Positions 1 through 64,000 of a stretch of DNA of 64,000 nucleotides are shown one piece after another. Made by a program: the position numbers and the translations under genes. This DNA comes from Acidobacteriaceae bacterium. GTDB taxonomy: Bacteria; Acidobacteriota; Terriglobia; Terriglobales; Acidobacteriaceae. Each line of letters starts with the position of its first letter. Within the stretch, counting starts at the first letter, position 1. The stretch lies in assembly GCA_035502695.1 (NCBI GenBank), contig DATJUD010000172.1, positions 8,545-72,544 of the forward strand, in the 5' to 3' direction. The notes beneath the pieces were generated by a model. The model ran no database searches. It was not told the origin of the DNA and saw nothing but the letters and a program-made list of their open reading frames with translations.

Positions 1-1
1 C

Positions 2-943
2 TATCTGAGAACTTCGCGATCAGTGCGCTGTGAGCTGGAGCAGGTGATGATTGTCAGTGGCTCGCAACAGGCGCTCGAAATCTCCGGTCGTGTTCTCCTC
101 GATCCCGGAAGCCCTGTGTGGGTTGAGGATCCTGGTTATCGATTCGCACGAGATGCGTTGACTTTATCCGGCTGTCGCCTGGTCCCCGTTCCGGTGGACC
201 GGGAAGGTCTGAATGTTGCTGCCGGCATGCAGAGATGTCGCAAGGCCAGGGCCGCTGTGGTAACACCGTCGCATCAATTTCCGCTTGGCGTGACGATGAG
301 TGCGATGCGACGTCTCGAATTATTGGATTGGGCCAAGAATATGGGGGCGTGGATTATCGAGGATGACTACGATAGCGAATTTCGATACGCGAGTTCGCCG
401 ATCACTTCGCTGCAGGGGCTCGACGCAAACGCGCGAGTTGTCTATATAGGGACGTTCAGCAAGGTATTATTTCCTTCTTTACGGCTGGGATATGTGGTCG
501 TACCGCCTGACCTCGTCGACCATTTTGTAAAAATACGACGTGCCATGGATCTCGGAGCGCCCACGTTTAATCAGGAAGTACTTGCAGAATTTATTGCCGA
601 GGGTCACTTTGCGCGCCACATTCGCAGAATGCGCGTTCTCTACAACGAGCGCAGAACAGCGCTGGCAGAAAGCATCGGCAAAGAGCTAGGATCGATGGTT
701 GAGATACTCGGGGATGAGGCTGGCTTGCAGCTGACCCTGGCGTTGCCCGATGGAATTCGCGATCGAGAAATTGCAGAGCGCGCGGCCAAAGAAAACTTGT
801 CGCTCTGGCCTCTGTCTGCCTCCTACCTGGGCGATGTGACTCGTCCCGGATTCATTCTTGGATTTGGCAATCTTACGGCAACGCAGGCTCCGCCCGCCGT
901 GCGGAAACTCGCCAATTTGCTTACTTCGCAGAAAAACCTGTGA
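2..943 (+). CDS. C-terminal PLP-dependent aminotransferase domain of a MocR/GntR-type regulator (5' end lies outside the window)
   Basis: The reading frame is open to the window edge (no stop between nt 2 and the GTG at 23). The translation looks like an aminotransferase class I/II fold (..[21 protein letters not shown]..), as in MocR-family effector domains. Confidence 0.7.
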
Positions 944-2899
944 CAGCAAGAGCATGGATGATGGCGTCGGTGTCGTAAACGCAACCACCCCAGACTCCGC
1001 CGCTGGCATGCACCAGCGCAGCCCAAAGTCGCGTGTCGTCCGGCAGATTGGGGTCGGGAGCCAGATCGTCACGCAACGGCCGCAGAGCCAGACGACGTGA
1101 GCCCTCTTCCGCATCGAAGCTTTCCGCTGATTCGCCCACAAAGTTAACTAATCCTTCCAACCTGATCCGGTCGATCACAATTTCAATCATGTCGCCATCG
1201 AGGATCTTGCCCACGCTTCCACCAGCCAGCGCCTCAGGCGAAACATGTCCGATGCACGCGCCCGTAGAAACGCCGCTAAATCGGGCGTCAGTAATGACAG
1301 CCACGTGCTTTCCGTGGGGGAGATGCCTCAACGCGGAGGTTACTTGATAAATCTCCTGCATGCCGGAGCCCGAGGGACCTCCGCAGATCAAGACGAGAAT
1401 ATCGCCCGGTTGTATCGTGTCGTTCTTGATGGCTTCAATTGCAGATGACTCCGACACAAAAACTCTGGCAGGTCCTATCATTCGGAAAATTCCAGACTCA
1501 TCGACAAGAGAGGGATCGATGGCCGTACTCTTGATCACGGAACCCTCGACAGCAATATTTCCGACCGGGAAGCAGAGAGTCGGCGTCAGGCCGCGGGCCC
1601 TGGCGCGGTCGGGATCCATGATGACTTCATCCGGGTCGATGCCATCCAGACTTTTCAGTCGCGCCCGCAGTGCATGGCGGCGCTCGCTCTGCTCCCACCA
1701 GTCCAGACTCTCCTCCAGCGTGGATCCGGAGGCAGTCAACACGCTCGTATCGATCAGACCGGCGTGCCGCAAATGCAACATCACCTCAGGAACGCCGCCG
1801 GCGAGGAACACCTGCACAGTCGCAAAGTTTTTCGGACCGTTCGGCAATGCATCCACCAGGCGCGGCACGGAGCGATTCACTCGAACCCAGTCCGATGCGT
1901 CCGGCCGCTGCAAGCCCGCGTGGAAGGCAATTGCTGGAAGATGCAATAGCAGATTCGTAGATCCGCCCAACGCAGCATGCAACACCATCGCATTATGAAT
2001 CGATTCCTGACGAAGAAAATCGCGAGTACCCAAGCCCAGTTCAAGCAGCCGCACCAAAGCTTTGGCAGAACGGTTCGCGGCATCCAGCCAAATTGCATGC
2101 CCGGATGGCGCCAGTGCCGTGTGAGGAAGAGACAGGCCAAGTGCCTCTCCGACCACCTGGGCGGTTGCCGCCGTGCCTAAGAACTGGCACCCGCCGCCAG
2201 GAGTGGCGCAGGTTCGACACCCCACTTCCGCCGCGTAGTCGAGCGTAATTTCTCCATGAGCAAATCGCGCGCCGATGGTTTGCACGATGCCGGCGTCCTC
2301 GCCTTGTTTTGGCAGCAGTGTAACGCCTCCAGGTACCAGCACAGTCGGGATGGTCTGCGCCGATGCGAGCGCCATCATCATTGCGGGCAGGCCTTTGCTT
2401 TGTCGCAGGTGGCGAATCCCACGATGCCTTTTCTTGTGGGCAGAGAACGCATCAATCGCCGAAATACCGTCGCCGCATCATTACGAAACGGCAGCGAATC
2501 GAACATTCCCGTTGTGCCCTGCGTTCGTCCATCGCACGGATCTGTGCAGTAGGCAGCGAAAGGTACCGCGCCGCAGCATTTCAGCACCCGCGCCGCTTCC
2601 GCGACCAGCAATCCTACCTCCCAGTGGCCGGTGTGAAAACCCAGGGCGACCGGAGTACCATCTTCTGCGCGAATCCCTCCATGAGTGCTTAAGAGCAGAA
2701 CTTCCGGACCCGACAATTCTTGAGGCGACCAACCCATGCCCACGTTTTGGCTAAGGCCGAAAAGGTTCCCGGACGGGAGTTGCAGCAGCATTTCAGGTGT
2801 GAGCGGCAATTGTCCGGCCGGTCCCGGAGCATGTGTGACGACATCCAACAGCCCGCGATCCGGAGTCTCGAGCACCGACAGAAGAGATGTCTTATTCAT
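921..2899 (-). pseudogene. YjhG/YagF-type (IlvD/Edd family) D-xylonate dehydratase, split by a frameshift
   Basis: ORF 2378..2899 (N-terminus, ..[23 protein letters not shown].., ..ATCDK) and ORF 921..2381 (MMMALA..VLVPGG.., ..[10 protein letters not shown]..) together make about 658 aa of one IlvD/Edd-family protein. The break falls inside the conserved CDKxxPxxMMA motif, at a tandem CAAAG-CAAAG on the minus strand (plus strand 2393-2402). Deleting one copy restores [13 protein letters not shown]. Confidence 0.8.
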
Positions 2900-2921
2900 C
2901 GGAATGGAGAGTGGAAATCAT

Positions 2922-3698
2922 TTAATCCTGATATTTTTCGTGAGGCCATCGTGGCTGCGTAAAGGCGGCGCCATCTACCCAGATTGTCTGCCCGGTAATG
3001 AAGGATGCTTGTTCCGTCGCCAGAAAAACAACCAGATCGCCGACGTCCTGCGGAGTTCCGATGCGTCGCAACGGCGTGATATCCGCCCACGCGTCACTAT
3101 ATCCGGGCACTTCCAACTCCGTACGTTCAATGGCGATGGCTCCCGGAGCGACACAATTCACGCGGATTCCGTATGGACCTAGTTCGACCGCGGCTGCCTT
3201 CGTCAACATCTCAATGCCGCCCTTGCTTGTCGTGTAGGAGGCTAGGTTTAGAAAAGGAACTTTGTTGCTTCCGGAACCGATGTTGACGATGACACCACTC
3301 GACCGGTTGCGCATCCTTCGGGCTGCCGCCTGCGTACAAAGAAAGCACCCCTTCAAATTTGTATCCATCACCCGGTCCCATTCCGCTTCTTCCAGGTCAA
3401 TCAATGGTCCCCAGGTCTGAACGCCGGCGTTATTCACCAAAATATCGATGTGCTGAAATCGCTCGTCGACCGCGGCGAACATTTCTTTCACGTCGGAAGT
3501 GCTGCCAACGTTCGCGAAAACAGGAAACGCATCCACTCCCATCTTTCGCAACTCGGAGACGGATTTCTCAGCCCCTTGAGCATCGGAGAAATAATTCACG
3601 GCAACGTTGCATCCGGCGCGACCTAGAGCCAGGGCAATGCCTTTGCCGACTCCTTTACTCGCGCCGGTAACCAATGCGGTGCGATGATCCAACCTCAT
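2922..3698 (-). CDS. Short-chain dehydrogenase/reductase (SDR), glucose/sugar 1-dehydrogenase-like
   Basis: TGASKGVGKG Rossmann motif, NNAG, and a YTTSKGG (YxxxK) catalytic motif. It lies 22 nt upstream of the dehydratase gene on the same strand. Confidence 0.85.
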   Translation of the reverse strand: MRLDHRTALVTGASKGVGKGIALALGRAGCNVAVNYFSDAQGAEKSVSELRKMGVDAFPVFANVGSTSDVKEMFAAVDERFQHIDILVNNAGVQTWGPLIDLEEAEWDRVMDTNLKGCFLCTQAAARRMRNRSSGVIVNIGSGSNKVPFLNLASYTTSKGGIEMLTKAAAVELGPYGIRVNCVAPGAIAIERTELEVPGYSDAWADITPLRRIGTPQDVGDLVVFLATEQASFITGQTIWVDGAAFTQPRWPHEKYQD

Positions 3699-4507
3699 TG
3701 CGCTGGTCCTGGATACTGGCGCGGGTGGATCATCTGCTGATACACGCGTTCCAAAGGCTCGGGACTCACGCTGATTTTTCCGCGATAGGGATTATCGAGC
3801 GCCGCTACCATAAAGACCATCAACCCGATGAGCGCGGAGAAAAGCACGGTCATCCAAATATGCATCTTCAAACTCTGCATGTGGAAGAACCAGGTTGAGA
3901 TGATGCAGATCGCCGCGCCTAGCATAATCAATGCCCAGAGTGGTGACGGCAATTCGTCTGTGACGCTGTCCAGACGGATGCTACGAGAGGTTTCTAGAGC
4001 GTCGAATTCTCGCGAGACATCCTGCTCGAGGACTTTATCCGCCTCGGTGGCAGGTTCCCATTTGCGAAAATCCCGGCGAAACTTATCTAACGCGACACGG
4101 TTTTCTGTCGGGACAATTCCTCGCTGTTGTTCCGGCCAGCCAATCTTAATAACACTGACGGTGTAGTCGCGAATATCCTGTTGCAGCACGCTCCGCATCG
4201 GCTCTTCCAGGCTCCCGACGGTTCGATACAGGCTGGCAACAGCCGCTGCCTCTCGAGCTACCTTTGCTTCCGTGTCGGTATAGGTAGTCCACGCACCAAT
4301 GGCCAACAAGCCCAGCGTTACTCCGTACAGAACGGTGATGCCGGCCAGATAAAAACCGACAATGTCGTTGTAGGAGTGCTGCAGGTGAACGCGACGAATC
4401 ATCCTCCGGCTGGCGATCAGGCCTGCCAGTCCGAAGGCGACAAACAGACCTATGGTGAGCAACTCAAACAGCCAGTTCGGCAGATCGTAAACCCAATACA
4501 TATTCAT
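3695..4507 (-). CDS. Membrane protein, DUF4239-like
   Basis: Hydrophobic N- and C-terminal segments. I prefer the ATG at 4507 (MNMYWVYDLPNW..), which is preceded by GAGGA. Its stop overlaps the SDR start (ATGA). The family assignment is from memory. Confidence 0.6.
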   Translation of the reverse strand: MNMYWVYDLPNWLFELLTIGLFVAFGLAGLIASRRMIRRVHLQHSYNDIVGFYLAGITVLYGVTLGLLAIGAWTTYTDTEAKVAREAAAVASLYRTVGSLEEPMRSVLQQDIRDYTVSVIKIGWPEQQRGIVPTENRVALDKFRRDFRKWEPATEADKVLEQDVSREFDALETSRSIRLDSVTDELPSPLWALIMLGAAICIISTWFFHMQSLKMHIWMTVLFSALIGLMVFMVAALDNPYRGKISVSPEPLERVYQQMIHPRQYPGPAQ

Positions 4508-4940
4508 GGATCCTCGCCGGCAATGAAATACGATTCCGGGAAATTCTTGTTCACGTACAAATGCATCGTGCGTGGACGATCGCACTACGTCAGCTTCAAG
4601 AAACACAGTATAGCGTTCCAGAATTGGATCGCACTCTACTCGACGCCGAACAGGCACGCGTAAAGATCGTTAAAGCTGTTGGCGTAGGGACCGTTCAGCA
4701 GGACTTTGCCGTTGGAAAAGCCGATGGGGCCGAAACTCTCCGACGCTACGCAGAGAAACGAGTAGGTAAACCAGAGCACAAACGTAGACAGGGAAGAAAA
4801 TATCTATTACCGACGGGTAATAGGCGAACATTATCACGCGACCTTGGGGATGGCCAGAAATAGAAGCAGGTATTGTCGTTGCGCGGCGGGGTGCCGCGTC
4901 TCGTCGTAGCATAGGGCGGCTGTGTGGCCGGTCACAAATA

Positions 4941-6704
4941 TCAGGGCTGGAACGGCATCTGCTCGGGAACCGCTTCTCCATCGGCGCGGGGATCGGTGGC
5001 GCCAAAATTCACTCCACTTTGCAGGTTGTGTTGCACCGCATTGCCGCGGCCCATGTCTTGCGAATAGCGCGGCAGAACTTTAATTATGTGCCCCTGTTGC
5101 CGCAGACCATCGATCACCTGCGGTGCGATGCCGTTCTCCATCAACAGGCTGCAACCGGAGAATGAAGGCATGGTGAAGCGAGCCGCCTCCAGCGCCGCCT
5201 GAATGTTCATGTGGAAGTCCGCGATATTCGACACGAATTGCGCGTGCGCCTGCGCCTGGTTGAACCCGCCCATGATGCCGAAGGCGATGCGTTCGTCACC
5301 CTTTTGCATGAAGGCAGGAATGATGGTGTGTAGCGGGCGTGTGTGCGGACGAAGCGTGTTGGGCTGATTTGGCTTCAGGGTGAAAGCCGATCCGCGGTTT
5401 TGCAGTACGAATCCGGTTCCATCGGCGACCAGTCCGCTGCCGAACGCTCCCGCATTGCTTTGGATCAGCGACACCTCATTCCCGTCTCGATCGACCACTG
5501 CCAGATATGTTGTGTCGCTCGACAAATGCGAGAGTTGCCCAGTCAGGTCAGACGGCAACACGCTACAGTTCGCGCGGTCACTAATCTGTGCGGCTCGGCG
5601 AACAGCCAGTTTTTTTGATATTAGCTGCTGCACCGGGATGTGCGTGGCGCGAGGGTCGCCGACGTAATATCGCATATCTGCATAGGCCAGTTTCTTTGCT
5701 TCAATTTCGACATGCAGCGACTTCTGGCTGTTGTGCCCCCATTCCGCAATCGGAAATTGCTCCATGATGTTCAGCATGGAGAGCGCGGCAATTCCCTGGC
5801 CGTTCGGCGGCATCTCCCAAATGGTCCATCCGCGGTAGGTGGTGCTGACTGGGTCGACCCATTCCGGTTGAAAATCTGTAAGATCGTCCGCCTGTAGAAA
5901 TCCGTGCAGTCGATGAGACAGCTGCAAAATTGCAGCTGCCGTCTGGCCCTTGTAAAAACCATCGCGGCCCTTTTGCCCGATGAGTTGCAGCGTCGCGGCT
6001 AGATCGGGATTGCGAAACAGTTGGCCTGCGGCCGGCGGTTTGCCATCTGGCAGAAAGACGCGCGCAAAGCCTGGGCTGGAGGCGAACTGCGGTCCAAATT
6101 CCTGCCAGTTTTCAGCGTCCGTCTCAGTGACGGCGATCCCTTGTTCCGCCAGCGCGACCGCCGGCGCCAGGTCTTCCGCCATGGAAAGCTTGCCGAATCT
6201 CTGACGGAGTGCGTCCCATCCCGCAACCGCGCCAGGAACGGTCACTGAGAGGATGCCGGTTTCAGGAATCTCCTTCACGATGCCCTTGGCTTTCAAATCC
6301 TCGATGCTCATGGCTTTCGGCGCCCAGCCGCTGGCGTTCAGGCCGTACAGTTTTTTCGTCTTCGCATCATAGACAATCGCGAACAGATCGCCGCCCACCC
6401 CATTCATCATTGGCTCAATCACACCGAGCGCAGCGTTGGCGGCAATTGCTGCATCTACCGCGTTGCCTCCACGCGCCAGAATTGCTGCACCGGCCTGCGA
6501 TGCGACGGCCTGGCTGGTGGCTACAATTCCATACTGGGTCATCACCATGGAGCGCGACTGCTCGCGACTCGGCTGAGCAACGGCGGTCTGCAGGCAGGTG
6601 GTGATGCACATCAACAGACACCCGCACGAAACGATTTTCAGCTTTGAAATCACGTTGACAGGTCCTTCGAAAAAAGATCTCCGATTCACGCAATGAGCCA
6701 TCAT
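4941..6704 (-). CDS. ggt: Gamma-glutamyltransferase
   Basis: Full-length GGT-like translation with the autoprocessing/nucleophile region ..SSDTTYLAVVDRDGN.. and ..GGFNQAQAH... The N-terminus (MMAHCVNRRSFFEG..h-region..AVAQ) looks like an export signal, possibly with a twin-arginine motif. The start is uncertain: 6704, or GTG 6653. Confidence 0.85.
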   Translation of the reverse strand: MMAHCVNRRSFFEGPVNVISKLKIVSCGCLLMCITTCLQTAVAQPSREQSRSMVMTQYGIVATSQAVASQAGAAILARGGNAVDAAIAANAALGVIEPMMNGVGGDLFAIVYDAKTKKLYGLNASGWAPKAMSIEDLKAKGIVKEIPETGILSVTVPGAVAGWDALRQRFGKLSMAEDLAPAVALAEQGIAVTETDAENWQEFGPQFASSPGFARVFLPDGKPPAAGQLFRNPDLAATLQLIGQKGRDGFYKGQTAAAILQLSHRLHGFLQADDLTDFQPEWVDPVSTTYRGWTIWEMPPNGQGIAALSMLNIMEQFPIAEWGHNSQKSLHVEIEAKKLAYADMRYYVGDPRATHIPVQQLISKKLAVRRAAQISDRANCSVLPSDLTGQLSHLSSDTTYLAVVDRDGNEVSLIQSNAGAFGSGLVADGTGFVLQNRGSAFTLKPNQPNTLRPHTRPLHTIIPAFMQKGDERIAFGIMGGFNQAQAHAQFVSNIADFHMNIQAALEAARFTMPSFSGCSLLMENGIAPQVIDGLRQQGHIIKVLPRYSQDMGRGNAVQHNLQSGVNFGATDPRADGEAVPEQMPFQP

Positions 6705-6829
6705 ACGACTTCGATCCGCGCCTTGGCGCGTCGCTGCATGGAATGATTTCTGCGGTGCGACAATCCTGCGCCCGGCAAGAGCATGCAACAATCGTCACGT
6801 GGTACGAATGGTAGTAACAGAGGAGAACC

Positions 6830-7582
6830 ATGGCTCAACTGATGAAGACCTCGAATCCGGCATTGAATTCCCAGATCTTTCAGGGCGAGCATGCTGCCCT
6901 TGGCGAATCCATGACGCTGGATGGCACGATAAACAAAACAGGAATTCTGCTGATTTGCGCGGGCGCCTCCGCAGCCTGGGCGTGGCATGTGTTTATGCAA
7001 ACCCGATCTGCTGCGAGCGTGCTTCCACTTATGTGGATCGGCCTGCTTGGCGGCTTAGTGTTCGCGATGATTACGATTTTTAAAAAGACCTGGGCGCCGG
7101 TGACCGCACCCGTATACTCCCTGCTGGAAGGCTTGGCGCTGGGCAGCATTTCCTCGGTGCTCGAACTGCGATATCCGGGTATCGCCATGCAATCGGTGGG
7201 TCTCACCTTCGGAACCCTGCTGGTTTTATTGCTGGCGTACCGCTCTGGGTTAATTCCCGTGACACAAAAATTTCGTCTGGGAGTTGTAGCGGCTACCGGT
7301 GCGATCATGCTGCTGTACATCGCTGAAATTGTGCTGGGGTTTTTTGGAATTCACTTCGCCTCGATCAACGGCAATGGCCTCATCGGGATTGGTTTCAGCG
7401 TGGTGGTTGTGATCATTGCGGCGCTGAATCTGGTGCTGGATTTTGATTTCATCGAGAGTGGCGTGCGCGCCCAGGCACCCAAGTATATGGAATGGTATGG
7501 CGCGTTCGGGCTGATGGTCACACTGGTGTGGCTGTACATCGAAATTTTGAATTTGCTGGCCAAGGTCCGGAGTCGCGATTGA
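6830..7582 (+). CDS. Bax inhibitor-1/YccA-like integral membrane protein
   Basis: N-terminus M..TSNPALN.. followed by about 7 hydrophobic helices, a COG4760-type architecture. Confidence 0.65.
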   Translation: MAQLMKTSNPALNSQIFQGEHAALGESMTLDGTINKTGILLICAGASAAWAWHVFMQTRSAASVLPLMWIGLLGGLVFAMITIFKKTWAPVTAPVYSLLEGLALGSISSVLELRYPGIAMQSVGLTFGTLLVLLLAYRSGLIPVTQKFRLGVVAATGAIMLLYIAEIVLGFFGIHFASINGNGLIGIGFSVVVVIIAALNLVLDFDFIESGVRAQAPKYMEWYGAFGLMVTLVWLYIEILNLLAKVRSRD

Positions 7583-8019
7583 GATTGCGTTTTTAGTCAG
7601 CCTCGCCGGAGACAAATTTCGCGCACTTTTCAGGTCCTCCACAAATCGCTGCGTCTCTCGCTCCCGATCTTCATCGGTGATTTGCCGTAGCAAGGATGAA
7701 GGGTGTACGGTCGTCAGGATTGGCGGATAGCCCTCGATTTGCAGAATGGTGCCACGCTGCTTGGTGACGCGAAATGACGGCCCCAGTAATCCCTCCGCAG
7801 CCGTCGCTCCTAAAGGAACGATCAACTTGGGCTGCACGACTTCAATCTCACGTTGGAGCCAGGGCTTGCATGCAGGAATTTCCATCTGGTTTGGCTTTTC
7901 GTGGAGACGACGTTTTCCCCGCTGCAATCCCGCGCAGCCTTTCGCAAAGTAGCAAGGCTACGGCTGTTGGGGATAAACGGCAACGCGGAGAACTGTTTTT
8001 TTCGAGCAATCGGCGACAT
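7583..8019 (-). pseudogene. Family-4 uracil-DNA glycosylase relic (N-terminal catalytic half degraded, frame breaks, stop codon lost)
   Basis: ORF 7250..7927 encodes ..RGKRRLHEKPNQMEIPACKPWLQREIEVVQPKLIVPLGATAAEGLLG..VHPSSLLR.., which is the C-terminal half of UDG family 4 including the HPS motif. No GE(A/Q)PG motif is present upstream. The upstream similarity (..LPFIPNSRSLATLRKAARDCSGENVV..) lies in another frame, and a T7 run sits at 7996-8002. The ORF then reads 333 nt antisense into the convergent neighbour before reaching a stop. Confidence 0.45.
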
Positions 8020-8138
8020 CTTTCATTGAGATGCGTCACCGCTGTGTGGTCCTAATGTGAGTCTGCGCTGTTGTGTCCGGCGATTCTTACGGACAGGATG
8101 GCGAATAAAAAACGAATCGATCCAGTACAATCCACAAC

Positions 8139-11100
8139 ATGCCCCCGACGCTACAGACCGGTGCCGAGCTCGCCATTCCTGCCAGTCTCGATTGGGCACA
8201 CCCCATCACGCAGGAATGGTTTGTCGGGCGATTCGGTACACCCACAGAGCCGCAAATTGAGGGTTGGCCGCATATTCGGGCGGGGCATCCAACGTTGATC
8301 TCCGCGCCTACCGGTTCTGGCAAAACACTGGCCGCGTTTCTAGTTTGCATCAACCAACTGCTGTGTCAGGCGATTTCAGGCACGCTGACTCCGTATACCG
8401 AGGTGGTGTACATCTCGCCGCTGAAGGCGCTTTCGAACGATATTCAAAAAAATCTCGATCAGCCGCTGCGGGAAATTCAACAGCTCGCCCTGGAACGCGG
8501 CTATCTGTACGGCGAAATTCGCACCGCGGTGCGCACCGGTGACACGCTGGCGTCAGAACGTGCGGCCATGCTGAAGAAGCCACCGCACATCCTGGTGACG
8601 ACCCCGGAGTCGCTGTATATCCTGTTGACCTCAAAAAACAGCCGCGAAAATCTTCACCACGTGCGCACCGTGATCGTCGATGAAATTCATGCGGTCGCGG
8701 ATGACAAGCGCGGCTCACACCTGGCGTTGTCGCTGGAGCGGTTGGAAGCGCTGGTGTGCGCTGAAAATCGAGTGGTCCGGGCCGGGCGCATGGCAGTCCC
8801 GATCAAACCGCCGCAGCGGATTGGCTTGTCCGCAACGCAAAATCCAATTGAGTTGGTGGGACAGTTTCTTGTGGGCTCCTCGAAAGATCGCCAGCCAGCG
8901 AAGATCGTTCAGGTGGGTCGGCGGCGCACAATGGACCTAGCGATCGAGGTTCCAACCTGCGAAGAGCTGGGTTTCGTGGCGACGAATGCCATGTGGGATG
9001 AAATATACGATCGCCTGACCGCGCTTGCACAGGAGCATCGTTCGACGCTAGTGTTTGTGAACACGCGCCGCATGGTCGAGCGGCTCTCGCATGCCATCGG
9101 CGAGCGCATCGGTGCGGAAAATGTCGCCGCGCATCACGGCAGCCTTTCGCGCAAGTTGCGCCTGGACGCGGAAACACGGTTGAAAAATGGCGAAATCAAG
9201 TTGCTGGTGGCCACCGCGTCGTTGGAGTTGGGCATTGATATCGGCTCCATCGATCTTGTTTGCCAGGTGGGATCTACACGCGCAGTTGCGGCTGGAATGC
9301 AGAGAATTGGCCGGGCCGGGCACTGGCGAGGTGCGATTCCGAAAGGACGTTTCTTCGCCACTACCCGCGATGACTTGATCGAATGCGCCGCACTGGTGCA
9401 GGCGATGCGTGCCGGCGATCTGGACCGACTCGAAATTCCGCCGCAGCCACTCGACGTGCTGATGCAGCAAATCGTCGCCGCCTGCGCCGCTGAATCGTGG
9501 AACGAGGATGCGCTCTATTCCGTGCTGCGTCGCGCCTATCCGTATCGCGAATTGACGCGGGATGAGTTTGACGAACTGATCCAGGTTCTTCATCACGGTA
9601 TCGAATCCAGTCGCGGTCGGTATGGAGCTTTCGTGATGCGGGATGTGATCCACGGAGAATTGCACGCTCGCCGGGGAGCTAGGCTCGCCGCCGTGTGCAA
9701 TGGCGGTACGATTCCCGATACTGCGCAATACGCTGTCATCATGCAACCGGAAGGACTGCAGATTGCGACGCTCGACGAGCATTTCGCCATTGATTCATCG
9801 GCGGGAGATGTAGTTCTGCTGGGCAACACGAGCTGGAGGATTCAGCGTATCGAAACCGGGCGAGTGTTTGTCGAGGATGCACACGGTCAGCCGCCAAACC
9901 TACCGTTCTGGGCAGGGGAAGCACCGCAGCGCACGGATGTTTTAAGCGACTATGTGGCGCGTTTGCGGGAAGGAATTGCGGCTCGCACTTCGAAAGTGCT
10001 GCCCAGCTGCGTGTCGCCGACCCATGCAGGCGTGGCGGAAACGGCGGCCTGGTTAAAACAGGAGTGCGGCGTTTGCGATGGCGGCGCGAAGCAGATGATC
10101 GGTTACATCGCGGCGGGTCGAGCCGTCCTTGGCACCGTTCCGTCCCTGACAACGATCGTTGCCGAGCGGTTTTTTGATGAAGGCGGAGGCATGCAGCTTA
10201 TCTTGCATGCGCCCTTCGGCGGCCGAGTCAATAAGGCCTGGGGGTTGGCGTTGCGCAAGCGTTTTTGCCGAGGCTTCAATTTCGAATTGCAGGCCGCCGC
10301 GACTGACAACGGCCTTTGCATTTCGCTAGCGGAGCAGCACAGCTTTCCGCTGAGCGATGTGTTTCAATTCCTCACGCGGCAAACGGTGCAAGCACTGCTG
10401 GAGCAGGCAGCATTGGATTCGCCGATCTTCAAGTCGCGGTGGACATGGGCCGCGGGACGAAGTTTGCAACTGTTACGGTTCCAAAAGGGAAAAAAGGTCG
10501 CGCCGCAGATTCTCCGTACTCGTTCCGACGATCTTTTAGCCAGCGTGTTTCCCCAGGTTGCAGCGTGTCTTGAAAATATTCAAGGCGACCGCGAGATTCC
10601 AAATCATCCCCTGGTGCGGGAAGTCATGAAAGACGTCCTCGGAGAGGCGATGGACTTGGCGGGTCTGAAGAGCGTGCTCGAAGGGATCGCCGACGGAACG
10701 ATCCAATGTGTCTCCGTCGATACGACCGCGCCTTCACAGTTCGCACATGAATTGTTGAACGCGAATCCGTATGCATTTCTCGATGATGCACCGTTGGAGG
10801 AGCGCCGCGCGCGCGCGGTTTCGATGCGCCGCACCTTACCCGCCAGCATGCAAGGGGATGCGGGGCAGCTCGACCCTGCTGCGATTGCGGCTGTGCGGTC
10901 GGAGTGCTGGCCGGACCTGCGAGATGAACACGAGATGCACGACCTGTTGTTTCAACTGGTGGCACTACCGGTAGCTATGTTGCAGCGGCAGGAGACAGAG
11001 CCGTGGACATGGTTGTTGCAAAGACTGGAGCGAGCCGGGCGAGCCAGGGTCGTAGAGGGTCGGACAGGCGGTTATTGGGTAGCGACAGAAAACCTAGTGT

Positions 11101-12677
11101 CGGCTAAATTTCTTTGGCCCGAGGGTGAATATGTAACCGATACAGTTACCCATGGCAATGCAGTCATGAAGCTGATCCAAGGCTGGCTGCAAATTCTCGG
11201 ACCGGTGACCGCAAATTCGTTGGCCTCACTGCTGGGTTTGCCTGCTTCCGATATTTTCCAGAAGCTGCTGCAGCTGGAAATGCAGGGAACGATTCTGCGC
11301 GGGACATTTGAAATCACCGCAACTCCGCGTTGCACGGATTTCGAGATTGAATGGTGCGAACGTCGCCTGCTGCAGCGCATTCACCGGCTGACGATAGGAA
11401 ATCTGCGCAAACAAATCGAGCCGGCTTCCCCTGCTGTCTACATGCAGTGGGTGCTTGCCTGGCAACACCTCGCGCCGCAGTCGCAACTGAGTGGTGAGCA
11501 AGGCGTGTTGCAGGCGCTCTCGCGGCTGGAAGGATTTGAAGCGCCTGCGGTTGAATGGGAACAGTCGCTCCTGGCGCATCGCGTAACCGGCTACGATCCT
11601 CGTTGTCTCGATCAGTTGTGCCTATCTGGAGCCGTCGGCTGGGGCCGGGTTTCGCCGCATCCAGCCTGGTCCACGGCCGATGCTGGTGCGCCGCGCAGAG
11701 TGGTTCCCACGGGCAGCTCTCCGATTACGTTTTATATTCGCGAGACCGCACTCTGGCTGGACGCGGCACTGGAAAGCCAGGCAGTCGATGAAGCGAAACT
11801 GCGTCAGTCGCTGAGTCAGGAAGCGCAACAAATTCGAACGCGCTTGGAAGATCGCGGCGCCTGCTTTGTGGAAGAACTGCAGCGAACCACTGATCTGACT
11901 ACAGAGCAAGTCGAACACGCGCTGTGGGAATTGACTGCGGCCGGTTTAGCTGCCGCGGATGGATTCGACCAGCTGCGCGCCATTATGGATTCCAAGCGCA
12001 AGTCCGCAGCGTATGTTCAGCGAATGAAAAATCCTGGCAAGCGGTTGCGCAGCGCGGCGGGACGGTGGTATCTGTTACGCAACTCTGATGTCTTGAATGC
12101 CGCCGCTTCGCAACAAGCCAGAATCGATGACCAGGCGATGGAGTCGGCAGCCTGGGTCTTGCTGCGGCGCTATGGAGTCCTGTTTCGTGACCTGCTGAAA
12201 CGCGAAACGACCATGCCGAAGTGGCGGAAACTACTAGGGGTGTTGCGACGATTGGAAGCACGCGGAGAAGTGCGCGGTGGACGATTCGTCAGTGGCTTCA
12301 GCGGGGAACAATATGCGCTGCCGGAAGCAGTTGAATCGCTGCGCCTGGCTCGCACGCGCAACGCTGATGCGACCAACGCGACAACCGTCGCAGTGGCAGC
12401 CGCTGACCCGATGAACCTTGTCGATATCATTGTTCCCGGGAAGCGGCCACCCGCGGTTTCCGGGGGCGTGGTTACGTATCGCGACGGAAGATCAGAGTCG
12501 GAATCGCTGACAACCGCACCCGAAACGCAGTCGCACGCGAAACATTCGCGAACTCGGAATCGGCCGCTCCGTGATGTGCCCGCGCGAAAGAAATTAATTC
12601 CGTCCGGCGAAAGCAGCAATCATGGAATCGACTCGCATTCAGATCGTTCGCGCCAGGAGCGGCTGTTTCCCGGCTAG
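8139..12677 (+). CDS. lhr: Lhr-family large ATP-dependent DEAD/DEAH-box helicase
   Basis: 1512 aa. Walker A is APTGSGKTLAAF, motif II is VDEIH, followed by helicase C motifs and the long Lhr-specific C-terminal region. Confidence 0.9.
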   Translation: MPPTLQTGAELAIPASLDWAHPITQEWFVGRFGTPTEPQIEGWPHIRAGHPTLISAPTGSGKTLAAFLVCINQLLCQAISGTLTPYTEVVYISPLKALSNDIQKNLDQPLREIQQLALERGYLYGEIRTAVRTGDTLASERAAMLKKPPHILVTTPESLYILLTSKNSRENLHHVRTVIVDEIHAVADDKRGSHLALSLERLEALVCAENRVVRAGRMAVPIKPPQRIGLSATQNPIELVGQFLVGSSKDRQPAKIVQVGRRRTMDLAIEVPTCEELGFVATNAMWDEIYDRLTALAQEHRSTLVFVNTRRMVERLSHAIGERIGAENVAAHHGSLSRKLRLDAETRLKNGEIKLLVATASLELGIDIGSIDLVCQVGSTRAVAAGMQRIGRAGHWRGAIPKGRFFATTRDDLIECAALVQAMRAGDLDRLEIPPQPLDVLMQQIVAACAAESWNEDALYSVLRRAYPYRELTRDEFDELIQVLHHGIESSRGRYGAFVMRDVIHGELHARRGARLAAVCNGGTIPDTAQYAVIMQPEGLQIATLDEHFAIDSSAGDVVLLGNTSWRIQRIETGRVFVEDAHGQPPNLPFWAGEAPQRTDVLSDYVARLREGIAARTSKVLPSCVSPTHAGVAETAAWLKQECGVCDGGAKQMIGYIAAGRAVLGTVPSLTTIVAERFFDEGGGMQLILHAPFGGRVNKAWGLALRKRFCRGFNFELQAAATDNGLCISLAEQHSFPLSDVFQFLTRQTVQALLEQAALDSPIFKSRWTWAAGRSLQLLRFQKGKKVAPQILRTRSDDLLASVFPQVAACLENIQGDREIPNHPLVREVMKDVLGEAMDLAGLKSVLEGIADGTIQCVSVDTTAPSQFAHELLNANPYAFLDDAPLEERRARAVSMRRTLPASMQGDAGQLDPAAIAAVRSECWPDLRDEHEMHDLLFQLVALPVAMLQRQETEPWTWLLQRLERAGRARVVEGRTGGYWVATENLVSAKFLWPEGEYVTDTVTHGNAVMKLIQGWLQILGPVTANSLASLLGLPASDIFQKLLQLEMQGTILRGTFEITATPRCTDFEIEWCERRLLQRIHRLTIGNLRKQIEPASPAVYMQWVLAWQHLAPQSQLSGEQGVLQALSRLEGFEAPAVEWEQSLLAHRVTGYDPRCLDQLCLSGAVGWGRVSPHPAWSTADAGAPRRVVPTGSSPITFYIRETALWLDAALESQAVDEAKLRQSLSQEAQQIRTRLEDRGACFVEELQRTTDLTTEQVEHALWELTAAGLAAADGFDQLRAIMDSKRKSAAYVQRMKNPGKRLRSAAGRWYLLRNSDVLNAAASQQARIDDQAMESAAWVLLRRYGVLFRDLLKRETTMPKWRKLLGVLRRLEARGEVRGGRFVSGFSGEQYALPEAVESLRLARTRNADATNATTVAVAAADPMNLVDIIVPGKRPPAVSGGVVTYRDGRSESESLTTAPETQSHAKHSRTRNRPLRDVPARKKLIPSGESSNHGIDSHSDRSRQERLFPG

Positions 12678-12782
12678 CGACGAACATTGCGTCGGTCCGG
12701 ATGGACCAGTTCGTAGACCTCGCTGAATCAATGGGCAGCCCAGATTAGCCAATCCGCGGGGAAGGTTGATCCTTCGTTCGAA

Positions 12783-15116
12783 TCAAAACGAGGCATTCAG
12801 TCGAAGATTGAAGCTGCGGCCGGGGCCAATGGCATTGCCGGAAAACAATCCGCCAAAGTCGATCACATCGAGCTGGTTGCTCAGGTTAGTCCCGTCGGCT
12901 TGCAGATTCATCGTGACGTGCTTGTTTCGGTAGAGTTCAGCCGCGGCGGTCGCATCGAACAGCAGCGCCGGTTCTACACGCCCACGCGGAAAATTCAGCC
13001 GCCCCACTACCGCCGCACCGTATTGTGCAATCGCATCCGCTTCCGTACCGGTGTAGTCGAAAGGCAAACCGGAGTTGTAGTCTGCTCCAGCTGCCAGCCA
13101 AAAGCGCGGTGTAATCTGATCGCGAAAACGAGTTCTCACCGTGTTGCGCTGATCCTGCGAATCGGGAAAGTGTCCTGAAAGCTGGCTGGCTGCGCTGCTC
13201 GCGTCGGGGCCAAGAAAAAGACCTCCGGTGACGGGTAGCCAAACATTCCCGACCATATAGGAGTAGCTGACGAATCCGCTGAAGCTGCCGAGACGAATCA
13301 GTTCAAATTTGCCTTCTGCGCCGTAAATGATCGCGTGGTTGAACGCAATGGGATAACTGATACCAGTATTCAGCAATTGATCGTCGTCTGCATAATTACT
13401 CGTATCCCGGCGATACATATTCGCATCGACCCGCATGCACGCGAGGAACGCCTTCGACACGCCGATCTCGTAATAATTTCCGCGAGAGGGTTGCACCGGA
13501 AGCCGCAGGAATTGTTCGCTGAGGGCATCCACCTCGGGCGAACTGGAAAGCAGAATATTCTCAAACGATGGCGTCTGAAAGATGCGATCGTAGGATGCGT
13601 GCAGCATCAGGTTGGCCGAGGGAAAATAGCGTCCGACGGAAAGCCGTGGACTGAACGCAAACTCGTTTAGAAGGAGTTGATAGTGGTCGTAGCGAAGACC
13701 AGCGCTGACCGTCCACTTGCCGAGGCGCACCAGATCCTCAACGAAGGCGGCCTGCTCCAGATCAGGACGGCTCTCGATAAAGCTGAAGGTTGGTGGCGTG
13801 TCCGGATCAAATTGCGATGGATCCGTGATGATGTCGTGAAAATTCTCGTTGAGGAAAATGTTATCGGACTCAACGCCCGCTTTGATCTCCTGATTGCGGT
13901 GGTGCAGAGAATACGTTCCCTTAAAGTAGCCCTCACGGAAATGGTTATGCTGAAACACAATGATCGGCGTGGAGGCTGCATTGGATGTGAGGTCGTTGGA
14001 GTTGTCGCGCACCATTCCAGCCAGCGTGGCAATGCTGTTGGCAGAGAAGGTGTGTTGGTCGTGAACTGTGCCCATGGTTTCAAAGTTGTCGCCGTACTGG
14101 CGTTGACCCGCCTGTTGCTGCAACAGTTCATTTGGAATTTGAAAACGCGAAAGCTCATGCCGAAGGCCGAGACTCAGTCGATCTGCGGCGGAAAAATCAC
14201 GCTCGTAGCGGCCGGAGAAGTCGCCGGTCGTGCCGGTATTGGTGTAGTTTTCCGGGACCACCGGGTTCAGATAGTGATTGGTCATACTGCCCGCGCCTGT
14301 GGCGCCAAACGTATTCTTGCCGCGAAGGTACTGCAGCTGCGTGAAGGCTGAGCCCGTGTCGTAACTGCCGCCCGATAGCACTACCTGGCCGTGCAGTCCT
14401 GGATTGGTGTCGCGAATCGTGTTCAACTCCACGACGCCGCCCATCTTGCGACCGAATTCTGCAGGAAACCCGGCGGTGTAGATGCTGATGGACGAGAGAT
14501 CATTCGCTTCGATTTCCGGACCGAAACTGGGAGAACGATTATCCGTGAGCGGAATGCCATTGATCACGAATTGAGTTTGATATTCAGATCCGCGCGGATG
14601 CAGGACAGCATTTCCCTCATACAGCCATCCCGGCTGCGAGTTTACTAAATCCTGCACTGATCGACCGGGCAGCGATGCCACGCGATCCTGGATCTGCTGC
14701 GAACCGATCTCCATCACAGAGGACGGCATGTAGGGATCGATGAGAGTGTTCGGTGTACTCACTTTGACCACGGTCGTAATGGGGGTGAGATCGAGATGCA
14801 GGCTGCGTTTCACAGGGATTGCGGAGTGTATGTCTGCACTGATGGATGCTGGCGCAAAGTCCGGTCGATCTACCTGGACCAAATAAATGCCGAAGGGAAG
14901 TTCTTTGAAGTCGATAACGCCGGAAGCATTTGTGGTGAGAGTGTTGTGATAATGTGTTCCCTCACTGCTCACCGTGACAGCCAAATGTGCGGCTGGCCCC
15001 GCGGGATCGGTGACGACGACGCGAAGTTCGCCTGTGTTCACCTGAGCCAGCAAACTCCACGCTGCACCTATAGCCAGCAGACTTAGGAGTTTGATTGCAC
15101 GCAAAGACACAGTCAT
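12783..15116 (-). CDS. TonB-dependent outer-membrane receptor with N-terminal carboxypeptidase-regulatory-like domain
   Basis: Signal peptide, then GELRVVVTDPAG.., a plug region, a long beta-barrel, and a C-terminal aromatic residue (..NLRLNASF). Confidence 0.85.
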   Translation of the reverse strand: MTVSLRAIKLLSLLAIGAAWSLLAQVNTGELRVVVTDPAGPAAHLAVTVSSEGTHYHNTLTTNASGVIDFKELPFGIYLVQVDRPDFAPASISADIHSAIPVKRSLHLDLTPITTVVKVSTPNTLIDPYMPSSVMEIGSQQIQDRVASLPGRSVQDLVNSQPGWLYEGNAVLHPRGSEYQTQFVINGIPLTDNRSPSFGPEIEANDLSSISIYTAGFPAEFGRKMGGVVELNTIRDTNPGLHGQVVLSGGSYDTGSAFTQLQYLRGKNTFGATGAGSMTNHYLNPVVPENYTNTGTTGDFSGRYERDFSAADRLSLGLRHELSRFQIPNELLQQQAGQRQYGDNFETMGTVHDQHTFSANSIATLAGMVRDNSNDLTSNAASTPIIVFQHNHFREGYFKGTYSLHHRNQEIKAGVESDNIFLNENFHDIITDPSQFDPDTPPTFSFIESRPDLEQAAFVEDLVRLGKWTVSAGLRYDHYQLLLNEFAFSPRLSVGRYFPSANLMLHASYDRIFQTPSFENILLSSSPEVDALSEQFLRLPVQPSRGNYYEIGVSKAFLACMRVDANMYRRDTSNYADDDQLLNTGISYPIAFNHAIIYGAEGKFELIRLGSFSGFVSYSYMVGNVWLPVTGGLFLGPDASSAASQLSGHFPDSQDQRNTVRTRFRDQITPRFWLAAGADYNSGLPFDYTGTEADAIAQYGAAVVGRLNFPRGRVEPALLFDATAAAELYRNKHVTMNLQADGTNLSNQLDVIDFGGLFSGNAIGPGRSFNLRLNASF

Positions 15117-15350
15117 AGGAGTGAGGGCGAGGTTAGCAGGTTGCTTCAGTGTAGCTCCAGCAGATGAGGCGCGGTCGCCCGTGTGGGCATGTTTGCGCTC
15201 CGCAACTTTCTATGGCTGTAACATGCAGTCAAGTCGTGCTGGCCGCAGGGTTGGGAGAGCTTTACTATGGCGGCTATTCGGATGGACGCGCCAGTGGTCG
15301 GTGTAGGTCGCACCGACAACGATTGCAGATTCTATTCCGAGGCACCAGGT

Positions 15351-16841
15351 TCAATTTGCGCCGACGTTCGCGCCGACCTTGCCTGTTTTCGCCGCAGAGG
15401 AAGAAGCATGATCGTTGGCCCGAAACATGGCCCACGGAGTGCCCTGCATATCCCGCAGTACGGGCTTCTCCCATGCGAATTCAGGATGCTTCGCCAGAAA
15501 CGGTTTGACCAGAAATGGCTCACCGCAAGGTCGATTGGTTCGCGCCATAAACGACATTTTGCTGATCATCGAACTGTCGGCCGCTTTGGCGTTGGACGCG
15601 CCACCCGGTTCAAACGGCGGGTCGCCCCAGATTGCAACGCCGCGCGGGGAGACGTCTTCATGTCCGCACAATGTACGTTCATCCGGTCCCCATTTCCCAG
15701 TATAGGCGTCAAGGTGATCGGCTAAAAACTTTTGCGCCAGTGGAACGTCAATCTGGCCCTTGTATTGCGCCATCAATTCGTCCCAACGCTTGTGCCGCGC
15801 GTTGGCCGTGTTGCTCGCATCGTTGGGATCAAACGTGGTCTCTTCCCGGGTGAGCGTGGGATCGCTGGGAAAATTGGAACCCACAAAGTAGCCGTTCTTG
15901 GTGCGCCATAGGCGATGAATTTTAAGCCCCAGTTCCAGACGAGCGATTTCTCCCGTATGGTTATCCGCGACGAGCCAATCATTGGCGTAACCGCCGTTAT
16001 TTCCCGTCACCATCAGGCGTTCAAAGTCGTCGATATTCGCCGAGTACTGCATGGCCTTGCGCGCGCGAACAAATTCAGGAATGCCATTGGGATCGAACCC
16101 ATGGAATCCGCTGATTGTTGTTTCTGTAATCGCGATTCCTGCGGAGTTGATTCCGAAATCATCGCCGCTGTCGATCTTGCCTGGCCAGCCATCCATCAAA
16201 ATGCGATAGCCATGTTGCGGAACAATGTCATACATGATGCGCCAGCGCTCGCCTTCAAGAAAAGGGCTCCATAGGCTGTGTGCGATGACCGGTTTGTGGT
16301 CGCGTGTCCAATCGCCGGTGGCGACAAAGGCGCTGCAGCGGCCGCGGGGGCTCAGACTTGCGAGGGCGGTAGGATGTTCTTTGCTTTCAAGATAGGGGAT
16401 GTAATATTCGTCGGTCTCATTAAAGCCGTTCACCGCGACGACGTCCCAGATGTCCATGTCGGTGATGCCGTGGGCCTTCAGGCCATCCGCGATTCCCTGT
16501 AATTCTTCGCGATACTCGGCTTCAATATGCGGCCAGTAGACATCCTTCGCGGTCGTCCGATAAAACTCCCAGTTGCGATGTGTGTTGTGCGTGTCTTCCA
16601 GTTGAATGGCATGAAAGCCATCCTCGATCTCAGGGGCCAGCAAATATCCATTTTCAAAACCAATCTGGTGCGGTGTGCCCTGCAGATGGACATAGACCCA
16701 ATTGGCCCGCTCAAAGCGATAGGCTCCGTGCAAATCTGGAGGCGTCGACTGCGATTGTGCATTAGCCATTGATGAGTTGGCGACGACGAGAATGAAACTG
16801 AGCACAACTGGAAAGAGAAAACTGCGGAGATGAAAGCGCAT
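15351..16841 (-). CDS. Secreted Ntn-hydrolase, phospholipase-B-like / C45-peptidase-like
   Basis: Signal peptide (..SSMANAQ). A candidate autoprocessing nucleophile sits at ..SPRGRCSAFVATG... Size and pattern fit phospholipase-B-like/C45 families. The assignment is from memory. Confidence 0.55.
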   Translation of the reverse strand: MRFHLRSFLFPVVLSFILVVANSSMANAQSQSTPPDLHGAYRFERANWVYVHLQGTPHQIGFENGYLLAPEIEDGFHAIQLEDTHNTHRNWEFYRTTAKDVYWPHIEAEYREELQGIADGLKAHGITDMDIWDVVAVNGFNETDEYYIPYLESKEHPTALASLSPRGRCSAFVATGDWTRDHKPVIAHSLWSPFLEGERWRIMYDIVPQHGYRILMDGWPGKIDSGDDFGINSAGIAITETTISGFHGFDPNGIPEFVRARKAMQYSANIDDFERLMVTGNNGGYANDWLVADNHTGEIARLELGLKIHRLWRTKNGYFVGSNFPSDPTLTREETTFDPNDASNTANARHKRWDELMAQYKGQIDVPLAQKFLADHLDAYTGKWGPDERTLCGHEDVSPRGVAIWGDPPFEPGGASNAKAADSSMISKMSFMARTNRPCGEPFLVKPFLAKHPEFAWEKPVLRDMQGTPWAMFRANDHASSSAAKTGKVGANVGAN

Positions 16842-16922
16842 TCGTTGGCCCCTCCGACTCAGGCTACCGTTGAAACCTGCCCCAAGGCAATGGCTATTCG
16901 GAGTTTGGGGGTATGAAATGTA

Positions 16923-16998
16923 TGGAGCACCGGGCGGGAATCGAACCCGCGAATACTGGTTTTGCAGACCAGCGCGTTAGCCACTTCACCACCGGTGC
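16923..16998 (-). tRNA. tRNA-Cys (GCA)
   Basis: The minus strand reads GCACCGG TG..CTGGT CTGCAAA ACCAG..GCGGG TTCGATT CCCGC CCGGTGC T CCA. The 7-bp acceptor, T-arm and anticodon loop with GCA all fold by eye. CCA is encoded. Length 76 nt. Confidence 0.9.
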
Positions 16999-17060
16999 TC
17001 TTGGTTGATCCCCCGGATTCCGCCACACATCGGCATGACGGAAGTCCGGCAGACTTGCTT

Positions 17061-17717
17061 CTAGTTCGGCTGAGGTGCGGTACGCAAATACGGCTTGATC
17101 GTTTTGTAGCCAGGAAACAGTTTATCCGCTTCTTCGTTGGAAACAGCGCCGCTCAGGATAATGTCATCACCCTGTTTCCAATTGGCAGGCGTGGAGACCC
17201 TTTGTCTGCTTGTAAGCTGGATGGAGTCGAGAACGCGCAGAATTTCGTCGAAATTGCGTCCGGTCGACATTGGATAGGCCAACGTTAGCTTGATACGTTT
17301 GTCTGGACCGATGACAAAGACCGTGCGGACGGGTGCATTATTGGCTGGTGTGCGACCTTCTGAGGTTTCGCCTGCATCGGCGGGAAGCATGTCGTAGAGC
17401 TTGGACACCTTTAGATCGGTATCTCCAATAATGGGATAGTTCACCGCGTAGCCGCCTACCTCCTGGATGTCAGCGGCCCATTTGCCGTGGCTGCTGACAG
17501 GATCCACGCTCAGACCGATGACTTTAACATCGCGACGGGCGAACTGGCCTTCGAGAGCTGCGACCGTCGCCAGCTCCGTAGTGCAGACGGGCGTGAAATC
17601 TTTCGGGTGGGAGAAAAGAACGGCCCAATTGTCGCCGATCCATTCGTGAAAGTGGATCGGTCCCTGGGTCGTTTCAGCGGTAAAATCAGGCGCGATATCG
17701 TTGATGCGGAGTGACAT
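17061..17717 (-). CDS. 1-Cys peroxiredoxin (Prx6-like, AhpC/TSA family)
   Basis: ..FSHPKDFTPVCTTEL.. peroxidatic Cys motif. The ATG at 17717 is preceded by AAGGAGA with a 6-nt spacer. Confidence 0.9.
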   Translation of the reverse strand: MSLRINDIAPDFTAETTQGPIHFHEWIGDNWAVLFSHPKDFTPVCTTELATVAALEGQFARRDVKVIGLSVDPVSSHGKWAADIQEVGGYAVNYPIIGDTDLKVSKLYDMLPADAGETSEGRTPANNAPVRTVFVIGPDKRIKLTLAYPMSTGRNFDEILRVLDSIQLTSRQRVSTPANWKQGDDIILSGAVSNEEADKLFPGYKTIKPYLRTAPQPN

Positions 17718-17770
17718 GTTCAATCTCCTTCGAAGACGAATTCTCGATGCGTTGTCATTCAGATGACGCC

Positions 17771-17809
17771 AAAAAGCAGAAACCCACCAGCCTCGGCGGC
17801 GGGTGGGTT
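17771..17809 (-). terminator. Intrinsic terminator / attenuator hairpin upstream of the peroxiredoxin gene
   Basis: The minus strand reads AACCCACC CGCCGCCGAGGCT GGTGGGTT TCTGCTTTTT: an 8-bp GC-rich stem (extendable by GCC/GGC) followed by a U-rich tract. Confidence 0.65.
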
Positions 17810-17845
17810 CCCATGATTCTGCGAAATTGTCTTAGTTCGATTCGC

Positions 17846-17914
17846 TCATGGACACGCCCGCATACAGTTGCAGCAACAGCACAGACAGCGGCGGGTTGGA
17901 GCGATTTGCATCAT
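17846..17914 (-). CDS. Cys-rich 22-codon upstream ORF (candidate leader peptide or micro-protein): MMQIAPTRRCLCCCCNCMRACP
   Basis: Read directly from the minus strand: ATG ATG CAA ATC GCT CCA ACC CGC CGC TGT CTG TGC TGT TGC TGC AAC TGT ATG CGG GCG TGT CCA TGA. It lies between a promoter-like element and the terminator. No clear SD is present; the upstream sequence is AT-rich. Confidence 0.4.
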   Translation of the reverse strand: MMQIAPTRRCLCCCCNCMRACP

Positions 17915-17955
17915 TGTTAAATTTTTAAAAGCAGTGAAGCTGCCTCTTGAGGACG

Positions 17956-17985
17956 AGCATAGAGCCTGCAACAAATGGCTGTCAA
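17956..17985 (-). promoter_or_regulatory. Sigma70-like promoter candidate (TTGACA-N18-TATGCT)
   Basis: The minus strand reads TTGACA gccatttgttgcaggctc TATGCT. The -35 hexamer is a perfect match and the -10 hexamer matches 4 of 6. Confidence 0.45.
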
Positions 17986-18058
17986 ATGACCAGGACACGG
18001 TTTTAAGCGGCACGAAAATTCTTCACAAGCAATTCTACGTCGCGACGCACGGGATATG

Positions 18059-18625
18059 TCAGCGATCGGCCGCGCGATTTTTCCAGTGACGCTGGTAGTT
18101 GTCCAGCGTGGAAAAGGTCTGGCTCTGCATTCGATCGATATAGATTTTCCCCTGCAAATGGTCGATCTCATGCTGCAGAATGCGTGCATACCACCCCTTC
18201 GCTTCGATCACCCGAGGCTTGCCATGGTGATCGAGACAGGTGACGCGAACCGCGTGTGACCGTGGAACCTCCGCCATAAATCCAGGAAGACTCAGGCAGC
18301 CCTCAAAGAAAGAAACCTGCGAGTCGGAGAGCAACTCAATCTGCGGATTGATCAACACGTGGAAGTCGACGGGCACACGTTCTCTCTCCTTCAATTCTGC
18401 TTCCGTCGTCGCCTTGTGATATTCCGCCCGATCCTCAATCACCGCCAAGTTTAGGGACTGACCAATCTGCGGCGCTGCCAACCCAACTCCCGGCGCATCG
18501 CGCAGGGTTTCTCGCATATGTTCAATCAGGCTTTTGATCTCCGGACCGCGAATCTCTTTGGGCGTAAGTACACGCGCCGTTTGCCGCAATACAGGATGTC
18601 CAACAGCAACAATCTTCAGCAGCAT
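18059..18625 (-). CDS. def: Peptide deformylase
   Basis: All three signature motifs are present: GVGLAAPQIG, EGCLS and HEIDH. Confidence 0.95.
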   Translation of the reverse strand: MLLKIVAVGHPVLRQTARVLTPKEIRGPEIKSLIEHMRETLRDAPGVGLAAPQIGQSLNLAVIEDRAEYHKATTEAELKERERVPVDFHVLINPQIELLSDSQVSFFEGCLSLPGFMAEVPRSHAVRVTCLDHHGKPRVIEAKGWYARILQHEIDHLQGKIYIDRMQSQTFSTLDNYQRHWKNRAADR

Positions 18626-18730
18626 TTTCCCCGCAATTCTTGCGATCTCCAGCCCAGCGCAGCAGCCTGAATCGCGCTCTTCCTATGCTACAATTTAGCA
18701 ACTTCTTTGGTGCTGGAGTTCTGCCGAGTG

Positions 18731-18805
18731 ATGATGATTCAACCTTCTCGAATGTATATGGCCATGCCTGCCCCAGGCGGTCGCAAGCCAGCTTCAGAAG
18801 TCTGA
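18731..18805 (+). CDS. Met-codon-rich 24-codon leader ORF: MMIQPSRMYMAMPAPGGRKPASEV
   Basis: ATG ATG ATT CAA CCT TCT CGA ATG TAT ATG GCC ATG CCT GCC CCA GGC GGT CGC AAG CCA GCT TCA GAA GTC TGA. GGAG lies at 18715-18718 and an in-frame GTG at 18728. It sits directly upstream of the transsulfuration genes. Confidence 0.4.
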   Translation: MMIQPSRMYMAMPAPGGRKPASEV

Positions 18806-18867
18806 GTTATCCCGCTCAATCTTCATTCTGGCAGCCGCCTGGGGAGTTCCCGCCACGGCACGTTTTT
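18771..18867 (+). promoter_or_regulatory. Structured leader RNA: 10-bp long-range helix, alternative weak hairpin, and T5 run
   Basis: CCCCAGGCGG (18771-18780) is perfectly complementary to CCGCCTGGGG (18835-18844). GCCAG (18787-91) pairs with CTGGC (18828-32). An alternative hairpin at 18834-18859 is followed by ACGTTTTT. Confidence 0.4.
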
Positions 18868-18905
18868 CCCAGGAACCATTGCATAGCCCGAATGGAGATT
18901 GCATT

Positions 18906-20108
18906 TTGAGCTCACCAGATTTGGACATTTCTACTGTCGCGATTCATGGCGGACGATCGCTGGATTCCCACGCCAGCTCGATCTTGTTTCCTCTGTATCA
19001 AACCAGTACGTTTGTGCATGATGCGGTCGGAGTCGACAAAGGATTTAGTTACTCGCGAGTGTCGAACCCAACCGTAGACGCGCTTGAAAAAGCACTTGGT
19101 GCGCTGGAAGGAACGCCGCCGGTAGTTTGCTTTCGGACCGGCATGGCCGCAGTCACCACGCTGTTTCTTTCGGTTCTGAAGTCCGGCGATCACGTCGTGT
19201 TGACCGATGTTGTGTACGGCGGCACCATGCGCTTGTTTCGCGAGGTGCTGGATCATCTCGGTATCACCGCGTCGTTCGTGGATACATCCGATCCAGGCAA
19301 TGTTGAAGCGGCGATCACGCCCGCGACTCGCATCGTTTTCCTGGAGACGCCAGGCAATCCTACGCTGAAGCTAAGTGACATTGCGGCGGTTGCCGAGATT
19401 ACCAAGCGGCATTCGATTTTGCTGGCAGTCGACAACACATTCCTGACGCCGATCTTGCAAAACGTCCTGCAACTAGGTGCAGATATTTCTCTGTTATCGA
19501 CCACGAAATATATCGATGGCCATAACGCAACCGTCGGTGGCTCACTGGCCACCCAGGATGAGAAGCTGCTGGAGCGATTTCGTTTGATTCGCAAGACGAT
19601 CGGCACTACGCAAGCCCCATTCGAAGCATGGTTGGCGTTGCAGGGAATGAAGACGTTGCCTGCGCGGTTGAAACTCCATTGCGAAAACGCCCAGACGATC
19701 GCTGAATGGCTGGAGAGCAACCCCGCAGTATCCCGAGTGTATTACCCCGGACTGAAATCATGTCCGCAAAAATCCTTGGCAGAAAAGCAGCAGGGCGCGG
19801 CCGGCGGCATGATCTCTTTCGAGTTGAAAGCCGGATACGACGCCACAATTCGCATGCTGAATCAAGTGCAGCTTTGTTCGCGCGCCGAAAGTTTGGGAGG
19901 ATTGGAAACCCTGATCACGCATCCGTCTTCAACAACCCATGCCGACCTGGATCCGGAATTGCGCCGTAATCTTGGCATCACCGATGGTTTGGTTCGACTC
20001 TCCGTCGGACTGGAAGCTCCACAAGATATCATCCGCGATCTGGAGCAGGCGATGGTAGCTGCTGGATGTAGCGTGCAGGAAAAAGAGGTTGGCCATGAAA
20101 ATCGCTAG
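18906..20108 (+). CDS. Cys/Met-metabolism PLP-dependent enzyme (cystathionine gamma-synthase/gamma-lyase type)
   Basis: ..FPLYQTSTF.., ..YSRVSNPT.., and the PLP-lysine region ..LLSTTKYIDGHNATVGG... The start is uncertain: TTG 18906 follows GGAGA (18894-98), while the longest ORF starts at 18879. Confidence 0.85.
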   Translation: MSSPDLDISTVAIHGGRSLDSHASSILFPLYQTSTFVHDAVGVDKGFSYSRVSNPTVDALEKALGALEGTPPVVCFRTGMAAVTTLFLSVLKSGDHVVLTDVVYGGTMRLFREVLDHLGITASFVDTSDPGNVEAAITPATRIVFLETPGNPTLKLSDIAAVAEITKRHSILLAVDNTFLTPILQNVLQLGADISLLSTTKYIDGHNATVGGSLATQDEKLLERFRLIRKTIGTTQAPFEAWLALQGMKTLPARLKLHCENAQTIAEWLESNPAVSRVYYPGLKSCPQKSLAEKQQGAAGGMISFELKAGYDATIRMLNQVQLCSRAESLGGLETLITHPSSTTHADLDPELRRNLGITDGLVRLSVGLEAPQDIIRDLEQAMVAAGCSVQEKEVGHENR

Positions 20109-21237
20109 CCGCCTGGTAAGTTTTGATCCCGCGCCGGGAGATCGGTTTCGCCCCATTTCCACGCCGATCTATCAGACGGCCACTTTCGAGCAGGAATATT
20201 CCGATCAGTTCGGCGAGTACGATTATTCGCGAAGCGGTAATCCCACTCGTGCGGTAGTCGAAAAGCAAATTGCGTCGCTGGAAAACGGAACTCACGGATA
20301 TTGTTTCTCCAGCGGTATGGCCGCGATCACCACCGCGACGAAATTGTTGCAGAACGGTGATGAGATTCTTGCCGACAACGATTTGTATGGCGGTACCTGC
20401 CGTCTGTTTACCAAGGTGCTGAAGCGCACTGGCATCTCCGCGAAATACGCGGACGCGTGCGATCTTGAAAATTTCGAGCGACAGATCACTCCGAAAACAA
20501 AAATGATCTACGTTGAGTCGCCCACCAATCCTTTGCTTCGTGTGGTCGATCTGCGCAAGCTGGGTGCCACGGCGCATGCTCACGGTGCGCTGTTCTGCGT
20601 GGACAACAGCAGCATGTCGCCCTACCTGCAGAACCCGCTTGACCTGGGAGCGGATGTGGTTCTGCATTCGGGAACAAAGTTTCTCGGTGGTCATCACGAC
20701 GTCACCGCCGGATCTATCGTCGTGAAAGACAAGGTGCTGGCCGAGCAAATTTATTTTGTGCAGAACGCGGAAGGCAATGCGCTGGCGCCATTTGATTGTT
20801 ATCTTTTGCTGCGCGGCATGAAGACGTTGAAGCTGCGGCTCGACTGCCAGCAAAAAAATGCGCAAGCCATTGCGGAATTTCTCAGTCAACATAAAGCAAT
20901 CCAGCGGGTCTGCTACCCAGGGCTGAAAAGCGATGCCGGGTATGAACTGCAGCATTCTCAGGCGCGTGGCGCGGGCGCTGTCCTGAGCTTCACTACAGGT
21001 TCCGTTGCGCTCTCGAAAGCCATTGCGGAAAATGCCAAGCTGTTCCGCATCACCGTCAGCTTCGGCAGCGTCAACTCTTCCATCAGCGTGCCGGGAAACA
21101 TGTCGCACGCCAGCGTTCCGGTGGAGCTGATGTCGCAACGTGACCTGCCGAAAGACCTGGTACGCATTTCCGTTGGGATTGAGGACGAGGAAGACTTGCT
21201 CGCCGATCTGGATCGTGCCATCCAATCCTATCGGTGA
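20095..21237 (+). CDS. Cys/Met-metabolism PLP-dependent enzyme (cystathionine beta-lyase type)
   Basis: ..ISTPIYQTATFEQE.., ..YSRSGNPT.., ..VLHSGTKFLGGHHDVTAG... The ATG at 20095 follows AAGAGG. It overlaps the preceding paralogue by 14 nt, a metI-metC-like arrangement. Confidence 0.85.
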   Translation: MKIASRLVSFDPAPGDRFRPISTPIYQTATFEQEYSDQFGEYDYSRSGNPTRAVVEKQIASLENGTHGYCFSSGMAAITTATKLLQNGDEILADNDLYGGTCRLFTKVLKRTGISAKYADACDLENFERQITPKTKMIYVESPTNPLLRVVDLRKLGATAHAHGALFCVDNSSMSPYLQNPLDLGADVVLHSGTKFLGGHHDVTAGSIVVKDKVLAEQIYFVQNAEGNALAPFDCYLLLRGMKTLKLRLDCQQKNAQAIAEFLSQHKAIQRVCYPGLKSDAGYELQHSQARGAGAVLSFTTGSVALSKAIAENAKLFRITVSFGSVNSSISVPGNMSHASVPVELMSQRDLPKDLVRISVGIEDEEDLLADLDRAIQSYR

Positions 21238-21304
21238 AGTTTACTGGACAGCTGGTTCAAAAACCGTCGGTGCTGGCAGCCCAGATGTATTTTTGGGCGT
21301 CTAC

Positions 21305-21324
21305 GGCCCGACTGAAGTCGGGCC
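21305..21324. terminator. Hairpin between convergent genes (possible bidirectional terminator)
   Basis: GGCCCGAC TGAA GTCGGGCC is a perfect 8-bp stem. It lacks a strong U tract on either side. Confidence 0.4.
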
Positions 21325-21357
21325 CTGTAATAAAACACTATCGACAGCGCCAAAAAG

Positions 21358-21852
21358 TTATTTGATCCCGCGATCGCTCTCGAACATGGCCATCGCCTCA
21401 ATCTCAATCAATAGATCGGGACGGCAGAGAATTGCCTGAATCCCCGTCGAGGCCGGCAAAGGGTTCAGCCCTTGTTCGCGAAAGAACTGTGTCCGTATCT
21501 GGTTGAACTCGTCGTAGTCGCGCTCAATATCGCGCAGATAACAGCTCGTCCGCACGACATCCTTCCAGGTCGCGCCTTCGGCAGCCAGCAGGCCGGTGAT
21601 GTTGTGCAGGGTACGGGCCATTTGTGCGCCAAAATCCCCGACGTGCACAGTTTTTCCAAACTCATCGATGCTCGCCGTACCTGAAATCAGCAGGATGGTG
21701 ACACCTTTAATGTCCAGGCGCAGCCCGCGGGAGAACGACGACGGCTTGGCGTATTCGTAAGCTTCATTCAGCACGCGCGGCTCTGTGATCGCCTGCTTGC
21801 TAACTGGGGTGTGAGTTTCTGATTGGACCAGGATCGTGTCTGTCGGTGACAT
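21358..21852 (-). CDS. RidA/YjgF-family reactive-intermediate deaminase
   Basis: Typical YjgF/RidA-like sequence (..ILLISGTASIDE.., ..RTSCYLRDI.., ..LIEIEAMA). Confidence 0.8.
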   Translation of the reverse strand: MSPTDTILVQSETHTPVSKQAITEPRVLNEAYEYAKPSSFSRGLRLDIKGVTILLISGTASIDEFGKTVHVGDFGAQMARTLHNITGLLAAEGATWKDVVRTSCYLRDIERDYDEFNQIRTQFFREQGLNPLPASTGIQAILCRPDLLIEIEAMAMFESDRGIK

Positions 21853-21963
21853 AGGAAGGATCGCTTTCTTTGCTTCGGATTCTATGATTCACCGCCGGCT
21901 TTAACTCCAGCGGTGGAAGTACGTTTAGTTCCTGCATAAGGACAGCTGCCCGTCACGCAACCG

Positions 21964-22692
21964 TTACGCTGCCCCCATCCGGTACCCGTCGGGATCTTTA
22001 CCGCGAACGCGCCGCCACCACACCTGAAATGTAGGCACGTTCACGGTCACAATAAAGAGCTTTCGCAGGCTATTGGATGGGCATTCCAAGGGCCGCACGC
22101 CGTGCCAGGAATGTTCAGTCCGTTGAAAAAACAGGCTCTCATTTCCGCGCGGCACCACCGACGCGGCCACTTTCAGATCGTCAAATGCAGGGGCGGAATG
22201 CGGCTTGTAGCGGCCTTCGTCATCCATCATCAAGATCTGGCCGCCCCAGTTTTCTTCCCAATTTTCTTCGGTATTGAAGTAGAAAATGTGCGTAGCCAGC
22301 TTGCGCCGCGCATCGCAATGCGGGGAGACGGAACATCCCTGCCACGCGTAATACCACTCCATCGTTAAAATGAACTGCTGCGGCCCCAGCATCCTTTGCA
22401 GCCAGGATTGGTAAACGTCTCCCTGCAATTCGGCGACAAATTCTTTCCACGGTTCCGACAATTCGATGCGCGGCCCGTAATGCAGAATGTAGCGATCGTG
22501 TGGAGCTTGTCCGTACCCGCGTTTGATCCCGACCTTGCGATCGAACTTCTCTACATCAGGCATGGCGTTGCGCAACCGCTCAAAGCCCTCTGCCGTCAAC
22601 GCAGCCGGAATACTGATCCAGGGATAGGGCTTCCGCGCACGGAACTTTTCCGGGGAAAGGGACTCGATATGTCCCGAGTCGAGATAGGTCAT
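21964..22692 (-). CDS. 2OG-Fe(II) oxygenase superfamily protein
   Basis: A HxD...H-like pattern (..SPHCDAR.. and ..EHSWHGV..). The ATG at 22692 is preceded by GGAGG. Confidence 0.6.
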   Translation of the reverse strand: MTYLDSGHIESLSPEKFRARKPYPWISIPAALTAEGFERLRNAMPDVEKFDRKVGIKRGYGQAPHDRYILHYGPRIELSEPWKEFVAELQGDVYQSWLQRMLGPQQFILTMEWYYAWQGCSVSPHCDARRKLATHIFYFNTEENWEENWGGQILMMDDEGRYKPHSAPAFDDLKVAASVVPRGNESLFFQRTEHSWHGVRPLECPSNSLRKLFIVTVNVPTFQVWWRRVRGKDPDGYRMGAA

Positions 22693-22749
22693 ACCCAACC
22701 TCCGAAAGCAGGCACTTAGGAATAAGGTCTCACTCCAGCGCACATTCCT

Positions 22750-22767
22750 CCGTGACGTGCATCACGG
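22750..22767. promoter_or_regulatory. CRP-type palindrome CCGTGA-CGTGCA-TCACGG in the cysK / 2OG-oxygenase divergent promoter region
   Basis: Seen directly in the sequence. The inner 14-mer GTGACGTGCATCAC is identical to the reverse complement of the site at 25298-25311. Confidence 0.55.
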
Positions 22768-22822
22768 CCCAACACAAAAAACGGTATGCTTTTGGTATCT
22801 AAGACTGTAGAAAGGACCGACC

Positions 22823-23794
22823 ATGAATATTGCCGCAAACGTAACGGATCTGATTGGACGTACTCCACTGGTGGAGTTGCATCATGTGACCGAAGGTTGC
22901 AAGGCGAGAGTGGTGGTGAAGCTGGAGAGCCAGAATCCGCTGAGCAGCGTGAAAGACCGCATTGGCCTGGCCATGATTGAGGCGGCCGAGCGGGAAGGAA
23001 AAATCGCTCCCGGAAAAACCGTGTTGATTGAGCCCACGAGCGGCAATACCGGCATTGCGCTCGCGTTTGTGGCTGCTGTCAAGGGTTACGACATCATCCT
23101 GACGATGCCGGATACGATGAGCCTGGAACGCAGGATTCTATTGCTAGCCTTCGGAGCCAAAATTGTTCTGACCCCCGGCCCGAACGGCGTGAAGGGCGCC
23201 GTCGCCAAGGCAGAAGAGATTTTGAAAGAGACTCCGAATGGCTATATACTGCAACAATTTAACAATCCCGCGAATCCAAAGATTCACTTCGATACCACGG
23301 GGCCGGAGATATGGAACGACACCGACGGGAAAGCCGACATCCTCATTTCCGGCGTCGGCACCGGCGGAACCCTCACCGGGGTCAGCGAATACATCAAAGC
23401 GAAAAAGCCTGGCTTCTGGACGGTCGCGGTCGAGCCTGCCGACAGCCCGGTGCTTTCCGGCGGCAAGCCAGGGCCGCACAAAATCCAGGGAATTGGCGCC
23501 GGATTTGTACCAAAGGTACTGAAGACCGACCTGATTGACGAGATTGTGCAGGTGACCAACGACGAAGCCATTGCCATGGCGCGGCGGTTGCCGAAGGAAG
23601 AAGGCCTGTTGGTTGGCATCTCCTCCGGAGCGGCGGTACATGCAGCACTGCAGGTGGCAAAGAACCCAAAGAACGCGGGAAAGTTGATCGTTGTCATCAT
23701 TCCCAGCGGCGGCGAGCGGTACCTATCGACGGTGCTGTTCGATGAGTTCCGCAAAGAGGCGATGGAGACAAAAACGTCCCCCGTCACGGTATGA
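22823..23794 (+). CDS. cysK: Cysteine synthase A (O-acetylserine sulfhydrylase)
   Basis: PLP-lysine motif ..[11 protein letters not shown].., plus ..[10 protein letters not shown].. and ..[10 protein letters not shown]... Confidence 0.95.
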
Positions 23795-23875
23795 CGCGGC
23801 CCGATACGGTTGACGTATTCGCTATGAGACGATCCGAAGTGGCTCGCCGCGGCGAGTCCAGGTGAGACCGCTTCT

Positions 23876-24637
23876 ATGAATCTGATTCGATTGATTCGCG
23901 AAGACGTCCGGTGCGTATTCGAACGCGATCCAGCCGCCACCTCGAAAGCGATGGTGCTGCTGTGCTATCCCGGCCTGCACGCTGTGTGGGCCCATCGCAT
24001 CCATCACTGGCTGTGGTCGCGCGGCTGGCGGCTGCTCCCTCGTCTGATGTCGCAAACCACGCGCTTCTGGACGGGAATTGAAATCCATCCAGAGGCGCAG
24101 ATCGGTCGACGATTGTTTATCGATCACGGCATCGGCGTCGTCATTGGCCAGACCACAATCATTGGTGATGACGTGACGCTCTACCAGGGTGTGACGCTCG
24201 GCGGTACCGGAAAGGGTACCGGAAAACGCCATCCTACGCTGCGCGATGGAGTGTTTGTCGGCAACAATGCCAACATCCTCGGCGATATCACCATTGGTGA
24301 GCATTCCCGCGTCGGTGCCGGCTCCGTGGTGCTGCGTGATGTGCCTCCCGACTCGACCGTCGTGGGTGTTCCAGCGCACATCGTCTACCAGGCAGGCAAA
24401 CGCGTGCTGATCACCGATCCTCGCGAAATCAACGATCCTTTATCGGATGTGATCGTTGCGCTATGTGACGAGGTGAAGCGTCTAAAGTCGCGCGTTGAAC
24501 GACTGGACGGCCAGCTGCAGCAATCGCTGCTGACAGATCCGGAAAGCGCGCTCGCAGTGGAAGAAGAAGAACGCGCTCGTTATCGCAGCCAGCAATATCC
24601 GCGGTCAGATTATGTGAGCATGGGCGAAGGAATCTGA
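23876..24637 (+). CDS. cysE: Serine O-acetyltransferase with extended C-terminal tail
   Basis: SAT N-terminal helical region and hexapeptide repeats (..[26 protein letters not shown]..). An extra tail of about 70 aa ends in ..GEGI, and a C-terminal Ile is typical of SATs that dock into CysK. Confidence 0.9.
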
Positions 24638-25263
24638 GAGTGCTCGTCTGCGCGCGGCGCGCCCAGGTCACATTCCTGGATGTGAAAGGTGGTTCGCATT
24701 GGGCACCAGTTCCATGTAGAGCGAGCGCGGCAGATTTGTATTCCAGTGGTCAGTTGCTTCGGCGAAGCCCACAAATCCAAAAACTTCTCGCCCGTCTTCC
24801 ATAGAAGTTCTGAGAGTGTGCCGATCGGGCAAAGCCAGGAGCAGAAAGCCTTTTTCAGCAGCAAGCTGGAAGCGAGAAATGCGAGGAACAGAAACATCGC
24901 GGCCGGATGAATCTGGGGAATGCTGTGGGTTTCCAGCAGGTATTTCGTGTTCATCATTCCCGCGATGGGCAGCCATCCTTCCACTCCCGCGGGCCGGTTC
25001 ATATACAGCGTTTTTCCGGCAGTTTCGTAGTAACGCGTCCACACGCAGAATTGAAATCCCAGCCCTATGTTCAACATCACAAAGACAACCTGAACGCTAT
25101 GACGAAACCCCTGCGAACGGTCCTTTAACGTACGTCGAATCAGTTTCTTGCGAGATTTCGCAATCGACGGAGCGGATCCTATGAAGACTCCATTGGGCAT
25201 GCCGCTTTCTCCCACGGGCTGCTGCAACTCGGCCTCAGATTGTTGCGACATTCGCACCCTCAA
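24610..25263 (-). CDS. NapH/YccM-like polytopic membrane protein, N-terminal part only (probably truncated or decayed)
   Basis: ..[20 protein letters not shown].. is the characteristic CxxxCP membrane motif of NapH/MauN/YccM-type Fe-S membrane proteins. The sequence loses similarity right after this motif, has no 4Fe-4S CxxCxxCxxxCP domain, and its tail overlaps the 3' end of cysE. Confidence 0.45.
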
Positions 25264-25296
25264 AGGTCGACTCTAGTGGAAGCGGAAAGTGACAGC

Positions 25297-25312
25297 TGTG
25301 ATGCACGTCACA
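25297..25312. promoter_or_regulatory. Perfect CRP-type palindrome TGTGA-TGCACG-TCACA upstream of the Crp/Fnr gene
   Basis: Seen directly in the sequence. Its centre lies 64.5 nt upstream of the ATG at 25369, the same distance as the 22750-22767 site lies from the cysK ATG. Confidence 0.6.
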
Positions 25313-25368
25313 AACGATTGACGCCCGGAAAACAATACTAGAGTGTGCTGAATTATCAGGGTGCAACC

Positions 25369-26076
25369 ATGACTGACAACTGTGCCAACAGGATGGAAAA
25401 CGAAGGCTGCTTCATGTGCAAGGAAAGGCATGCCGACTGGTTTTGCAATCTGTCTCCGCAAGCGCTGGTGGAGTTCGAAACGCTTGGTATGCAGATGACA
25501 GTTCCTGCAGGCAGTACGCTCTTCTTTGAGTCGCAAACTGCGCGCAGCGTGTACATCTTGTGCGGCGGCCATGTGAAGCTGACCACCTCCTCAAAAGACG
25601 GCAAGACGCTGCTGGTGCGCATTGCCAAGCCGGGAGATGTGCTGGGCTTGAGCGCCGCCATCTCAGGCACTGCGTACGAAATCACGGCGCAAGCGATCGA
25701 GCCGGTTCAGGTGAAATCATTTCAGCGGCAGGATTTTCTGCATTTCATCGAACATCATTTGGAAGGCAGCATGCATGCGACCAAGATGATCAATAAGGAA
25801 TATCGCGATGCCCTTGGCGATGCCACCCGTCTCGCGCTTTCCATGTCGATCGCCGGCCGCGTCGCCCGGCTGCTGCTGGAAATGACCTCGGGCGCGCGAG
25901 ATGCCAAACCGCGCTTCACCATGTCCCTGACCCACGAAGAACTTGCCACCATGCTGGGCACGACGCGCGAATCCATCACACGCGTGCTGAGTGAGCTCAA
26001 GCGCAAAGAGATTATTTCCATCAAAGGGACGTCGCTGACCATCTTGCGCAAGTCTGCACTCGAGCTGCTCGTTTAG
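25369..26076 (+). CDS. Crp/Fnr-family transcriptional regulator with N-terminal Cys cluster
   Basis: A cNMP-binding-like beta-roll and a C-terminal HTH (..LTHEELATMLGTTRESITRVLSELK..). The N-terminus MTDNCANRMENEGCFMCKERHADWFC has spacing C5-x8-C14-x2-C17-x8-C26. I prefer the ATG at 25369 over the GTG at 25345. Confidence 0.85.
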   Translation: MTDNCANRMENEGCFMCKERHADWFCNLSPQALVEFETLGMQMTVPAGSTLFFESQTARSVYILCGGHVKLTTSSKDGKTLLVRIAKPGDVLGLSAAISGTAYEITAQAIEPVQVKSFQRQDFLHFIEHHLEGSMHATKMINKEYRDALGDATRLALSMSIAGRVARLLLEMTSGARDAKPRFTMSLTHEELATMLGTTRESITRVLSELKRKEIISIKGTSLTILRKSALELLV

Positions 26077-26106
26077 GCCGTCAAATCCTAGAGTTGATAT
26101 AATATC

Positions 26107-26122
26107 TGTGACGGTCGTCACC
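26107..26122. promoter_or_regulatory. CRP-type site TGTGA-CGGTCG-TCACC upstream of cydA
   Basis: Seen directly in the sequence, centred 55.5 nt upstream of the cydA ATG. It lies immediately downstream of a TATAAT-containing palindrome, GATATAATATC (26096-26106). Confidence 0.5.
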
Positions 26123-26169
26123 GCTGTTTTCAGTGCTTCCTCGCTATTGTTGAGGGAAAGTGGGGCCGC

Positions 26170-27534
26170 ATGTCTGACGCTCTATTACTCCACCGCATTC
26201 ATTTCGCATTTACGATCACCTACCATTACCTGTTTCCACAGTTGACCATGGGATTGGCGTTGCTGATCGTCATCCTGAAGACGATTGCCATTCGCAAGAA
26301 CGATCCTGTCTATGACGATGCCGCCCGCTTCTGGGCGCGCATTTTTGGGATCAATTTCATCATGGGCGTGGTGACCGGAATTCCAATGGAATTTCAGTTC
26401 GGAACAAACTGGGCCCAGTTTTCTCGCATGACCGGAGGCGTGATCGGCCAGCCGCTCGCCATGGAAGGAGTCTTCTCCTTTTTTCTGGAGTCGGCATTTC
26501 TCGGACTGTTCCTCTATGGAGAAAAGCGCCTGTCCCGCTGGCAACATTGGTGGGCCGCATTTCTAGTGTTTGTCGGCTCCTGGATTTCCGGCTTCTTCAT
26601 CATCGTCACCGACGCATGGATGCAACATCCCGTCGCGTATCGCGTGCTGGCCAATGGATCGTACGAAGTGACCAGTTTCTGGAAGCTGCTGCTGAATCCT
26701 TGGGCATTGCTGCAATATGCTCACAATATGAGCGGCGCTGTCATCACGGGAGCCTTCGTGATGTGCTCCGTTGGTGCGTTCTATCTTTTGGAAGACAAAT
26801 TCTCAGACTATGCCCGAGCGTTTCTCCGGGTGGGTGTTATCGTCGGCGTGATCGCCTGCATTTTTCAGATTTTTCCCAGCGGAGACTTGCATGGCAAGTA
26901 CATGGCGCATCAGCAGCCAGTAACAGTGGCCGCCATGGAGGGACTCTTCAAAACGGAACCAGGGACCCCGATGGTGCTGCTGGGGCAGCCAAATGTTGAA
27001 AATCAACAAATCGACAACCCGCTCGTCGTGAATAAGGTGCTCAGCTATCTGATCTATGGCACCACCCGGGCAGAGGTGAAAGGATTGGACAGTTTTCCCA
27101 AAGACCAGTGGCCGACGAATATTCCGCTTTTGTTCTTCGCGTATCACATCATGGCTGGCCTGGGCACCTACTTCGTTGCCCTGATGGTGCTGGCAACCAT
27201 CTGGCTATGGCGCGGAAAACTCTTCCGTACAAACTGGTTGCTGTGGCCGCTGATGTTGAGCTTCCCGTTGCCGTACGTCGCCAATATCGCCGGGTGGATG
27301 ACGGCCGAAGTCGGCCGACAACCGTGGCTGGTGTACGGCTTGATGCGCACCACCCAGGGATATTCCCAATTTGTCTCTCCAGGGAACACGCTGTTTACCT
27401 TGCTCGGCTTTATGGGACTCTATGCGATCTTGTCGATCCTGTTTGTCTTCCTGATTTATGCCGAACTCGTGCGAGGGCCTCAGCGCACCCCCGCTTCCGG
27501 CATCCACACCGGCGCACCGGTCAGCGCTGCATAG
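26170..27534 (+). CDS. cydA: Cytochrome bd ubiquinol oxidase subunit I
   Basis: Typical CydA N-terminus (..LHRIHFAFTITYHYLFPQLTMGL..), a Q-loop region, and multiple TM helices. Confidence 0.95.
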   Translation: MSDALLLHRIHFAFTITYHYLFPQLTMGLALLIVILKTIAIRKNDPVYDDAARFWARIFGINFIMGVVTGIPMEFQFGTNWAQFSRMTGGVIGQPLAMEGVFSFFLESAFLGLFLYGEKRLSRWQHWWAAFLVFVGSWISGFFIIVTDAWMQHPVAYRVLANGSYEVTSFWKLLLNPWALLQYAHNMSGAVITGAFVMCSVGAFYLLEDKFSDYARAFLRVGVIVGVIACIFQIFPSGDLHGKYMAHQQPVTVAAMEGLFKTEPGTPMVLLGQPNVENQQIDNPLVVNKVLSYLIYGTTRAEVKGLDSFPKDQWPTNIPLLFFAYHIMAGLGTYFVALMVLATIWLWRGKLFRTNWLLWPLMLSFPLPYVANIAGWMTAEVGRQPWLVYGLMRTTQGYSQFVSPGNTLFTLLGFMGLYAILSILFVFLIYAELVRGPQRTPASGIHTGAPVSAA

Positions 27535-27555
27535 GAAATAGGTGCAGGAGATACC

Positions 27556-28605
27556 ATGATGGGCTTGATCTGGTTCTGGATTGTCGCACTGATGCTGGTG
27601 GCGTATGTGGTGCTTGACGGCTTTGACATTGGAGCGGGCATCGCGCATTTTCTCATCGCACGTTCGCACCAGGACCGCGACACCATTTTGCGTTCCATCG
27701 GCCCAGTGTGGGATGGCAATGAGGTCTGGCTGCTGGCCGGTGGTGGCACCCTGTATTTTGCGTTTCCGTTGCTGTACGCATCATCATTCAGCGGGTTTTA
27801 TCTGCCACTGATGATCGTGTTGTGGCTTCTTATTCTGCGCGGTATCGGCATTGAGTTGCGGTCACACTTCGGCACCGTAGTCTGGCGCGGATTTTTCGAT
27901 GGCTCCTTCGCCATCTCCAGTATTCTGCTCGCCATCTTTCTTGGCGCCGCGCTTGCCAACGTCATTCGCGGAGTGCCGCTGAACGCCGACGGATATTTCT
28001 TTGCTCCCTTGTGGACCAACTGGAAAGTCGGTCCCAATCCCGGTATTCTCGATTGGTATACGGTCATCGGCGGACTGGTTGCGCTGGTTGCTCTTGGCAT
28101 TCATGGGAGTCTGTATCTGGCCATAAAAACCGGCGGAGAACTACAGCAACGGGCCCGCAATCTGGTGCAGCGCGCGTGGATTTTTCTGCTGATTCTCACC
28201 ATACTCAGCCTCACAGCCACCATGCTGGTTCGCCCTGCCGTCTTGCAAAGTTATTTCCACTATCCAATTGCTTTCCTTATCCCCGCGGGCGTGCTTGGCA
28301 GTTTGTTCGGCATCGTTCTTTACTCCCGCAAGAACAGGGATTTCCCGGCTTTCCTAAGCTCCTGCCTCTACCTGACGCTGATGCTGGCTGGAGCCGCTGT
28401 GGGTCTTTGCCCGGTTCTATTGCCGTCCAGCCGCAATGCCGCCCAGGACATCACCATCTCGAAAGCACTCGCCGGCCATCACGGCCTTGCGGTCGGGTTG
28501 GTCTGGTGGGGTTTTGGCATCCTGCTGGCGATTGGATATTTCATCTTTGTCTATCGCATGTTTCGAGGCAAAGTGGCAGAAACTGTGGAGGCCCATGGCG
28601 ACTGA
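27556..28605 (+). CDS. cydB: Cytochrome bd ubiquinol oxidase subunit II
   Basis: ..YVVLDGFDIGAG.. and ..GPVWDGNEVWLL.. motifs. It starts 22 nt after cydA. Confidence 0.95.
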   Translation: MMGLIWFWIVALMLVAYVVLDGFDIGAGIAHFLIARSHQDRDTILRSIGPVWDGNEVWLLAGGGTLYFAFPLLYASSFSGFYLPLMIVLWLLILRGIGIELRSHFGTVVWRGFFDGSFAISSILLAIFLGAALANVIRGVPLNADGYFFAPLWTNWKVGPNPGILDWYTVIGGLVALVALGIHGSLYLAIKTGGELQQRARNLVQRAWIFLLILTILSLTATMLVRPAVLQSYFHYPIAFLIPAGVLGSLFGIVLYSRKNRDFPAFLSSCLYLTLMLAGAAVGLCPVLLPSSRNAAQDITISKALAGHHGLAVGLVWWGFGILLAIGYFIFVYRMFRGKVAETVEAHGD

Positions 28606-28718
28606 TCGACAATGAAGCCGCAGCTCCAACGTGAAACGGATGTCAATTCTGCGGTCTTCGGTGACCGCGCGTCAGAACTCTCATCTAATATATGTGCACC
28701 GCCGATTGAGAGGTTCCT

Positions 28719-31151
28719 GTGACCACCGACATCCGCACCGCCCCCGCCCGTCGTTCCGCCACTGCCCCCAACAAGATCGCTTCCCGCAAACCGCTCACTG
28801 CCGAAGAGCTGCACAAGATGGACGCCTATTGGCGCGCCTGCAATTATTTGTGCGTCGGCATGCTTTACCTGCGGAACAATCCATTGCTGCGCGAGCCGCT
28901 GCGCTCGGAGCACATCAAGCAGCGCCTGCTCGGCCACTGGGGATCGGATCCTGGCCAGACATTTGTCTGGGTCCATCTAAATCGCCTGATCAAAAAATAC
29001 GACCTCGACATGATCTACATTTCCGGCCCAGGTCACGGCGCGCCCGCCACTTTATCCAACGCCTATCTTGAGGGAACATATTCTGAGGTCTATCCCGACA
29101 AGAGTGAAGATGAAGAGGGAATGCAGAAATTCTTTAAGGAGTTTTCTTTCCCCGGTGGAATTGGAAGCCACTGTACTCCGGAAACTCCCGGTTCGATCCA
29201 TGAAGGCGGCGAACTTGGCTACAGCATTTCGCACGCGTTTGGAGCGGCATTCGATAACCCAAATCTGATCGCCACAGTGGTTGTCGGCGACGGCGAAGCA
29301 GAAACGGGCCCGCTGGCGACCTCCTGGCATTCCAATAAATTTCTCAATCCCATTCGCGACGGCGCGGTGCTTCCTATCCTGCACCTGAATGGATACAAGA
29401 TCGCCAATCCAACACTCCTGGCGCGCATTACGCCCGAGGAGTTAGACCAGTTGCTGCGCGGCTACGGATGGACACCGCATTTTGTTGAAGGTGACGATCC
29501 ACACATCATGCATCAACAAATGGCGGCGACGCTGGAACATTGCGTTCAGGAAATTCGTTCCATCCAGAAGCATGCCCGCAGCACCAACACTGCCGATCGG
29601 CCTCGGTGGCCCATGGTGGTTCTGCGTAGTCCCAAAGGTTGGACAGGTCCGAAGGAACTGGATGGGCACAAGGTAGAAGGATTTTGGCGCGCCCACCAGA
29701 TTCCAATTCTTGATGTCACGACCAATCCGGCGCACATGCGATTGCTGGAAGACTGGATGAAGAGTTACAAGCCGGAAGAACTGTTCGATGAGTCGGGGGC
29801 ACTGATTCCAGAGTTAAAAGATTTGCCACCCAAAGGTCATCGCCGGATGAGCGCCAATCCCCATGCCAATGGCGGCTTGCTGCGCAAGGCATTGCGGCTG
29901 CCGGATTTTCAAGACTTCGCGTTTATGGTCACCAAGCCGGGGACAAGCGAAGTAGGACCGACCGAAGTGCTGGCACATTTCCTCGCCGAAACCATGCGCC
30001 GGAATATGGACAGCTTTCGCGTCTTCGGTCCGGACGAAACTGCCTCTAACAAATTGCAGGCCATTTATGAAGCCAGCAAGAAAACCTGGCTCGCCAAATA
30101 CTTGCCCGAAGATCAGGACGGCGGCGAGCTATCACTCGACGGCCGCGTCATGGAAATGCTGAGCGAACACACGCTGGAAGGATGGTTCGAGGGCTATGTC
30201 CTGACCGGACGTCACGGCCTATTCGCCAGCTATGAGGCGTTTGTCCACGTCATTGATTCCATGTTCAACCAGCATGCCAAGTGGCTGGAAAAGTGCAAGA
30301 CAGAAGTGAAATGGCGCGCGCCAATCTCTTCCATCAACATCCTGATTACTTCGCTGGTCTGGCGGCAGGATCATAACGGGTTCACTCATCAGGACCCGGG
30401 ATTCCTTGATGTTGTGACCAATAAGAGCGCAGCCATCACGCGCATTTATCTGCCGCCCGATGCCAATTGTCTATTGAGTGTCGGCGACCATTGTTTGCGC
30501 AGCACCAACTACGTCAACGTGATTGTTGCCGACAAGCAGCCCCATCTGCAGTATCTGAATATTGAGGAAGCTGTGCGGCACTGCACCAAGGGCATCGGCA
30601 TCTGGGATTGGGCGAGCAACGATCAGGATGCAGAGCCGGATGTGGTGATGGCCACGGCGGGTGATATTGCAACCATGGAATCGCTCGCCGCGGTGGCGAT
30701 TCTGCGCGAACGCTTTCCAGGATTGAAGATTCGCTTCGTCAACGTGGTCGATTTGTTCAAGCTGGAGCCGGACACAGAACATCCCCACGGGTTATCCGAC
30801 CGCGATTTCGATTCGCTGTTTACTCTGGACAAACCCGTCATCTTCAATTTTCATGGCTACGCGTCGCTGATCCATAAGCTGACATATCGACGTACCAATC
30901 ACGACAACATGCACGTACGCGGATATAAGGAAAAGGGCAACATTAACACGCCTCTGGAACTTGCGATCCTGAACCAGGTGGACAGATTCAACCTGGCTAT
31001 TGATGTGATTGATCGTGTGCCGAAACTGCGCGCAACCGGAGCGCACGTTAAAGAATGGCTGAAAGACCAAATCACCGACGCGATTGATTACGCGCACGAA
31101 AATGGGATCGACCGAAAGGAAATTCGAGAGTGGAAATGGCCCCTGGGATGA
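28719..31151 (+). CDS. xfp: Xylulose-5-phosphate/fructose-6-phosphate phosphoketolase
   Basis: 810 aa with ..[11 protein letters not shown].., ..EGGELGYS.. and ..[11 protein letters not shown].. (ThDP motifs). GTG start preceded by GAGAGG. Confidence 0.95.
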
Positions 31152-32401
31152 AAATTGACCTGAAACATTTGCCGATCCTAGTTTTGAATGGCGGATCTTC
31201 GTCAATCAAATTTTCCATTTATATTTCCGATGGCAAACAGCTGACGAAGCTGAATGAGGGTGAAGCGGGCGGCATCGGAACACCCAAGCCGCAGTTCAAT
31301 TTTTACGCTTTTCGCGACGGAAAACGCGAGACGCTGGCGTTGGAGTCGGAACCGAAAGATCTTGACTCGATCCGCGATGCCGTGCGAAAGATTGCAGCTC
31401 TGTTGCATCAGCCGGGATTGACTCAGCCTGCCGCCATCGGCCATCGCATCGTCCACACGGGACCGAATCTGCACGCGCATCAACCGATCACTTCGGCAGT
31501 GCTATTGGAAATTGAAAAGGCGACCTGTTTCGCTCCTCTCCATCAGCCGATCGGACTCGAAATTGTTCGCGAGGCGAAGAATAGTTTTCCAGGCGTGGAA
31601 AACTACGCCTGCTTCGATACCATCTTCCTTCAGGATTTGCCGGAGGTCGCATCGATCTATCCGTTGCCGAAAGAAATTCGCGATCAGGGGGTTCATCGCT
31701 ACGGCTTTCACGGTTTGTCGTGCGAATCGATCATGGAACAATTTCGAGAGGGTCGAGTTCCGAATCTGAACCCGCCCAAACAGGTTCCAAAGCGCGTAAT
31801 CTACGCCCATTTGGGCAGCGGCGCTAGCGTCACTGCAATTCGCGATGGAAAAGCTCTCGATCATTGCATGGGTCTTACGCCTACCAGCGGCGTGATCATG
31901 GGCACTCGCCCCGGCGATCTCGATCCCGGCCTGGTCTTCTATCTGATACGTCTGCAAGGTGGCAGCGCGGCCGATGCCACCCACGCCGTTGAGCAATTGC
32001 TGAACAAGCGTTCCGGCATGCTTGCACTCTCCGGCCTATCCAACGACATGCGCCTCCTCCGTGAAGCAGAAAAAAATGGAAACGAGCAAGCCGCGTTGGC
32101 GATTGAAGCCTTCGCATTGTCGGTCAAGAAAATGATCGGCGGTTATGTCACGTTGATGGGGGGTCTGGATGCGTTGGTCTTTTCCGGTGGCATCGGCGAA
32201 CGCGATCCGATGACGCGGACTCAAGTCTGCACATGCATGGATGTTTTCGGACTGACGCTCGATCCCGCCGCGAATGATCCGACTCACGCCGGACCGAAGA
32301 TCATCAGCGCGCCGGACTCGAAGATCGTTGTTTATGTCTTGCCGGCGGACGAAGATCGCATCATTGCTGAGCACGTGGCGCGGCTCGCTGCGGAAGATTA
32401 A
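31148..32401 (+). CDS. ackA: Acetate kinase
   Basis: ..[14 protein letters not shown].., ..GHRIVHGG-like (HRIVHTG).., ..HRYGFHGLS... The ATG at 31148 overlaps the xfp stop (ATGA). Confidence 0.9.
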
Positions 32402-32413
32402 TCCGCGGCAAGC

Positions 32414-34150
32414 CTATTTCAACGCGGTCCACAGGCTGGGATCGACGTGGGGAAACACGCTGTCCTGCACTTCGATCTTGTGCAGCGCAGCTTCCTCGTC
32501 GGCGCTGAGCGTACCGCCACCGGAATGCACCTGCCACATCTTCTCAATCGTGCGGAAGGACGCCAAGTGTTCATTGAAGCGGTCTTCCGCGTAGTCTCGC
32601 GCCGCTTCTGTCGTAATCAAAAACTGCCAGTCGGAAGACTCCAGCAGTAACAATTCGCGGCACAACTGCTTTAGGATGCGTTCTCCCACCGGATTATTTT
32701 TCCAGTGATCCGACGTTGCAGCAGCGCGCACTGCGACCTCTGCCGGATACAAATATTCCCACGTCCAGCGAGTATCCGGGCTGAGCCAGACTTCATGCGT
32801 GCCGTTCTTTCCCCACGAACCTTCGGGCAGCGCAAGAAAACTGTCCGGCGGATGGCGATCAAGATACGCGGAGCAACTGGTCAGCGCGACCGGAACTTCT
32901 TCCCGCGCCATAATGCGCGCTACTTGTTCCAGCCACATTGTTCCTTCAAACCACCAGTGACCAAAAAGCTCGGCGTCAAATGGAGATGTCAGGATGGCGG
33001 GCACGGGATCTTTAAATCCAGACCGCAGCGAGTCTACCACCAGGCTGACATAATGTTCCGCATGCGACTTGGTTCTGGCTGCTGCTTTCTCCGGAAAATA
33101 CGGGGTCTTGAACGCCATGTCGATCTTCGAGCCCGTCACTTGCCAGTAGCGATGACCGCCGGGAAAGCGCTTCTTATGGAAGTCGAGATAATTGCCATCT
33201 CCAGGGTACCCGGCATCTCCACTCCAAACCTGCAGGCCCGTGCGAGGATCGCGCGGAAAAATCGTGACCGGTCTGCGGTGAGCGCGAGGGCCCTCCACAT
33301 AGTACGGCTTGTACAGAGAATGCTGCGGTTCGCAGGTCTCAACTTCCAGAGATGCGGCGACTCCCACCGGTCCACCAGCCCGCAATTCATACGGGGTAAA
33401 CAGTACCGATTCTTCCACCAGGTGGGTATCGACAAAGAAGTAGTCGATTTTCGCATCTTCCAGCGGCTCTTCCACGCCTCTGCGATCAAACGGATGCCAG
33501 GGCTCGCTGCTGCCGTGCGGCACAACCGGATAACTCCACATCCCCGCAGGTCGATATGCGCATTCCGGTAGCCAAATTCCTCGCGGGTGCATGCCAATAT
33601 GTCGTTCATGGGTAGCGACGCCCGTCTGCACCTGTGCCCGGATCGACTCATCAGTCCCCAGCAGCGGAAAATAGCCATGGGTTGCACCGCAAGTGATAAT
33701 GTCGATCAATCCGCGGTCGGCAGCCTCGCGAAATCCGCGGATGATATCGCCATTGAGAGCGTTAAAATCATCCAGCGCCTGCTGGAAGTACGCACGCCAA
33801 TATCGCGCCGTCTCAGCCAGCTGCGGTTCGCCATTCTGGCCGAAGTAGGCCTCATCTTCACGGGCGGCCGTAATCTTGCGCTCCAGATACTGGGGAAATT
33901 CCTTGCGGAACACCGGGTGAGCCAGCTGTTCCAGCAAAATGGGAGAGAGATTCAAGTTGGCGCGCAAGGCAATTCCGTCTCGCTCCAGGTTGGCAATCAC
34001 GCGCAACAGCGGCAAATAGGTCTCGGCAGCGGCCTCCAGCAACCATTCCAAACCATGCGGCCAAGTTCCATGGTTCACCACATACGGCAAATGCGCGTGC
34101 AAAGTGAACGTCAAGTACGCAGAAGGATGTTCGTGAGGCGAGTCGATCAT
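32414..34150 (-). CDS. GH57-family 1,4-alpha-glucan branching enzyme-like protein
   Basis: N-terminus ..YLTFTLHAHLPYV..HG.WPHGLEWL.. and the overall length are typical of GH57/DUF1957 branching enzymes. Confidence 0.8.
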   Translation of the reverse strand: MIDSPHEHPSAYLTFTLHAHLPYVVNHGTWPHGLEWLLEAAAETYLPLLRVIANLERDGIALRANLNLSPILLEQLAHPVFRKEFPQYLERKITAAREDEAYFGQNGEPQLAETARYWRAYFQQALDDFNALNGDIIRGFREAADRGLIDIITCGATHGYFPLLGTDESIRAQVQTGVATHERHIGMHPRGIWLPECAYRPAGMWSYPVVPHGSSEPWHPFDRRGVEEPLEDAKIDYFFVDTHLVEESVLFTPYELRAGGPVGVAASLEVETCEPQHSLYKPYYVEGPRAHRRPVTIFPRDPRTGLQVWSGDAGYPGDGNYLDFHKKRFPGGHRYWQVTGSKIDMAFKTPYFPEKAAARTKSHAEHYVSLVVDSLRSGFKDPVPAILTSPFDAELFGHWWFEGTMWLEQVARIMAREEVPVALTSCSAYLDRHPPDSFLALPEGSWGKNGTHEVWLSPDTRWTWEYLYPAEVAVRAAATSDHWKNNPVGERILKQLCRELLLLESSDWQFLITTEAARDYAEDRFNEHLASFRTIEKMWQVHSGGGTLSADEEAALHKIEVQDSVFPHVDPSLWTALK

Positions 34151-34534
34151 GAATTCCCCTTTAACGTTACGTTAGATGCAGTTGGGGAAGAACGAGAATC
34201 AGGCGCCCTCGCCGTCTGGGCGAGGACTCGGACAAAGGCTACCCTGGTCGCGAGACCATGCAGGTTCTTGCCTTTACTATAATCTTCCTGGCATGAAAAT
34301 CCGGTAAGGATTTGCCCGCGAGGCGCGGCTTCGGCGCAGACTTTAACCCGAGTCATCGCCGTGAGCCTGGGTCATTGGGCCACCAGTCAGGGGCAGAAAT
34401 CACCGCTTTTTGGCCGCACCGTGACCTAATTTCAGGGCAAATGGGGAACCCAACTGCACATTGCCGGGCCAATATCCATTTGCTACTATCCAGATGATCG
34501 CGTAATTCCTCCACTACGCGAAGGAGATAAGCAA

Positions 34535-34906
34535 ATGCCAGAACAGGAAACGACAGGAATTGGTTGGTTTATCGCAGGCCTTGGCTTAGGTGCGTTGCTC
34601 GGTATTTTGTTTGCCCCCAAGGCAGGCAAAGAACTTCGTGAAGGCTTGATGACTAGCGCGAAGGATAAAAAGGATTATGTAACCGCCCGCAGCCGAGAGG
34701 CGCGTGAGCAAATCAATTCCGTGGTCGACAGAGGCCGTGAGCAGGTGAACGAGTTTGCTGAGCGTGGCAAGGAAGCCGCCGAGAAGGGCCGCGAACGCTG
34801 GAGCGGCATTGTGGACCGTGTTGCCGGCAGCCGCTCTGAGGCTGAACACCACGTGAACGATGAAGAAGAGCCGTTTCATGGCGGTGCAGCCGAAAATCGC
34901 TTTTAA
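34535..34906 (+). CDS. YtxH-domain (general-stress-like) protein
   Basis: ..GWFIAGLGLGALLGILFAPKAGKELRE.. followed by a charged helical region. AAGGAGA SD. Confidence 0.8.
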   Translation: MPEQETTGIGWFIAGLGLGALLGILFAPKAGKELREGLMTSAKDKKDYVTARSREAREQINSVVDRGREQVNEFAERGKEAAEKGRERWSGIVDRVAGSRSEAEHHVNDEEEPFHGGAAENRF

Positions 34907-34926
34907 TGCATCTCAAAGGCAGGTGC

Positions 34927-34972
34927 GCCTTGCGGTTCCTGCTGCCGTTGGTATAGTTGTGCCTTGCGGTTC
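34927..34972 (+). repeat. 12-nt direct repeat GCCTTGCGGTTC (x2, 34 nt apart) in an intergenic region
   Basis: Copies at 34927-34938 and 34961-34972, both preceded by GTGC. Confidence 0.6.
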
Positions 34973-35083
34973 TACACTTGTGCTCAGGCCACTGACTTCG
35001 GCTCCCTTTCAGCGGATTTCGCCCGATGGGGCCACGGTCGGGTCAAGCGTCTGCTAGCGCAAATTTCGTAATGAGGGGGCTTC

Positions 35084-35605
35084 ATGCCAACCGGATCGAC
35101 GGTTTTCCTTGTATTTACTGGGGTAGTTACGTTTGCCGTTGTTTTGCAGACGATTGTCTTGGTAGTGTTTGCCGTCGCTGCCAAGGCGGCTCAAGCCAAA
35201 ATCATGGAGCAGGCAGATCGGCTGCAAGCCGAAGTGCACACCATCGTTGAGTCCAGCGCGGACATCATGGAGACGCTCGACGACTTAACTCCGCGCATGC
35301 GCGCCATTACCGAGAACGTTCAAAAGGCAACGGAGACGCTGCGCAATCAAGTGAACCATATTGACGGCGTGGTGACAGACGTAACCGGAAAAACACGCTT
35401 CCAGGTGTCTCGTATTGATAACATGGTCACGGACACGCTGGATGGTATCGCTCGCGGAACCCGCACCATTCAGGACAATATCATGGCGCCGCTGCGGCAG
35501 ATTGGCGGATGGATGAACACTATCCGCGCGACTTTGGATCTGCTGCGTGGTGGTGGTGACCGCCGCGGCGATCGTAGAACCCGCCGCTACGACGAAGACT
35601 ACTAG
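35084..35605 (+). CDS. Membrane-anchored coiled-coil protein, DUF948-like
   Basis: One N-terminal TM helix, a heptad-like helical body, and an Arg/Asp-rich tail. Pairing with YtxH resembles ytxG/ytxH-type stress gene pairs. Confidence 0.6.
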   Translation: MPTGSTVFLVFTGVVTFAVVLQTIVLVVFAVAAKAAQAKIMEQADRLQAEVHTIVESSADIMETLDDLTPRMRAITENVQKATETLRNQVNHIDGVVTDVTGKTRFQVSRIDNMVTDTLDGIARGTRTIQDNIMAPLRQIGGWMNTIRATLDLLRGGGDRRGDRRTRRYDEDY

Positions 35606-35759
35606 CCGTTGGGAATTGTTAACGCTGAGGCTGGACTCGCACCTCAGCACTGGGGTAGGCCCTGCTTTTAGTCCCTGGACGATAAACTGCTGGGAAACGC
35701 CTTGAAGCGCTGAGGTCCGAGAGTCTGCAACTTTTCCGGTACTTCTTTGCTTGCCGCGC

Positions 35760-36689
35760 CTACTTCAGCAAATTCTTGGCGATGAACAGAACATTGGCCG
35801 GACGTTCTGCCAGCCTGCGCATAAAGTATGGATACCAATCCGTGCCGAACGGAATATAGACGCGCATGCCGTAGCCTTCCTTCGCCAAAGAAGTTTGCAG
35901 GTCGCGGCGTACCCCGTACAGCATTTGAAACTCGAAGCTGCGTTTGTCGATCCCTTCTTCTTCCACAAACTTCTTGGTTGCACGGATGATCGCTTCATCG
36001 TGCGTTGCCAGTCCGTGAAAGACGCCGCTGGTCAGCAAAATTTTCGTCAGTTTCAGATAGTTGGCATCCACATCGGCTTTATCGGGGAATGCCACCGTCG
36101 GCGGTTCTTTATATGCGCCTTTGCACAGCCGAATGCGAATGCGATCGGCCAGCAGCAGGTTTACGTCTTCCTCACATCGATAGAGATACGACTGCAGCAC
36201 CGTTCCGATGCGACCCGTATGATTGGGCATGGCATGAATCTCGCGGGTTATGTCGATGGTCGCCTGCGTCAGATCGCTGCCTTCCATGTCGACGCGCAGA
36301 AAATTGTCGGTCGCGGCTGCGTGGTCGACCAGCTCGCTGGTAATCTGCCGCGCGATGGCTGGGCTGATGTTCATGCCCATCTGGGTCAACTTCGCGCTGA
36401 CATTGGCGTGCAATCCTCGCTGCTTAATGGCATCCAGCAGTTGGTGATAGATTTCGGCGGCGCGGCGCGCCTCTTTCTCGGTGGAGACGTTTTCTCCCAG
36501 GCTGTCGAGCGAAACCGGAATGCCCTCGCGGTTCAGCGTCTCGGCGACACGCAGGGCATCCGAAACATGCATGCCCGCGATAAATCGTCCAGACATTTTT
36601 TGGCCCATGCGGGACTGCTCGGCAAACGAGCGCAACGATTTGTTCTGCGACAGCGCAATTAACGCAGAGCGAAGCAGGTTCATACTCAT
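35760..36689 (-). CDS. Proline dehydrogenase (monofunctional PRODH)
   Basis: 309 aa, ..RFIAG...A......N..G....LD.LGE.. with C-terminal ..RVYIPFG..WYPYFMRRLAERPAN.. typical of PRODH. Confidence 0.85.
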   Translation of the reverse strand: MSMNLLRSALIALSQNKSLRSFAEQSRMGQKMSGRFIAGMHVSDALRVAETLNREGIPVSLDSLGENVSTEKEARRAAEIYHQLLDAIKQRGLHANVSAKLTQMGMNISPAIARQITSELVDHAAATDNFLRVDMEGSDLTQATIDITREIHAMPNHTGRIGTVLQSYLYRCEEDVNLLLADRIRIRLCKGAYKEPPTVAFPDKADVDANYLKLTKILLTSGVFHGLATHDEAIIRATKKFVEEEGIDKRSFEFQMLYGVRRDLQTSLAKEGYGMRVYIPFGTDWYPYFMRRLAERPANVLFIAKNLLK

Positions 36690-36794
36690 AGGAAAGGGGC
36701 CTCGACCAAACCTTCTATTGTGTCATAACGTCAAACAGCGCGAAGTGACGGCCGACCTAAATCGACAGAAACTCAAGTTATCGAGGAAATTTCA

Positions 36795-37331
36795 ATGAAA
36801 TGGATGTGCAGTTTCTTTATCTGCCTTGTTGTAACGCCATTCGCCATTGCGCAAAATGCACCCACAGTGAAACAAGCCGAATCCGCGTGCGGTTCATTCG
36901 ACGTGAAATTCGATGTGAAGACGAATGCCAAACAGCATCCGCTAGCGCAAGCAGAAGCCGGGAAAGCGCAGATATACGTCATCGAGGACTGGGATTGGGC
37001 GGATACAGGCAGAATCAACAGGCCTACGGTGCGGGTGGCAATGGATGGAAAATGGGTCGGTGCGGACCAGGGCGATTCCTACATATTTTTTCCCGCCGAT
37101 GCGGGCCGGCGCCACCTATGTGTCAGCTGGCAGGCAGGGATGGGAAGCTCCAACAACTTGATCGCAGTGTACGGATTCGATGCGAAGCCAAATCAAACCT
37201 ATTATTTCCGTGCAAGTATACCGCGAGGACAGGGCATCTCATTCTCGCTGAATCTTGAGCCGCTGAATATTGACGAAGCGCAACTCCTGCTGGCCAGATA
37301 TCCACAGGCAAGTTCAACCATTAAAAGGTAA
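36795..37331 (+). CDS. Secreted hypothetical protein (DUF2846-like)
   Basis: Signal peptide (..TPFAIAQ). No catalytic motif recognised. Confidence 0.55.
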   Translation: MKWMCSFFICLVVTPFAIAQNAPTVKQAESACGSFDVKFDVKTNAKQHPLAQAEAGKAQIYVIEDWDWADTGRINRPTVRVAMDGKWVGADQGDSYIFFPADAGRRHLCVSWQAGMGSSNNLIAVYGFDAKPNQTYYFRASIPRGQGISFSLNLEPLNIDEAQLLLARYPQASSTIKR

Positions 37332-37346
37332 CGCAATTGCCAACGG

Positions 37347-38480
37347 TCATCGGTTTTCGATGGCCACGTATTTGTTCGGATAGGCTGGCCCGGTATATTC
37401 GGCGCGCGGGCGAATCAGTCGGTTGTCCTCGAACTGCTCGATCACGTGCGCTGACCATCCGGCGATGCGGCTCACCGCAAAGATCGGCGTGAACAAGTCG
37501 ACGTCAATACCCAGCGTGGTGTAGGTCGACGCGGAATAGAAATCCACGTTGGCGTTCAGTTTCTTCTCTTCCTTCACGAAGAGTTCAATCTTGCGCGACA
37601 TGTCGAACCATTTTGGATTGCCGTCGGCACGTCCCAGATCCTGCGACATGCGGCGTAAATGCGTCGCTCTTGGATCTTCGGTGCGATATACGCGATGCCC
37701 GAAGCCGGGTACTTTCTTTTTGTCGGCCAGCATCTGCCGTACATATTCCACTGGATCGGCACCCGCTTGATCGATGGCGAACAGGATGCGCATCACCGCT
37801 TCATTCGCGCCACCGTGCAGTGATCCCTTCAGTGCTCCGATGGCTCCGGTGATCGCCGAATGCATGTCAGACAACGTGGCGACGATGACGCGAGCAGCGA
37901 AGGTGGAGGCGTTAAATTCATGGTCGGCGTGCAGAATCAGGGCAACATCCAATGCGCGTTCGGCCGTTGCGGAAGGCTTTACCCCGTTCAACATCCATAA
38001 AAAATTACCGGAATGGCTGAGCGACGGATCGGGCGCGACGATCGACTTGCCCTTGCGCACGCGGTCAAAAACCGCGACGATCATAGGAATTTGAGCGGTC
38101 AGACGAAAAGCTTTGCGCACATTCGCTTCGTGCGACATTCCTTCCTGGTCGGGATCGTACATGCTTAACGCCGAAACTGCGGTGCGAAGTGCCGCCATCG
38201 GCAATGCATCCTTCGGCAATTCTTCCAGCAACCGCACCACTTCAGGTGGTAGTGCACGTGCGGCGGTCAGTTGTTGATTGAAGTCAGCAAGTTCCGACTT
38301 GGTAGGCAGACGGCCAAACCACAATAGATACGCCGTTTCAGGAAAGGTCGACTTTTCCGCCAGTTCATGAATATCAATGCCGCGGTAGGCCAAAACGCCC
38401 GCGTCTCCGTCGATCAGACAAATTCCTGAGTCGGAAGCAACAATGTCTTCCAACCCGCGTGCCGCGGCAGTCATAGCCAT
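37347..38480 (-). CDS. Citrate synthase (small, about 377 aa type; could be 2-methylcitrate synthase)
   Basis: ..ILHADHEFNASTF.., ..GPLHGGANE-like (GSLHGGANE).., ..GFGHRVY.. catalytic His/Asp context. Confidence 0.9.
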   Translation of the reverse strand: MAMTAAARGLEDIVASDSGICLIDGDAGVLAYRGIDIHELAEKSTFPETAYLLWFGRLPTKSELADFNQQLTAARALPPEVVRLLEELPKDALPMAALRTAVSALSMYDPDQEGMSHEANVRKAFRLTAQIPMIVAVFDRVRKGKSIVAPDPSLSHSGNFLWMLNGVKPSATAERALDVALILHADHEFNASTFAARVIVATLSDMHSAITGAIGALKGSLHGGANEAVMRILFAIDQAGADPVEYVRQMLADKKKVPGFGHRVYRTEDPRATHLRRMSQDLGRADGNPKWFDMSRKIELFVKEEKKLNANVDFYSASTYTTLGIDVDLFTPIFAVSRIAGWSAHVIEQFEDNRLIRPRAEYTGPAYPNKYVAIENR

Positions 38481-38812
38481 GTTCGTGTTCTCCAGACAAA
38501 TTTTTCTGTGTGCAGAATCCGGTGCCAGTCCGCCCTACACTCCTACCCTCGATACTACAATGCAAGCCAGCGGTTCGTCATGCTAGACAGCGTCTCATGT
38601 ACCCTTTCGCAGGTTACTTCAGGCTTCGACTCCCACGGCTCGTATGAATCGCCGCAGTTGTGGCCCTGGCGCGGCTACTCCTCATACCTTCATCATTTGT
38701 GCGACCCTTGTTTTTGTGAAAATCTAGTGTGTGCCGTTCGACCGCACCCGAAGTGTCCTGAATCACTTGTTCCGCTGCATCCGCATCGCACGATGCGAGG
38801 AGTTCTTTCGAA

Positions 38813-39646
38813 ATGCCTGAAGACGACGACTTATACGGGGAGCAGAGAAATTCCCCCGGCCTGTTGATTTTGATCGCTGGGCTCTCCTTCCTATTGGCAA
38901 TCGGCGCGCTCGCGTGGAGTTATTTTCTGCAGGGGCGTCTTGACGCCACCGAAGCAAAATTGACCCAGGCCCAGGAGCACATCGATCGTCTGTCCGCGCA
39001 GGATGCGGAAATATGGCGTCAAATGCGGGCGACCAACGACGAGTTTGGGGCCAAGCTCGGCATTACCCAACAGCAGATTGAGCTGCGGGCGCAAAACATC
39101 CTGCATCAACAGCAGGTGGCGAATGCGCGCATGGCCAGACAGCAGGCAGCAACCCAGCAAAAGGTGACAGACGTCTCGCATGCCGTTTCCAACGTGCAGA
39201 CAGATGTGGGCGGCGTCAAAAAAGATGTCGTCAGCACGCAGAAGGAACTGGCCAGCACTGAGCAGCAGCTCCATGCTGTTGTCGGCGATTTAGGCGTGCA
39301 GAGCGGCCTGATCGCAACCAATTCGCAGCAGCTTGATTACCTGAAGCACCTGGGGGATCGCGAATATTTTCAATTCACCCTGCGCAAGGGGCAGCCGGCA
39401 TCTTCCATTTCGATCGTGAAGTTGCAGTTGAAGAAAGCCGACGTCAAGCATTCGCGCTACACGCTCGTCATTTATTCCGACGATAAGAAGATCGAAAAGA
39501 AGAATCGCGATCTCGACGAGCCGCTGCAGTTCTACACCGGCAAAAACCCGATGTTATTTGAAGTGGTGGTTAATCAAATCGGCAAGAATCAAGTTTCTGG
39601 ATATTTGGCAACGCCAAAGAATGCACCCAAGCCGTTTGTTCCGTAG
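38813..39646 (+). CDS. Hypothetical single-pass membrane protein with long coiled coil
   Basis: One TM helix (LLILIAGLSFLLAIGALAW), a Q-rich coiled coil, and a beta-rich C-terminal domain. No family recognised. Confidence 0.6.
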   Translation: MPEDDDLYGEQRNSPGLLILIAGLSFLLAIGALAWSYFLQGRLDATEAKLTQAQEHIDRLSAQDAEIWRQMRATNDEFGAKLGITQQQIELRAQNILHQQQVANARMARQQAATQQKVTDVSHAVSNVQTDVGGVKKDVVSTQKELASTEQQLHAVVGDLGVQSGLIATNSQQLDYLKHLGDREYFQFTLRKGQPASSISIVKLQLKKADVKHSRYTLVIYSDDKKIEKKNRDLDEPLQFYTGKNPMLFEVVVNQIGKNQVSGYLATPKNAPKPFVP

Positions 39647-39713
39647 TTAGGAATCAGATTCGCACAGACGCTCTGTGATCTTCTGCATCACGCGTGTTCG
39701 CGATGAATGCGAC

Positions 39714-40373
39714 CTACTGCAACGGCAGCGCTACGGAACGTCCGTGCTGGAAGCTGATGATGACTTGCCCGCTCTTGCGCTGAGTCCATTGCGCCTTCGT
39801 CCAGGGATAGGCGAACACCATCAGGCCTTCCACGGAACCTCCCGGAGGAATGACTGTGTGGCGCGTCAACGGTGCCATGTTCATCGCGGTCAATTGCGGA
39901 AAGCGCTGCATGAAGCGGTCAATATCTTCAGGTAGTGCGGCGGAGCTTTCATCGCCCGACGACTGTCCCGGCATCTTCACATCGGAAACCAGGTCAAAGA
40001 GCGTAAGCGGATACTTGCTGATATTGTTGACTCGGGCTTGCACCAGCACCACAGTCTCATCCTGCTCCGGCAACGCCCCCGGCATTCCCGGCCCTTGCGG
40101 CGACGCGCCAGAGTCCACTTGCACCTGATATACATACTGCCGCAGCAAACTGGCGGAGGCATCTGGTTTTGAGCGCCCAAAGTATGCAAAGAATGCCCAT
40201 GCGATACACAAGCCTATTACAACGATAATCCCGGGAACGACAAGCGGGCGCCAGGGTTCAGTCGGCTCGATCTCATCCATCTCGAGCGCACCCACATTTG
40301 GGGTTCGCGCAGAGGGGGGTAGGGACGACTCTTCTTGCAACGTCTCGGGAGCTGAAGATTCGGGGGTAATCAT
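39714..40373 (-). CDS. Hypothetical single-pass membrane protein
   Basis: An acidic N-terminus, one TM helix (VVPGIIVVIGLCIAWAFFAYF), and a beta-rich C-terminal domain. Confidence 0.55.
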   Translation of the reverse strand: MITPESSAPETLQEESSLPPSARTPNVGALEMDEIEPTEPWRPLVVPGIIVVIGLCIAWAFFAYFGRSKPDASASLLRQYVYQVQVDSGASPQGPGMPGALPEQDETVVLVQARVNNISKYPLTLFDLVSDVKMPGQSSGDESSAALPEDIDRFMQRFPQLTAMNMAPLTRHTVIPPGGSVEGLMVFAYPWTKAQWTQRKSGQVIISFQHGRSVALPLQ

Positions 40374-40421
40374 GGTTGCAAGCAGTTTACTCGGAATCCG
40401 AGGAAATCAGCACACTAAAGT

Positions 40422-42167
40422 TTAGAGAATTCGAGGGCGAAATTCACTGAGCACCTCTGCCGCCGACCTCGTGTTTACAACATCTTCCGCCCTCAGGCCG
40501 GCTCGGCGGAGCTGGCGAATGCCATAACGCATCTTTTCCAGGTGCGAGGTATGGTGCGAATCTGTGTTCACAACAATCTTGCATCCCAGCTCCCAGGCGC
40601 GCCGAAGATTGCGATCGTTCAGGTCCAATCGGTCCGGGTAAGCATTGTGTTCCACCGCAACTCCTAATTCGGCGCAGCGCTTCAGAATAGTATCCAAGTC
40701 GAGAGCGTATGCCTCGCGGCGCAGCAACAATCGTCCGGTCGGATGGCCAAGGATTCGGACAAATGGATTTTCAATCGCGTGCAGAATTCGTTCCGTCATC
40801 TGTTCAGACGGCTGGCCAAAATGCGAATGCACGCTGGCAACAACAACATCCATCTGCGCAAGAACATCGTCAGAAAGATCGAGCGCTCCGTCGACCAGAA
40901 TATCAACCTCAATTCCGGGGAAGACCCGAATCCGCCCCTCCATCGCGCGATCGACGCCGCGAATGCGTTCGATGTGCTGTAGCGCGCGCGCATCGTCCAG
41001 GCCATTCGTCATAGCAAGGTTTTTCGAGTGATCCGTGATCGCAATATATTCGTAACCATGTTCGAGCGCCGCATCGGCCATTTCACGGATTGTGTTTTTT
41101 CCGTCCGTCTCATTCGTGTGCATGTGCAGATCGCCGCGAATCTCAGACTGCTCGATCAGCTTGGGAAGCCTGTGCTCCGCGGCCGCTTCAATCTCTCCCA
41201 AATCCTCCCGCAGTTCTGGGGGAATCCAATCGAGGCCGAGCGCGGCATAAATTTCCTCCTCAGTCCGGCTGGGTAGCGCAGTACCATCGTCCAATCGCGC
41301 CAATGCATATTCATTCAGCGTGTAGCCCATCTTCAACGCCCGCTGCCGTACTGACACGTTGTGCAGTTTGGAGCCGGTAAAGTATTGCAGCGCGGCTCCG
41401 TAGCTCTTCTCGGGCAGCATGCGCACATCCACCTGCAAGCCTTGCCGCAGCCGAAAGCTCACTTTGTTCTGCCCCTTGCCAAGAATGTCGGCGATGGGTG
41501 GATAGGCGGCGACGTATTCCACAACCGCCGCGACTTGGTCTTCTTCGCAGGCCGGACCGGTGATCAGAAAATCCAGGTCACCCACCGTTTCCCGCCCGCG
41601 GCGCAATGATCCTGCCGGTGTCACACGATCAATGCCCGGACAATTTCGCAGATATTCCGTCAACTTTTCTGCCGCCAGCTCGGCGTCGTCCAAGTGGAAT
41701 CGTCCAATGTTTTTGCGATATTCCGCGATGCCTTGCAGCAGCTTCGCCACCTGCTTGGGTCCACACCGCGGCAGGTTATCCAGGCGGCCCTCTTTACACG
41801 CTGTTTCCAACTCGTCGACGCTTGAAATTTGCGCAGCGTCCCAAAACAGCGCTACCGTTTTCGGGCCCATGCCGGGCAGTCGCAACAACTCCAGCATCGA
41901 TGGCTTGTATTTGGCCAGCAATTCTTGATGCAGACTCAGCGTGCCTGTCTTCTCCAATTCGACGATATTTGCCGCCATTCCTTTGCCGATGCCAGGAATC
42001 TCCAGCAATCTCTTTGGTTCCGTCGCCAGCGCGCCCACAGAAACCGTGCTCTGCTCTACTACCTCCGCGGCGCGCCGATACGAACGAATGCGAAACGAGT
42101 CGGCCGCGCTTACTTCCAGCAGGTCGGCAGTCTCCGACAATATTTGTGCAATCTGGCGATTTTCCAT
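40422..42167 (-). CDS. polX: Family X DNA polymerase with C-terminal PHP phosphoesterase domain
   Basis: N-terminal HhH/8-kDa-like region (MENRQIAQILSETADLLE..), ..GSLRRGRETVGDLDFL.. (nucleotidyltransferase GS/DxD), and PHP motifs (..DLHMHT.. and ..TDHS..). The start could instead be 42227. Confidence 0.9.
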   Translation of the reverse strand: MENRQIAQILSETADLLEVSAADSFRIRSYRRAAEVVEQSTVSVGALATEPKRLLEIPGIGKGMAANIVELEKTGTLSLHQELLAKYKPSMLELLRLPGMGPKTVALFWDAAQISSVDELETACKEGRLDNLPRCGPKQVAKLLQGIAEYRKNIGRFHLDDAELAAEKLTEYLRNCPGIDRVTPAGSLRRGRETVGDLDFLITGPACEEDQVAAVVEYVAAYPPIADILGKGQNKVSFRLRQGLQVDVRMLPEKSYGAALQYFTGSKLHNVSVRQRALKMGYTLNEYALARLDDGTALPSRTEEEIYAALGLDWIPPELREDLGEIEAAAEHRLPKLIEQSEIRGDLHMHTNETDGKNTIREMADAALEHGYEYIAITDHSKNLAMTNGLDDARALQHIERIRGVDRAMEGRIRVFPGIEVDILVDGALDLSDDVLAQMDVVVASVHSHFGQPSEQMTERILHAIENPFVRILGHPTGRLLLRREAYALDLDTILKRCAELGVAVEHNAYPDRLDLNDRNLRRAWELGCKIVVNTDSHHTSHLEKMRYGIRQLRRAGLRAEDVVNTRSAAEVLSEFRPRIL

Positions 42168-42221
42168 GGCGAACAAGCCGGGCAAGAATTCCAAGCCCTC
42201 GAAGGCATCATCGCACTCAGC

Positions 42222-42255
42222 CGACAAAAATGAAAACCCGGCGCAGGGGCCGGGT
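42222..42255 (-). terminator. Intrinsic terminator downstream of the cold-shock gene
   Basis: The minus strand reads ACCCGGC CCCTGC GCCGGGT TTTCATTTTT: a 7-bp stem followed by a U-rich tract. Confidence 0.65.
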
Positions 42256-42410
42256 CAGGAAACCATATTGAATGAAAACTTATGTTGCATGCGGTCGCAC
42301 CCCAACTGCGGCCGGGATTGTTTCAGATGCGTGACACGCAGGTGAGCGCACACGAACCCAGTCCATTGCAAAGCTCCTGCAATTCAAGAAAACGGCTGTG
42401 GAGATGAGCG

Positions 42411-42647
42411 TTAGCTTCGCATCGTCTCGTGGACCGCGTCTTGCAAGCGCATCACCTGATCCGCTTGCGGTCCTTTATCTCCCTGCACGATGTCAAACTC
42501 GACAGGATCGCCTTCCTTCAGGCTCTTATACCCGTCCGTCTGAATTGCTGTGTAATGCACGAACACATCGGGACCATCGTCGCGCCCAATGAATCCGAAC
42601 CCTTTAGCATTATTGAACCACTTCACTTTGCCTTTGTGCTGAGACAC
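42411..42647 (-). CDS. Cold-shock protein (CspA family) with short C-terminal extension
   Basis: ..[15 protein letters not shown].. (RNP1) and ..VFVHY.. (RNP2). Confidence 0.95.
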
Positions 42648-42884
42648 GGAACACGCACCTCTAATCTACAGATCGGAAACCGCCAAGGGATCCTGCCGAT
42701 ATAGACGTAGGAAGCACCGAATTGTTATGCAGAGAATAAAAAAAATATGAATGCGGGACAGAAGAAATGGCGAAAGATAGATCGCCCGATGTTTTTTCTG
42801 GCCCAAGAGATCATGTTTACTGTGGAAAAATGCGCGCGCACCCAAGTGGACGATGCCGTGAGAGTGCCGATATGGGAATCGTTG

Positions 42885-43628
42885 TTAGGAAATCCCAGCG
42901 GCGCGACGACGCACGTACATCAGAATCGCGATGATGGATTTCGCGTCGATAATTTTTCCGCTGTCCACCCACTCCAATGCCTGCGATAGTGGAATCTGCT
43001 GGTGCTGAATATATTCATCCTCATCCGGCGCGGATTCTCCGCAACTCAATCCCTCTGCCAGATACACTTGCATCCACTCACCCAGAAACCCTGGACTTAC
43101 GTAGAACCGCGCGATCTTAGTCCAACGCTTGGCGATGTATCCGGTCTCTTCCAGCAGTTCGCGTTTCGCGCCCGGCAGCACATCTTCCTCCGGCTCCTTG
43201 CGACCCGCCGGAATTTCCCACATATACTGACCGGCGGCATGGCGATATTGGCGTTCGACGACGATCATTGGATCGGCCGGATTGCGTGTGTCATCTACCG
43301 CAAGAATCACAACCGAACCCGAGTGCCGGATGACATCGCGACGAGCTGTCTCGCCTTCCGGTTCACGAACATAGTCGGTGTACACGTCGAACAGAGGTCC
43401 CTGATATGCGAGCTTGGAGGAAACGAGCGCAACTTTTCCGCCCTTACTTCCGTTCAGCGTGGCACTCGGAGAAGGAGATTTCGATGCGCCGGTCTTTGCG
43501 CTGGCTGCCGCTTTCTTGCGAGGCGCAACTTTCTTTTCAGAGATCAAATGTTTGTGAGTTTTGCTATTCGCCTTACCGCGCTTTGCTCTCTCTGTCTTCG
43601 TCAACAGTGCTTTCTGCCCAGATTGCAT
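42885..43628 (-). CDS. NUDIX hydrolase (ADP-ribose pyrophosphatase-like) with Lys-rich N-terminal extension
   Basis: Nudix box ..GRKEPEEDVLPGAKRELLEETGY... The first 65 aa or so are Lys/Ala/Ser-rich low-complexity sequence. Confidence 0.85.
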   Translation of the reverse strand: MQSGQKALLTKTERAKRGKANSKTHKHLISEKKVAPRKKAAASAKTGASKSPSPSATLNGSKGGKVALVSSKLAYQGPLFDVYTDYVREPEGETARRDVIRHSGSVVILAVDDTRNPADPMIVVERQYRHAAGQYMWEIPAGRKEPEEDVLPGAKRELLEETGYIAKRWTKIARFYVSPGFLGEWMQVYLAEGLSCGESAPDEDEYIQHQQIPLSQALEWVDSGKIIDAKSIIAILMYVRRRAAGIS

Positions 43629-43762
43629 CCAGTTCCTTTCAGGGTGTTCGTCTCAGCCGGAATGTCTCCCAACAGTATCGGCGGAACATCCGTTCCACAT
43701 GAGACGTTAAACCAAACTCGCTTGTGTGCATCAGAAAAATCTGAGGAAATCCTGCACAGAAT

Positions 43763-44347
43763 CTATCGCGTCGCTGGATGGGCTTCCTGATTCCCAATTT
43801 CGGCGAACGTCATATTCACCGCCGGATGGCCGGTCGCACGCTTCCACTCCTGGAACAGCTGACCATAGCTTGCCTTCATGTAATTTGCCGGCGAGATGCC
43901 AAGCTTAGCGGCGATTCGATCGATCCACTCTGAGCTGCCTTCCAACTCGGCGAAGTCTCCAATGGGAGTTACATCGACGACGACGTGGCCCTCGTTATCG
44001 GCCCACTCTGTCCGAAGCTTCTCGTACACAAACGTGGGAGAAAACCCCATCCGCTCGAAAATAGCGGCGAGCGGACGACCGTCCTCAATCTCGGTTTCTG
44101 TTTCGGCGCGTACTTTATGAGAACTGTTCGCAGAGCTCTCCGATGGCGCTTTGTGGGTCAAGATCCAGCGGTCGCCATACTGACGGATGCGCAGCAGTTC
44201 CCCGCGCTGCCGCAACTCGCCGTCCGGTTTGTCAAACAGCACATTGCGCTCCATCGTCTCCGCCGTCTGCAGATGAAACCCCAGCCTCGGCAGCTGGGTG
44301 GTGAAGCCACCGCGATCTGTCAATCGGACTTTGATTTCTGTTTCCAT
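43763..44347 (-). CDS. CYTH-domain protein (class IV adenylate cyclase / triphosphatase family)
   Basis: METEIKVRL.. (ExExK motif) and ..LRIRQ.. are typical of the CYTH fold. The longest ORF extends to 44473, but the ExExK motif usually sits at the N-terminus. Confidence 0.7.
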   Translation of the reverse strand: METEIKVRLTDRGGFTTQLPRLGFHLQTAETMERNVLFDKPDGELRQRGELLRIRQYGDRWILTHKAPSESSANSSHKVRAETETEIEDGRPLAAIFERMGFSPTFVYEKLRTEWADNEGHVVVDVTPIGDFAELEGSSEWIDRIAAKLGISPANYMKASYGQLFQEWKRATGHPAVNMTFAEIGNQEAHPATR

Positions 44348-44478
44348 CTTGCCTGTCGCCGTCTCCCCGGTCATACCCATAGTTTCGCAGATACGGGCCA
44401 CTTGCACGAATAGATCATTTGACACATTAGGATGGAAGACGGCAGGCTTGCGTTGCGCACGCAGCCTTCGCAAACCCT

Positions 44479-45573
44479 ATGACCGCCAACAAAACAGTTC
44501 GGCTGGAGATTTCTGTCGAGTCCACTTCGTCTGCAACCGCGCGAACCGCTCTTTCCCAGGCTGCGGAAGTCATCCGTTCCGGCGGTACAGTGGCGTTTCC
44601 TACAGAGACGGTCTATGGTCTGGGGGCAAATGCGCTTGATCCAGCCGCAGTGGAGAAGATTTTTCTCGCCAAGCAGCGGCCCGCCTGGGATCCCATGATC
44701 GTCCACATCGCCGACCGCGACATGTTGGCGAAGGTTGCGGCTCGCGCTCCCGGAAATGCCCAGCAAAAAATTGATGCACTCATGGATCAATTCTGGCCCG
44801 GCCCGTTGACCATCCTGCTGCCGAAACAGCCGGCTGTGCCTTCGATTGTGACTGCCGGGCGCGACCTCGTTGGCGTTCGCATGCCAGCGCACCCGGTTGC
44901 GCTGGCGCTGATCAACGCAGCCAACCTACCCATCGCGGCGCCTAGCGCCAATCGCTTCGGCCATACCAGCCCCACCACCGCACTGCATGTGTTGGAGGAC
45001 CTCGAAGGCCGCATCGATCTGGTGCTGGATAGCGGTCCCGCCTGGTGCGGCGTGGAGTCGACGGTGATCGAAGTTCGCGACCACGAAACCATTCTCTATC
45101 GCCCCGGCGCGATCCCTGCCAAGGAGATTAAATCGATTGCCGGGCCAGTTGTTCTCTATCGACCGTCGACGACCGTCGCCACCCCGCCACAGCTACCAGA
45201 ATCCCTGCCATCCCCAGGTGTGGACATGCGCCACTACGCGCCCAACGCCTGCGTCATCCTGCTAGATATGAGCGAGCACACGGAAAACGACCGCCAGAAG
45301 CAATGGCTGCAGGCGGTGCAGGAACAGTTGAATACCGCGCGGAAAATTGGCGTTCTGCTGCCTGCGGATTGGCCGTTGCCCGATGGATTTCGCGGCATCC
45401 ATTTTGCCTGGGGTAGCTGGGAGGATGATCAGGAGTTGGCACAGCGCCTGTTCGCCGGCCTGCGAACGCTGGATGGGATGGGAGCGGAGGTCATTCTATG
45501 CCCATTGCCGGGCGATTCCGGCTTGGGTGCGGCCATTCGCGATCGCCTGCTGAAGGCCGCTCGCGCACAATAG
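44479..45573 (+). CDS. tsaC: L-threonylcarbamoyladenylate synthase (Sua5/YwlC type, with Sua5 C-terminal domain)
   Basis: ..GGTVAFPTETVYGLGANA.., ..KQRPAWDPMIVH.., ..SANRFGHTSPT... Confidence 0.9.
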   Translation: MTANKTVRLEISVESTSSATARTALSQAAEVIRSGGTVAFPTETVYGLGANALDPAAVEKIFLAKQRPAWDPMIVHIADRDMLAKVAARAPGNAQQKIDALMDQFWPGPLTILLPKQPAVPSIVTAGRDLVGVRMPAHPVALALINAANLPIAAPSANRFGHTSPTTALHVLEDLEGRIDLVLDSGPAWCGVESTVIEVRDHETILYRPGAIPAKEIKSIAGPVVLYRPSTTVATPPQLPESLPSPGVDMRHYAPNACVILLDMSEHTENDRQKQWLQAVQEQLNTARKIGVLLPADWPLPDGFRGIHFAWGSWEDDQELAQRLFAGLRTLDGMGAEVILCPLPGDSGLGAAIRDRLLKAARAQ

Positions 45574-45596
45574 CCTGCTTGCGCGTCGCAGTACCC

Positions 45597-46121
45597 CTAC
45601 GACATGGTTTGAGGTAGATTTTCGCCAGCTTTATAGATGTAGCGAATGCTGTCTTTATAGACCAGTACGCGGGTTCGGGCGCCGCTTTGCGGGCCGCCAC
45701 GGCCAACGTTTCGCAGCTTGATGGCGAATCGGTCGTACCACTCAATCACGCCCTCCAGTTCGTCTCCGTTTTCCAGCATCACGATCATTCGCGTCTGCGC
45801 CTGAATCTGTTTCTGGAAATAAAAGACCTCGGCGTGAGAGCTATCTTCGACAGTGCCGTCTGGCATGGCGCGGGCTGTCAATGCTGGGCCATGGCCAAAG
45901 ATCGTGGTCTGGCGGGGCGGACCCGACCGTAACGCAAGGTTTGGCCGGATCAAACGCCGTTGCCCGGAAAAATCGCTGATTGGCTGCGTTGTCGCGGGTA
46001 CTGCCACCACGACGGCGGTGCGCTCGACCGGTTTGGGCTTGGGCAATGGCATGGAATCATTCGAACGGACAGCAGTGCCAGGTTTTAACCTCCGGGACTG
46101 AGGTGGAGGAGAGATCATCAA
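45597..46121 (-). CDS. Hfq-like (Sm-fold) protein with Pro-rich N-terminal extension, or an 89-aa protein if it starts at ATG 45866
   Basis: ..FYFQKQIQAQTRMIVMLENGDELEGVIEWYDRFAIKLRN..(10-aa insert)..LVYKDSIRYIYK.. aligns by eye to Hfq Sm1 (..V.I.L.NG..L.G.I..FD.F.I.L..) and Sm2 (YKHAIS). The start codon is uncertain. Confidence 0.5.
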   Translation of the reverse strand: MMISPPPQSRRLKPGTAVRSNDSMPLPKPKPVERTAVVVAVPATTQPISDFSGQRRLIRPNLALRSGPPRQTTIFGHGPALTARAMPDGTVEDSSHAEVFYFQKQIQAQTRMIVMLENGDELEGVIEWYDRFAIKLRNVGRGGPQSGARTRVLVYKDSIRYIYKAGENLPQTMS

Positions 46122-46221
46122 CCCAATTGATTCTGCTGAATGAATACGATGCTAGTCGAAGACCGAACGTTTTCCAACTGCAGTGTTTGTTTTTTAATTT
46201 TCGAGAAAGGTTGATTTGGAA

Positions 46222-47319
46222 CTACCGCTGCTGGAGAGCCGCGGTCATCGCGTCCAGGGAGAGCGAACGCAGCAGGTTGCGTCGCATACCCGACTCTACC
46301 TCTGCAATGCGCCGCACCGCTTGTTCAATCCAATCGAACGAAACACTCTCGGCCAGACGGCGAAGTTCCGGCAAAATGTCGATGTTGCGCGCCATGTCCG
46401 ACTGTCCAGCCTGCAGTAACATCATGTCTTCCAGCAATAGATAGAGGCTGCGCAGCAAATCCTGAGTCTTCTGCTGGCCCTCCGCTCCGGCGCGATAGGT
46501 TTCCGTCACGCGAAACAGCGCTGAATGGTCCAATTCAGCCGTCGCCGTCCTCAGCAGCAGCAAAGCATCCTTGCGGCTTGCGAGATAAGCGTCAGCGTTG
46601 AAGGAAATCGTCCTGCCAATTGTCCCTTCCGCCAGCCGTGCTACCAGGGTGCGTCGAGCGGTCGGCCATTCCGGGTGCCGCTCGGCCAGTATTTTTTCCA
46701 GCGTCTCCATTGGCACGGCGTGCAAACGCATCTGGCTGCAGCGGGAGCGAATGGTCGGCAGCAGGTCCGACGGATTTTCCGCCAGCAGAAGCAAATGAGC
46801 ATACTCCGGCGGCTCCTCCAGCACCTTCAGCAGCGAATTGGCGGCCTCGCTCATAAATTTTGCGGTCGGGAAAATGTAGATCTTGTCTTTTCCTTCCGAC
46901 GGCGCCCGCTGCGCGTTGTGGATCAGCGATCGAACCTGGCCCACTTTGACCAGGTTCTGCGGTGGATCGGGAGGCACCACCAGCACGTCAGGATGGGTCT
47001 GGATCAGGATGCGGGTGTCTTTGCGGTCGGCATCGCGCAGGTCTTCCCGCGCCTCAACCGCTTCTGCCACGCGCACGTCCAGGTCCAGCGCGGCGGCAAT
47101 TCGGGTGCAGTTGTGGCATACATCGCAGGCATCCGGAAGTCCGTTGAAAGTTTGCGGGTCCAGGCAGTTCAGCGTCTGCGCCAGCGCAATCGCCAACGAA
47201 TACTTGCCTGCGCCTCTTGGCCCGGAAAGCAGAATCGCATGCGGCAGACGTCCGGATGCAGCGGATTCCTGCACTTGCCGCACCGTCGCTTCATTGCCGA
47301 GAAAGCTGCGAAAGTTCAC
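46222..47319 (-). CDS. holB: DNA polymerase III subunit delta-prime
   Basis: ..GRLPHAILLSGPRGAGKYSLAIALAQTLNC.. with a CxxC zinc module and ..SRC.. sensor motif (..TIRSRCSQ..). Confidence 0.9.
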   Translation of the reverse strand: MNFRSFLGNEATVRQVQESAASGRLPHAILLSGPRGAGKYSLAIALAQTLNCLDPQTFNGLPDACDVCHNCTRIAAALDLDVRVAEAVEAREDLRDADRKDTRILIQTHPDVLVVPPDPPQNLVKVGQVRSLIHNAQRAPSEGKDKIYIFPTAKFMSEAANSLLKVLEEPPEYAHLLLLAENPSDLLPTIRSRCSQMRLHAVPMETLEKILAERHPEWPTARRTLVARLAEGTIGRTISFNADAYLASRKDALLLLRTATAELDHSALFRVTETYRAGAEGQQKTQDLLRSLYLLLEDMMLLQAGQSDMARNIDILPELRRLAESVSFDWIEQAVRRIAEVESGMRRNLLRSLSLDAMTAALQQR

Positions 47320-48779
47320 ATTTCGAGCCTAGCAGAATTAGCGTTACGTTCTTTGGCGACCATCATCAACGGATATTTCGGCCGCAAAGTAATTTTTGGC
47401 TGCACATCGACCGCCTGGCCGGGAACCATGTGGAAGCTCCACCGCTGCGCCAGCGTTGCCAGAATTAACACGCCTTCCATCCACGCGAAGGCCTCACCGA
47501 TGCACTGGCGCGAACCGCCGCCAAAGGGGAAATAGGTGAACCGCGGCCGTACTGCTTTCTGCTCCGGCGTGAAACGCTCGGGATCGAACCGCAAGGGCTC
47601 CGGATAAAATTCTTCACTGCGCTGCAGAATGTATTGGCTGAAGAAAAAATATGTTCCCGCGGGCAGTCGATACGGCCCCAACTCGATAATTTGCGTGGAT
47701 TGCCTTCCCATCGCCCACGCTGGCGGATACAGCCGCATCGATTCCGCGAACACCATCTCCGTGTAACGCAGGCGCGGCACGTCTTCCAGCGTCGGTAGTC
47801 TGCCTTGCAGCACTTCGTCAATTTCGTGGTGCATTCGCTCCGCTGCCGCTGGATTTTCCGATAGCAGATACCAGGTCCAGGTCAGTGCATTCGCGACCGT
47901 CTCATATCCCGCAAGAAAAATCGTGATGACTTCATCTCGCAGTTGCCGATCGCTCATCCCCGCCGGAGGCAAAGGTCGACTGTGCCCTACGGCGGCGGCG
48001 GTTTCCCCCTCATCCCGGGCCGTCATCAGCATGGAGAGCAGGTCGCCTCGGTCTTCATTGGCTGCCCGTCGCTCCGCAATCATGCGATAGACCTGGGCAT
48101 CCAGCCGAGCCCGCGCTTTGCGAAACCGAATTAGGCCCGGGATGGGCCAGCGCAAATAACTCTCCGCCCTCGGCAGGGCGATCAGGTAGTTGTAGAGGCG
48201 CATGATCACGTTGACCTCGTCGTTGATCTCGCGAATGGCAGCCGTCACGTCGGTGGCAAACAGTGTGCGCGCGACAATTTCCAGCGTCAGCTCCATCATC
48301 GCGGCCGACATGTCGAAGGTCTGTCCCGGTTGCCAGTTGGCGCGCATCGCGGCTCCGCGTTCCACCATCATTTCGGCGTAGGACTGGATTCGCTGGCGAT
48401 GAAAGGCAGGCGCTGCGATGCGCCGCTGCCGCATGTGAAAATCGCCCTCGCTGGTAATTAAACCCTCGCCCAGCAGTATCTTCATCCGGTTCTGAGTGCG
48501 CTCTTTAATGAATGCCGAGGCCTGCGTCACGAGTATCTCGCGGATCAGTTCCGGCTCGTTAATGAACACAATGTTGCTGCCGCCCAGCTTGTAATGCGAA
48601 ACAGGACCAAACGTCTTCGCCAGGTGTTCAAACAGCAGGATTGGATTTCCCGGCCGAAAAAAACGGCGAAACAAATAGAGCGGCAGATTGCGTTGCAGGC
48701 CCGGCGGAAAACGAAATAACTCAGACTCGCGCCCCGAATCGTGCTGTGCCGAAGTTGCAGATTGGGAGGGGCTGGCCAT
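47316..48779 (-). CDS. Cytochrome P450
   Basis: Heme-thiolate loop ..FPFGGGSRQCIGEAFA.., an ExxR motif (ESMR), and an I-helix ..AGYETVANAL... Its stop overlaps the holB GTG start (GTGA). Confidence 0.9.
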   Translation of the reverse strand: MASPSQSATSAQHDSGRESELFRFPPGLQRNLPLYLFRRFFRPGNPILLFEHLAKTFGPVSHYKLGGSNIVFINEPELIREILVTQASAFIKERTQNRMKILLGEGLITSEGDFHMRQRRIAAPAFHRQRIQSYAEMMVERGAAMRANWQPGQTFDMSAAMMELTLEIVARTLFATDVTAAIREINDEVNVIMRLYNYLIALPRAESYLRWPIPGLIRFRKARARLDAQVYRMIAERRAANEDRGDLLSMLMTARDEGETAAAVGHSRPLPPAGMSDRQLRDEVITIFLAGYETVANALTWTWYLLSENPAAAERMHHEIDEVLQGRLPTLEDVPRLRYTEMVFAESMRLYPPAWAMGRQSTQIIELGPYRLPAGTYFFFSQYILQRSEEFYPEPLRFDPERFTPEQKAVRPRFTYFPFGGGSRQCIGEAFAWMEGVLILATLAQRWSFHMVPGQAVDVQPKITLRPKYPLMMVAKERNANSARLEM

Positions 48780-48816
48780 GAAGGAAAGTGAAATCAGCGC
48801 ACAGGTGCAGATTCAA

Positions 48817-49482
48817 TCAGACAGAGGCAGCGACGCGTGCCAATCGTTCCTCAACAATTTCCACGATACGCTTTTCAATGGCATCGACCGATGCATCTTC
48901 TGCAATTGTGACCACACGCAAAGTCTCCCGCGCGGCAATTTCCTGATATTTCAAAAACACTCGCTCGTAGAAAGCACGGCCCTCGGTTTCAAATCGATTT
49001 TCGTCTGTCCCCTGGGCGATCTGGCGGCCGTTCCGTCTCCGCGCTCGAGCAAGCGAAGCCTCCAGGTTCGGCAGCAATAAGATTGTCAGGTCGGGCCACA
49101 GATCTCCGCAAACGGCGCGATGCAATTCCAGCACCGGCGCGCTCCCCAGGTTGCGTCCACCACCTTGGTACGCTTCGGTGGAATCGGTAAATCGATCGCA
49201 CAGAACAATTTTTCCTTCTGCCAAAGCCGGCAGAATAATCTCGTGGATCGACTGAGCGCGGTCGGCAAACATCAGCGCCATCTCCGCCAGCGGAGCAACG
49301 TTTTGCGTGGCGGAATGCAGCAACACCGCGCGAATCTGATCGCCCAATTCTGTTCCGCCCGGCTGGCGAGTGGTCGTGACAACCCGGCCTTGCGCTTGCA
49401 GGGTGCGCGCTAACAGGCGAAGCTGGGTAGATTTGCCAGAGCCATCCAGTCCTTCAAACGAGATAAAAAAACCGCGCGGCAT
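48817..49482 (-). CDS. tmk: dTMP (thymidylate) kinase
   Basis: ..FISFEGLDGSGKSTQ.. P-loop and a DRF motif (..LCDRFTDST..). I prefer the ATG at 49482. Confidence 0.9.
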   Translation of the reverse strand: MPRGFFISFEGLDGSGKSTQLRLLARTLQAQGRVVTTTRQPGGTELGDQIRAVLLHSATQNVAPLAEMALMFADRAQSIHEIILPALAEGKIVLCDRFTDSTEAYQGGGRNLGSAPVLELHRAVCGDLWPDLTILLLPNLEASLARARRRNGRQIAQGTDENRFETEGRAFYERVFLKYQEIAARETLRVVTIAEDASVDAIEKRIVEIVEERLARVAASV

Positions 49483-49561
49483 GGCGGTAGGGTACCACTG
49501 CCGACGGCCACGCATGGGAAGGAGCGGCGCCCCGATCGATCCTCTCTGAGAAAATCGCATC

Positions 49562-50110
49562 ATGGCACTGGAATTCACCACTTCCTATCTCGAGGATTCG
49601 ACCCACCTGTTCCGCCATTTCAAGAAGCTTGCGGAGCGCGCCATTGCTCAAGCCACGGATCTGCAGCTATACCAACTGCTCGACGAGGACGCGAACTCCA
49701 TTGCCATCGTCATGCAGCATATGGCGGGCAATATGAAATCCCGCTGGACGAACTTTTTATCAGAGGACGGTGAAAAACCGTGGCGCAATCGCGACCGCGA
49801 ATTTGAGCAGCCTCCTTCCACCAGAGAGGCCCTTCTGCAGATGTGGGAAGAGGGCTGGGATTGCCTGTTCCAGGCGCTCGAATCCTTGACGGATGCGGAC
49901 TTGGCCCACACCGTCCTGATTCGCGGCGAGGCGCATTCCGTCATGCAAGCCATCAACCGCCAGATTGCGCACTACTCCTACCATTGCGGTCAGATTGTTC
50001 TGCTGGCTAAACATTTCCAGCACGCCGAATGGACTTCCCTCACAGTTGCGAAAGGCGAGTCCGAAGAATTCAACGCGAAGGTACGCGCAGGCAAAGCCAG
50101 CCAGCGATAG
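49562..50110 (+). CDS. DinB-superfamily protein (DUF1572-like)
   Basis: A four-helix-bundle-type sequence with conserved His positions (..MQHMAGN.. and ..HYSYHCGQIV..). Confidence 0.7.
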   Translation: MALEFTTSYLEDSTHLFRHFKKLAERAIAQATDLQLYQLLDEDANSIAIVMQHMAGNMKSRWTNFLSEDGEKPWRNRDREFEQPPSTREALLQMWEEGWDCLFQALESLTDADLAHTVLIRGEAHSVMQAINRQIAHYSYHCGQIVLLAKHFQHAEWTSLTVAKGESEEFNAKVRAGKASQR

Positions 50111-50186
50111 GCAAATTCTGTGCCCGATGTCTGCGCGCTGCATTACACTGTTGCTTCGTCTGCACACCGACCATTTCAGGAGTTCT

Positions 50187-52109
50187 ATGCGCCTAAACAT
50201 TTCTCTTGCTTTTGCAGCCTTTGCCGTTGCGGCGATACTTCCACACAGCAGTTTTGCACAAGCCGCCGCAACGTCCACGCAGCCGGCTTCAGCGACACCC
50301 ATCACCATCACCGTGGATGCGACCGACGCGCCACGCAAGATGCTGCACGCGGACCTGGTGATCCCGGTGCAACCAGGCGACCTGAGCCTGGTGTACGCGA
50401 AATGGATTCCAGGCGAGCACGAAGCCTCCGGTCCCATCGACGACCTTGCAGGCCTCGTCATCAAGGCCAATGGCCAGACGCTGCCCTGGGTGCGCGACAG
50501 CGTCGATATGTTCAAGTTCCATCTGCGCGTGCCCCAGGGCGTGACGGAATTGCATGTACACGATGATTTTCTGGCGACTGCCGGTCCGGTTGGCTTTTCC
50601 GCCGGCGCTTCCACCAGCGAAAATCTGGCGATGATCAGCTGGAATGAAGTGATGGTGTGGCCGCAGGTTGCTTCCGCGAAAGACGTGCAGGTGACGCCCA
50701 GCATCATACTGCCAACCGGCTGGAAGTTTGCGACTGCGTTGACAACCACCGGCACGGAAGGCACCACGACTCACTTCGCTACTGTCCCGTTGAATGAGCT
50801 TGTGGACTCACCCGTGCTCTCTGGCCGCTATTTCCGCGAAATCCCATTAGCGCCGGAAATCTCTCCGAAGCATTATCTCGATCTCGCCGCCGATGGCCCG
50901 GAAGACCTGGAAGTTCCTGCGCAAATGCTTGCGGGATTCAATGACCTGGTGCGGCAGGCCAGCGCGCTGTACCAGTCGCACCACTACTACAGCTACCACT
51001 TTCTGATGACGCTGAGCGATCAGGTCGCGCATTTCGGGCTGGAACATCATCAGTCGAACGACGATCGCGTGCCGGAGAAGACCTTCCTCGATCCCAATCT
51101 GGATGTGCTGGAAGCCGGCTTACTGCCGCATGAATTCACTCACTCGTGGAATGGAAAATATCGTCGCCCTGAAGGATTGCTCTCGCCGGATTTTCAGACA
51201 CCGATGAAGGGCAATCTGCTGTGGGTGTATGAAGGCCTCACAGAATATCTCGGCGACGTACTGACAGCTCGCAGCGGCCTGTGGACGGACGATCAATATC
51301 GCGACGCCTTGGCAGATTCGGCTGCCAACCTCGACAATCGACCGGGGCGCACCTGGCGCGACCTGCAGGATACGGCCACAGCAGCGCAAACTTTGTATGG
51401 AGCCAGCGGTCAGTGGGGCAACTGGCGTCGCAGCGTCGACTATTATCCTGAGGGCGAGCTGCTTTGGTTGCAAGTCGACACTATCATTCGCCAGCAGAGC
51501 CATAGCAAAAAATCGCTGGATGATTTCTGCGTGCGATTCCTTGGCCTGAACGGCAATACCGGTCCGATCACCGTGCCTTACACTTTTGAAGATATCGTGA
51601 ACAATCTGAATGCGGTGCAGCCATACGATTGGGCAGGATTCCTGACAGAGAAATTGACGACCAAGGTAGATCACGCGCCGCTGGGCGGAATCGAAAATGG
51701 AGGCTATCGCCTGACGTATTCGGATACACCCAACTCGATGGAAGAGTCCATGGAGGCACTGCGAGGCGTCAATGCCTGGTACTCGCTCGGCCTGCGTATT
51801 TCTCACCAGGGTGTGCTGCGCGATGTGCTGTTTTATTCGCCGGCATACAAAGCAGGCCTAGGCCCGGGAATGAAAATCGTCGCGGTCAATGGACGCGCTT
51901 ACACTGACGCGTTGATGCACGACGCCATTCGCAATTCCAAAACCAGTCAGGCGCCGATTGAGTTGATCGTCGAAAATACGGCCTACTTCCGCGACGTCAA
52001 GATTGATTATCACGGAGGCGAACGCTATCCGCATTTGGAGCGCGTCGACTCCAAGCCCGACATGCTGGATGAAATATTGCAGCCGTTGCCGATGAATTCG
52101 AAAAAGTAA
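50187..52109 (+). CDS. M61-family metallopeptidase (glycyl aminopeptidase-like) with C-terminal PDZ domain
   Basis: Signal peptide MRLNISLAFAAFAVAAIL..AQA after an AGGAG SD. HEFTHSW zinc motif. A PDZ-like region ..GLGPGMKIVAVNG... Confidence 0.85.
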   Translation: MRLNISLAFAAFAVAAILPHSSFAQAAATSTQPASATPITITVDATDAPRKMLHADLVIPVQPGDLSLVYAKWIPGEHEASGPIDDLAGLVIKANGQTLPWVRDSVDMFKFHLRVPQGVTELHVHDDFLATAGPVGFSAGASTSENLAMISWNEVMVWPQVASAKDVQVTPSIILPTGWKFATALTTTGTEGTTTHFATVPLNELVDSPVLSGRYFREIPLAPEISPKHYLDLAADGPEDLEVPAQMLAGFNDLVRQASALYQSHHYYSYHFLMTLSDQVAHFGLEHHQSNDDRVPEKTFLDPNLDVLEAGLLPHEFTHSWNGKYRRPEGLLSPDFQTPMKGNLLWVYEGLTEYLGDVLTARSGLWTDDQYRDALADSAANLDNRPGRTWRDLQDTATAAQTLYGASGQWGNWRRSVDYYPEGELLWLQVDTIIRQQSHSKKSLDDFCVRFLGLNGNTGPITVPYTFEDIVNNLNAVQPYDWAGFLTEKLTTKVDHAPLGGIENGGYRLTYSDTPNSMEESMEALRGVNAWYSLGLRISHQGVLRDVLFYSPAYKAGLGPGMKIVAVNGRAYTDALMHDAIRNSKTSQAPIELIVENTAYFRDVKIDYHGGERYPHLERVDSKPDMLDEILQPLPMNSKK

Positions 52110-52255
52110 GGATTCTTTTCGTACTGCCAATGACGCCGCTGCGCATCCATGGGGGGCGGCGTTTTTGCTGGCCGTTCGCCTGGTATCAAGCACGCAGCGT
52201 GAGGAGAGAAACTGCGCAGCGGCCCGACGCAAACCGCCACGCAGCGACTCTCTTT

Positions 52256-55200
52256 CTAAAACAGCAGCTTCGCTCCGAACTGAATCTGCCGCGAGGTCGT
52301 CGAGGTCGTTGTGATCAACCCGGCCGTCGGGGACGGAGTCGCTGTATCGGAGGCATACACCACGGTATTGGGGGTGCCGAAGTTCGTACGGTTCAGAATG
52401 TTGAAGAATTCTGCCCGAAACTGGAGATTCACTTTTTGCGTGAGCGCCGTATTCTTTCGCAGCGAAAGATCCAGTTCAGAAATTCCCGGGCCAGTCAGCG
52501 TGTTGCGACTCAGATTCCCATAGGTGCCTGGAAATGGCACCACAAACGCGTTCGGATTGAAGTATTGCGTTGGCCCGCCCTGAACGACGTTTCCGCGAAA
52601 CTCCGGATTGACCGACGGACGAATCGGATCGCGGCTGTCTCCGTTGTTGGTTGGGTTGAACCCGAGCTGCGGCGTGAAGGGGAACCCGGACTGCAGCGTG
52701 GCGATCTCACTAGCCGTCCATCCGCCAATGGCTTTTTGCTGCCAGCCACGCAGGTTGCCCAGGAATCGCTTGCCTTGGCCGAAGGGCAGCTCATACGTGG
52801 AATTGATCACAGCGACATTGCGAACGTCGGTATTCGCGCGTCCGTAATCCAATTTTGGATCGCTGGGATACATCACAAATCCGGGCGCATTGGCGCCGAC
52901 ACTGCTGTTCCACGCAGTTCCGTCGTCCAGGCTTTTCGACCAGGTGTAGACACCACGCACTTGAAAACCATGTTGGAAGTGCCGGTTCAGATCGACCGTT
53001 AGCGCGTTGTAGTTGCTGATTCCATCGGAAACCCAGGTCGTGCTGGCGCCTAATTGCGGATTTGCATTGGGCGCATTTGCGGGATAGTAGACAGTGCCAG
53101 CCGGCAACGTGCCGGGGCATGGCGATGCCGGGCAAATGGTCGGGATCGGCTCATTCACATCTTCTGAAAGCATCTGATGGGAACCGTGGTATCCAATGTA
53201 GCCCAGGATGAGTGACGTATCGGACGCGAGTTTCTGTTCAAAGCTGGCGGAGTAAGACAGCGACCTCGGCGTATAAGCGTCCGATTGAATTCCACTGGGT
53301 GAAACCTTGCTGCCTGCAGGTGGTGGTGCGCCGGGAACAAAGTGCAGCTGAGACACCGCCACATTTTTCAGCGTCTGCGTGGTGTTGAATGGAGCGTTCT
53401 GATCCAGCCGATAATCCAGGCTGTCCAGCAACGACTCGTAGATACCAACGCCGGCATGAATCACCGTGTTCCCGTTTCCCTTTGGCTGCCAGGCGACGCC
53501 GACGCGTGGCTCCGGCAGGAATTTTGCGCGATTCTTTGTGAAGGCCGAATCGGCAACCCGTGGCGCCGTTTCCAGCACGCCCTGCGAGTCGAAAATATAG
53601 TTGGAAGCGCGACCCTGGGCCTCGTTCCAGCCGTTGGTGGACTCGAAACGGAACCCCGCGCGCAACTCCAGATTTGGTAACAGGTGCAACGTGTCCTGCA
53701 CAAACCCTGCACCTTCCAGTGATCGCCAGCCAAGCTCTGTTGGCGAGGGAACAACCGTGAGCGTGGAAACGTTGCCGAGCAAAAAGGCGCTCAGGCTGCC
53801 GAAGGATGCCTGGCCATATTGATCCTGCGCAAGATTGCTGTTGGACTGGATGCGCTGCAGCCACACTCCGGCCTCAATTTGGTTTCTTCCACGAGAGATG
53901 TAAACATGATCGGCGACGGTAAACAAATTGCGTGCGACATTCAAATTGCTGCCGGCGTTTGTACCCGCGCCGCTGATCTGGGAGGCGCCGTTCAACGCTG
54001 TACCGCCGCCCACAACCACTGCACCAATCGGCTTCCCTGCAACCCAGCCGGGTAGATCGACGGGCGTTTCTCCGGTGAAGTAAAAGCTAGCGCGGGAAAA
54101 ACCGACACGAAACGTATTCAACATGCTGGATGAAAACACATGCTCTTCTTGTGCGCTTAAAACCTGCTCGCGAAGCGTTTCATAATCCGTGCTCAGCGGA
54201 TTGATGGTTGGTGTGGTCGCCGTGCTGTCGTCAATTGTGTAAACGGCGGACGCTGTATCTGCCGCGGAAATGTTGTAGTCGAGGCGAGTTGTGCCGAAAT
54301 CTTCTCGAATGCGTTGCAGCGGGTGACTGTAGGCCTCCGCGATGCCACCGCCCAACTCCGGTCCATTCTGCACCGGCCACAAATCCAGCAATGGCTGAAC
54401 GTCAGGGACAGCCGCCGCGCGAGAAGCATTGTCGGGCACCAGCGTCACATCTGATAGTCCCAAATTCTGCCGAAAGCCTTCGTAATTGCCGAAGAGCAGA
54501 AGTTTATTCTTCACCAGCGGTCCACCCAGCGCGCCTCCAAACTGGTTGCGCTGGAAAATGGGAATATTTCCTTGGTCGAAATAATTGCGCGCATCCAGTG
54601 CGCTGTTTCGTAGAAACTCAAACGCGCTGCCGTGCAGTTGGTTGGTGCCAGATTCCGTGTCGATGCTGATCTGCGCGCCGGTTCGTTTCCCGTATTCCGC
54701 TCCGTAGGTGTCAGAGACCACGTTGAATTCGCGCACCGCATCCACGCCCAGCAACTCTCCGCTCACTCCTCCCGGAGTCACGTTGATCTCCGAAGCCCCT
54801 GTATATTCAATTCCATTCAGCAGGTATAAGTTGTCTTGCGGTCGATGCCCTGCCACGGAAAACATATTGCCCGGAGAGGAATTTGACGTGCCGACCGCAC
54901 CGGATCGCTCCCCCGTGTAGTTCACTGAGGCAGGGTTCAGAGTGATCAGTTCATCGTAACTGCGCCCGTTCAGCGGCAGCTCTTTCACCTGTCGCGCGCT
55001 CACCAGGCCAGAGGTTGGCTGAGTCGTAGTATTAATGGCGAGTGGCACATCGGTGACCGAGATCTGTTGCTGCAACTTGCCGACGGAGAGCGAAAGGTCG
55101 ACCACGGTGCTCTGTCCCACGACCAGGTTGATTCCGGTTTCGGACCGCGTGCTGAAGCCCGGTTTCTCGACGGTCACCTTGTAGCGGCCCACCGGGAGCG

Positions 55201-55438
55201 AAGGCGCGGAATACACGCCTGCCGAGTCGCTCACCAGGTTGCGAACTGCTCCGGTTTCTTGATCTATAACTGTTACCTGGGCGCCCACGACTGCCGCGCC
55301 GGAAGAGTCCCGGATCGTGCCTGAAATGGTTGCGCCAACCACTTGAGCGTGAGCGTGAGGGAGCGAGAACAGGCCTGCGACAATGACAAAGGATAGAAGC
55401 CAAATAGAAATAGTGCTGCGACGAGAACGCTGCATCAA
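52256..55438 (-). CDS. TonB-dependent outer-membrane receptor with N-terminal carboxypeptidase-regulatory-like domain
   Basis: 1060 aa. Signal peptide, then ..GATISGTIRDSSGAAVVGAQVTV.., a plug (..ELPLNGRSY..), a large barrel, and a C-terminal ..GAKLLF. Confidence 0.85.
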   Translation of the reverse strand: MMQRSRRSTISIWLLSFVIVAGLFSLPHAHAQVVGATISGTIRDSSGAAVVGAQVTVIDQETGAVRNLVSDSAGVYSAPSLPVGRYKVTVEKPGFSTRSETGINLVVGQSTVVDLSLSVGKLQQQISVTDVPLAINTTTQPTSGLVSARQVKELPLNGRSYDELITLNPASVNYTGERSGAVGTSNSSPGNMFSVAGHRPQDNLYLLNGIEYTGASEINVTPGGVSGELLGVDAVREFNVVSDTYGAEYGKRTGAQISIDTESGTNQLHGSAFEFLRNSALDARNYFDQGNIPIFQRNQFGGALGGPLVKNKLLLFGNYEGFRQNLGLSDVTLVPDNASRAAAVPDVQPLLDLWPVQNGPELGGGIAEAYSHPLQRIREDFGTTRLDYNISAADTASAVYTIDDSTATTPTINPLSTDYETLREQVLSAQEEHVFSSSMLNTFRVGFSRASFYFTGETPVDLPGWVAGKPIGAVVVGGGTALNGASQISGAGTNAGSNLNVARNLFTVADHVYISRGRNQIEAGVWLQRIQSNSNLAQDQYGQASFGSLSAFLLGNVSTLTVVPSPTELGWRSLEGAGFVQDTLHLLPNLELRAGFRFESTNGWNEAQGRASNYIFDSQGVLETAPRVADSAFTKNRAKFLPEPRVGVAWQPKGNGNTVIHAGVGIYESLLDSLDYRLDQNAPFNTTQTLKNVAVSQLHFVPGAPPPAGSKVSPSGIQSDAYTPRSLSYSASFEQKLASDTSLILGYIGYHGSHQMLSEDVNEPIPTICPASPCPGTLPAGTVYYPANAPNANPQLGASTTWVSDGISNYNALTVDLNRHFQHGFQVRGVYTWSKSLDDGTAWNSSVGANAPGFVMYPSDPKLDYGRANTDVRNVAVINSTYELPFGQGKRFLGNLRGWQQKAIGGWTASEIATLQSGFPFTPQLGFNPTNNGDSRDPIRPSVNPEFRGNVVQGGPTQYFNPNAFVVPFPGTYGNLSRNTLTGPGISELDLSLRKNTALTQKVNLQFRAEFFNILNRTNFGTPNTVVYASDTATPSPTAGLITTTSTTSRQIQFGAKLLF

Positions 55439-55624
55439 CGGAGGTCTCCTTCGATGTTGGGCAAAAAATCAGGATGAAATGAGAGTCGGGGAAAAAGACG
55501 GATCAGTCGATCAACAACAACAGATCGATGTGCTGGGAGCACAAAAGAGTCGGCGGAAGTGGCGGGAAGTGATCATGGATTTCGGTTGATCTTGACGATC
55601 TCGTTGGTTGATTGGAATCTCCGC

Positions 55625-55660
55625 TGCAAATAGAAAAGCCGCTCGGGTCGACCCGGCGGC
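55625..55660 (-). terminator. Intrinsic terminator between the small ORF and the TonB receptor gene
   Basis: The minus strand reads GCCGC CGGGTC GACCCG A GCGGC TTTTCTATTT. CGGGTCGACCCG is a perfect 12-nt palindrome. Confidence 0.55.
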
Positions 55661-55762
55661 ACCATTGCGCAAGGGGCGAACGAAGGTTAGCTCAACGACG
55701 CAACTCCATACACGGAGTGCATCCGGAAGCATCCCAACAACACGAAAATGCGCGTCCGAGAA

Positions 55763-55969
55763 TCATGTTTTCAGAGTGTAACCGGATGCTTGTGTGCCGT
55801 CAACCTGGGCAGTTCGCGCCGCTTGCGAATTGACATCCTGGCCCGCATCCGACATTCTAGAGATGTCATGGCTATCCGGCTTTGTACCCTGACGTGTCGG
55901 TTCCAGGTTCGCTGTTGTTGTTGTCGCAGCGTTGCCGGCCCAGGGTGTGAGCACTGTCGATAGTTCCAC
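55763..55969 (-). CDS. Hypothetical 68-aa hydrophilic protein (Thr/Ala/Gln-rich)
   Basis: A GTG start is preceded by AAGAGGAG. Translation: MELSTVLTPWAGNAATTTTANLEPTRQGT... No family recognised, and codon usage is not clearly genome-like. Confidence 0.3.
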   Translation of the reverse strand: MELSTVLTPWAGNAATTTTANLEPTRQGTKPDSHDISRMSDAGQDVNSQAARTAQVDGTQASGYTLKT

Positions 55970-56089
55970 GATCTCCTCTTCAGTCTCCTAGAAATCTAGA
56001 ACCCTGCGGCCGCATCTTTTGCGAGCGCGGGTCCTTTCCTGCCTGTCTCGCATCCCATTTCACGGCAAAACTTTTAGAACGAGCTCACG

Positions 56090-56908
56090 ATGGAACTGGC
56101 GATTGGATTTGTCATCGCGTTTGCAATTGCAGTCACCGGCGTCGGCGCGGGCACCATTACCGCTCCCTTGCTGATCCTGTTTTTGCATGTTCCCATTGAG
56201 CTCAGTGTCGGCACAGCCCTGGCGTATTCCGCCATCGTAAAAATGATCGTTGTGCCCGTCCAGATCTGGCGCAAGCAGGTGGTCTATCGCGTCGTCGGCT
56301 GGATGTTGTTAGGTGGTCTACCCGGTGTGATTCTCGGCGTGGTGCTGTTTCGTCGCGTGGTGCGGCACGGCGAGCAGAACATTTTATATGTCGCGCTGGG
56401 CAGCATCATTGTCGCGTCGTCGGCTTGGCACCTGTACCGAAACCTTCGTCCACCGTCGGCAACCCGAGCAAGAAAAACTCATCCCGCATGGATTGCGGCA
56501 CTTATGCTGCCGATTGGTACAGAGGTTGGCTTTTCATCTTCAGGGGCCGGGGCGCTGGGCACGCTCGCATTGCTCAGCATGACCACGCTGGATGCATCGC
56601 AGGTAGTCGGCACCGATCTTGTCTTCGGACTTTGCCTGTCTCTGGTCGGCGGCGGCATGCACGTGTTCAGCGGAAGTTACGACAGCGGGCTTCTGCTCAA
56701 GCTAGTACTCGGCGGATTTTTCGGGGCTCTTGTCGGCAGCGGCGTTGCACCGCGATTGCCGAATCGCCAGCTGCGGGTTGCACTGGCCTCGTTGTTGTTA
56801 GTGGTGGGAACACTGTTCTGCGTGCGGCCGTTGCACTTCCATCCCATCGCCAGCCTGCAGGCTGTGGTTCACGCCAGCGTATCGGCATCCAGTTCGCTCG
56901 ATCGCTAA
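56090..56908 (+). CDS. TauE/SafE-family sulfite/anion exporter
   Basis: 8 predicted TM helices and a duplicated ..G.G.G..(T/L)P.L.. motif (..VTGVGAGTITAPLLIL..). Confidence 0.8.
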   Translation: MELAIGFVIAFAIAVTGVGAGTITAPLLILFLHVPIELSVGTALAYSAIVKMIVVPVQIWRKQVVYRVVGWMLLGGLPGVILGVVLFRRVVRHGEQNILYVALGSIIVASSAWHLYRNLRPPSATRARKTHPAWIAALMLPIGTEVGFSSSGAGALGTLALLSMTTLDASQVVGTDLVFGLCLSLVGGGMHVFSGSYDSGLLLKLVLGGFFGALVGSGVAPRLPNRQLRVALASLLLVVGTLFCVRPLHFHPIASLQAVVHASVSASSSLDR

Positions 56909-56914
56909 ATAGAT

Positions 56915-58828
56915 TCAGCGTGTAGCTGATTGCAACGTGCCAGCGACAATCGTGGCCTGCACTTCCATATGCCCGCGAAACTCGTGCCGCGTCAATCGAT
57001 AGGCAATGTTCATGATGTCCCCCACGACCGGTGGTCGATCCAGCGCAGTATCAATTGAAAACCAGACTGCTTCCAGTATCAGGTTATCGCGCTGCAAGCG
57101 CAGGCGTCCGTGGCGGCCATTGCTCAGCGCACGATAGTTGGCCACCCGAAATGCCCCCGAGTAGAGCGGTGCTTCGAACCCGCGCCCGAACGGCCCCATC
57201 GCCTCCAGCGCTTCAATGCTTTTCAAGTCATGTGCGCCGGCATCCAGTTCGCCATCCGTCCAAAGAGTCGGGCCTGTCGCCACCGCGCCTCCGGTTTGCT
57301 CTGCAACTGCGAATGTGAAAGCCTGCCGAAACCGCTCCATGTCGACCACGCGAATGGTTGCGCCCGCCGCCGCCGAATGGCCGCCAAAGGCCACCAATAA
57401 ATCTGGATAGGAACTTGCAATCTCTTTCAGCGCGCGCTGCACGTCGACCCCAGGCACTGACCGAAACGATCCACTGGCGAGCCCCATCCCGTTGCCAGAG
57501 TCCGATTCCGTTGCCAACGCCGGCGCAGTCGCCCGCGCGCCTTGTCCCTGCGGAGCGAAGATCGCGCAAGGTTTTCCAAATGCTTCCACCACGCGGCTGG
57601 CCGTAATCCCATGGACGCCCGAATGGCCGTCTTCCAGAAACAGAACAATCGCTGGACCTGCAATTTGTGCCGCCTGCGGAAATGCCTTCGCCCGCAATCT
57701 GCGCTCAATCGACTGTCGCTCGGAATTCTCGCGCTTCAACTGGCTCCAGCAGGATGCGGCTTCTTCATCCGTTTTTGCGATAAGAAAACGAAACCCGACC
57801 TCAGCCCAATCCAGCCGTCCAGAGGCTGCAATCGCGGGTACCAGCCGAAACGCAATTGTCTCGGCGTCAATCTCGCCATCTACCTCTGCAGCAAAAATCT
57901 TCCAGCATAGCCGGCATCCCGAACGCACCAGCCGCATGCCACGACGCAGAAACGCGCGATTGATCAGGCTCGCACTTGGAGACAAAGAAACGCAGTCCGC
58001 AATGGTTGCGACGGCAACAAAGTCCAGCAGGCTGGCGAGCGATGGCAACTCCGCGAAGACGCCCTGCTCCAACAGCGCGCTGCGCACCTTCGCCATTACC
58101 AGAAATGCAACCCCTGCACCGCACACATGCTTGTCATACTCGCAATCAAGCCGCGACGGATTCACCACCGCATACGCCGATCGCGGCGGGCCGTCCGGTG
58201 GAATCACGTGATGATCGGTGACGACGACATCAATCCCCGCTGCGGCCAGCGTAGCAATTCGCGGCTCGTCGCTGCTGCCTTTGTCCGCCGAAATGACCAG
58301 TTGTGCGCCGAAGGCTTGTATCCGCGATACCACCCCTTCACCAATTCCATAGCCTTCTGTCAGGCGATGGCTGGTGACAACGCAGATGCGCTCGGGCGCG
58401 ACTCCAAAGGCCTCGACCATCGCCGTCCATAGCACCGCTGCCGACGCAGTCCCGTCCATGTCGTGATCGCAGGCCAATGCAATGCGCTCACCTTGCACAA
58501 TGGCGCGCACAATGCGTTCCACGGCACGATCCATGGAAGGAATCGCGCCAGGGTCGACGATGTCTGAAAGTTTTGCTGCGGTGAGCGATTCCCACTCAAT
58601 GAAGCGATCCATCCGCCGCCCGAGGAAATTCGCTATTGCCGGAGCGGTCCCTGCCTGCTGATAAGCATCACGAACCTCCGCGTTGCAGGGTCGCTCAATC
58701 AGGGATTTTGGAGGCAATTTCCATGGCGTGAATTCTTCTTCGATGGCAACGATTTCCGCGTTCAGTTCGCTGCCCGGAGGCTTCGGATTGCAAGCTTCAA
58801 CGGCCACCGCTGCTGGGTCGTCATTCAC
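56915..58828 (-). CDS. recJ: Single-stranded-DNA-specific exonuclease RecJ
   Basis: DHH-family motifs ..LACDHDMDGTAS.., ..ISADKGS.., ..VVVTDHHV.., and a DHHA1 region ..GGHSAAAG... Confidence 0.9.
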   Translation of the reverse strand: MNDDPAAVAVEACNPKPPGSELNAEIVAIEEEFTPWKLPPKSLIERPCNAEVRDAYQQAGTAPAIANFLGRRMDRFIEWESLTAAKLSDIVDPGAIPSMDRAVERIVRAIVQGERIALACDHDMDGTASAAVLWTAMVEAFGVAPERICVVTSHRLTEGYGIGEGVVSRIQAFGAQLVISADKGSSDEPRIATLAAAGIDVVVTDHHVIPPDGPPRSAYAVVNPSRLDCEYDKHVCGAGVAFLVMAKVRSALLEQGVFAELPSLASLLDFVAVATIADCVSLSPSASLINRAFLRRGMRLVRSGCRLCWKIFAAEVDGEIDAETIAFRLVPAIAASGRLDWAEVGFRFLIAKTDEEAASCWSQLKRENSERQSIERRLRAKAFPQAAQIAGPAIVLFLEDGHSGVHGITASRVVEAFGKPCAIFAPQGQGARATAPALATESDSGNGMGLASGSFRSVPGVDVQRALKEIASSYPDLLVAFGGHSAAAGATIRVVDMERFRQAFTFAVAEQTGGAVATGPTLWTDGELDAGAHDLKSIEALEAMGPFGRGFEAPLYSGAFRVANYRALSNGRHGRLRLQRDNLILEAVWFSIDTALDRPPVVGDIMNIAYRLTRHEFRGHMEVQATIVAGTLQSATR

Positions 58829-59337
58829 GCGTCATCCTCGTCATCTTCTTCGAGTGCGTTTTCAATCAGCTCCTGCAGGCTATCTACGGTGTTCACCATG
58901 GCCCGATACTCCCGGTACCACTCCGTCTGCGTCTCATGCACAAAAAGAATTCCCTGATGCGCGAACGCCAACTCAATGTGGCCGACCTTGCCAATCTCAA
59001 GGAACAGCCGATTCACCTTATCCATCTCCGCGCTCGACGCTTCTGCGTTTGAAATATCCTGCAGTTCGCTCGCCAGCAGCTCCAGCGTGGTTCGGTCCAC
59101 CGAATCCTCGCCGATGCATACCAGCGGTGCGCCCGCAGTCTTCGCCATTTCAACAAAATCCTTCCAGCTCTCCTTGGCTGTCGGGGCGTTGTCATCGGCA
59201 GTTTCCGGATCACTCCACCACACACGCGGAGTGTCCTCCGGAATCAGCGCAGGGAAATGTCGCATGCCATGGCCTTCAATAAAGGCGATCATGTCATCTT
59301 TCAGCGAAGTCAGGTTGTTGGAATCCATCTTTTCCAT
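58825..59337 (-). CDS. Hypothetical acidic protein, translationally coupled to recJ
   Basis: 170 aa ending in ..ENALEEDDEDDA. Its TGA overlaps the recJ GTG (GTGA). No family recognised. Confidence 0.6.
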   Translation of the reverse strand: MEKMDSNNLTSLKDDMIAFIEGHGMRHFPALIPEDTPRVWWSDPETADDNAPTAKESWKDFVEMAKTAGAPLVCIGEDSVDRTTLELLASELQDISNAEASSAEMDKVNRLFLEIGKVGHIELAFAHQGILFVHETQTEWYREYRAMVNTVDSLQELIENALEEDDEDDA

Positions 59338-59443
59338 CCTAGACCAGTTTTCCCACCCCTAGAGAATGCAACAAAACTAGCCCGGCGCCACGAACCCTTT
59401 ATGATGAAAGGGAACCACTGGATTTTTACGGGAGCAAGACTTC

Positions 59444-59800
59444 TTGGCAAAGTATCAGCGGCACGTATTTGTTTGCATCAACCAGCGCGAACCCGGCAGC
59501 CCCCGTCCCAGCTGTAACGCCGACGGCAAATCGCAATTGCAGGCACGGTTCAAGGCGGCTGTGGATGCTGCTGGACTTAAAGGGAGCGTCCGCGTCAACA
59601 AGGCCGGCTGCCTGGATCAATGTGAACATGGGCCAACCGTCGTCTACCCGGAAGCCGTCTGGTACGGGCATGTCTCTGAGGCCGATGTGGATGAAATTGT
59701 TGCCTCGCATTTGGTGGCAGGGTGTCCTGTCGAACGACTGCTTCTGGCCGACGGCTGCGTTAACACCGGAGCCTGCGAGCATCGACCTCCCAAGACCTGA
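59444..59800 (+). CDS. Thioredoxin-like [2Fe-2S] ferredoxin
   Basis: ..HVFVC.. ...C.. and ..AGCLDQCEHGP.. Cys ligand pattern. TTG start after GGGAG. Confidence 0.8.
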   Translation: MAKYQRHVFVCINQREPGSPRPSCNADGKSQLQARFKAAVDAAGLKGSVRVNKAGCLDQCEHGPTVVYPEAVWYGHVSEADVDEIVASHLVAGCPVERLLLADGCVNTGACEHRPPKT

Positions 59801-59856
59801 AAACTGTTGCGGGTGGCATCTCGAGCCACTTGCTGTGCTATATTCCGAGGGGAACA

Positions 59857-60135
59857 ATGAATTTCTCAAGAGATTATGTTGGATATTTAGGCCGACGCAC
59901 CATCAAGCATCTGATCGATGTCAAGATGATCCAGACCGACAAAGTTGAGGTCTTGAATGCCCGCGTACAGGCTGCCCTGATTGATGAATTGATGCTGGAG
60001 GATCGCATCAACGACGAGGTTCGTCTGATCCTCGAGGCGTATCAGGAAGAGATGCGCCGCACCGGCGCCAGCTACCAGGAAATGTTCAAGAAAATCAAGC
60101 AGGAACTCGCCCGCAAATACAAGGCGGTGCTATGA
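59857..60135 (+). CDS. DUF507-family protein
   Basis: A small helical protein. The ATG at 59857 follows GAGGGG. Its stop overlaps the next start (ATGA). Confidence 0.7.
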   Translation: MNFSRDYVGYLGRRTIKHLIDVKMIQTDKVEVLNARVQAALIDELMLEDRINDEVRLILEAYQEEMRRTGASYQEMFKKIKQELARKYKAVL

Positions 60136-60407
60136 GAGTCTCCCACGACAAGCTCAACAAGCTGGCTCACGTGATCGCAGATACTCTGGCGGAAACCGAC
60201 GAGTGTGAATTCCACGAAGACCGCAATACCATTCGCCAGGAATCGCGCAAAATGCTCGAAAAGCTGTTTGCCGAGGAAATGAAGATCGATCAGGCCGCGC
60301 GCCTCAAGGTCTCTTCCCACAAGAAAAATATTCCTGAAGGCAGCCAGGAGTGGGAAATCCTGTACCGCAAGTATTACCAGGAAGAAGTGAAGAAACTCGG
60401 GCTATAG
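60132..60407 (+). CDS. DUF507-family protein (second of a tandem pair)
   Basis: MRVSHDKLNKLAHVIADTL... It pairs with the preceding paralogue, as is usual for DUF507. Confidence 0.7.
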   Translation: MRVSHDKLNKLAHVIADTLAETDECEFHEDRNTIRQESRKMLEKLFAEEMKIDQAARLKVSSHKKNIPEGSQEWEILYRKYYQEEVKKLGL

Positions 60408-60493
60408 TTCGTTTTTCTCGATCCGCCCGCCGGTACTTCGCTGTTATTTTCGCGACAAGTGAATCGGATACAATTCCTATCCGGAGGTCTCTT

Positions 60494-60886
60494 ATGGCCG
60501 AACAAGCAGAAGGCATTGTCAACCTGCCAACCCATTCTTCAGTCGATGAAACGATTTCTTGCCTGCAATCGATGCTGCAGGAAAAAGGTGTCCAGATATT
60601 CGCGCTGATTGATCACAGCGGTGAGGCGAAACGCGCCGGCATCGAGATGCGTCCCACCAAGCTTTTGATTTTCGGCAACCCCAAGGCTGGCACACCATTG
60701 ATGCTGGCGGCTCCTAGCATCGCCATCGATCTCCCGCTGAAATTGCTGGTGTGGGAAGATGCCAGCGGACAAGTCTGGATCTCCTACAACACGCCCGAAT
60801 ATCTGCAGAGGCGGCATGCGTTACCCCAGAACTTAGCTGCCCCTCTCGGCTCTGTGGAAGCCCTGGCGAAAAATGCAGCGAAATAG
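60494..60886 (+). CDS. DUF302-domain protein
   Basis: ..IFALIDHSGEAKRAGIEMRPTKLLIFGNPKAGTPLM..DLPLKLLVWED... The ATG at 60494 follows GGAGG. Confidence 0.8.
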   Translation: MAEQAEGIVNLPTHSSVDETISCLQSMLQEKGVQIFALIDHSGEAKRAGIEMRPTKLLIFGNPKAGTPLMLAAPSIAIDLPLKLLVWEDASGQVWISYNTPEYLQRRHALPQNLAAPLGSVEALAKNAAK

Positions 60887-60935
60887 TTCTAGCCCGCGAT
60901 CCGTTGTGGAAAGCGGCCGGTCATGCTGCAATTCG

Positions 60936-63467
60936 CTACTGCACAGTAAAGGCTTGTTGCAGCGGTACATTCTCCGACGAATCCCCAACGTACACGACAA
61001 ATTTTCCCGGATCCACTTTCCATCCGTGCGTCGTCGTGTCCCAATAGGCCAGTGAGCGTTTGTCGAGCGTGACGGTCACGTGGTGCACCTCTCCCGGTTG
61101 TAGCATCACGCGCGAGAAGCCCTTCAGCTCCATTTTCGGACGCTTTACCGTTGCCGACGGATCGCCAACATACACCTGCGCAACCTCCGCCCCCGCAACC
61201 CGGCCGATATTTCTCACATCGAACCCAACCTCGATCGGTCCATTTGGGGAGGCCGTCTGTGGCGACACAGAAAGATTGCCGAACGCGAAGCTTGTGTACG
61301 ACAGCCCGAATCCAAAAGGAAACAGCGGCTTCACGTCGCTAGTTTCATAGTAGCGATAACCAATAAAAACTCCTTCGCTATATTTAATGTCCCGTGTGCC
61401 GGGCAGCTCGTAATACGTTTTGTAGGTGGGATTGTCTTGAACCCGCTTCGCCCAGCTGATCGGCAGCTTGCCGGATGGATTCATGTCTCCAAACAGAATT
61501 TTCACCAGCGCAGTGCCGGCTTCCTGTCCGCCGTACCAGGTCTGCAGTAGCGCTGGAGTACGGTCGATCCAGTCCTGAGTGGCCACGCTGCCGCCTGCCG
61601 TCAACACCACGATGGTTTTAGGATTAACTGCCGTCACCTGGCGAATCAGCTCCTCCTGTCCAAACGGAAGTTGATAGGTGCGATCGCGCCCCTCCGACTC
61701 CGTTGCTGGACTAAAGCCCACCGAAAGCACCACAGCGTCCGCCATTTTCGCCAGCCGGATGGCCGCCGGATCGACCAGCTTGTCCTGCGCAATGATCCCG
61801 AGTGATGGCGTGTTAGTTGGCTTTCCCGGAAAATAATTGAACTGTACCTGCACCGGTTTCCCGGCCTCCATCGTCACATTTGCGGACTGGAGCGAGCCGC
61901 CTTCGCCCTGGACTTCAGAAAAAAAATCCTTGCCGTTGATCAAAATTTCGTCATGATCTCGGCGCTGGTCCTCCGCCACTACCGTGTAAACCCCCGAAGT
62001 TTGCGGAATAAAATATCCATGCCACTCCACCCGCCGCGGTGTCTTGGTTTGCTGGCTCAACCAGGAACTGGCCACGTGATCTACAGTTTCATCTACGGTG
62101 GAGAACAACCGATCATTCGCCGACAAAACGTATTCGTCCCGCTTCAAGCCTGTGTGTTGACAGGCCGCATCCGTACACCACTTCGTGTTCTTGAACACAT
62201 CCTCGGGCTTCACCACGCCAGAATTCCAAAGCACATTCACGCCCGGGTGCAGGCCGTTGCTCAAGCCCGTCATAAAACTCACCGGAGCAAACGCATCGAC
62301 ATGGGAGCTGCCTCCGCCGCCCGGCACCGCCGGATATGCGTCCGGGCCCAGCACAGCCAGCGTATGAATCGTGTTGCGATTCAGCGGCAGCAGATGGTTT
62401 TCATTCTTCAGCAGAACCGCACCCTCTTCCGCCGACTGCAGTGCAATCGCATCGCCGTGTTGGTTATAGAGAGGAATGCTGGGATCAAGCTGGTCCCGAT
62501 CCAGAAATCCAAACTGCATTGCAGTCCGAATAATGCGTCGAACTTTCTGATCGATCGTGGCCACGGTGACCTGACCGCTCTTGATCGCCGGCAGCAACGT
62601 CGCAGCCGTCATGTACTTTGCGTCCGGCATTTCCAGGTCCAGGCCGCCATTCGCGTCCGCGACCCCGTCGTGCGCCGCGCCCCAGTCCGACATTAAGATG
62701 CCGCGAAATCCCCACTCTTTGCGCAGCACCTGGATGTTCAGGTACGCATTCTGCGTCGCATGCTCGCCGTTGATCAAATTGTAGGAATCCATGACAGCGC
62801 CGACGTGGCCCTGCTTCACCGCGGCTTCAAACGCTGGCAAATAAATCTCATGCAGCGTGCGTTCGTCTATTACGGAGTTCGATCGCTGCCGGTCATACTC
62901 GGAATTGTTGGCGTCGAAATGCTTCACCGTGGCGCTGACGCCTTGGCTCTGCACGCCGTCGATATAGCTGACCGCAATTTGCCCTGCTAGGAACGGGTCT
63001 TCGCCAAAATATTCAAAGTTGCGTCCGTTCATCGGCTCTCGATAAATGTTCACTCCAGGTCCCAGCAGAAAATTCACGCCGCGCGCTCGCGCATCCTCGC
63101 CCAGTCCCACACCTACTTTTTCGGCCAGCGCACGGTCCCAGCTCGCAGCCAATCCAATACCCGCCGCATACGCCGTCGAGGGTCCCCAGGTGCGCACTCC
63201 AAGCGGCCCATCGGACATCTTCAGCCGCGGAAATCCGATACTCGGCTCGCTGCGAATGTACATGCTGTCTTCGCCGCCGATCAGCGCGATCTTCTGTTCC
63301 AGCGTCAGCTTCTGCACCATCGCATCCACTTTCTGCTCCATCGCTGATGTAATGGGTTGAGGGCCTTGATTGGTGGACATCTGCGCTAAGGCGCTGACAG
63401 GACCCAGCAAAAGAAAACTTGAAAACATAAGCGACATACAGGCAGGGAAGGCTTTTCGCATCTTCAT
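60936..63467 (-). CDS. Glycoside hydrolase family 3 beta-glucosidase (BglX-like) with C-terminal Fn3-like domain
   Basis: Signal peptide, ..GFRGILMSDWGA.. (the nucleophile Asp context), ..KHF.. and ..GGQEAG.. regions. Confidence 0.9.
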   Translation of the reverse strand: MKMRKAFPACMSLMFSSFLLLGPVSALAQMSTNQGPQPITSAMEQKVDAMVQKLTLEQKIALIGGEDSMYIRSEPSIGFPRLKMSDGPLGVRTWGPSTAYAAGIGLAASWDRALAEKVGVGLGEDARARGVNFLLGPGVNIYREPMNGRNFEYFGEDPFLAGQIAVSYIDGVQSQGVSATVKHFDANNSEYDRQRSNSVIDERTLHEIYLPAFEAAVKQGHVGAVMDSYNLINGEHATQNAYLNIQVLRKEWGFRGILMSDWGAAHDGVADANGGLDLEMPDAKYMTAATLLPAIKSGQVTVATIDQKVRRIIRTAMQFGFLDRDQLDPSIPLYNQHGDAIALQSAEEGAVLLKNENHLLPLNRNTIHTLAVLGPDAYPAVPGGGGSSHVDAFAPVSFMTGLSNGLHPGVNVLWNSGVVKPEDVFKNTKWCTDAACQHTGLKRDEYVLSANDRLFSTVDETVDHVASSWLSQQTKTPRRVEWHGYFIPQTSGVYTVVAEDQRRDHDEILINGKDFFSEVQGEGGSLQSANVTMEAGKPVQVQFNYFPGKPTNTPSLGIIAQDKLVDPAAIRLAKMADAVVLSVGFSPATESEGRDRTYQLPFGQEELIRQVTAVNPKTIVVLTAGGSVATQDWIDRTPALLQTWYGGQEAGTALVKILFGDMNPSGKLPISWAKRVQDNPTYKTYYELPGTRDIKYSEGVFIGYRYYETSDVKPLFPFGFGLSYTSFAFGNLSVSPQTASPNGPIEVGFDVRNIGRVAGAEVAQVYVGDPSATVKRPKMELKGFSRVMLQPGEVHHVTVTLDKRSLAYWDTTTHGWKVDPGKFVVYVGDSSENVPLQQAFTVQ

Positions 63468-63682
63468 ACAATCCTTTGATCGTTACGCGGGGATTTTTAC
63501 AGGCGCTCCGCAAATTTGCAGCCGAACCGCCGTAGCCACGGTAGAGCCGCTCGGATTGTTTGTCAAACAAGCGCCCGCATTTCGCGCGCAATGTCCACGC
63601 TGCAATCGCAGTTGAGACGCCGCTGTCGAACGCGCTCCGGTTGTAGCTACGGGTTGGGTTCGTTATAGTGAAAAGGGCACAG

Positions 63683-63757
63683 GGCGCTATCGTCTAGGGG
63701 TTAGGACGTGAGATTCTCAATCTTAAAACACGGGTTCGATTCCCGTTAGCGCTACCA
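63683..63757 (+). tRNA. tRNA-Glu (CTC)
   Basis: GGCGCTA TC GTC TAGGGGTT AGGAC G TGAGA TTCTCAA TCTTA AAAC ACGGG TTCGATT CCCGT TAGCGCT A CCA. It folds by eye (G1-U72 wobble). The anticodon is CTC and CCA is encoded. Confidence 0.9.
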
Positions 63758-63774
63758 ACTATCTTCCGCTAAAG

Positions 63775-63800
63775 CCCGCTATCTAAGCGGGTTTTGTTTT
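63775..63800 (+). terminator. Intrinsic terminator after tRNA-Glu
   Basis: CCCGCT ATCTA AGCGGG TTTTGTTTT. Confidence 0.75.
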
Positions 63801-64000
63801 CTGCCGCAAAACCTACTGACGCATGCTGGCGGCAAAAAACGCTCTTCGTGGTACACAAAATGGTACACAGGCGATCTGGCACTAATACAACTCGCTATGC
63901 TTTGCGCGAGCTAGTATTTGCTGGCATGCAGGTTAACGAACTGTTGCGCCCCGTTGTAAAGGCTCAGTCTTCTCTGGATTTGCCGGGATTGCTCCAATCT

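Follow-up and report, generated by a model that had tools for sequence, protein, structure and literature searches.

A predicted cysteine-codon attenuator upstream of a 1-Cys peroxiredoxin gene and tRNA-Cys in Acidobacteriaceae

The classical leader-peptide attenuators are those of trp, his, leu, thr and pheA in Proteobacteria and of trp in Actinobacteria. Attenuators built on Cys codons are also already known, both in mycobacteria and, as a prediction, upstream of cysS in Rhodobacterales. The mycobacterial examples are polycysteine leaderless sORFs that form a ‘Cys ribulon’ (Canestrari et al. 2020, bioRxiv 10.1101/834739). In the mycobacterial case that has been studied, the RBS is buried in a duplex until a stalled ribosome opens it, and no terminator is involved (Barth et al. 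2021, as cited in PMC13096801). The Rhodobacterales example is the uORFC-8-2 motif, a predicted Cys attenuator located 5' of cysS (Brewer et al. 2021, PMC8632094), and Cys leader peptides have likewise been predicted for the cys and cbs operons of Actinobacteria (Seliverstov et al. 2005, PMC1262725). Predicted attenuators of Acidobacteria have so far been assigned almost no functions (PMC2965389). Among possible target genes is that of the 1-Cys peroxiredoxin LsfA, which Pseudomonas strongly induces when starved of sulfur, by more than 45-fold in P. aeruginosa (PMC12581299, PMC4199769).

Here we describe a leader in a 64,000-nucleotide stretch of Acidobacteriaceae DNA, the whole of which is called the window below. 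The leader precedes prx, a gene for a 1-Cys peroxiredoxin, and a tRNA-Cys gene, and it is most likely a ribosome-mediated transcription attenuator of the classical trp/his type, responding to how much charged Cys-tRNA(Cys) is available. The anatomy of the leader, its conservation, its alternative pairings and its place in a wider regulon were established by computation. All elements of the unit lie on the minus strand, downstream of def (18625-18059). Transcription can be expected to start at a sigma-70-type promoter at 17985-17956, with TTGACA at 17985-17980, an 18-nt spacer and TATGCT at 17961-17956. This element was found exactly where an earlier sequence-only reading had placed it. It scores 10 of 12 matches in a sigma-70-like consensus scan and is one of just two promoter-like sites which that scan returns within 15500-19500. 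At the equivalent position, TTGACA-N17/18-TAtnnT is present in all 19 relatives for which upstream sequence exists. The gene 5' of the unit differs by genome, being def in the window and a divergent PhzF-like gene elsewhere; because the upstream gene is divergent in most relatives, the prx unit needs a promoter of its own.

Between promoter and start codon lies a 5' untranslated leader of about 35 to 41 nt (17955-17915), A/U-rich just 5' of the start codon and folding into a weak hairpin (-8.1 kcal/mol). No SD was seen in this leader before the uORF ATG. A leaderless promoter directly before the ATG was considered and set aside, as the AAAAAT candidate lacks an acceptable -35 box. Relatives show one of two arrangements. 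In the sister clade (group B) and in the loci L004 and L008, just 6 to 9 nt separate the end of the -10 box from the uORF start, which makes the uORF leaderless or nearly so, and other relatives carry an AAGGA SD before it. Translation of the window uORF is assumed, since it has no SD and, with 41 nt from -10 box to ATG, is not leaderless.

The uORF itself, MMQIAPTRRCLCCCCNCMRACP, occupies 17914-17846 and consists of an ATGATG start, 22 codons with 7 Cys codons among them, and a TGA stop. Its codons 10 to 17 (17887-17864; TGT CTG TGC TGT TGC TGC AAC TGT) hold six Cys codons in eight, as first reported, and are the proposed stall site. The earlier impression that this enrichment is exceptional for the region was borne out by counting: across its six frames the 64-kb window contains a single run with six or more Cys codons in eight, and 200 Markov shuffles of it contain none. 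Other Cys-rich stretches in the window lie mostly within the span of long ORFs, and the one at 18611 is an off-frame reading of def. Downstream of the uORF is an intrinsic terminator (17812-17771; regions 3 and 4), in which a stem of GGGAACCCACC and GGTGGGTTTCT at 17812-17778 is followed by the U tract TTTCTGCTTTTT at 17782-17771. This confirms the GC-rich hairpin with a U tract ending at 17771 that had been described beforehand. The terminator folds at -27.6 kcal/mol (z = -4.0; none of 200 shuffles as stable), and a CCCACC..GGTGGG hairpin occurs once in the window, where 0.04 would be expected. A chance origin of the Cys run and hairpin is excluded. Among relatives at the prx locus, the stem ACCCACC/GGTGGGT and the T run are conserved; the stem is 91% paired, with double changes in four pairs, a result matched by none of 500 shuffles. 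In a further set of 88 independently found metagenome leaders, conservation of the stem is built in, because the search pattern itself demanded ACCCACC..GGTGGG.

Two further segments give the leader its alternative folds. Region 2 (17861-17841), the antiterminator 5' strand, comprises the uORF tail GCGGGCGTGTCCATGA and the next 5 nt. When a ribosome is placed on the early Cys codons, the predicted partner of this strand is 17816-17797 (-23.0 kcal/mol, z = -3.15); the resulting antiterminator encloses a small spacer hairpin, GCGAA..TTCGC, at 17845-17821. At the spacer-hairpin position, most group A relatives have a hairpin as well, GAATCGAAG..CTTCGAG. In constrained folds, the terminator 5' arm finds its complement within the last 2 to 17 nt of the uORF in 20 of 21 loci. 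Across 24 sequences the antiterminator helix is 81% paired, compared with 39 to 53% in shifted registers. Its covariation is modest, amounting to one pair (CG:9/UA:7) and equaled in 10 to 20 of 500 shuffles, with most stem positions invariant. In the 88 leaders, the 2:3 duplex has a mean energy of -10.2 kcal/mol against -5.7 for random 24-mers of the same locus, and it reaches p <= 0.05 in 33 of the 88; for the sir- and tRNA-type leaders these p-values are conservative, because the fixed 24-nt window clips part of region 2. Region 1 (CCCGCCGCTGT, 17895-17885) pairs with the start of region 2 in minimum-energy folds without a ribosome. The 1:2 helix is the weak member of the set: in the window it folds at -14 kcal/mol but no better than shuffles (z = +0.2), and it reaches p <= 0.05 in 18% of the 88 loci where 5% would be expected. 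The sequence-only reading had supposed that the segment AACCCGCC in region 1 could pair with the terminator 3' arm; alternative folds do exist, and both terminator and antiterminator states were found, but this segment is better taken to pair with the uORF tail than with the 3' arm.

Some approaches to these pairings had to be replaced. RNAalifold on a MAFFT alignment of 24 leaders yielded helix fragments only, because the pairing register shifts between sequences, and folds constrained sequence by sequence, together with pair counts, were used instead. Similarly, a shuffle control of the segment from the stalled ribosome to the terminator arm was dropped in favor of random same-locus 24-mer duplexes, since the G+C-rich arm finds partners in nearly any shuffle and makes that control uninformative. 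A permissive Rfam scan of 15000-21000 (E <= 1), T-box and amino-acid leaders included, gave no match besides tRNA, and scans of six related loci at the gathering threshold matched only tRNA-Sec.

From this anatomy, we infer ribosome stalling and a cysteine-responsive choice between termination and read-through. Transcription would begin at the 17985-17956 promoter, and a ribosome would translate the 22-codon leader. With Cys-tRNA plentiful, the ribosome would reach the TGA and cover the uORF tail (region 2); the terminator at 17812-17771 would then form and transcription would end 53 nt before prx. With Cys-tRNA scarce, the ribosome would stall on the early Cys codons (17887-17873), covering region 1 and leaving region 2 free. 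Free region 2 would pair with the terminator 5' arm as an antiterminator, allowing RNA polymerase to enter prx, and read-through would most likely continue from prx into tRNA-Cys. Stalls on later Cys codons (15, 17 and 21) would mask region 2 and favor termination. The computed folds have the corresponding forms: without a ribosome the leader adopts 1:2 plus the terminator, and if a ribosome occupies the Cys run before region 4 has been synthesized, it adopts 2:3.

The first gene under this predicted control, prx, spans 17730-17061, with an SD (AAGGAG) at 17730-17725 and the CDS at 17717-17061. Its ATG lies 53 nt beyond the U tract, and a sigma-70-like scan of that gap returned no promoter-like site, which upholds what had been noted by eye. 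The product is a Prx6-type peroxiredoxin by Pfam (AhpC-TSA, PF00578, 6.9e-28, and 1-cysPrx_C, PF10417), by NCBIfam (peroxiredoxin PRK13189) and by its best PDB relatives (6p0w, 7kuu and human Prx6). It has a single Cys in 218 residues, in an FTPVCTTE motif, and no resolving Cys. A 52% identity to Pseudomonas LsfA was set aside because the LsfA sequence used was unverified; the Prx6 assignment rests on Pfam and PDB. The tRNA-Cys(GCA) gene follows at 16998-16923, on the same strand and 62 nt after the prx stop (ARAGORN; Rfam tRNA, 63.9 bits). The intervening GC-rich hairpin (17054-17008; -30.1 kcal/mol, z = -4.05) has no U tract, in agreement with the initial view that no U-tract terminator separates the two genes, and is possibly a 3' stabilizer or processing element. 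The spacers of relatives contain comparable hairpins without a U tract, and no promoter-like site was found in them by the sigma-70-like scan. The tRNA gene is probably the last gene of the unit, co-transcribed with prx, though a tRNA promoter within the prx coding region may also be present.

The layout of promoter, Cys-run uORF, terminator, prx and tRNA recurs at about 20 Acidobacteriaceae genome loci and on about 32 metagenome contigs; the count of loci that combine uORF, terminator, prx and tRNA is 21. One relative with the module is the cultivable Tunturiibacter psychrotolerans X4BP1 (locus L002). In relatives, both the Cys run and the hairpin 5' of prx are kept. In group A, tRNA-Cys follows prx in 11 of 11 genome loci, and acidobacterial prx loci without the uORF are also without the tRNA. 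In the sister clade, tRNA-Sec (selC) replaces tRNA-Cys as the cargo (Rfam 65-70 bits, discriminator base G). Two further readings of that clade were discarded. A selenoprotein form of prx is contradicted by the peroxidatic codon, which is Cys at all loci, and a Sec-like tRNA charged with Cys finds no support, given the discriminator G and the tRNA-Sec scores of 65-70 bits.

The prx leader is one member of a predicted Acidobacteriaceae cysteine attenuation regulon, whose other members would be sulfite reductase, cysD, mec, thiS- and moaD-like genes, a TauE permease and free-standing tRNA-Cys. The same type of leader lies 5' of a NirA/Sir-family sulfite reductase on 27 contigs, and also 5' of cysD, a JAMM/Mec-like gene (mec) and thiS- and moaD-like genes. 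On 14 metagenome contigs it stands directly 5' of tRNA-Cys, with terminator-tRNA gaps down to 27-40 nt. The window itself holds a second Cys leader at 55830-56040 on the plus strand, with a TTGACA-N17-CATTCT promoter, a near-leaderless uORF at 55868-55963 (MAIRLCTLTCRFQVRCCCCRSVAGPGCEHCR) and a hairpin at about 56000-56033 (plus strand) with a poor T tract. This leader is conserved in locus L201 as MAIQVRSLMHRLQNRCCCCDSVAGPGYEHCR. Downstream of it is a TauE/SafE-family permease gene (56090-56908, plus strand; Pfam PF01925, 1.5e-37), the orthologue of which ends a cysN-cysH-tauE cluster in more distant Acidobacteriaceae. Thus the initial proposal of a ribosome-mediated Cys-codon attenuator over prx and tRNA-Cys is supported by comparative evidence: the recurrent layout, the complementarity of the uORF tail (20 of 21 loci) and a cargo of cysteine genes and bare tRNA-Cys.

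The regulon also bears on what the leader senses. It is improbable that the uORF responds to another trigger, such as oxidants or metals acting on nascent poly-Cys, or that its output is translational or Rho-dependent. A peroxidase cargo would suit a direct redox signal, but the other members of the regulon are either genes of cysteine and sulfur assimilation or tRNA-Cys itself, and a Cys-tRNA signal therefore fits; moreover, the peptide sequence flanking the Cys run lacks the conservation seen in known arrest peptides. As for the output, translation is the target of the mycobacterial Cys sORFs, which have no terminator, and the U tract of the second leader is poor; in the prx leader, by contrast, a canonical G+C stem and U tract are conserved in relatives, and the prx SD, 40 nt past the terminator, takes no part in the conserved pairings.

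Still less probable is a functional Cys-rich micro-protein, whether a metal- or redox-binding peptide or a resolving-thiol partner for Prx, with the hairpin serving merely as its terminator. Such alternatives were raised at the outset, and some features favor them: the position of the ORF is conserved (an equivalent ORF of 20 to 27 codons lies 106-184 nt 5' of prx in relatives), several Cys are always present, the ORF adjoins a thiol peroxidase that has no resolving Cys, and some mycobacterial sORFs conserve non-Cys residues too (Canestrari et al.). However, the Cys run, of 3 to 7 codons, is the sole peptide feature kept across relatives, and the flanks vary even among close ones. The GTGGGT-like tail of the uORF is conserved, yet its frame differs between groups A and B, so the constraint on these nucleotides, which are complementary to the terminator arm, is at the RNA level and not on the peptide. 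The same type of peptide also precedes sulfite reductase, cysD and bare tRNA-Cys, where a Prx partner would be senseless, and the second leader shows no conservation of Cys residues beyond the run. The micro-protein alternatives are accordingly not supported. Equally hard to sustain is the suggestion that these are unrelated neighbors, with a short transcript, an sRNA or def read-through ending at the hairpin and with prx and tRNA-Cys using promoters of their own: promoter scans were limited to a sigma-70-like consensus, acidobacterial promoters are poorly characterized and the strong prx-tRNA spacer hairpin could mark a transcript end, but the 53 nt from U tract to prx ATG lack a promoter-like site, the module recurs as a unit beside differing upstream genes, and spacers to the tRNA as short as 16-29 nt, with terminator-tRNA gaps down to 27 nt, leave no room for a separate tRNA promoter.

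If the attenuator reading is right, several consequences follow. The chances are about even that tRNA-Cys, possibly present as a sole copy, is transcribed mainly by attenuator read-through, such that a shortage of the charged tRNA would raise its synthesis, with a corresponding coupling to tRNA-Sec in the sister clade. Ribosome stalling alone would then provide a self-correcting loop for one tRNA species, and an attenuator controlling the gene of the very tRNA that it senses would be a feedback loop for which no description was found in the literature. In the tRNA-Sec variant, cysteine-tRNA status would be tied both to peroxide defense and to selenocysteine decoding, which raises the question of cross-talk between cysteine and selenocysteine decoding. 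Leader-peptide attenuation would also gain a new phylum, in which an entire cysteine regulon apparently relies on one cis-acting design. The combination had been put forward as undescribed. That holds for the prx and tRNA cargo and for the Acidobacteriota lineage in the literature found, but not for Cys-codon attenuators themselves; what is new here is a terminator-based system in Acidobacteriota, the cargo of which is a peroxiredoxin gene together with tRNA genes (tRNA-Cys, or tRNA-Sec in the sister clade). A literature search conducted mostly outside subscription journals found no Cys attenuator in Acidobacteria, no attenuator-controlled tRNA gene and no prx/tRNA-Cys operon.

The prx leader shares several parts with the classical attenuators. 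Both have a short ORF with tandem codons for the sensed amino acid and an intrinsic terminator, and in both the end of the leader ORF supplies the antiterminator 5' strand, so that ribosome position would set the fold. The differences are that cysteine would be sensed, that a peroxidase and a tRNA gene stand in place of a biosynthetic operon as cargo, and that, among the acidobacterial leaders, many uORFs are leaderless and the 1:2 helix is weak. The Actinobacteria cys/cbs leaders are also short ORFs with Cys runs near the stop, placed 5' of cysteine genes. No terminator hairpins were found for them and Rho dependence was proposed, whereas the terminator is the best-conserved part of the prx leader. 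The uORFC-8-2 motif shares tandem Cys codons, a terminator stem with a U run and a cargo within the Cys-tRNA supply chain. It differs in having two Cys codons only (positions 14-15), which fall within its first stem, in having cysteinyl-tRNA synthetase as its cargo, in its restriction to Alphaproteobacteria and in its unrelated sequence and stems.

The mycobacterial and acidobacterial systems both place poly-Cys sORFs at operon 5' ends, both form a multi-locus cysteine regulon that includes sulfite reductase, and in both stalling is thought to occur when Cys-tRNA is limiting. The mycobacterial trait of at least two consecutive Cys codons 5' of cysteine-related operons is found in the acidobacterial leaders. 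Another mycobacterial trait, the leaderless sORF, is seen in many acidobacterial copies (group B, L004, L008 and the second leader) but not in the window prx leader. The prx leader also differs in its conserved intrinsic terminator, in an RBS that is not sequestered in conserved pairings and in its phylum, and its sequence is unrelated to the mycobacterial sORFs. No peroxiredoxin or tRNA cargo appears in the accounts of the mycobacterial Cys sORFs that were consulted (bioRxiv 10.1101/834739, PMC13096801). Finally, LsfA and the window prx belong to the same Prx6 subfamily, and the induction of LsfA coincides with that of genes for sulfur and cysteine assimilation. By analogy with this Pseudomonas precedent, the window prx is plausibly tied to sulfur limitation. 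LsfA is regulated through a transcription-factor-driven sulfate-starvation response, whereas the window prx would use a cis-acting RNA/ribosome switch. Charged Cys-tRNA would then be the shared signal of thiol shortage, and the co-induction of 1-Cys Prx with sulfur starvation, noted long ago but unexplained, would have a simple mechanism.

The leader in front of prx, the gene for a Prx6-type 1-Cys peroxiredoxin, is best explained as an attenuator of the trp/his type that reads charged Cys-tRNA. This ribosome-mediated mechanism, built on Cys codons, was the main proposal of the sequence-only reading, and it is supported by the computed conservation, alternative folds and regulon. The parts lie on the minus strand, where that reading had placed them. 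Past the end of def (18059) comes a TTGACA-N18-TATGCT promoter (17985-17956), with just one other promoter-like site between 15500 and 19500, and then a 22-codon upstream ORF, the uORF (ATGATG...TGA, 17914-17846; product MMQIAPTRRCLCCCCNCMRACP). Next is the terminator, a hairpin at 17812-17778 (GGGAACCCACC / GGTGGGTTTCT) whose U tract extends to 17771; its folding energy of -27.6 kcal/mol (z = -4.0) is equalled by 0 of 200 shuffles. A Shine-Dalgarno sequence, AAGGAG (17730-17725), precedes the prx coding sequence (17717-17061), whose product carries Pfam AhpC-TSA and 1-cysPrx_C domains and one Cys only, and tRNA-Cys(GCA) (16998-16923) begins 62 nt past the prx stop. The Cys enrichment is as unusual as it had seemed: a search of the 64-kb window in all six frames gives six Cys codons in eight a single time, and none of 200 Markov shuffles contains such a cluster. 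The CCCACC..GGTGGG hairpin is also found once in the window (0.04 expected), and a permissive Rfam scan of 15000-21000 gave no match besides the tRNA. The 5' UTR also folds weakly right ahead of the uORF (17925-17945, minus strand; -8.1 kcal/mol), and TTTTAAAAATTT comes after this hairpin, which might partly terminate transcripts reading through from def, or affect initiation at the uORF. Also on the minus strand, a gene for a 496-aa protein (15351-16841) starts only about 80 nt beyond tRNA-Cys; its product has a phospholipase B domain (PF04916) and an N terminus resembling a signal peptide. Divergent from def are two tandem genes for Cys/Met-metabolism PLP-dependent enzymes (18879-20108 and 20089-21237, plus strand; both PF01053), so that sulfur amino-acid metabolism adjoins the attenuated unit; no Cys-run uORF was seen upstream of them.

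Comparison of the def-prx intergenic region with relatives showed that the Cys run and the terminator are kept in Acidobacteriaceae and Terriglobia. A scan with the Prx protein, taking one genome per species, gave 80 loci, 20 of them from these taxa (Terracidiphilus, Tunturiibacter, Granulicella, Bryocella and MAGs). In these 20, prx is preceded at a distance of 106-184 nt by an ORF of 20-27 codons whose Cys run is 3-7 codons long; no comparable Cys-run ORF was found at the Proteobacterial and other prx loci among the 80. The leader peptides are alike in the Cys run only, for example MTMMPNTTTTLCCCCCCSPVWVCG, MKLLSTIRRGMCCCCCCPPRVRV and MFRPYHAGVTCCCMCSLPCG. Nearly all of these leaders have the terminator stem ACCCACC(C)/(G)GGTGGGT with a T run, and a TTGACA-N17/18-TAtnnT promoter is present as well. 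Upstream of the unit lies def in the window; most relatives have a divergent PhzF-like gene there instead, and this variation implies that the unit has a promoter of its own. The -10 box ends 41 nt ahead of the uORF start in the window and 6-9 nt ahead in one clade and at two further loci (L004 and L008), where the uORF is therefore leaderless or nearly so. In a sub-clade of six loci the distance from -10 box to Cys uORF is about 70 nt, spanned by a long conserved 5' leader (..AGACCGCAATGGGGCAAAC..GCTAGCCTAGCTGGC..) with an additional ATG, which shares the frame of the Cys uORF in some genomes (MGQT...) but not in others.

The leader can be divided into four regions, namely the segment at the Cys codons (1), the uORF tail (2) and the 5' and 3' arms of the terminator (3 and 4). 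At every locus the last uORF codons, typically ..GTG TGY GGG TAG or ..CGG GTG CGT GTC TGA, show complementarity to the terminator 5' arm and similarity to the 3' arm. Free of ribosomes, the RNA has a minimum-energy fold of three elements, namely a hairpin that encloses the Cys codons (1:2), the terminator (3:4) and, between them, a small spacer hairpin. When a stalled ribosome is modelled by masking the RNA to 14 nt beyond the second Cys codon, with region 4 not yet made, the terminator 5' arm switches to the uORF tail (2:3) and finds its partners inside the final 2-17 nt of the uORF at 20 of 21 loci. In the window this antiterminator (17866-17798) reaches -23.0 kcal/mol (z = -3.15); the 1:2 hairpin alone is not better than shuffles (z = +0.2). 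Across 24 aligned leaders of the prx-tRNA-Cys group, 91% of terminator cells are paired, four pairs are changed on both sides, and the covariation score is reached by 0 of 500 shuffles. The antiterminator is 81% paired, against 39-53% in shifted registers, and has one covarying pair (CG:9/UA:7; equalled by 10-20 of 500 shuffles), covariation being limited because most stem positions are invariant. A ribosome translating the uORF to its stop codon would cover region 2 and let the terminator form. With charged Cys-tRNA short, a ribosome stalled at the early Cys codons would cover region 1 and free region 2, which would sequester the terminator 5' arm and allow transcription of prx and tRNA-Cys.

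The same leader type is found before other genes. Metagenome contigs were scanned for a Cys triplet run followed by an ACCCACC..GGTGGG hairpin, leaving regions 1 and 2 free, and at least 120 matched; the full layout is present in 88 of those listed. In these 88 the mean 2:3 duplex energy is -10.2 kcal/mol, compared with -5.7 when random 24-mers of the same locus are used; 33 of the 88 have p <= 0.05. Downstream genes, identified with NCBIfam, among the matches listed are 1-Cys prx (about 32 contigs), NirA/Sir-family sulfite reductases of ~570 and 751 aa (27), tRNA-Cys directly (14), a second peroxiredoxin type (two), and CysD, a JAMM/Mec-like protein, a ThiS-like gene and a MoaD-like gene (one each). 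A second Cys leader occurs within the window, in front of a TauE/SafE-family permease gene (55830-56908 with the permease, plus strand). It has a TTGACA-N17-CATTCT promoter, a near-leaderless uORF (MAIRLCTLTCRFQVRCCCCRSVAGPGCEHCR, 55868-55963) and, at ~56000-56033, a hairpin whose T tract is poor. A relative whose TauE is 85% identical (L201) keeps this leader, with peptide MAIQVRSLMHRLQNRCCCCDSVAGPGYEHCR; conservation is confined to the CCCC run and the tail and does not extend to the Cys residues outside the run. More distant Acidobacteriaceae have a cysN-cysH-tauE cluster that ends with the TauE orthologue, seen as GTP_EFTU and PAPS_reduct genes followed by tauE in Alloacidobacterium, Acidisarcina and related MAGs (L202-L205, around 1-2340). 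This gene order suggests a role for this TauE/TSUP protein in sulfate or sulfite assimilation. The window Prx belongs to the same subfamily (Prx6) as LsfA of Pseudomonas aeruginosa, which is raised >45-fold under sulfur starvation, among the most strongly induced genes (PMC12581299, PMC4199769); this gives a physiological rationale for prx as cargo.

The tRNA genes are part of the same arrangement. tRNA-Cys follows prx on the same strand at all 11 genome loci of its group. In the sister clade its place is taken by tRNA-Sec (selC), at 14 loci, which is genuine (Rfam RF01852, 65-70 bits; discriminator G73); the prx active site there is Cys, not Sec. Where acidobacterial prx lacks the leader, it lacks the tRNA too. 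Spacers are 16-137 nt (down to 16-29 nt before tRNA-Sec), except at L013, where tRNA-Sec lies 927 nt downstream, and usually contain a strong G+C hairpin with no U tract behind it. That of the window (17008-17054, minus strand; -30.1 kcal/mol, z = -4.05) agrees with the lack of a U-tract terminator noticed earlier, and may protect the prx mRNA 3' end once the tRNA is processed. The 14 listed contigs with tRNA-Cys directly behind the leader share a cTTGACA-N17-TA(G/A/C)TCT promoter, an AAGGA Shine-Dalgarno, a Cys uORF and a terminator, followed by a 27-215 nt gap with no protein gene inside; here the cargo appears to be the tRNA gene itself. Promoter-like matches are not positionally conserved in the prx-tRNA spacers (best 6-9 of 12) and are weak and unconserved in these gaps (5-9 of 12). 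With gaps this short and no conserved promoter, co-transcription of the tRNA by read-through is the simplest reading.

Other explanations can be considered. An arrest triggered by redox state or metal, or a translational or Rho-dependent output, fits less well, being a poorer match to the conserved terminator and to the cysteine-assimilation regulon. A functional Cys-rich micro-protein, which the sequence-only reading had offered as its alternative, is disfavoured, as peptide conservation is absent, the nucleotides are conserved independently of frame and the same leader serves unrelated genes. For instance, the GTGGGT-like tail is read in different frames in the two clades, which points to constraint at the RNA level. 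The short gaps, and the fact that the module moves as a single unit, speak against the neighbouring elements being unrelated.

The mechanism of Cys-tRNA attenuation is itself familiar. A specialist would be surprised by three readily testable points: that a little-studied phylum uses it across a regulon, that it is linked to peroxide defence and, most of all, that a Cys-codon attenuator appears to control tRNA-Cys (and tRNA-Sec) genes. The combination had been thought undescribed. Cys-codon attenuators were in fact already known, but a literature search of incomplete coverage found none published in Acidobacteria, and no attenuator of any kind before a tRNA gene. In mycobacteria, a cysteine regulon of several loci is governed by leaderless polycysteine sORFs (bioRxiv 10.1101/834739), with translational control in the particular case those reports describe (bioRxiv 10.1101/834739; PMC13096801). 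Cys leader peptides without terminators have been predicted in Actinobacteria (PMC1262725), and in Rhodobacterales cysS lies behind a terminator-type motif that has two Cys codons (PMC8632094). The window element is like these in its working but a member of none: it matches no Rfam family, ends in an intrinsic terminator, is found in Acidobacteriota and has peroxiredoxin and tRNA genes as its cargo.

Follow-up and report, generated by a model that had tools for sequence, protein, structure and literature searches.

Does the short, methionine-codon-rich open reading frame (ORF) located upstream of two transsulfuration genes of an Acidobacteriaceae bacterium belong to an attenuator that senses methionine? 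A first-pass annotation of the window (the whole 64,000-nucleotide stretch of contig DATJUD010000172.1 that was analyzed) had proposed that this ORF is translated and that occupancy by the ribosome decides whether a long-range helix or a downstream hairpin forms. Comparison with related loci supported this view, the role of the ribosome being inferred: the ORF, its Met codons and the alternative helices exist and are conserved, and the helices are mutually exclusive. The locus is probably a ribosome-mediated leader-peptide attenuator sensing the charging of Met-tRNA. This interpretation is a comparative inference without experimental test, in which translation of the leader, the methionine signal and the direction of the switch are all inferred; for methionine dependence there are no expression, transcription start site or ribosome-profiling data.

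All of the features described here lie on the plus strand. The first gene (18906-20108, TTG start) encodes a cystathionine gamma-synthase-like (metB-like) PLP enzyme recognized by the Pfam model Cys_Met_Meta_PP (E = 1.4e-135); its best NCBIfam match, the cystathionine gamma-synthase NF005871, scored 412.8 bits, which is below the cut-off of 513. The second gene (20089-21237, coordinates taken from the ORF list) overlaps the first by 20 nt and encodes a cystathionine beta-lyase (MetC), with a TIGR01329 score of 501.7 bits, above the cut-off of 487.5. With this difference in support, the earlier identification of two transsulfuration genes held, and the leader meets the criterion that genes downstream of an attenuator make the amino acid that is sensed.

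The leader ORF is preceded by an extended −10 element, TGcTACAAT (18686-18694), read from the sequence; the TACAAT hexamer (18689-94) already described as −10-like forms part of it. The pattern TGnTAnnnT was present in 38 of the 57 unique related upstream regions (4.3 expected), it was placed 31-45 nt 5′ of the leader start codon in 35/57, and it was often accompanied by a TTGAC −35 sequence. Since a strict two-hexamer promoter scan gave no match at the leader, the evidence for a promoter is the conserved extended −10. Further downstream, a Shine-Dalgarno (SD) sequence GGAG (18715-18718) is located 9 nt 5′ of GTG 18728, and purine runs of the GGAG/AGGA type were seen about 8-10 nt 5′ of the start codon in most relatives (judged by eye from the alignments and not counted). 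The ORF itself (18728-18805) comprises 25 codons, (V/M)MMIQPSRMYMAMPAPGGRKPASEV, and a TGA stop codon (18803-05). Three candidate start codons are available (GTG 18728, ATG 18731 and ATG 18734), the GTG being the most likely. All of the positions previously assigned to TACAAT, GGAG, the ATG codons, TGA, the helices, a weak hairpin (18834-59) and a T5 run (18863-67) were confirmed.

The reading frame is conserved. Across alignment columns 13-78 of 54 homologues there were no in-frame stop codons, whereas the two alternative frames contained 77 and 6, and in every homologue (54/54) an ATG, GTG or TTG stood in frame 4-12 codons ahead of the first sensor Met. The stop codon occupied its usual position (codon 26) in 50/54, and the other four leaders terminate in frame a few codons earlier or later. 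The criterion of a short 5′-leader ORF with its own SD and start codon downstream of a promoter is therefore met by this element, with the reservation that translation is inferred from frame conservation, SD and start codon, in the absence of ribosome-profiling data.

In 15 Acidobacteriaceae species genomes and on about 45 metagenome contigs, the orthologous metB-like/metC operon is preceded by the same leader. The metagenome members (about 45 further leaders) were retrieved by a DNA pattern scan that was blind to the downstream gene, and in 56 of the 57 members (genomes and metagenomes) with enough downstream DNA an ortholog of the first gene was located 25-157 nt 3′ of the leader. The leader was absent from Terriglobus, Bryocella and some other Acidobacteriaceae loci, and two loci, L008 and L021, contained decayed copies. 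No second copy of the element was detected in the window or among the ortholog loci L001-L080. Two groups of metagenome pattern matches, FMAMAMLRPGG and KMDMAMPEPGG, were rejected as out-of-frame or antisense matches inside long protein-coding genes.

This distribution bears on the question of chance. The run of ATG codons had been called very unlikely by chance in the first-pass annotation, a claim that failed within the window alone: at least three ATG per five in-frame codons occurred there 7 times, which is the chance level. The 10-bp long-range helix and its GCCAG/CTGGC extension held as sequence, but an inverted repeat of this kind is also at chance level by itself, with 10 perfect 10-bp inverted repeats within 100 nt in the window versus about 7 in shuffled sequences. 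The feature stands above chance because about 60 independent loci share the ORF together with its Met codons and helices.

The putative sensor block, CGA ATG TAT ATG GCC ATG (18749-18766), holds three Met codons in five, preceded by a CGA codon that is invariant in all but one homologue (53/54). The three ATGs were retained in 53/54, 54/54 and 54/54 homologues, and the codon between the first two varied freely, with an entropy of 1.4-1.7 bits at all three positions. The invariant pattern in the 54 sequences is thus ATG-NNN-ATG-GCC-ATG, where NNN is free and the Ala codon is GCC in 51 and GCT in 3. Both the number and the positions of the Met codons are fixed within Acidobacteriaceae, and, as the criterion for an attenuator requires, codons for the end product of the operon form a conserved cluster.

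Conservation of the peptide extends beyond Met: R8, A12, P16, G17 and G18 show little or no variation, and all four TCN synonyms are used to retain Ser7. That of A12, P16, G17 and G18 is explained by the helices described below; no supported helix explains that of Ser7 or R8. The Arg codon is CGA in 53/54 homologues, yet CGA makes up only 14.7% of the Arg codons of the window. A pure hungry-codon model does not need the conservation of CGA, Ser7 and Thr6, and this stands as a caveat against our main reading.

Two strands of the transcript enter into the alternative structures. Strand a (18771-18800), the 3′ half of the ORF, consists of a1 (CCCCAGGCGG, 18771-80), a2 (GCCAG, 18787-91) and a3 (GAAG, 18797-800). 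Strand b (18817-18844), the switch strand, consists of an anti-SD segment (CAATCTTCATTC, 18817-28), b2 (CTGGC, 18828-32) and b1 (CCGCCTGGGG, 18835-44). Segment a1 is fully complementary to b1 over 10 bp, a2 is complementary to b2, and in four lineages a1:b1 starts 4-5 nt past the last Met codon. In 54 sequences a1:b1 was 97.8% paired, which exceeds the shuffle and slide controls, and all variation retained wobble pairing; within Acidobacteriaceae the core of this helix showed wobble changes only and no double compensatory change, compensated versions being confined to three other lineages (see below). The a2:b2 helix was 83.7% paired, with compensatory changes on both sides at three pairs. The RNAalifold consensus selects a1:b1, and the a2a3:b3b2 duplex had a mean energy of −14.8 kcal/mol with its own partner versus −11.9 kcal/mol with the partners of other sequences.

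In the window, the putative ON (antiterminator) hairpin (18767-18848) has a folding energy of −41.2 kcal/mol (z = −5.3; 0/200 shuffles as good), and the OFF structure (18814-18912), which combines strand b, the downstream arm and the SD region, has −37.8 kcal/mol (z −3.0). A candidate 1:2 hairpin is formed by GCC-A-UG with CAGGC (18774-78) and was 99.3% paired. Three synonymous changes in codons 12, 16 and 17 (GCC>GCU, CCA>CCG and GGC>GGU) retain the 1:2 pairing, and the two that lie inside a1 also retain the 2:3 pairing. This hairpin was adopted in place of the local hairpin P1 (codons 13-14 with 17-18; columns 53-58 with 64-69), which was first suggested by eye and dropped when only 68% of its cells proved to be paired, the middle pairs being mostly unpaired. 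The 1:2, 2:3 and 3:4 pairings exclude one another and region 2 follows closely on the regulatory codons, as the criterion for an attenuator demands.

The third of these pairings, the 3:4 hairpin, takes a particular form in the lineage of the window, where CCUGGGGAG pairs with UUUUUCCCAGG (18838-18873) and the structure overlaps the weaker hairpin at 18834-59. Neither is better than shuffled sequences, with −15.9 kcal/mol for the former and −11.8 kcal/mol (z about 0) for the latter, and the T5 run at 18863-67 sits within the stem of the 18838-18873 hairpin. The homologous hairpin of the relatives (GCCGCCUGGG..CCnnGGCGGC) reaches −17 to −24 kcal/mol, its b1:C arm is 86% paired, and in 8 sequences it shows a compensatory change of C-G to U-A. 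A T-rich tract (at least 5 T per 8-nt window) follows the hairpin in 42 of 54 relatives, offset by 3-4 nt from the stem. The tract is absent from the clade of locus L011 and buried in the stem in the window lineage; locus L030, from an unclassified metagenome-assembled genome (MAG), carries a canonical GGUGGUUUUUU terminator. A terminator scan found none at the window leader, and both the window lineage and the L011 clade are without an intrinsic terminator of this kind.

The SD region of the first enzyme gene offers a possible second output. This SD strand, GCCCGAATGGAGATTG (18886-18901, GGAG at 18894-97), forms with 18817-32 a 16-nt inverted repeat that is 88% complementary, a helix missed in the first-pass annotation and added by the present analysis. 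In 50 homologues, the anti-SD:SD duplex had a mean energy of −18.2 kcal/mol with its own partner, −12.7 kcal/mol with the partners of other sequences and −8.3 kcal/mol when shuffled; the own partner was better in 46/50, by 5.5 kcal/mol on average. The ON hairpin occupies 9 of the 16 anti-SD nucleotides, and the criterion of translational attenuation, an anti-SD:SD helix competing with pairing to the leader ORF, is met. By this comparison, the support for the anti-SD:SD helix at least equals that for the terminator.

The suggestion that the terminator is poor and that control might be translational was supported for the window lineage, with the qualification that the hairpin is strong in relatives. 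Because the T-run of the window is buried in an alternative stem, output in this lineage is probably translational, by SD sequestration only; in most relatives, the hairpin with its T-rich tail is likely to terminate transcription as well. Both statements are predictions without expression data.

Folding under constraint covered 51 sequences. With a ribosome placed at the stop codon the 3:4 hairpin formed in 49/51, and without a ribosome in 41/51. With the ribosome stalled at the Met block, a1:b1 was the minimum free energy (MFE) structure in only 27/51; the window itself behaves in this manner. The SD was paired in nearly every MFE state (with other partners in the ON fold); its pairing was therefore abandoned as an uninformative ON/OFF read-out, and the duplex energies with own and other partners were used instead.

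In the proposed mechanism, transcription would start just 3′ of the extended −10 and a ribosome would translate the 25-codon leader. Strand b could then pair either with strand a or with the downstream arm (as the 3:4 hairpin) plus, via the anti-SD, the SD region 18886-18901. With an ample supply of charged Met-tRNA(Met), the ribosome would traverse strand a up to the stop codon; strand b would then enter the 3:4 hairpin and the anti-SD:SD helix, and the operon would be OFF. When Met-tRNA(Met) is scarce, the ribosome would pause at one of the three Met codons (18752-66) and hide the sequence with which strand a can pair upstream (GCCAUG and the 5′ half of the ORF). Strand a is expected to remain free because its start, 4-5 nt past the last Met codon, lies at about the edge of the ribosome mRNA channel. 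The a:b hairpin would then exclude the 3:4 hairpin and occupy the anti-SD, turning the operon ON. The output would be termination plus SD sequestration, except in the window lineage with its probable SD sequestration only.

One difficulty counts against this mechanism: methionine starvation should also impair the fMet-dependent initiation of the leader, and the state without a ribosome is predicted to be OFF. A methionine version of attenuation is conceptually awkward because the same amino acid initiates translation of the leader, and a natural, conserved example would show how cells separate the supply of elongator Met-tRNA from initiation. A bolder reading, which we hold to be improbable by either of its two routes, is that the CGA-AUG pair and the S-R-M-x-M-A-M nascent chain make the ribosome a tuned methionine sensor. 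By the first route, CGA in the P site (I:A wobble) would slow decoding of the next AUG and sharpen the sensitivity to elongator Met-tRNA, which could help to separate the signal from fMet-dependent initiation. By the second, free Met or SAM would induce the nascent peptide to arrest translation. Either route, if true, would be a new bacterial way of sensing methionine status.

Leader-peptide attenuation has been described for Trp, His, Phe, Thr, Leu, Ile/Val and, more recently, Cys, and the known modes of methionine control are SAM riboswitches, T-boxes and proteins such as MetJ. The view that control through Met codons in a leader peptide is not a standard described mechanism held in the literature searched: no description of a Met-codon attenuator was found there or in Rfam, NCBIfam or Pfam, and one paper explicitly reports no attenuator for methionine operons in Actinobacteria (PMC1262725). 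Five leader peptides scanned against NCBIfam and Pfam had no meaningful match at E<=10. There was no relevant Rfam match in the whole window (gathering score), in region 18550-18990 (E<=10) or in 20 related loci (gathering score), the only match at E<=10 in 18550-18990 being a snoRNA artefact on UGAUGAUGA. The covariance models of SAM/SAH riboswitches and T-boxes matched neither the window, even at E<=10 in 18550-18990, nor the 20 related loci, in agreement with the earlier failure to find a SAM-riboswitch-like core.

These searches weigh on the possibility that a1:b1 and the anti-SD:SD helices belong to a riboswitch that binds a ligand (SAM, SAH, Met or a related compound), the ORF being incidental. 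In its favor are the very high nucleotide conservation of non-coding parts (e.g. CAGCCGYCUGGGG) and the mutually exclusive helix competing for an SD-sequestering strand, which is typical expression-platform logic; moreover, the same operon is under riboswitch or T-box control in Firmicutes. Besides the absence of any relevant Rfam match at E<=10 in the window or at the gathering score in 20 related loci, this explanation is disfavored by the three-base period of conservation with a fully free codon between invariant AUGs, by the lack of in-frame stops together with the conserved start, SD and stop, and by other lineages in which the 'aptamer' sequence is replaced and the run of Met codons is retained. 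Of the alternatives considered we regard it as the most remote.

Compared with known systems, the attenuator that we favor most resembles the classical ones, i.e. trpL, hisL, pheL, thrL, leuL and ilvL of Proteobacteria and the trp and ilvB/leu leaders of Actinobacteria (PMC1262725). As proposed, it shares with them a short translated leader with a cluster of end-product codons, the 1:2, 2:3 and 3:4 alternatives in which a stalled ribosome frees region 2, a biosynthetic operon downstream and, in most members, a GC-rich 3:4 hairpin with a T-rich tail. Unlike them, it would sense AUG, its host phylum is Acidobacteriota, its switch strand also bears an anti-SD (hence a dual output), no intrinsic terminator is present in the window lineage and the L011 clade, and it has no sequence similarity to any Rfam leader family. 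Translational attenuation of ermC, cat and cmlA is similar in that a ribosome stalled in a leader ORF remodels hairpins and frees a sequestered SD; however, the stall there requires a drug and a specific nascent peptide, in contrast to what is most likely a shortage of charged tRNA here, and most members of the Met-leader family also have a terminator-like hairpin.

A parallel in pathway is provided by the mycobacterial poly-cysteine leader ORFs upstream of cys operons (PMC1262725; bioRxiv 10.1101/834739), which likewise use end-product codons in sulfur amino-acid synthesis. Those ORFs are specific for Cys and frequently leaderless, and conserved hairpins of the terminator or antiterminator type were not found for them (PMC1262725), whereas the alternative helices are the most conserved part of the Met leader. 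The same gene pair has a regulatory RNA in the same 5′-leader position in the B. subtilis metIC S-box (SAM-I) and the S. aureus metICFE-mdh met T-box (PMC3771891, PMC7913692), the latter reading tRNA(Met) charging, as proposed for the Met leader. S-box and T-box RNAs work without translation, by direct binding of SAM or uncharged tRNA, and no model of the S-box, of another SAM class or of the T-box matches the Met leader. With the element, sulfur amino-acid metabolism in Acidobacteriaceae, a soil group that is abundant but little studied, would have its first regulatory mechanism at the RNA level. It would also provide a compact part, about 200 nt long, in which one switch strand serves both termination and SD sequestration.

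Met runs in other arrangements are present in leaders of three further lineages. The leader of Cysteiniphilum reads KR-MMM-PNLGA, that of a gammaproteobacterial MAG KR-MMM-LNLGA, and that of L030 has eight Met codons. In these lineages a1:b1 is compensated, as CCUAGGC/GCCUAGG, CCUGGGU/ACCCAGG and GGCCGGGU/ACCCGGCC. No convincing Met leader was found at L027-L029 (orthologs of Neisseriales and Burkholderiales) or among the distant orthologs L031-L080.

A translated upstream ORF might not be specific for methionine, and might either report general translation or coupling (as in pyrL or ermC) or merely tune downstream translation, the Met codons being retained because the RNA requires AUGGCCAUG for pairing. 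Consistent with this, AUGGCCAUG is predicted to be involved in the 1:2 pairing and varies only in ways that wobble pairing tolerates, and anything that slowed the ribosome over the first half of the ORF would affect the alternative structures. We nevertheless doubt this explanation: the three further lineages keep Met runs of different sequence and arrangement (including the eight Met codons of L030), the leader is tied exclusively to the operon for Met biosynthesis, and the free codon between the Met codons means that the constraint acts on the AUG triplets themselves.

The other possibility is nascent-peptide arrest, in which S-R-M-x-M-A-M-x-x-P-G-G in the exit tunnel would stall the ribosome on free methionine or SAM; with the ribosome halted at P-G-G, strand a would be covered and the operon turned OFF at high Met or SAM. 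Arrest of this kind is used by TnaC to sense Trp, by SpeFL to sense ornithine and by the MTO1 region of plant CGS1 to sense SAM. In Arabidopsis, CGS1 MTO1 mediates a SAM-dependent arrest by which cystathionine gamma-synthase is autoregulated in cis; it is eukaryotic, its arrest sequence lies within a coding exon, and the outcome is mRNA decay. It is relevant here solely to the arrest hypothesis. That hypothesis is favored by the conservation of the peptide beyond the Met codons (R8, A12, P16, G17 and G18, and Ser7 through four synonyms), by the constant number and positions of the Met codons in Acidobacteriaceae, by the right regulatory sign of a stall over a1, and by the R-M shared by both gammaproteobacterial lineages. 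Against it, P-G-G and A12 are accounted for at the RNA level by the a1:b1 and 1:2 helices, and in the other lineages the Met run is followed by different residues (PNLGA, LNLGA, PWPGHG), whose nucleotides nonetheless match a co-varying b1. The lineages also share the Met run in varied arrangements (MxMAM, MMM, MM..MM.M.MAM), which is typical of hungry-codon leaders. We consider peptide arrest unlikely and retain an attenuator reading tRNA charging as the probable explanation.

The covariance-model scores behind the homology of the lineages with compensated helices are weak (15.4 and 8.3 bits). The leader appears to have moved between phyla together with its enzyme gene.

The Met-rich leader, a 25-codon ORF (18728-18805) located upstream of the metB-like/metC operon, was checked by direct reading of the plus strand. 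This revealed an extended −10 element TGcTACAAT (18686-94), GGAG (18715-18), GTG-ATG-ATG from 18728, CGA ATG TAT ATG GCC ATG (18749-66) and a TGA stop codon (18803-05). CCCCAGGCGG (18771-80) and CCGCCTGGGG (18835-44) are complementary without a mismatch, as are GCCAG (18787-91) and CTGGC (18828-32). All coordinates in the first-pass annotation held, and the sequence was identical to its description. Its claim that the ATG cluster is very unlikely by chance failed within the window alone: at least three ATG per five in-frame codons occur seven times, and there are ten perfect 10-bp inverted repeats no more than 100 nt apart, versus approx. seven in shuffled sequences. The hairpin that it had proposed as a terminator is not more stable than expected from shuffled sequences. 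Since neither the cluster nor the helix is unusual inside a single window, the case rests on comparison between genomes. The other ATG clusters are at 57006 (+), 27787 (−), 5764 (+), 16225 (+), 49713 (−) and 2381 (−), four of them inside ORFs of 44-61 codons.

The source of the window was placed near Terracidiphilus (Acidobacteriaceae). Orthologs of the first enzyme were collected, each species being represented by one genome; in 15 Acidobacteriaceae genomes the DNA directly upstream contains a small ORF whose core reads S-R-M-x-M-A-M-x-x-P-G-G-x-R-P-a-s-e-v-stop. Metagenome contigs were scanned with the DNA pattern ATGNNNATGGCNATGNNNNNNCCNGGNGG, built from the leader core alone and therefore independent of the downstream gene, which yielded approx. 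45 additional unique leaders. An ortholog of the same enzyme (60-96% amino-acid identity) is present 25-157 nt downstream in 56 of the 57 leaders with enough downstream DNA; the leader is therefore tied specifically to the metB-like/metC operon. The exception (locus L086) is an ORF-picking artefact: it is almost identical to L173 and L174, both of which have the gene downstream. The rest of the pattern matches were out-of-frame or other matches within long ORFs. Two groups, ..FMAMAMLRPGG.. (L096, L102, L108, L135, L150, L152) and ..KMDMAMPEPGG.. (L113, L119, L125, L129, L185), are antisense or out-of-frame in long conserved protein genes (host ORFs of approx. 800 and 300 aa, respectively) and have no relation to the leader.

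A search with the covariance model R1, for which 48 leaders were used, detected no second leader copy in the window or in loci L001-L080, to which it was confined. At the homologous site, the model scored decayed versions of the leader in L008 (2843-2961; 18.2 bits) and L021 (2837-2948; 15.9 bits), in which most Met codons are gone and the helices are damaged together. In Terriglobus and Bryocella the orthologs lack the leader altogether, and no Rfam element replaces it. An Acidobacteriaceae-type leader is also present in L006 (DATLJC010000069.1, an 8.7-kb contig binned as 'Candidatus Saccharimonadales'), whose enzyme is 70% identical to that of the window; the contig has probably been mis-binned.

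Codon statistics were obtained from 54 non-identical leaders. The reading frame is free of stops from the start to codon 22, versus counts of 77 and 6 in the two alternative frames, and an in-frame ATG, GTG or TTG is located 4-12 codons 5′ of the first sensor Met in 54/54, mostly at −8 and/or −6 codons; the stop codon is at its usual position in 50/54. ATG occupies codons 9, 11 and 13 in 53, 54 and 54 leaders, respectively, codon 10 between the Mets shows an entropy of 1.4-1.7 bits at each of its three positions, and all four TCN codons occur at Ser7. Such a period of three bases is the pattern expected from coding constraint and would not arise from a ligand-binding RNA motif, translation of the leader itself being inferred. 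A riboswitch overlapped by an incidental ORF is very improbable, as it is contradicted by the periodicity, by the absence of an Rfam match (including SAM, SAH and T-box elements) and by the replaced sequence in other lineages. The leader belongs to no family in Rfam, Pfam or NCBIfam.

Arg8 is encoded by CGA (18749-18751, plus strand; columns 34-36 of alignment A1), 5′ of the first sensor Met, in 53/54 leaders, although CGA accounts for only 14.7% of the window's Arg codons. This codon might pair with the UCG codon of Ser23, for which the leader alignment shows no covariation, or it might conceivably slow decoding of the next AUG. Ser7 and Thr6 are likewise conserved without a well-supported RNA reason. 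These three features would suit an arrest peptide sensing Met or SAM; the differences between lineages speak against this explanation, which is unlikely but not excluded.

Within the preferred reading, a translated Met leader coupled to an RNA switch, the RNAalifold consensus of the family picks the 10-bp helix between a1 (18771-80), in the 3′ half of the ORF (strand a), and b1 (18835-44), in the switch strand (strand b). This a1:b1 helix is paired in 97.8% of cells, its variable positions are all wobble-compatible (G-C to G-U, C-G to U-G, A-U to G-U), and the pairing beats shuffle and slide controls. The adjacent a2:b2 helix (GCCAG/CUGGC) is paired in 83.7% of cells, with compensatory two-sided changes at three pairs. 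The alternative partner of b1 is the downstream arm C (GCCGCCUGGG..CCnnGGCGGC), with 86% of cells paired and a compensatory change from C-G to U-A shared by the eight sequences of a single clade; in relatives the b1:C hairpin reaches −17 to −24 kcal/mol, and a T-rich tract (consensus nnAGUUGUUUCU) lies 3′ of it, 3-4 nt away from the stem, in 42/54. The earlier proposal of a long-range helix competing with a local hairpin is upheld by the family pair counts and RNAalifold, and the ATG codons, whose conservation it had named as a check, are conserved in the alignment. A further pairing (1:2), between GCC-A-UG (Ala12-Met13) and CAGGC within a1, is present in 99.3% of cells with wobble-compatible variation only. 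It is kept in all three synonymous changes GCC>GCU, CCA>CCG and GGC>GGU (codons 12, 16 and 17), and those at codons 16 and 17, in a1, also keep a1:b1; the apparent conservation of Ala12 and P-G-G is therefore explained by pairing at the RNA level.

Strand b carries an anti-SD in its 5′ part; in the window this segment (18817-32) pairs with 18886-901, including the GGAG of the enzyme gene. In 50 leaders the mean duplex energy was −18.2 kcal/mol with the own partner, −12.7 with partners of other leaders and −8.3 with shuffled ones; the own partner was better in 46/50, therefore the two segments co-vary between clades. In one clade (L011, L091, L120, L127, L130, L178, L188) a second small hairpin GGCGAnnnnnUCGCC, approx. 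20-40 nt after b1, replaces the T-rich tract, and the anti-SD:SD pairing is in two parts (CCUCCC..AGAGCG with CGCUCU..GGGAGG), which suggests that its control is probably purely translational, as inferred from sequence. Arm C has diverged in the window, L001 and L002: the best partner of b1 in the window is UUUUUCCCAGG (18863-73), which buries the T-run in a stem that reaches only −15.9 kcal/mol and has no U-tail 3′ of it. The anti-SD:SD helix is preserved. The caveat in the first-pass annotation that the terminator is poor and control could be translational was borne out; translational control, possibly aided by Rho, is the likely prediction for the window copy and the L011 clade.

Orthologs with 50-56% identity in three further lineages have Met-run leaders in different arrangements: Cysteiniphilum (Gammaproteobacteria; ..K-R(CGA)-M-M-M-P-N-L-G-A.., helix CCUAGGC/GCCUAGG), a second gammaproteobacterial MAG (..K-R(CGA)-M-M-M-L-N-L-G-A.., helix CCUGGGU/ACCCAGG) and the unclassified MAG L030 (..T-M-M-P-V-M-M-S-M-S-M-A-M-P-W-P-G.., eight Met codons, helix GGCCGGGU/ACCCGGCC). 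In each, the helix begins 4-5 nt after the last Met codon, both arms have changed together, and the 3′ arm also makes a local hairpin; in L030 the leader closes with a canonical terminator, ..GGUGGUUUUUU. L030 and Cysteiniphilum align in the same register by the covariance model with weak scores (15.4 and 8.3 bits). The residues after the Met run differ while pairing is kept, which speaks for P-G-G being constrained at the RNA level and for the Met codons as the functional element that the lineages share. A non-specific uORF switch is unlikely, as it leaves Met runs in differently built leaders before a Met operon unexplained. The CGA Arg codon before the Met run also occurs in the two gammaproteobacterial lineages.

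The ON hairpin of strands a and b (18767-18848; −41.2 kcal/mol, z −5.3) and the OFF structure of strand b, arm C and the SD (18814-18912; −37.8 kcal/mol, z −3.0) have 28 nucleotides in common and are therefore mutually exclusive. When 51 leaders were folded under the constraint of a ribosome at the stop codon, b1 paired with C in 49; without a ribosome it did so in 41, strand a being held by the 5′ half of the ORF. Masking the RNA to a point slightly beyond the Met block gave a1:b1 as the minimum-energy fold in 27. The window leader follows the same pattern. As b1 is transcribed before C, kinetics would further favour a1:b1 when a1 is free. Pairing in a1 begins 4-5 nt beyond the last Met codon, so that if this codon occupied the A site, the helix would start at approx. 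+11/+12 from the P site, where helicase mapping by the Noller laboratory is reported to place the end of the mRNA channel. A ribosome awaiting Met-tRNA would thus cover no part of strand a, and unwinding of the a1 helix would begin with one or two further translocations.

The two downstream genes encode PLP enzymes of the Cys/Met family, as first annotated: gene 1 (18906-20108, +) is closest to cystathionine gamma-synthase, below the model cut-off, and gene 2 (20089-21237, +) is a cystathionine beta-lyase above the curated cut-off. The same pair forms the metI-metC operon of Firmicutes, there under S-box or T-box control (PMC3771891, PMC7913692), and induction upon Met shortage would therefore be the expected sign, which fits the structural logic of the switch. 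The model is based on comparison and thermodynamic prediction only; translation, the TSS, Met dependence, the direction of the switch and termination are inferred. Leader initiation itself needs fMet-tRNA and should also be impaired by methionine shortage, a point against the model.

The leader resembles the trp, his, leu and phe leader-peptide attenuators mechanistically and meets their sequence-testable defining features except for a canonical terminator, on which the evidence from the family is mixed and which the window lacks; SD sequestration, as in ermC-type leaders, is here combined with attenuation. A comparative study found no methionine-operon attenuator in Actinobacteria (PMC1262725), and the open-access literature searched contains no description of a methionine leader-peptide attenuator, earlier mention elsewhere not being ruled out. 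The kind of mechanism is known; new are the amino-acid specificity (Met, its dependence inferred), the phylum and the dual output on one switch strand.

Of 57 unique upstream regions, 35 contain an extended −10 (TGnTAnnnT) 31-45 nt 5′ of the start (approx. 4 expected), often accompanied by a TTGAC −35, which places the leader inside the transcript, the TSS being inferred. In six metagenome loci (L107, L092, L099, L140, L148, L168) the extended −10 is absent and the promoter is replaced by a tRNA-Cys(GCA) gene on the same strand, approx. 30 nt upstream of the leader start (6291-6366 in L107), with which the leader is probably co-transcribed. Synteny links the tRNA-Cys(GCA) gene to the leader-metB/metC operon; in the window this gene lies 1.7 kb from the leader on the opposite strand (16923-16998, −). 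The neighbourhood also contains cysK (cysteine synthase A; 22823-23794, +; above the NCBIfam cut-off), a 1-Cys peroxiredoxin (17061-17723, −) and a peptide deformylase (18059-18625, −) divergent to the leader promoter, a theme of sulfur and N-terminal methionine.
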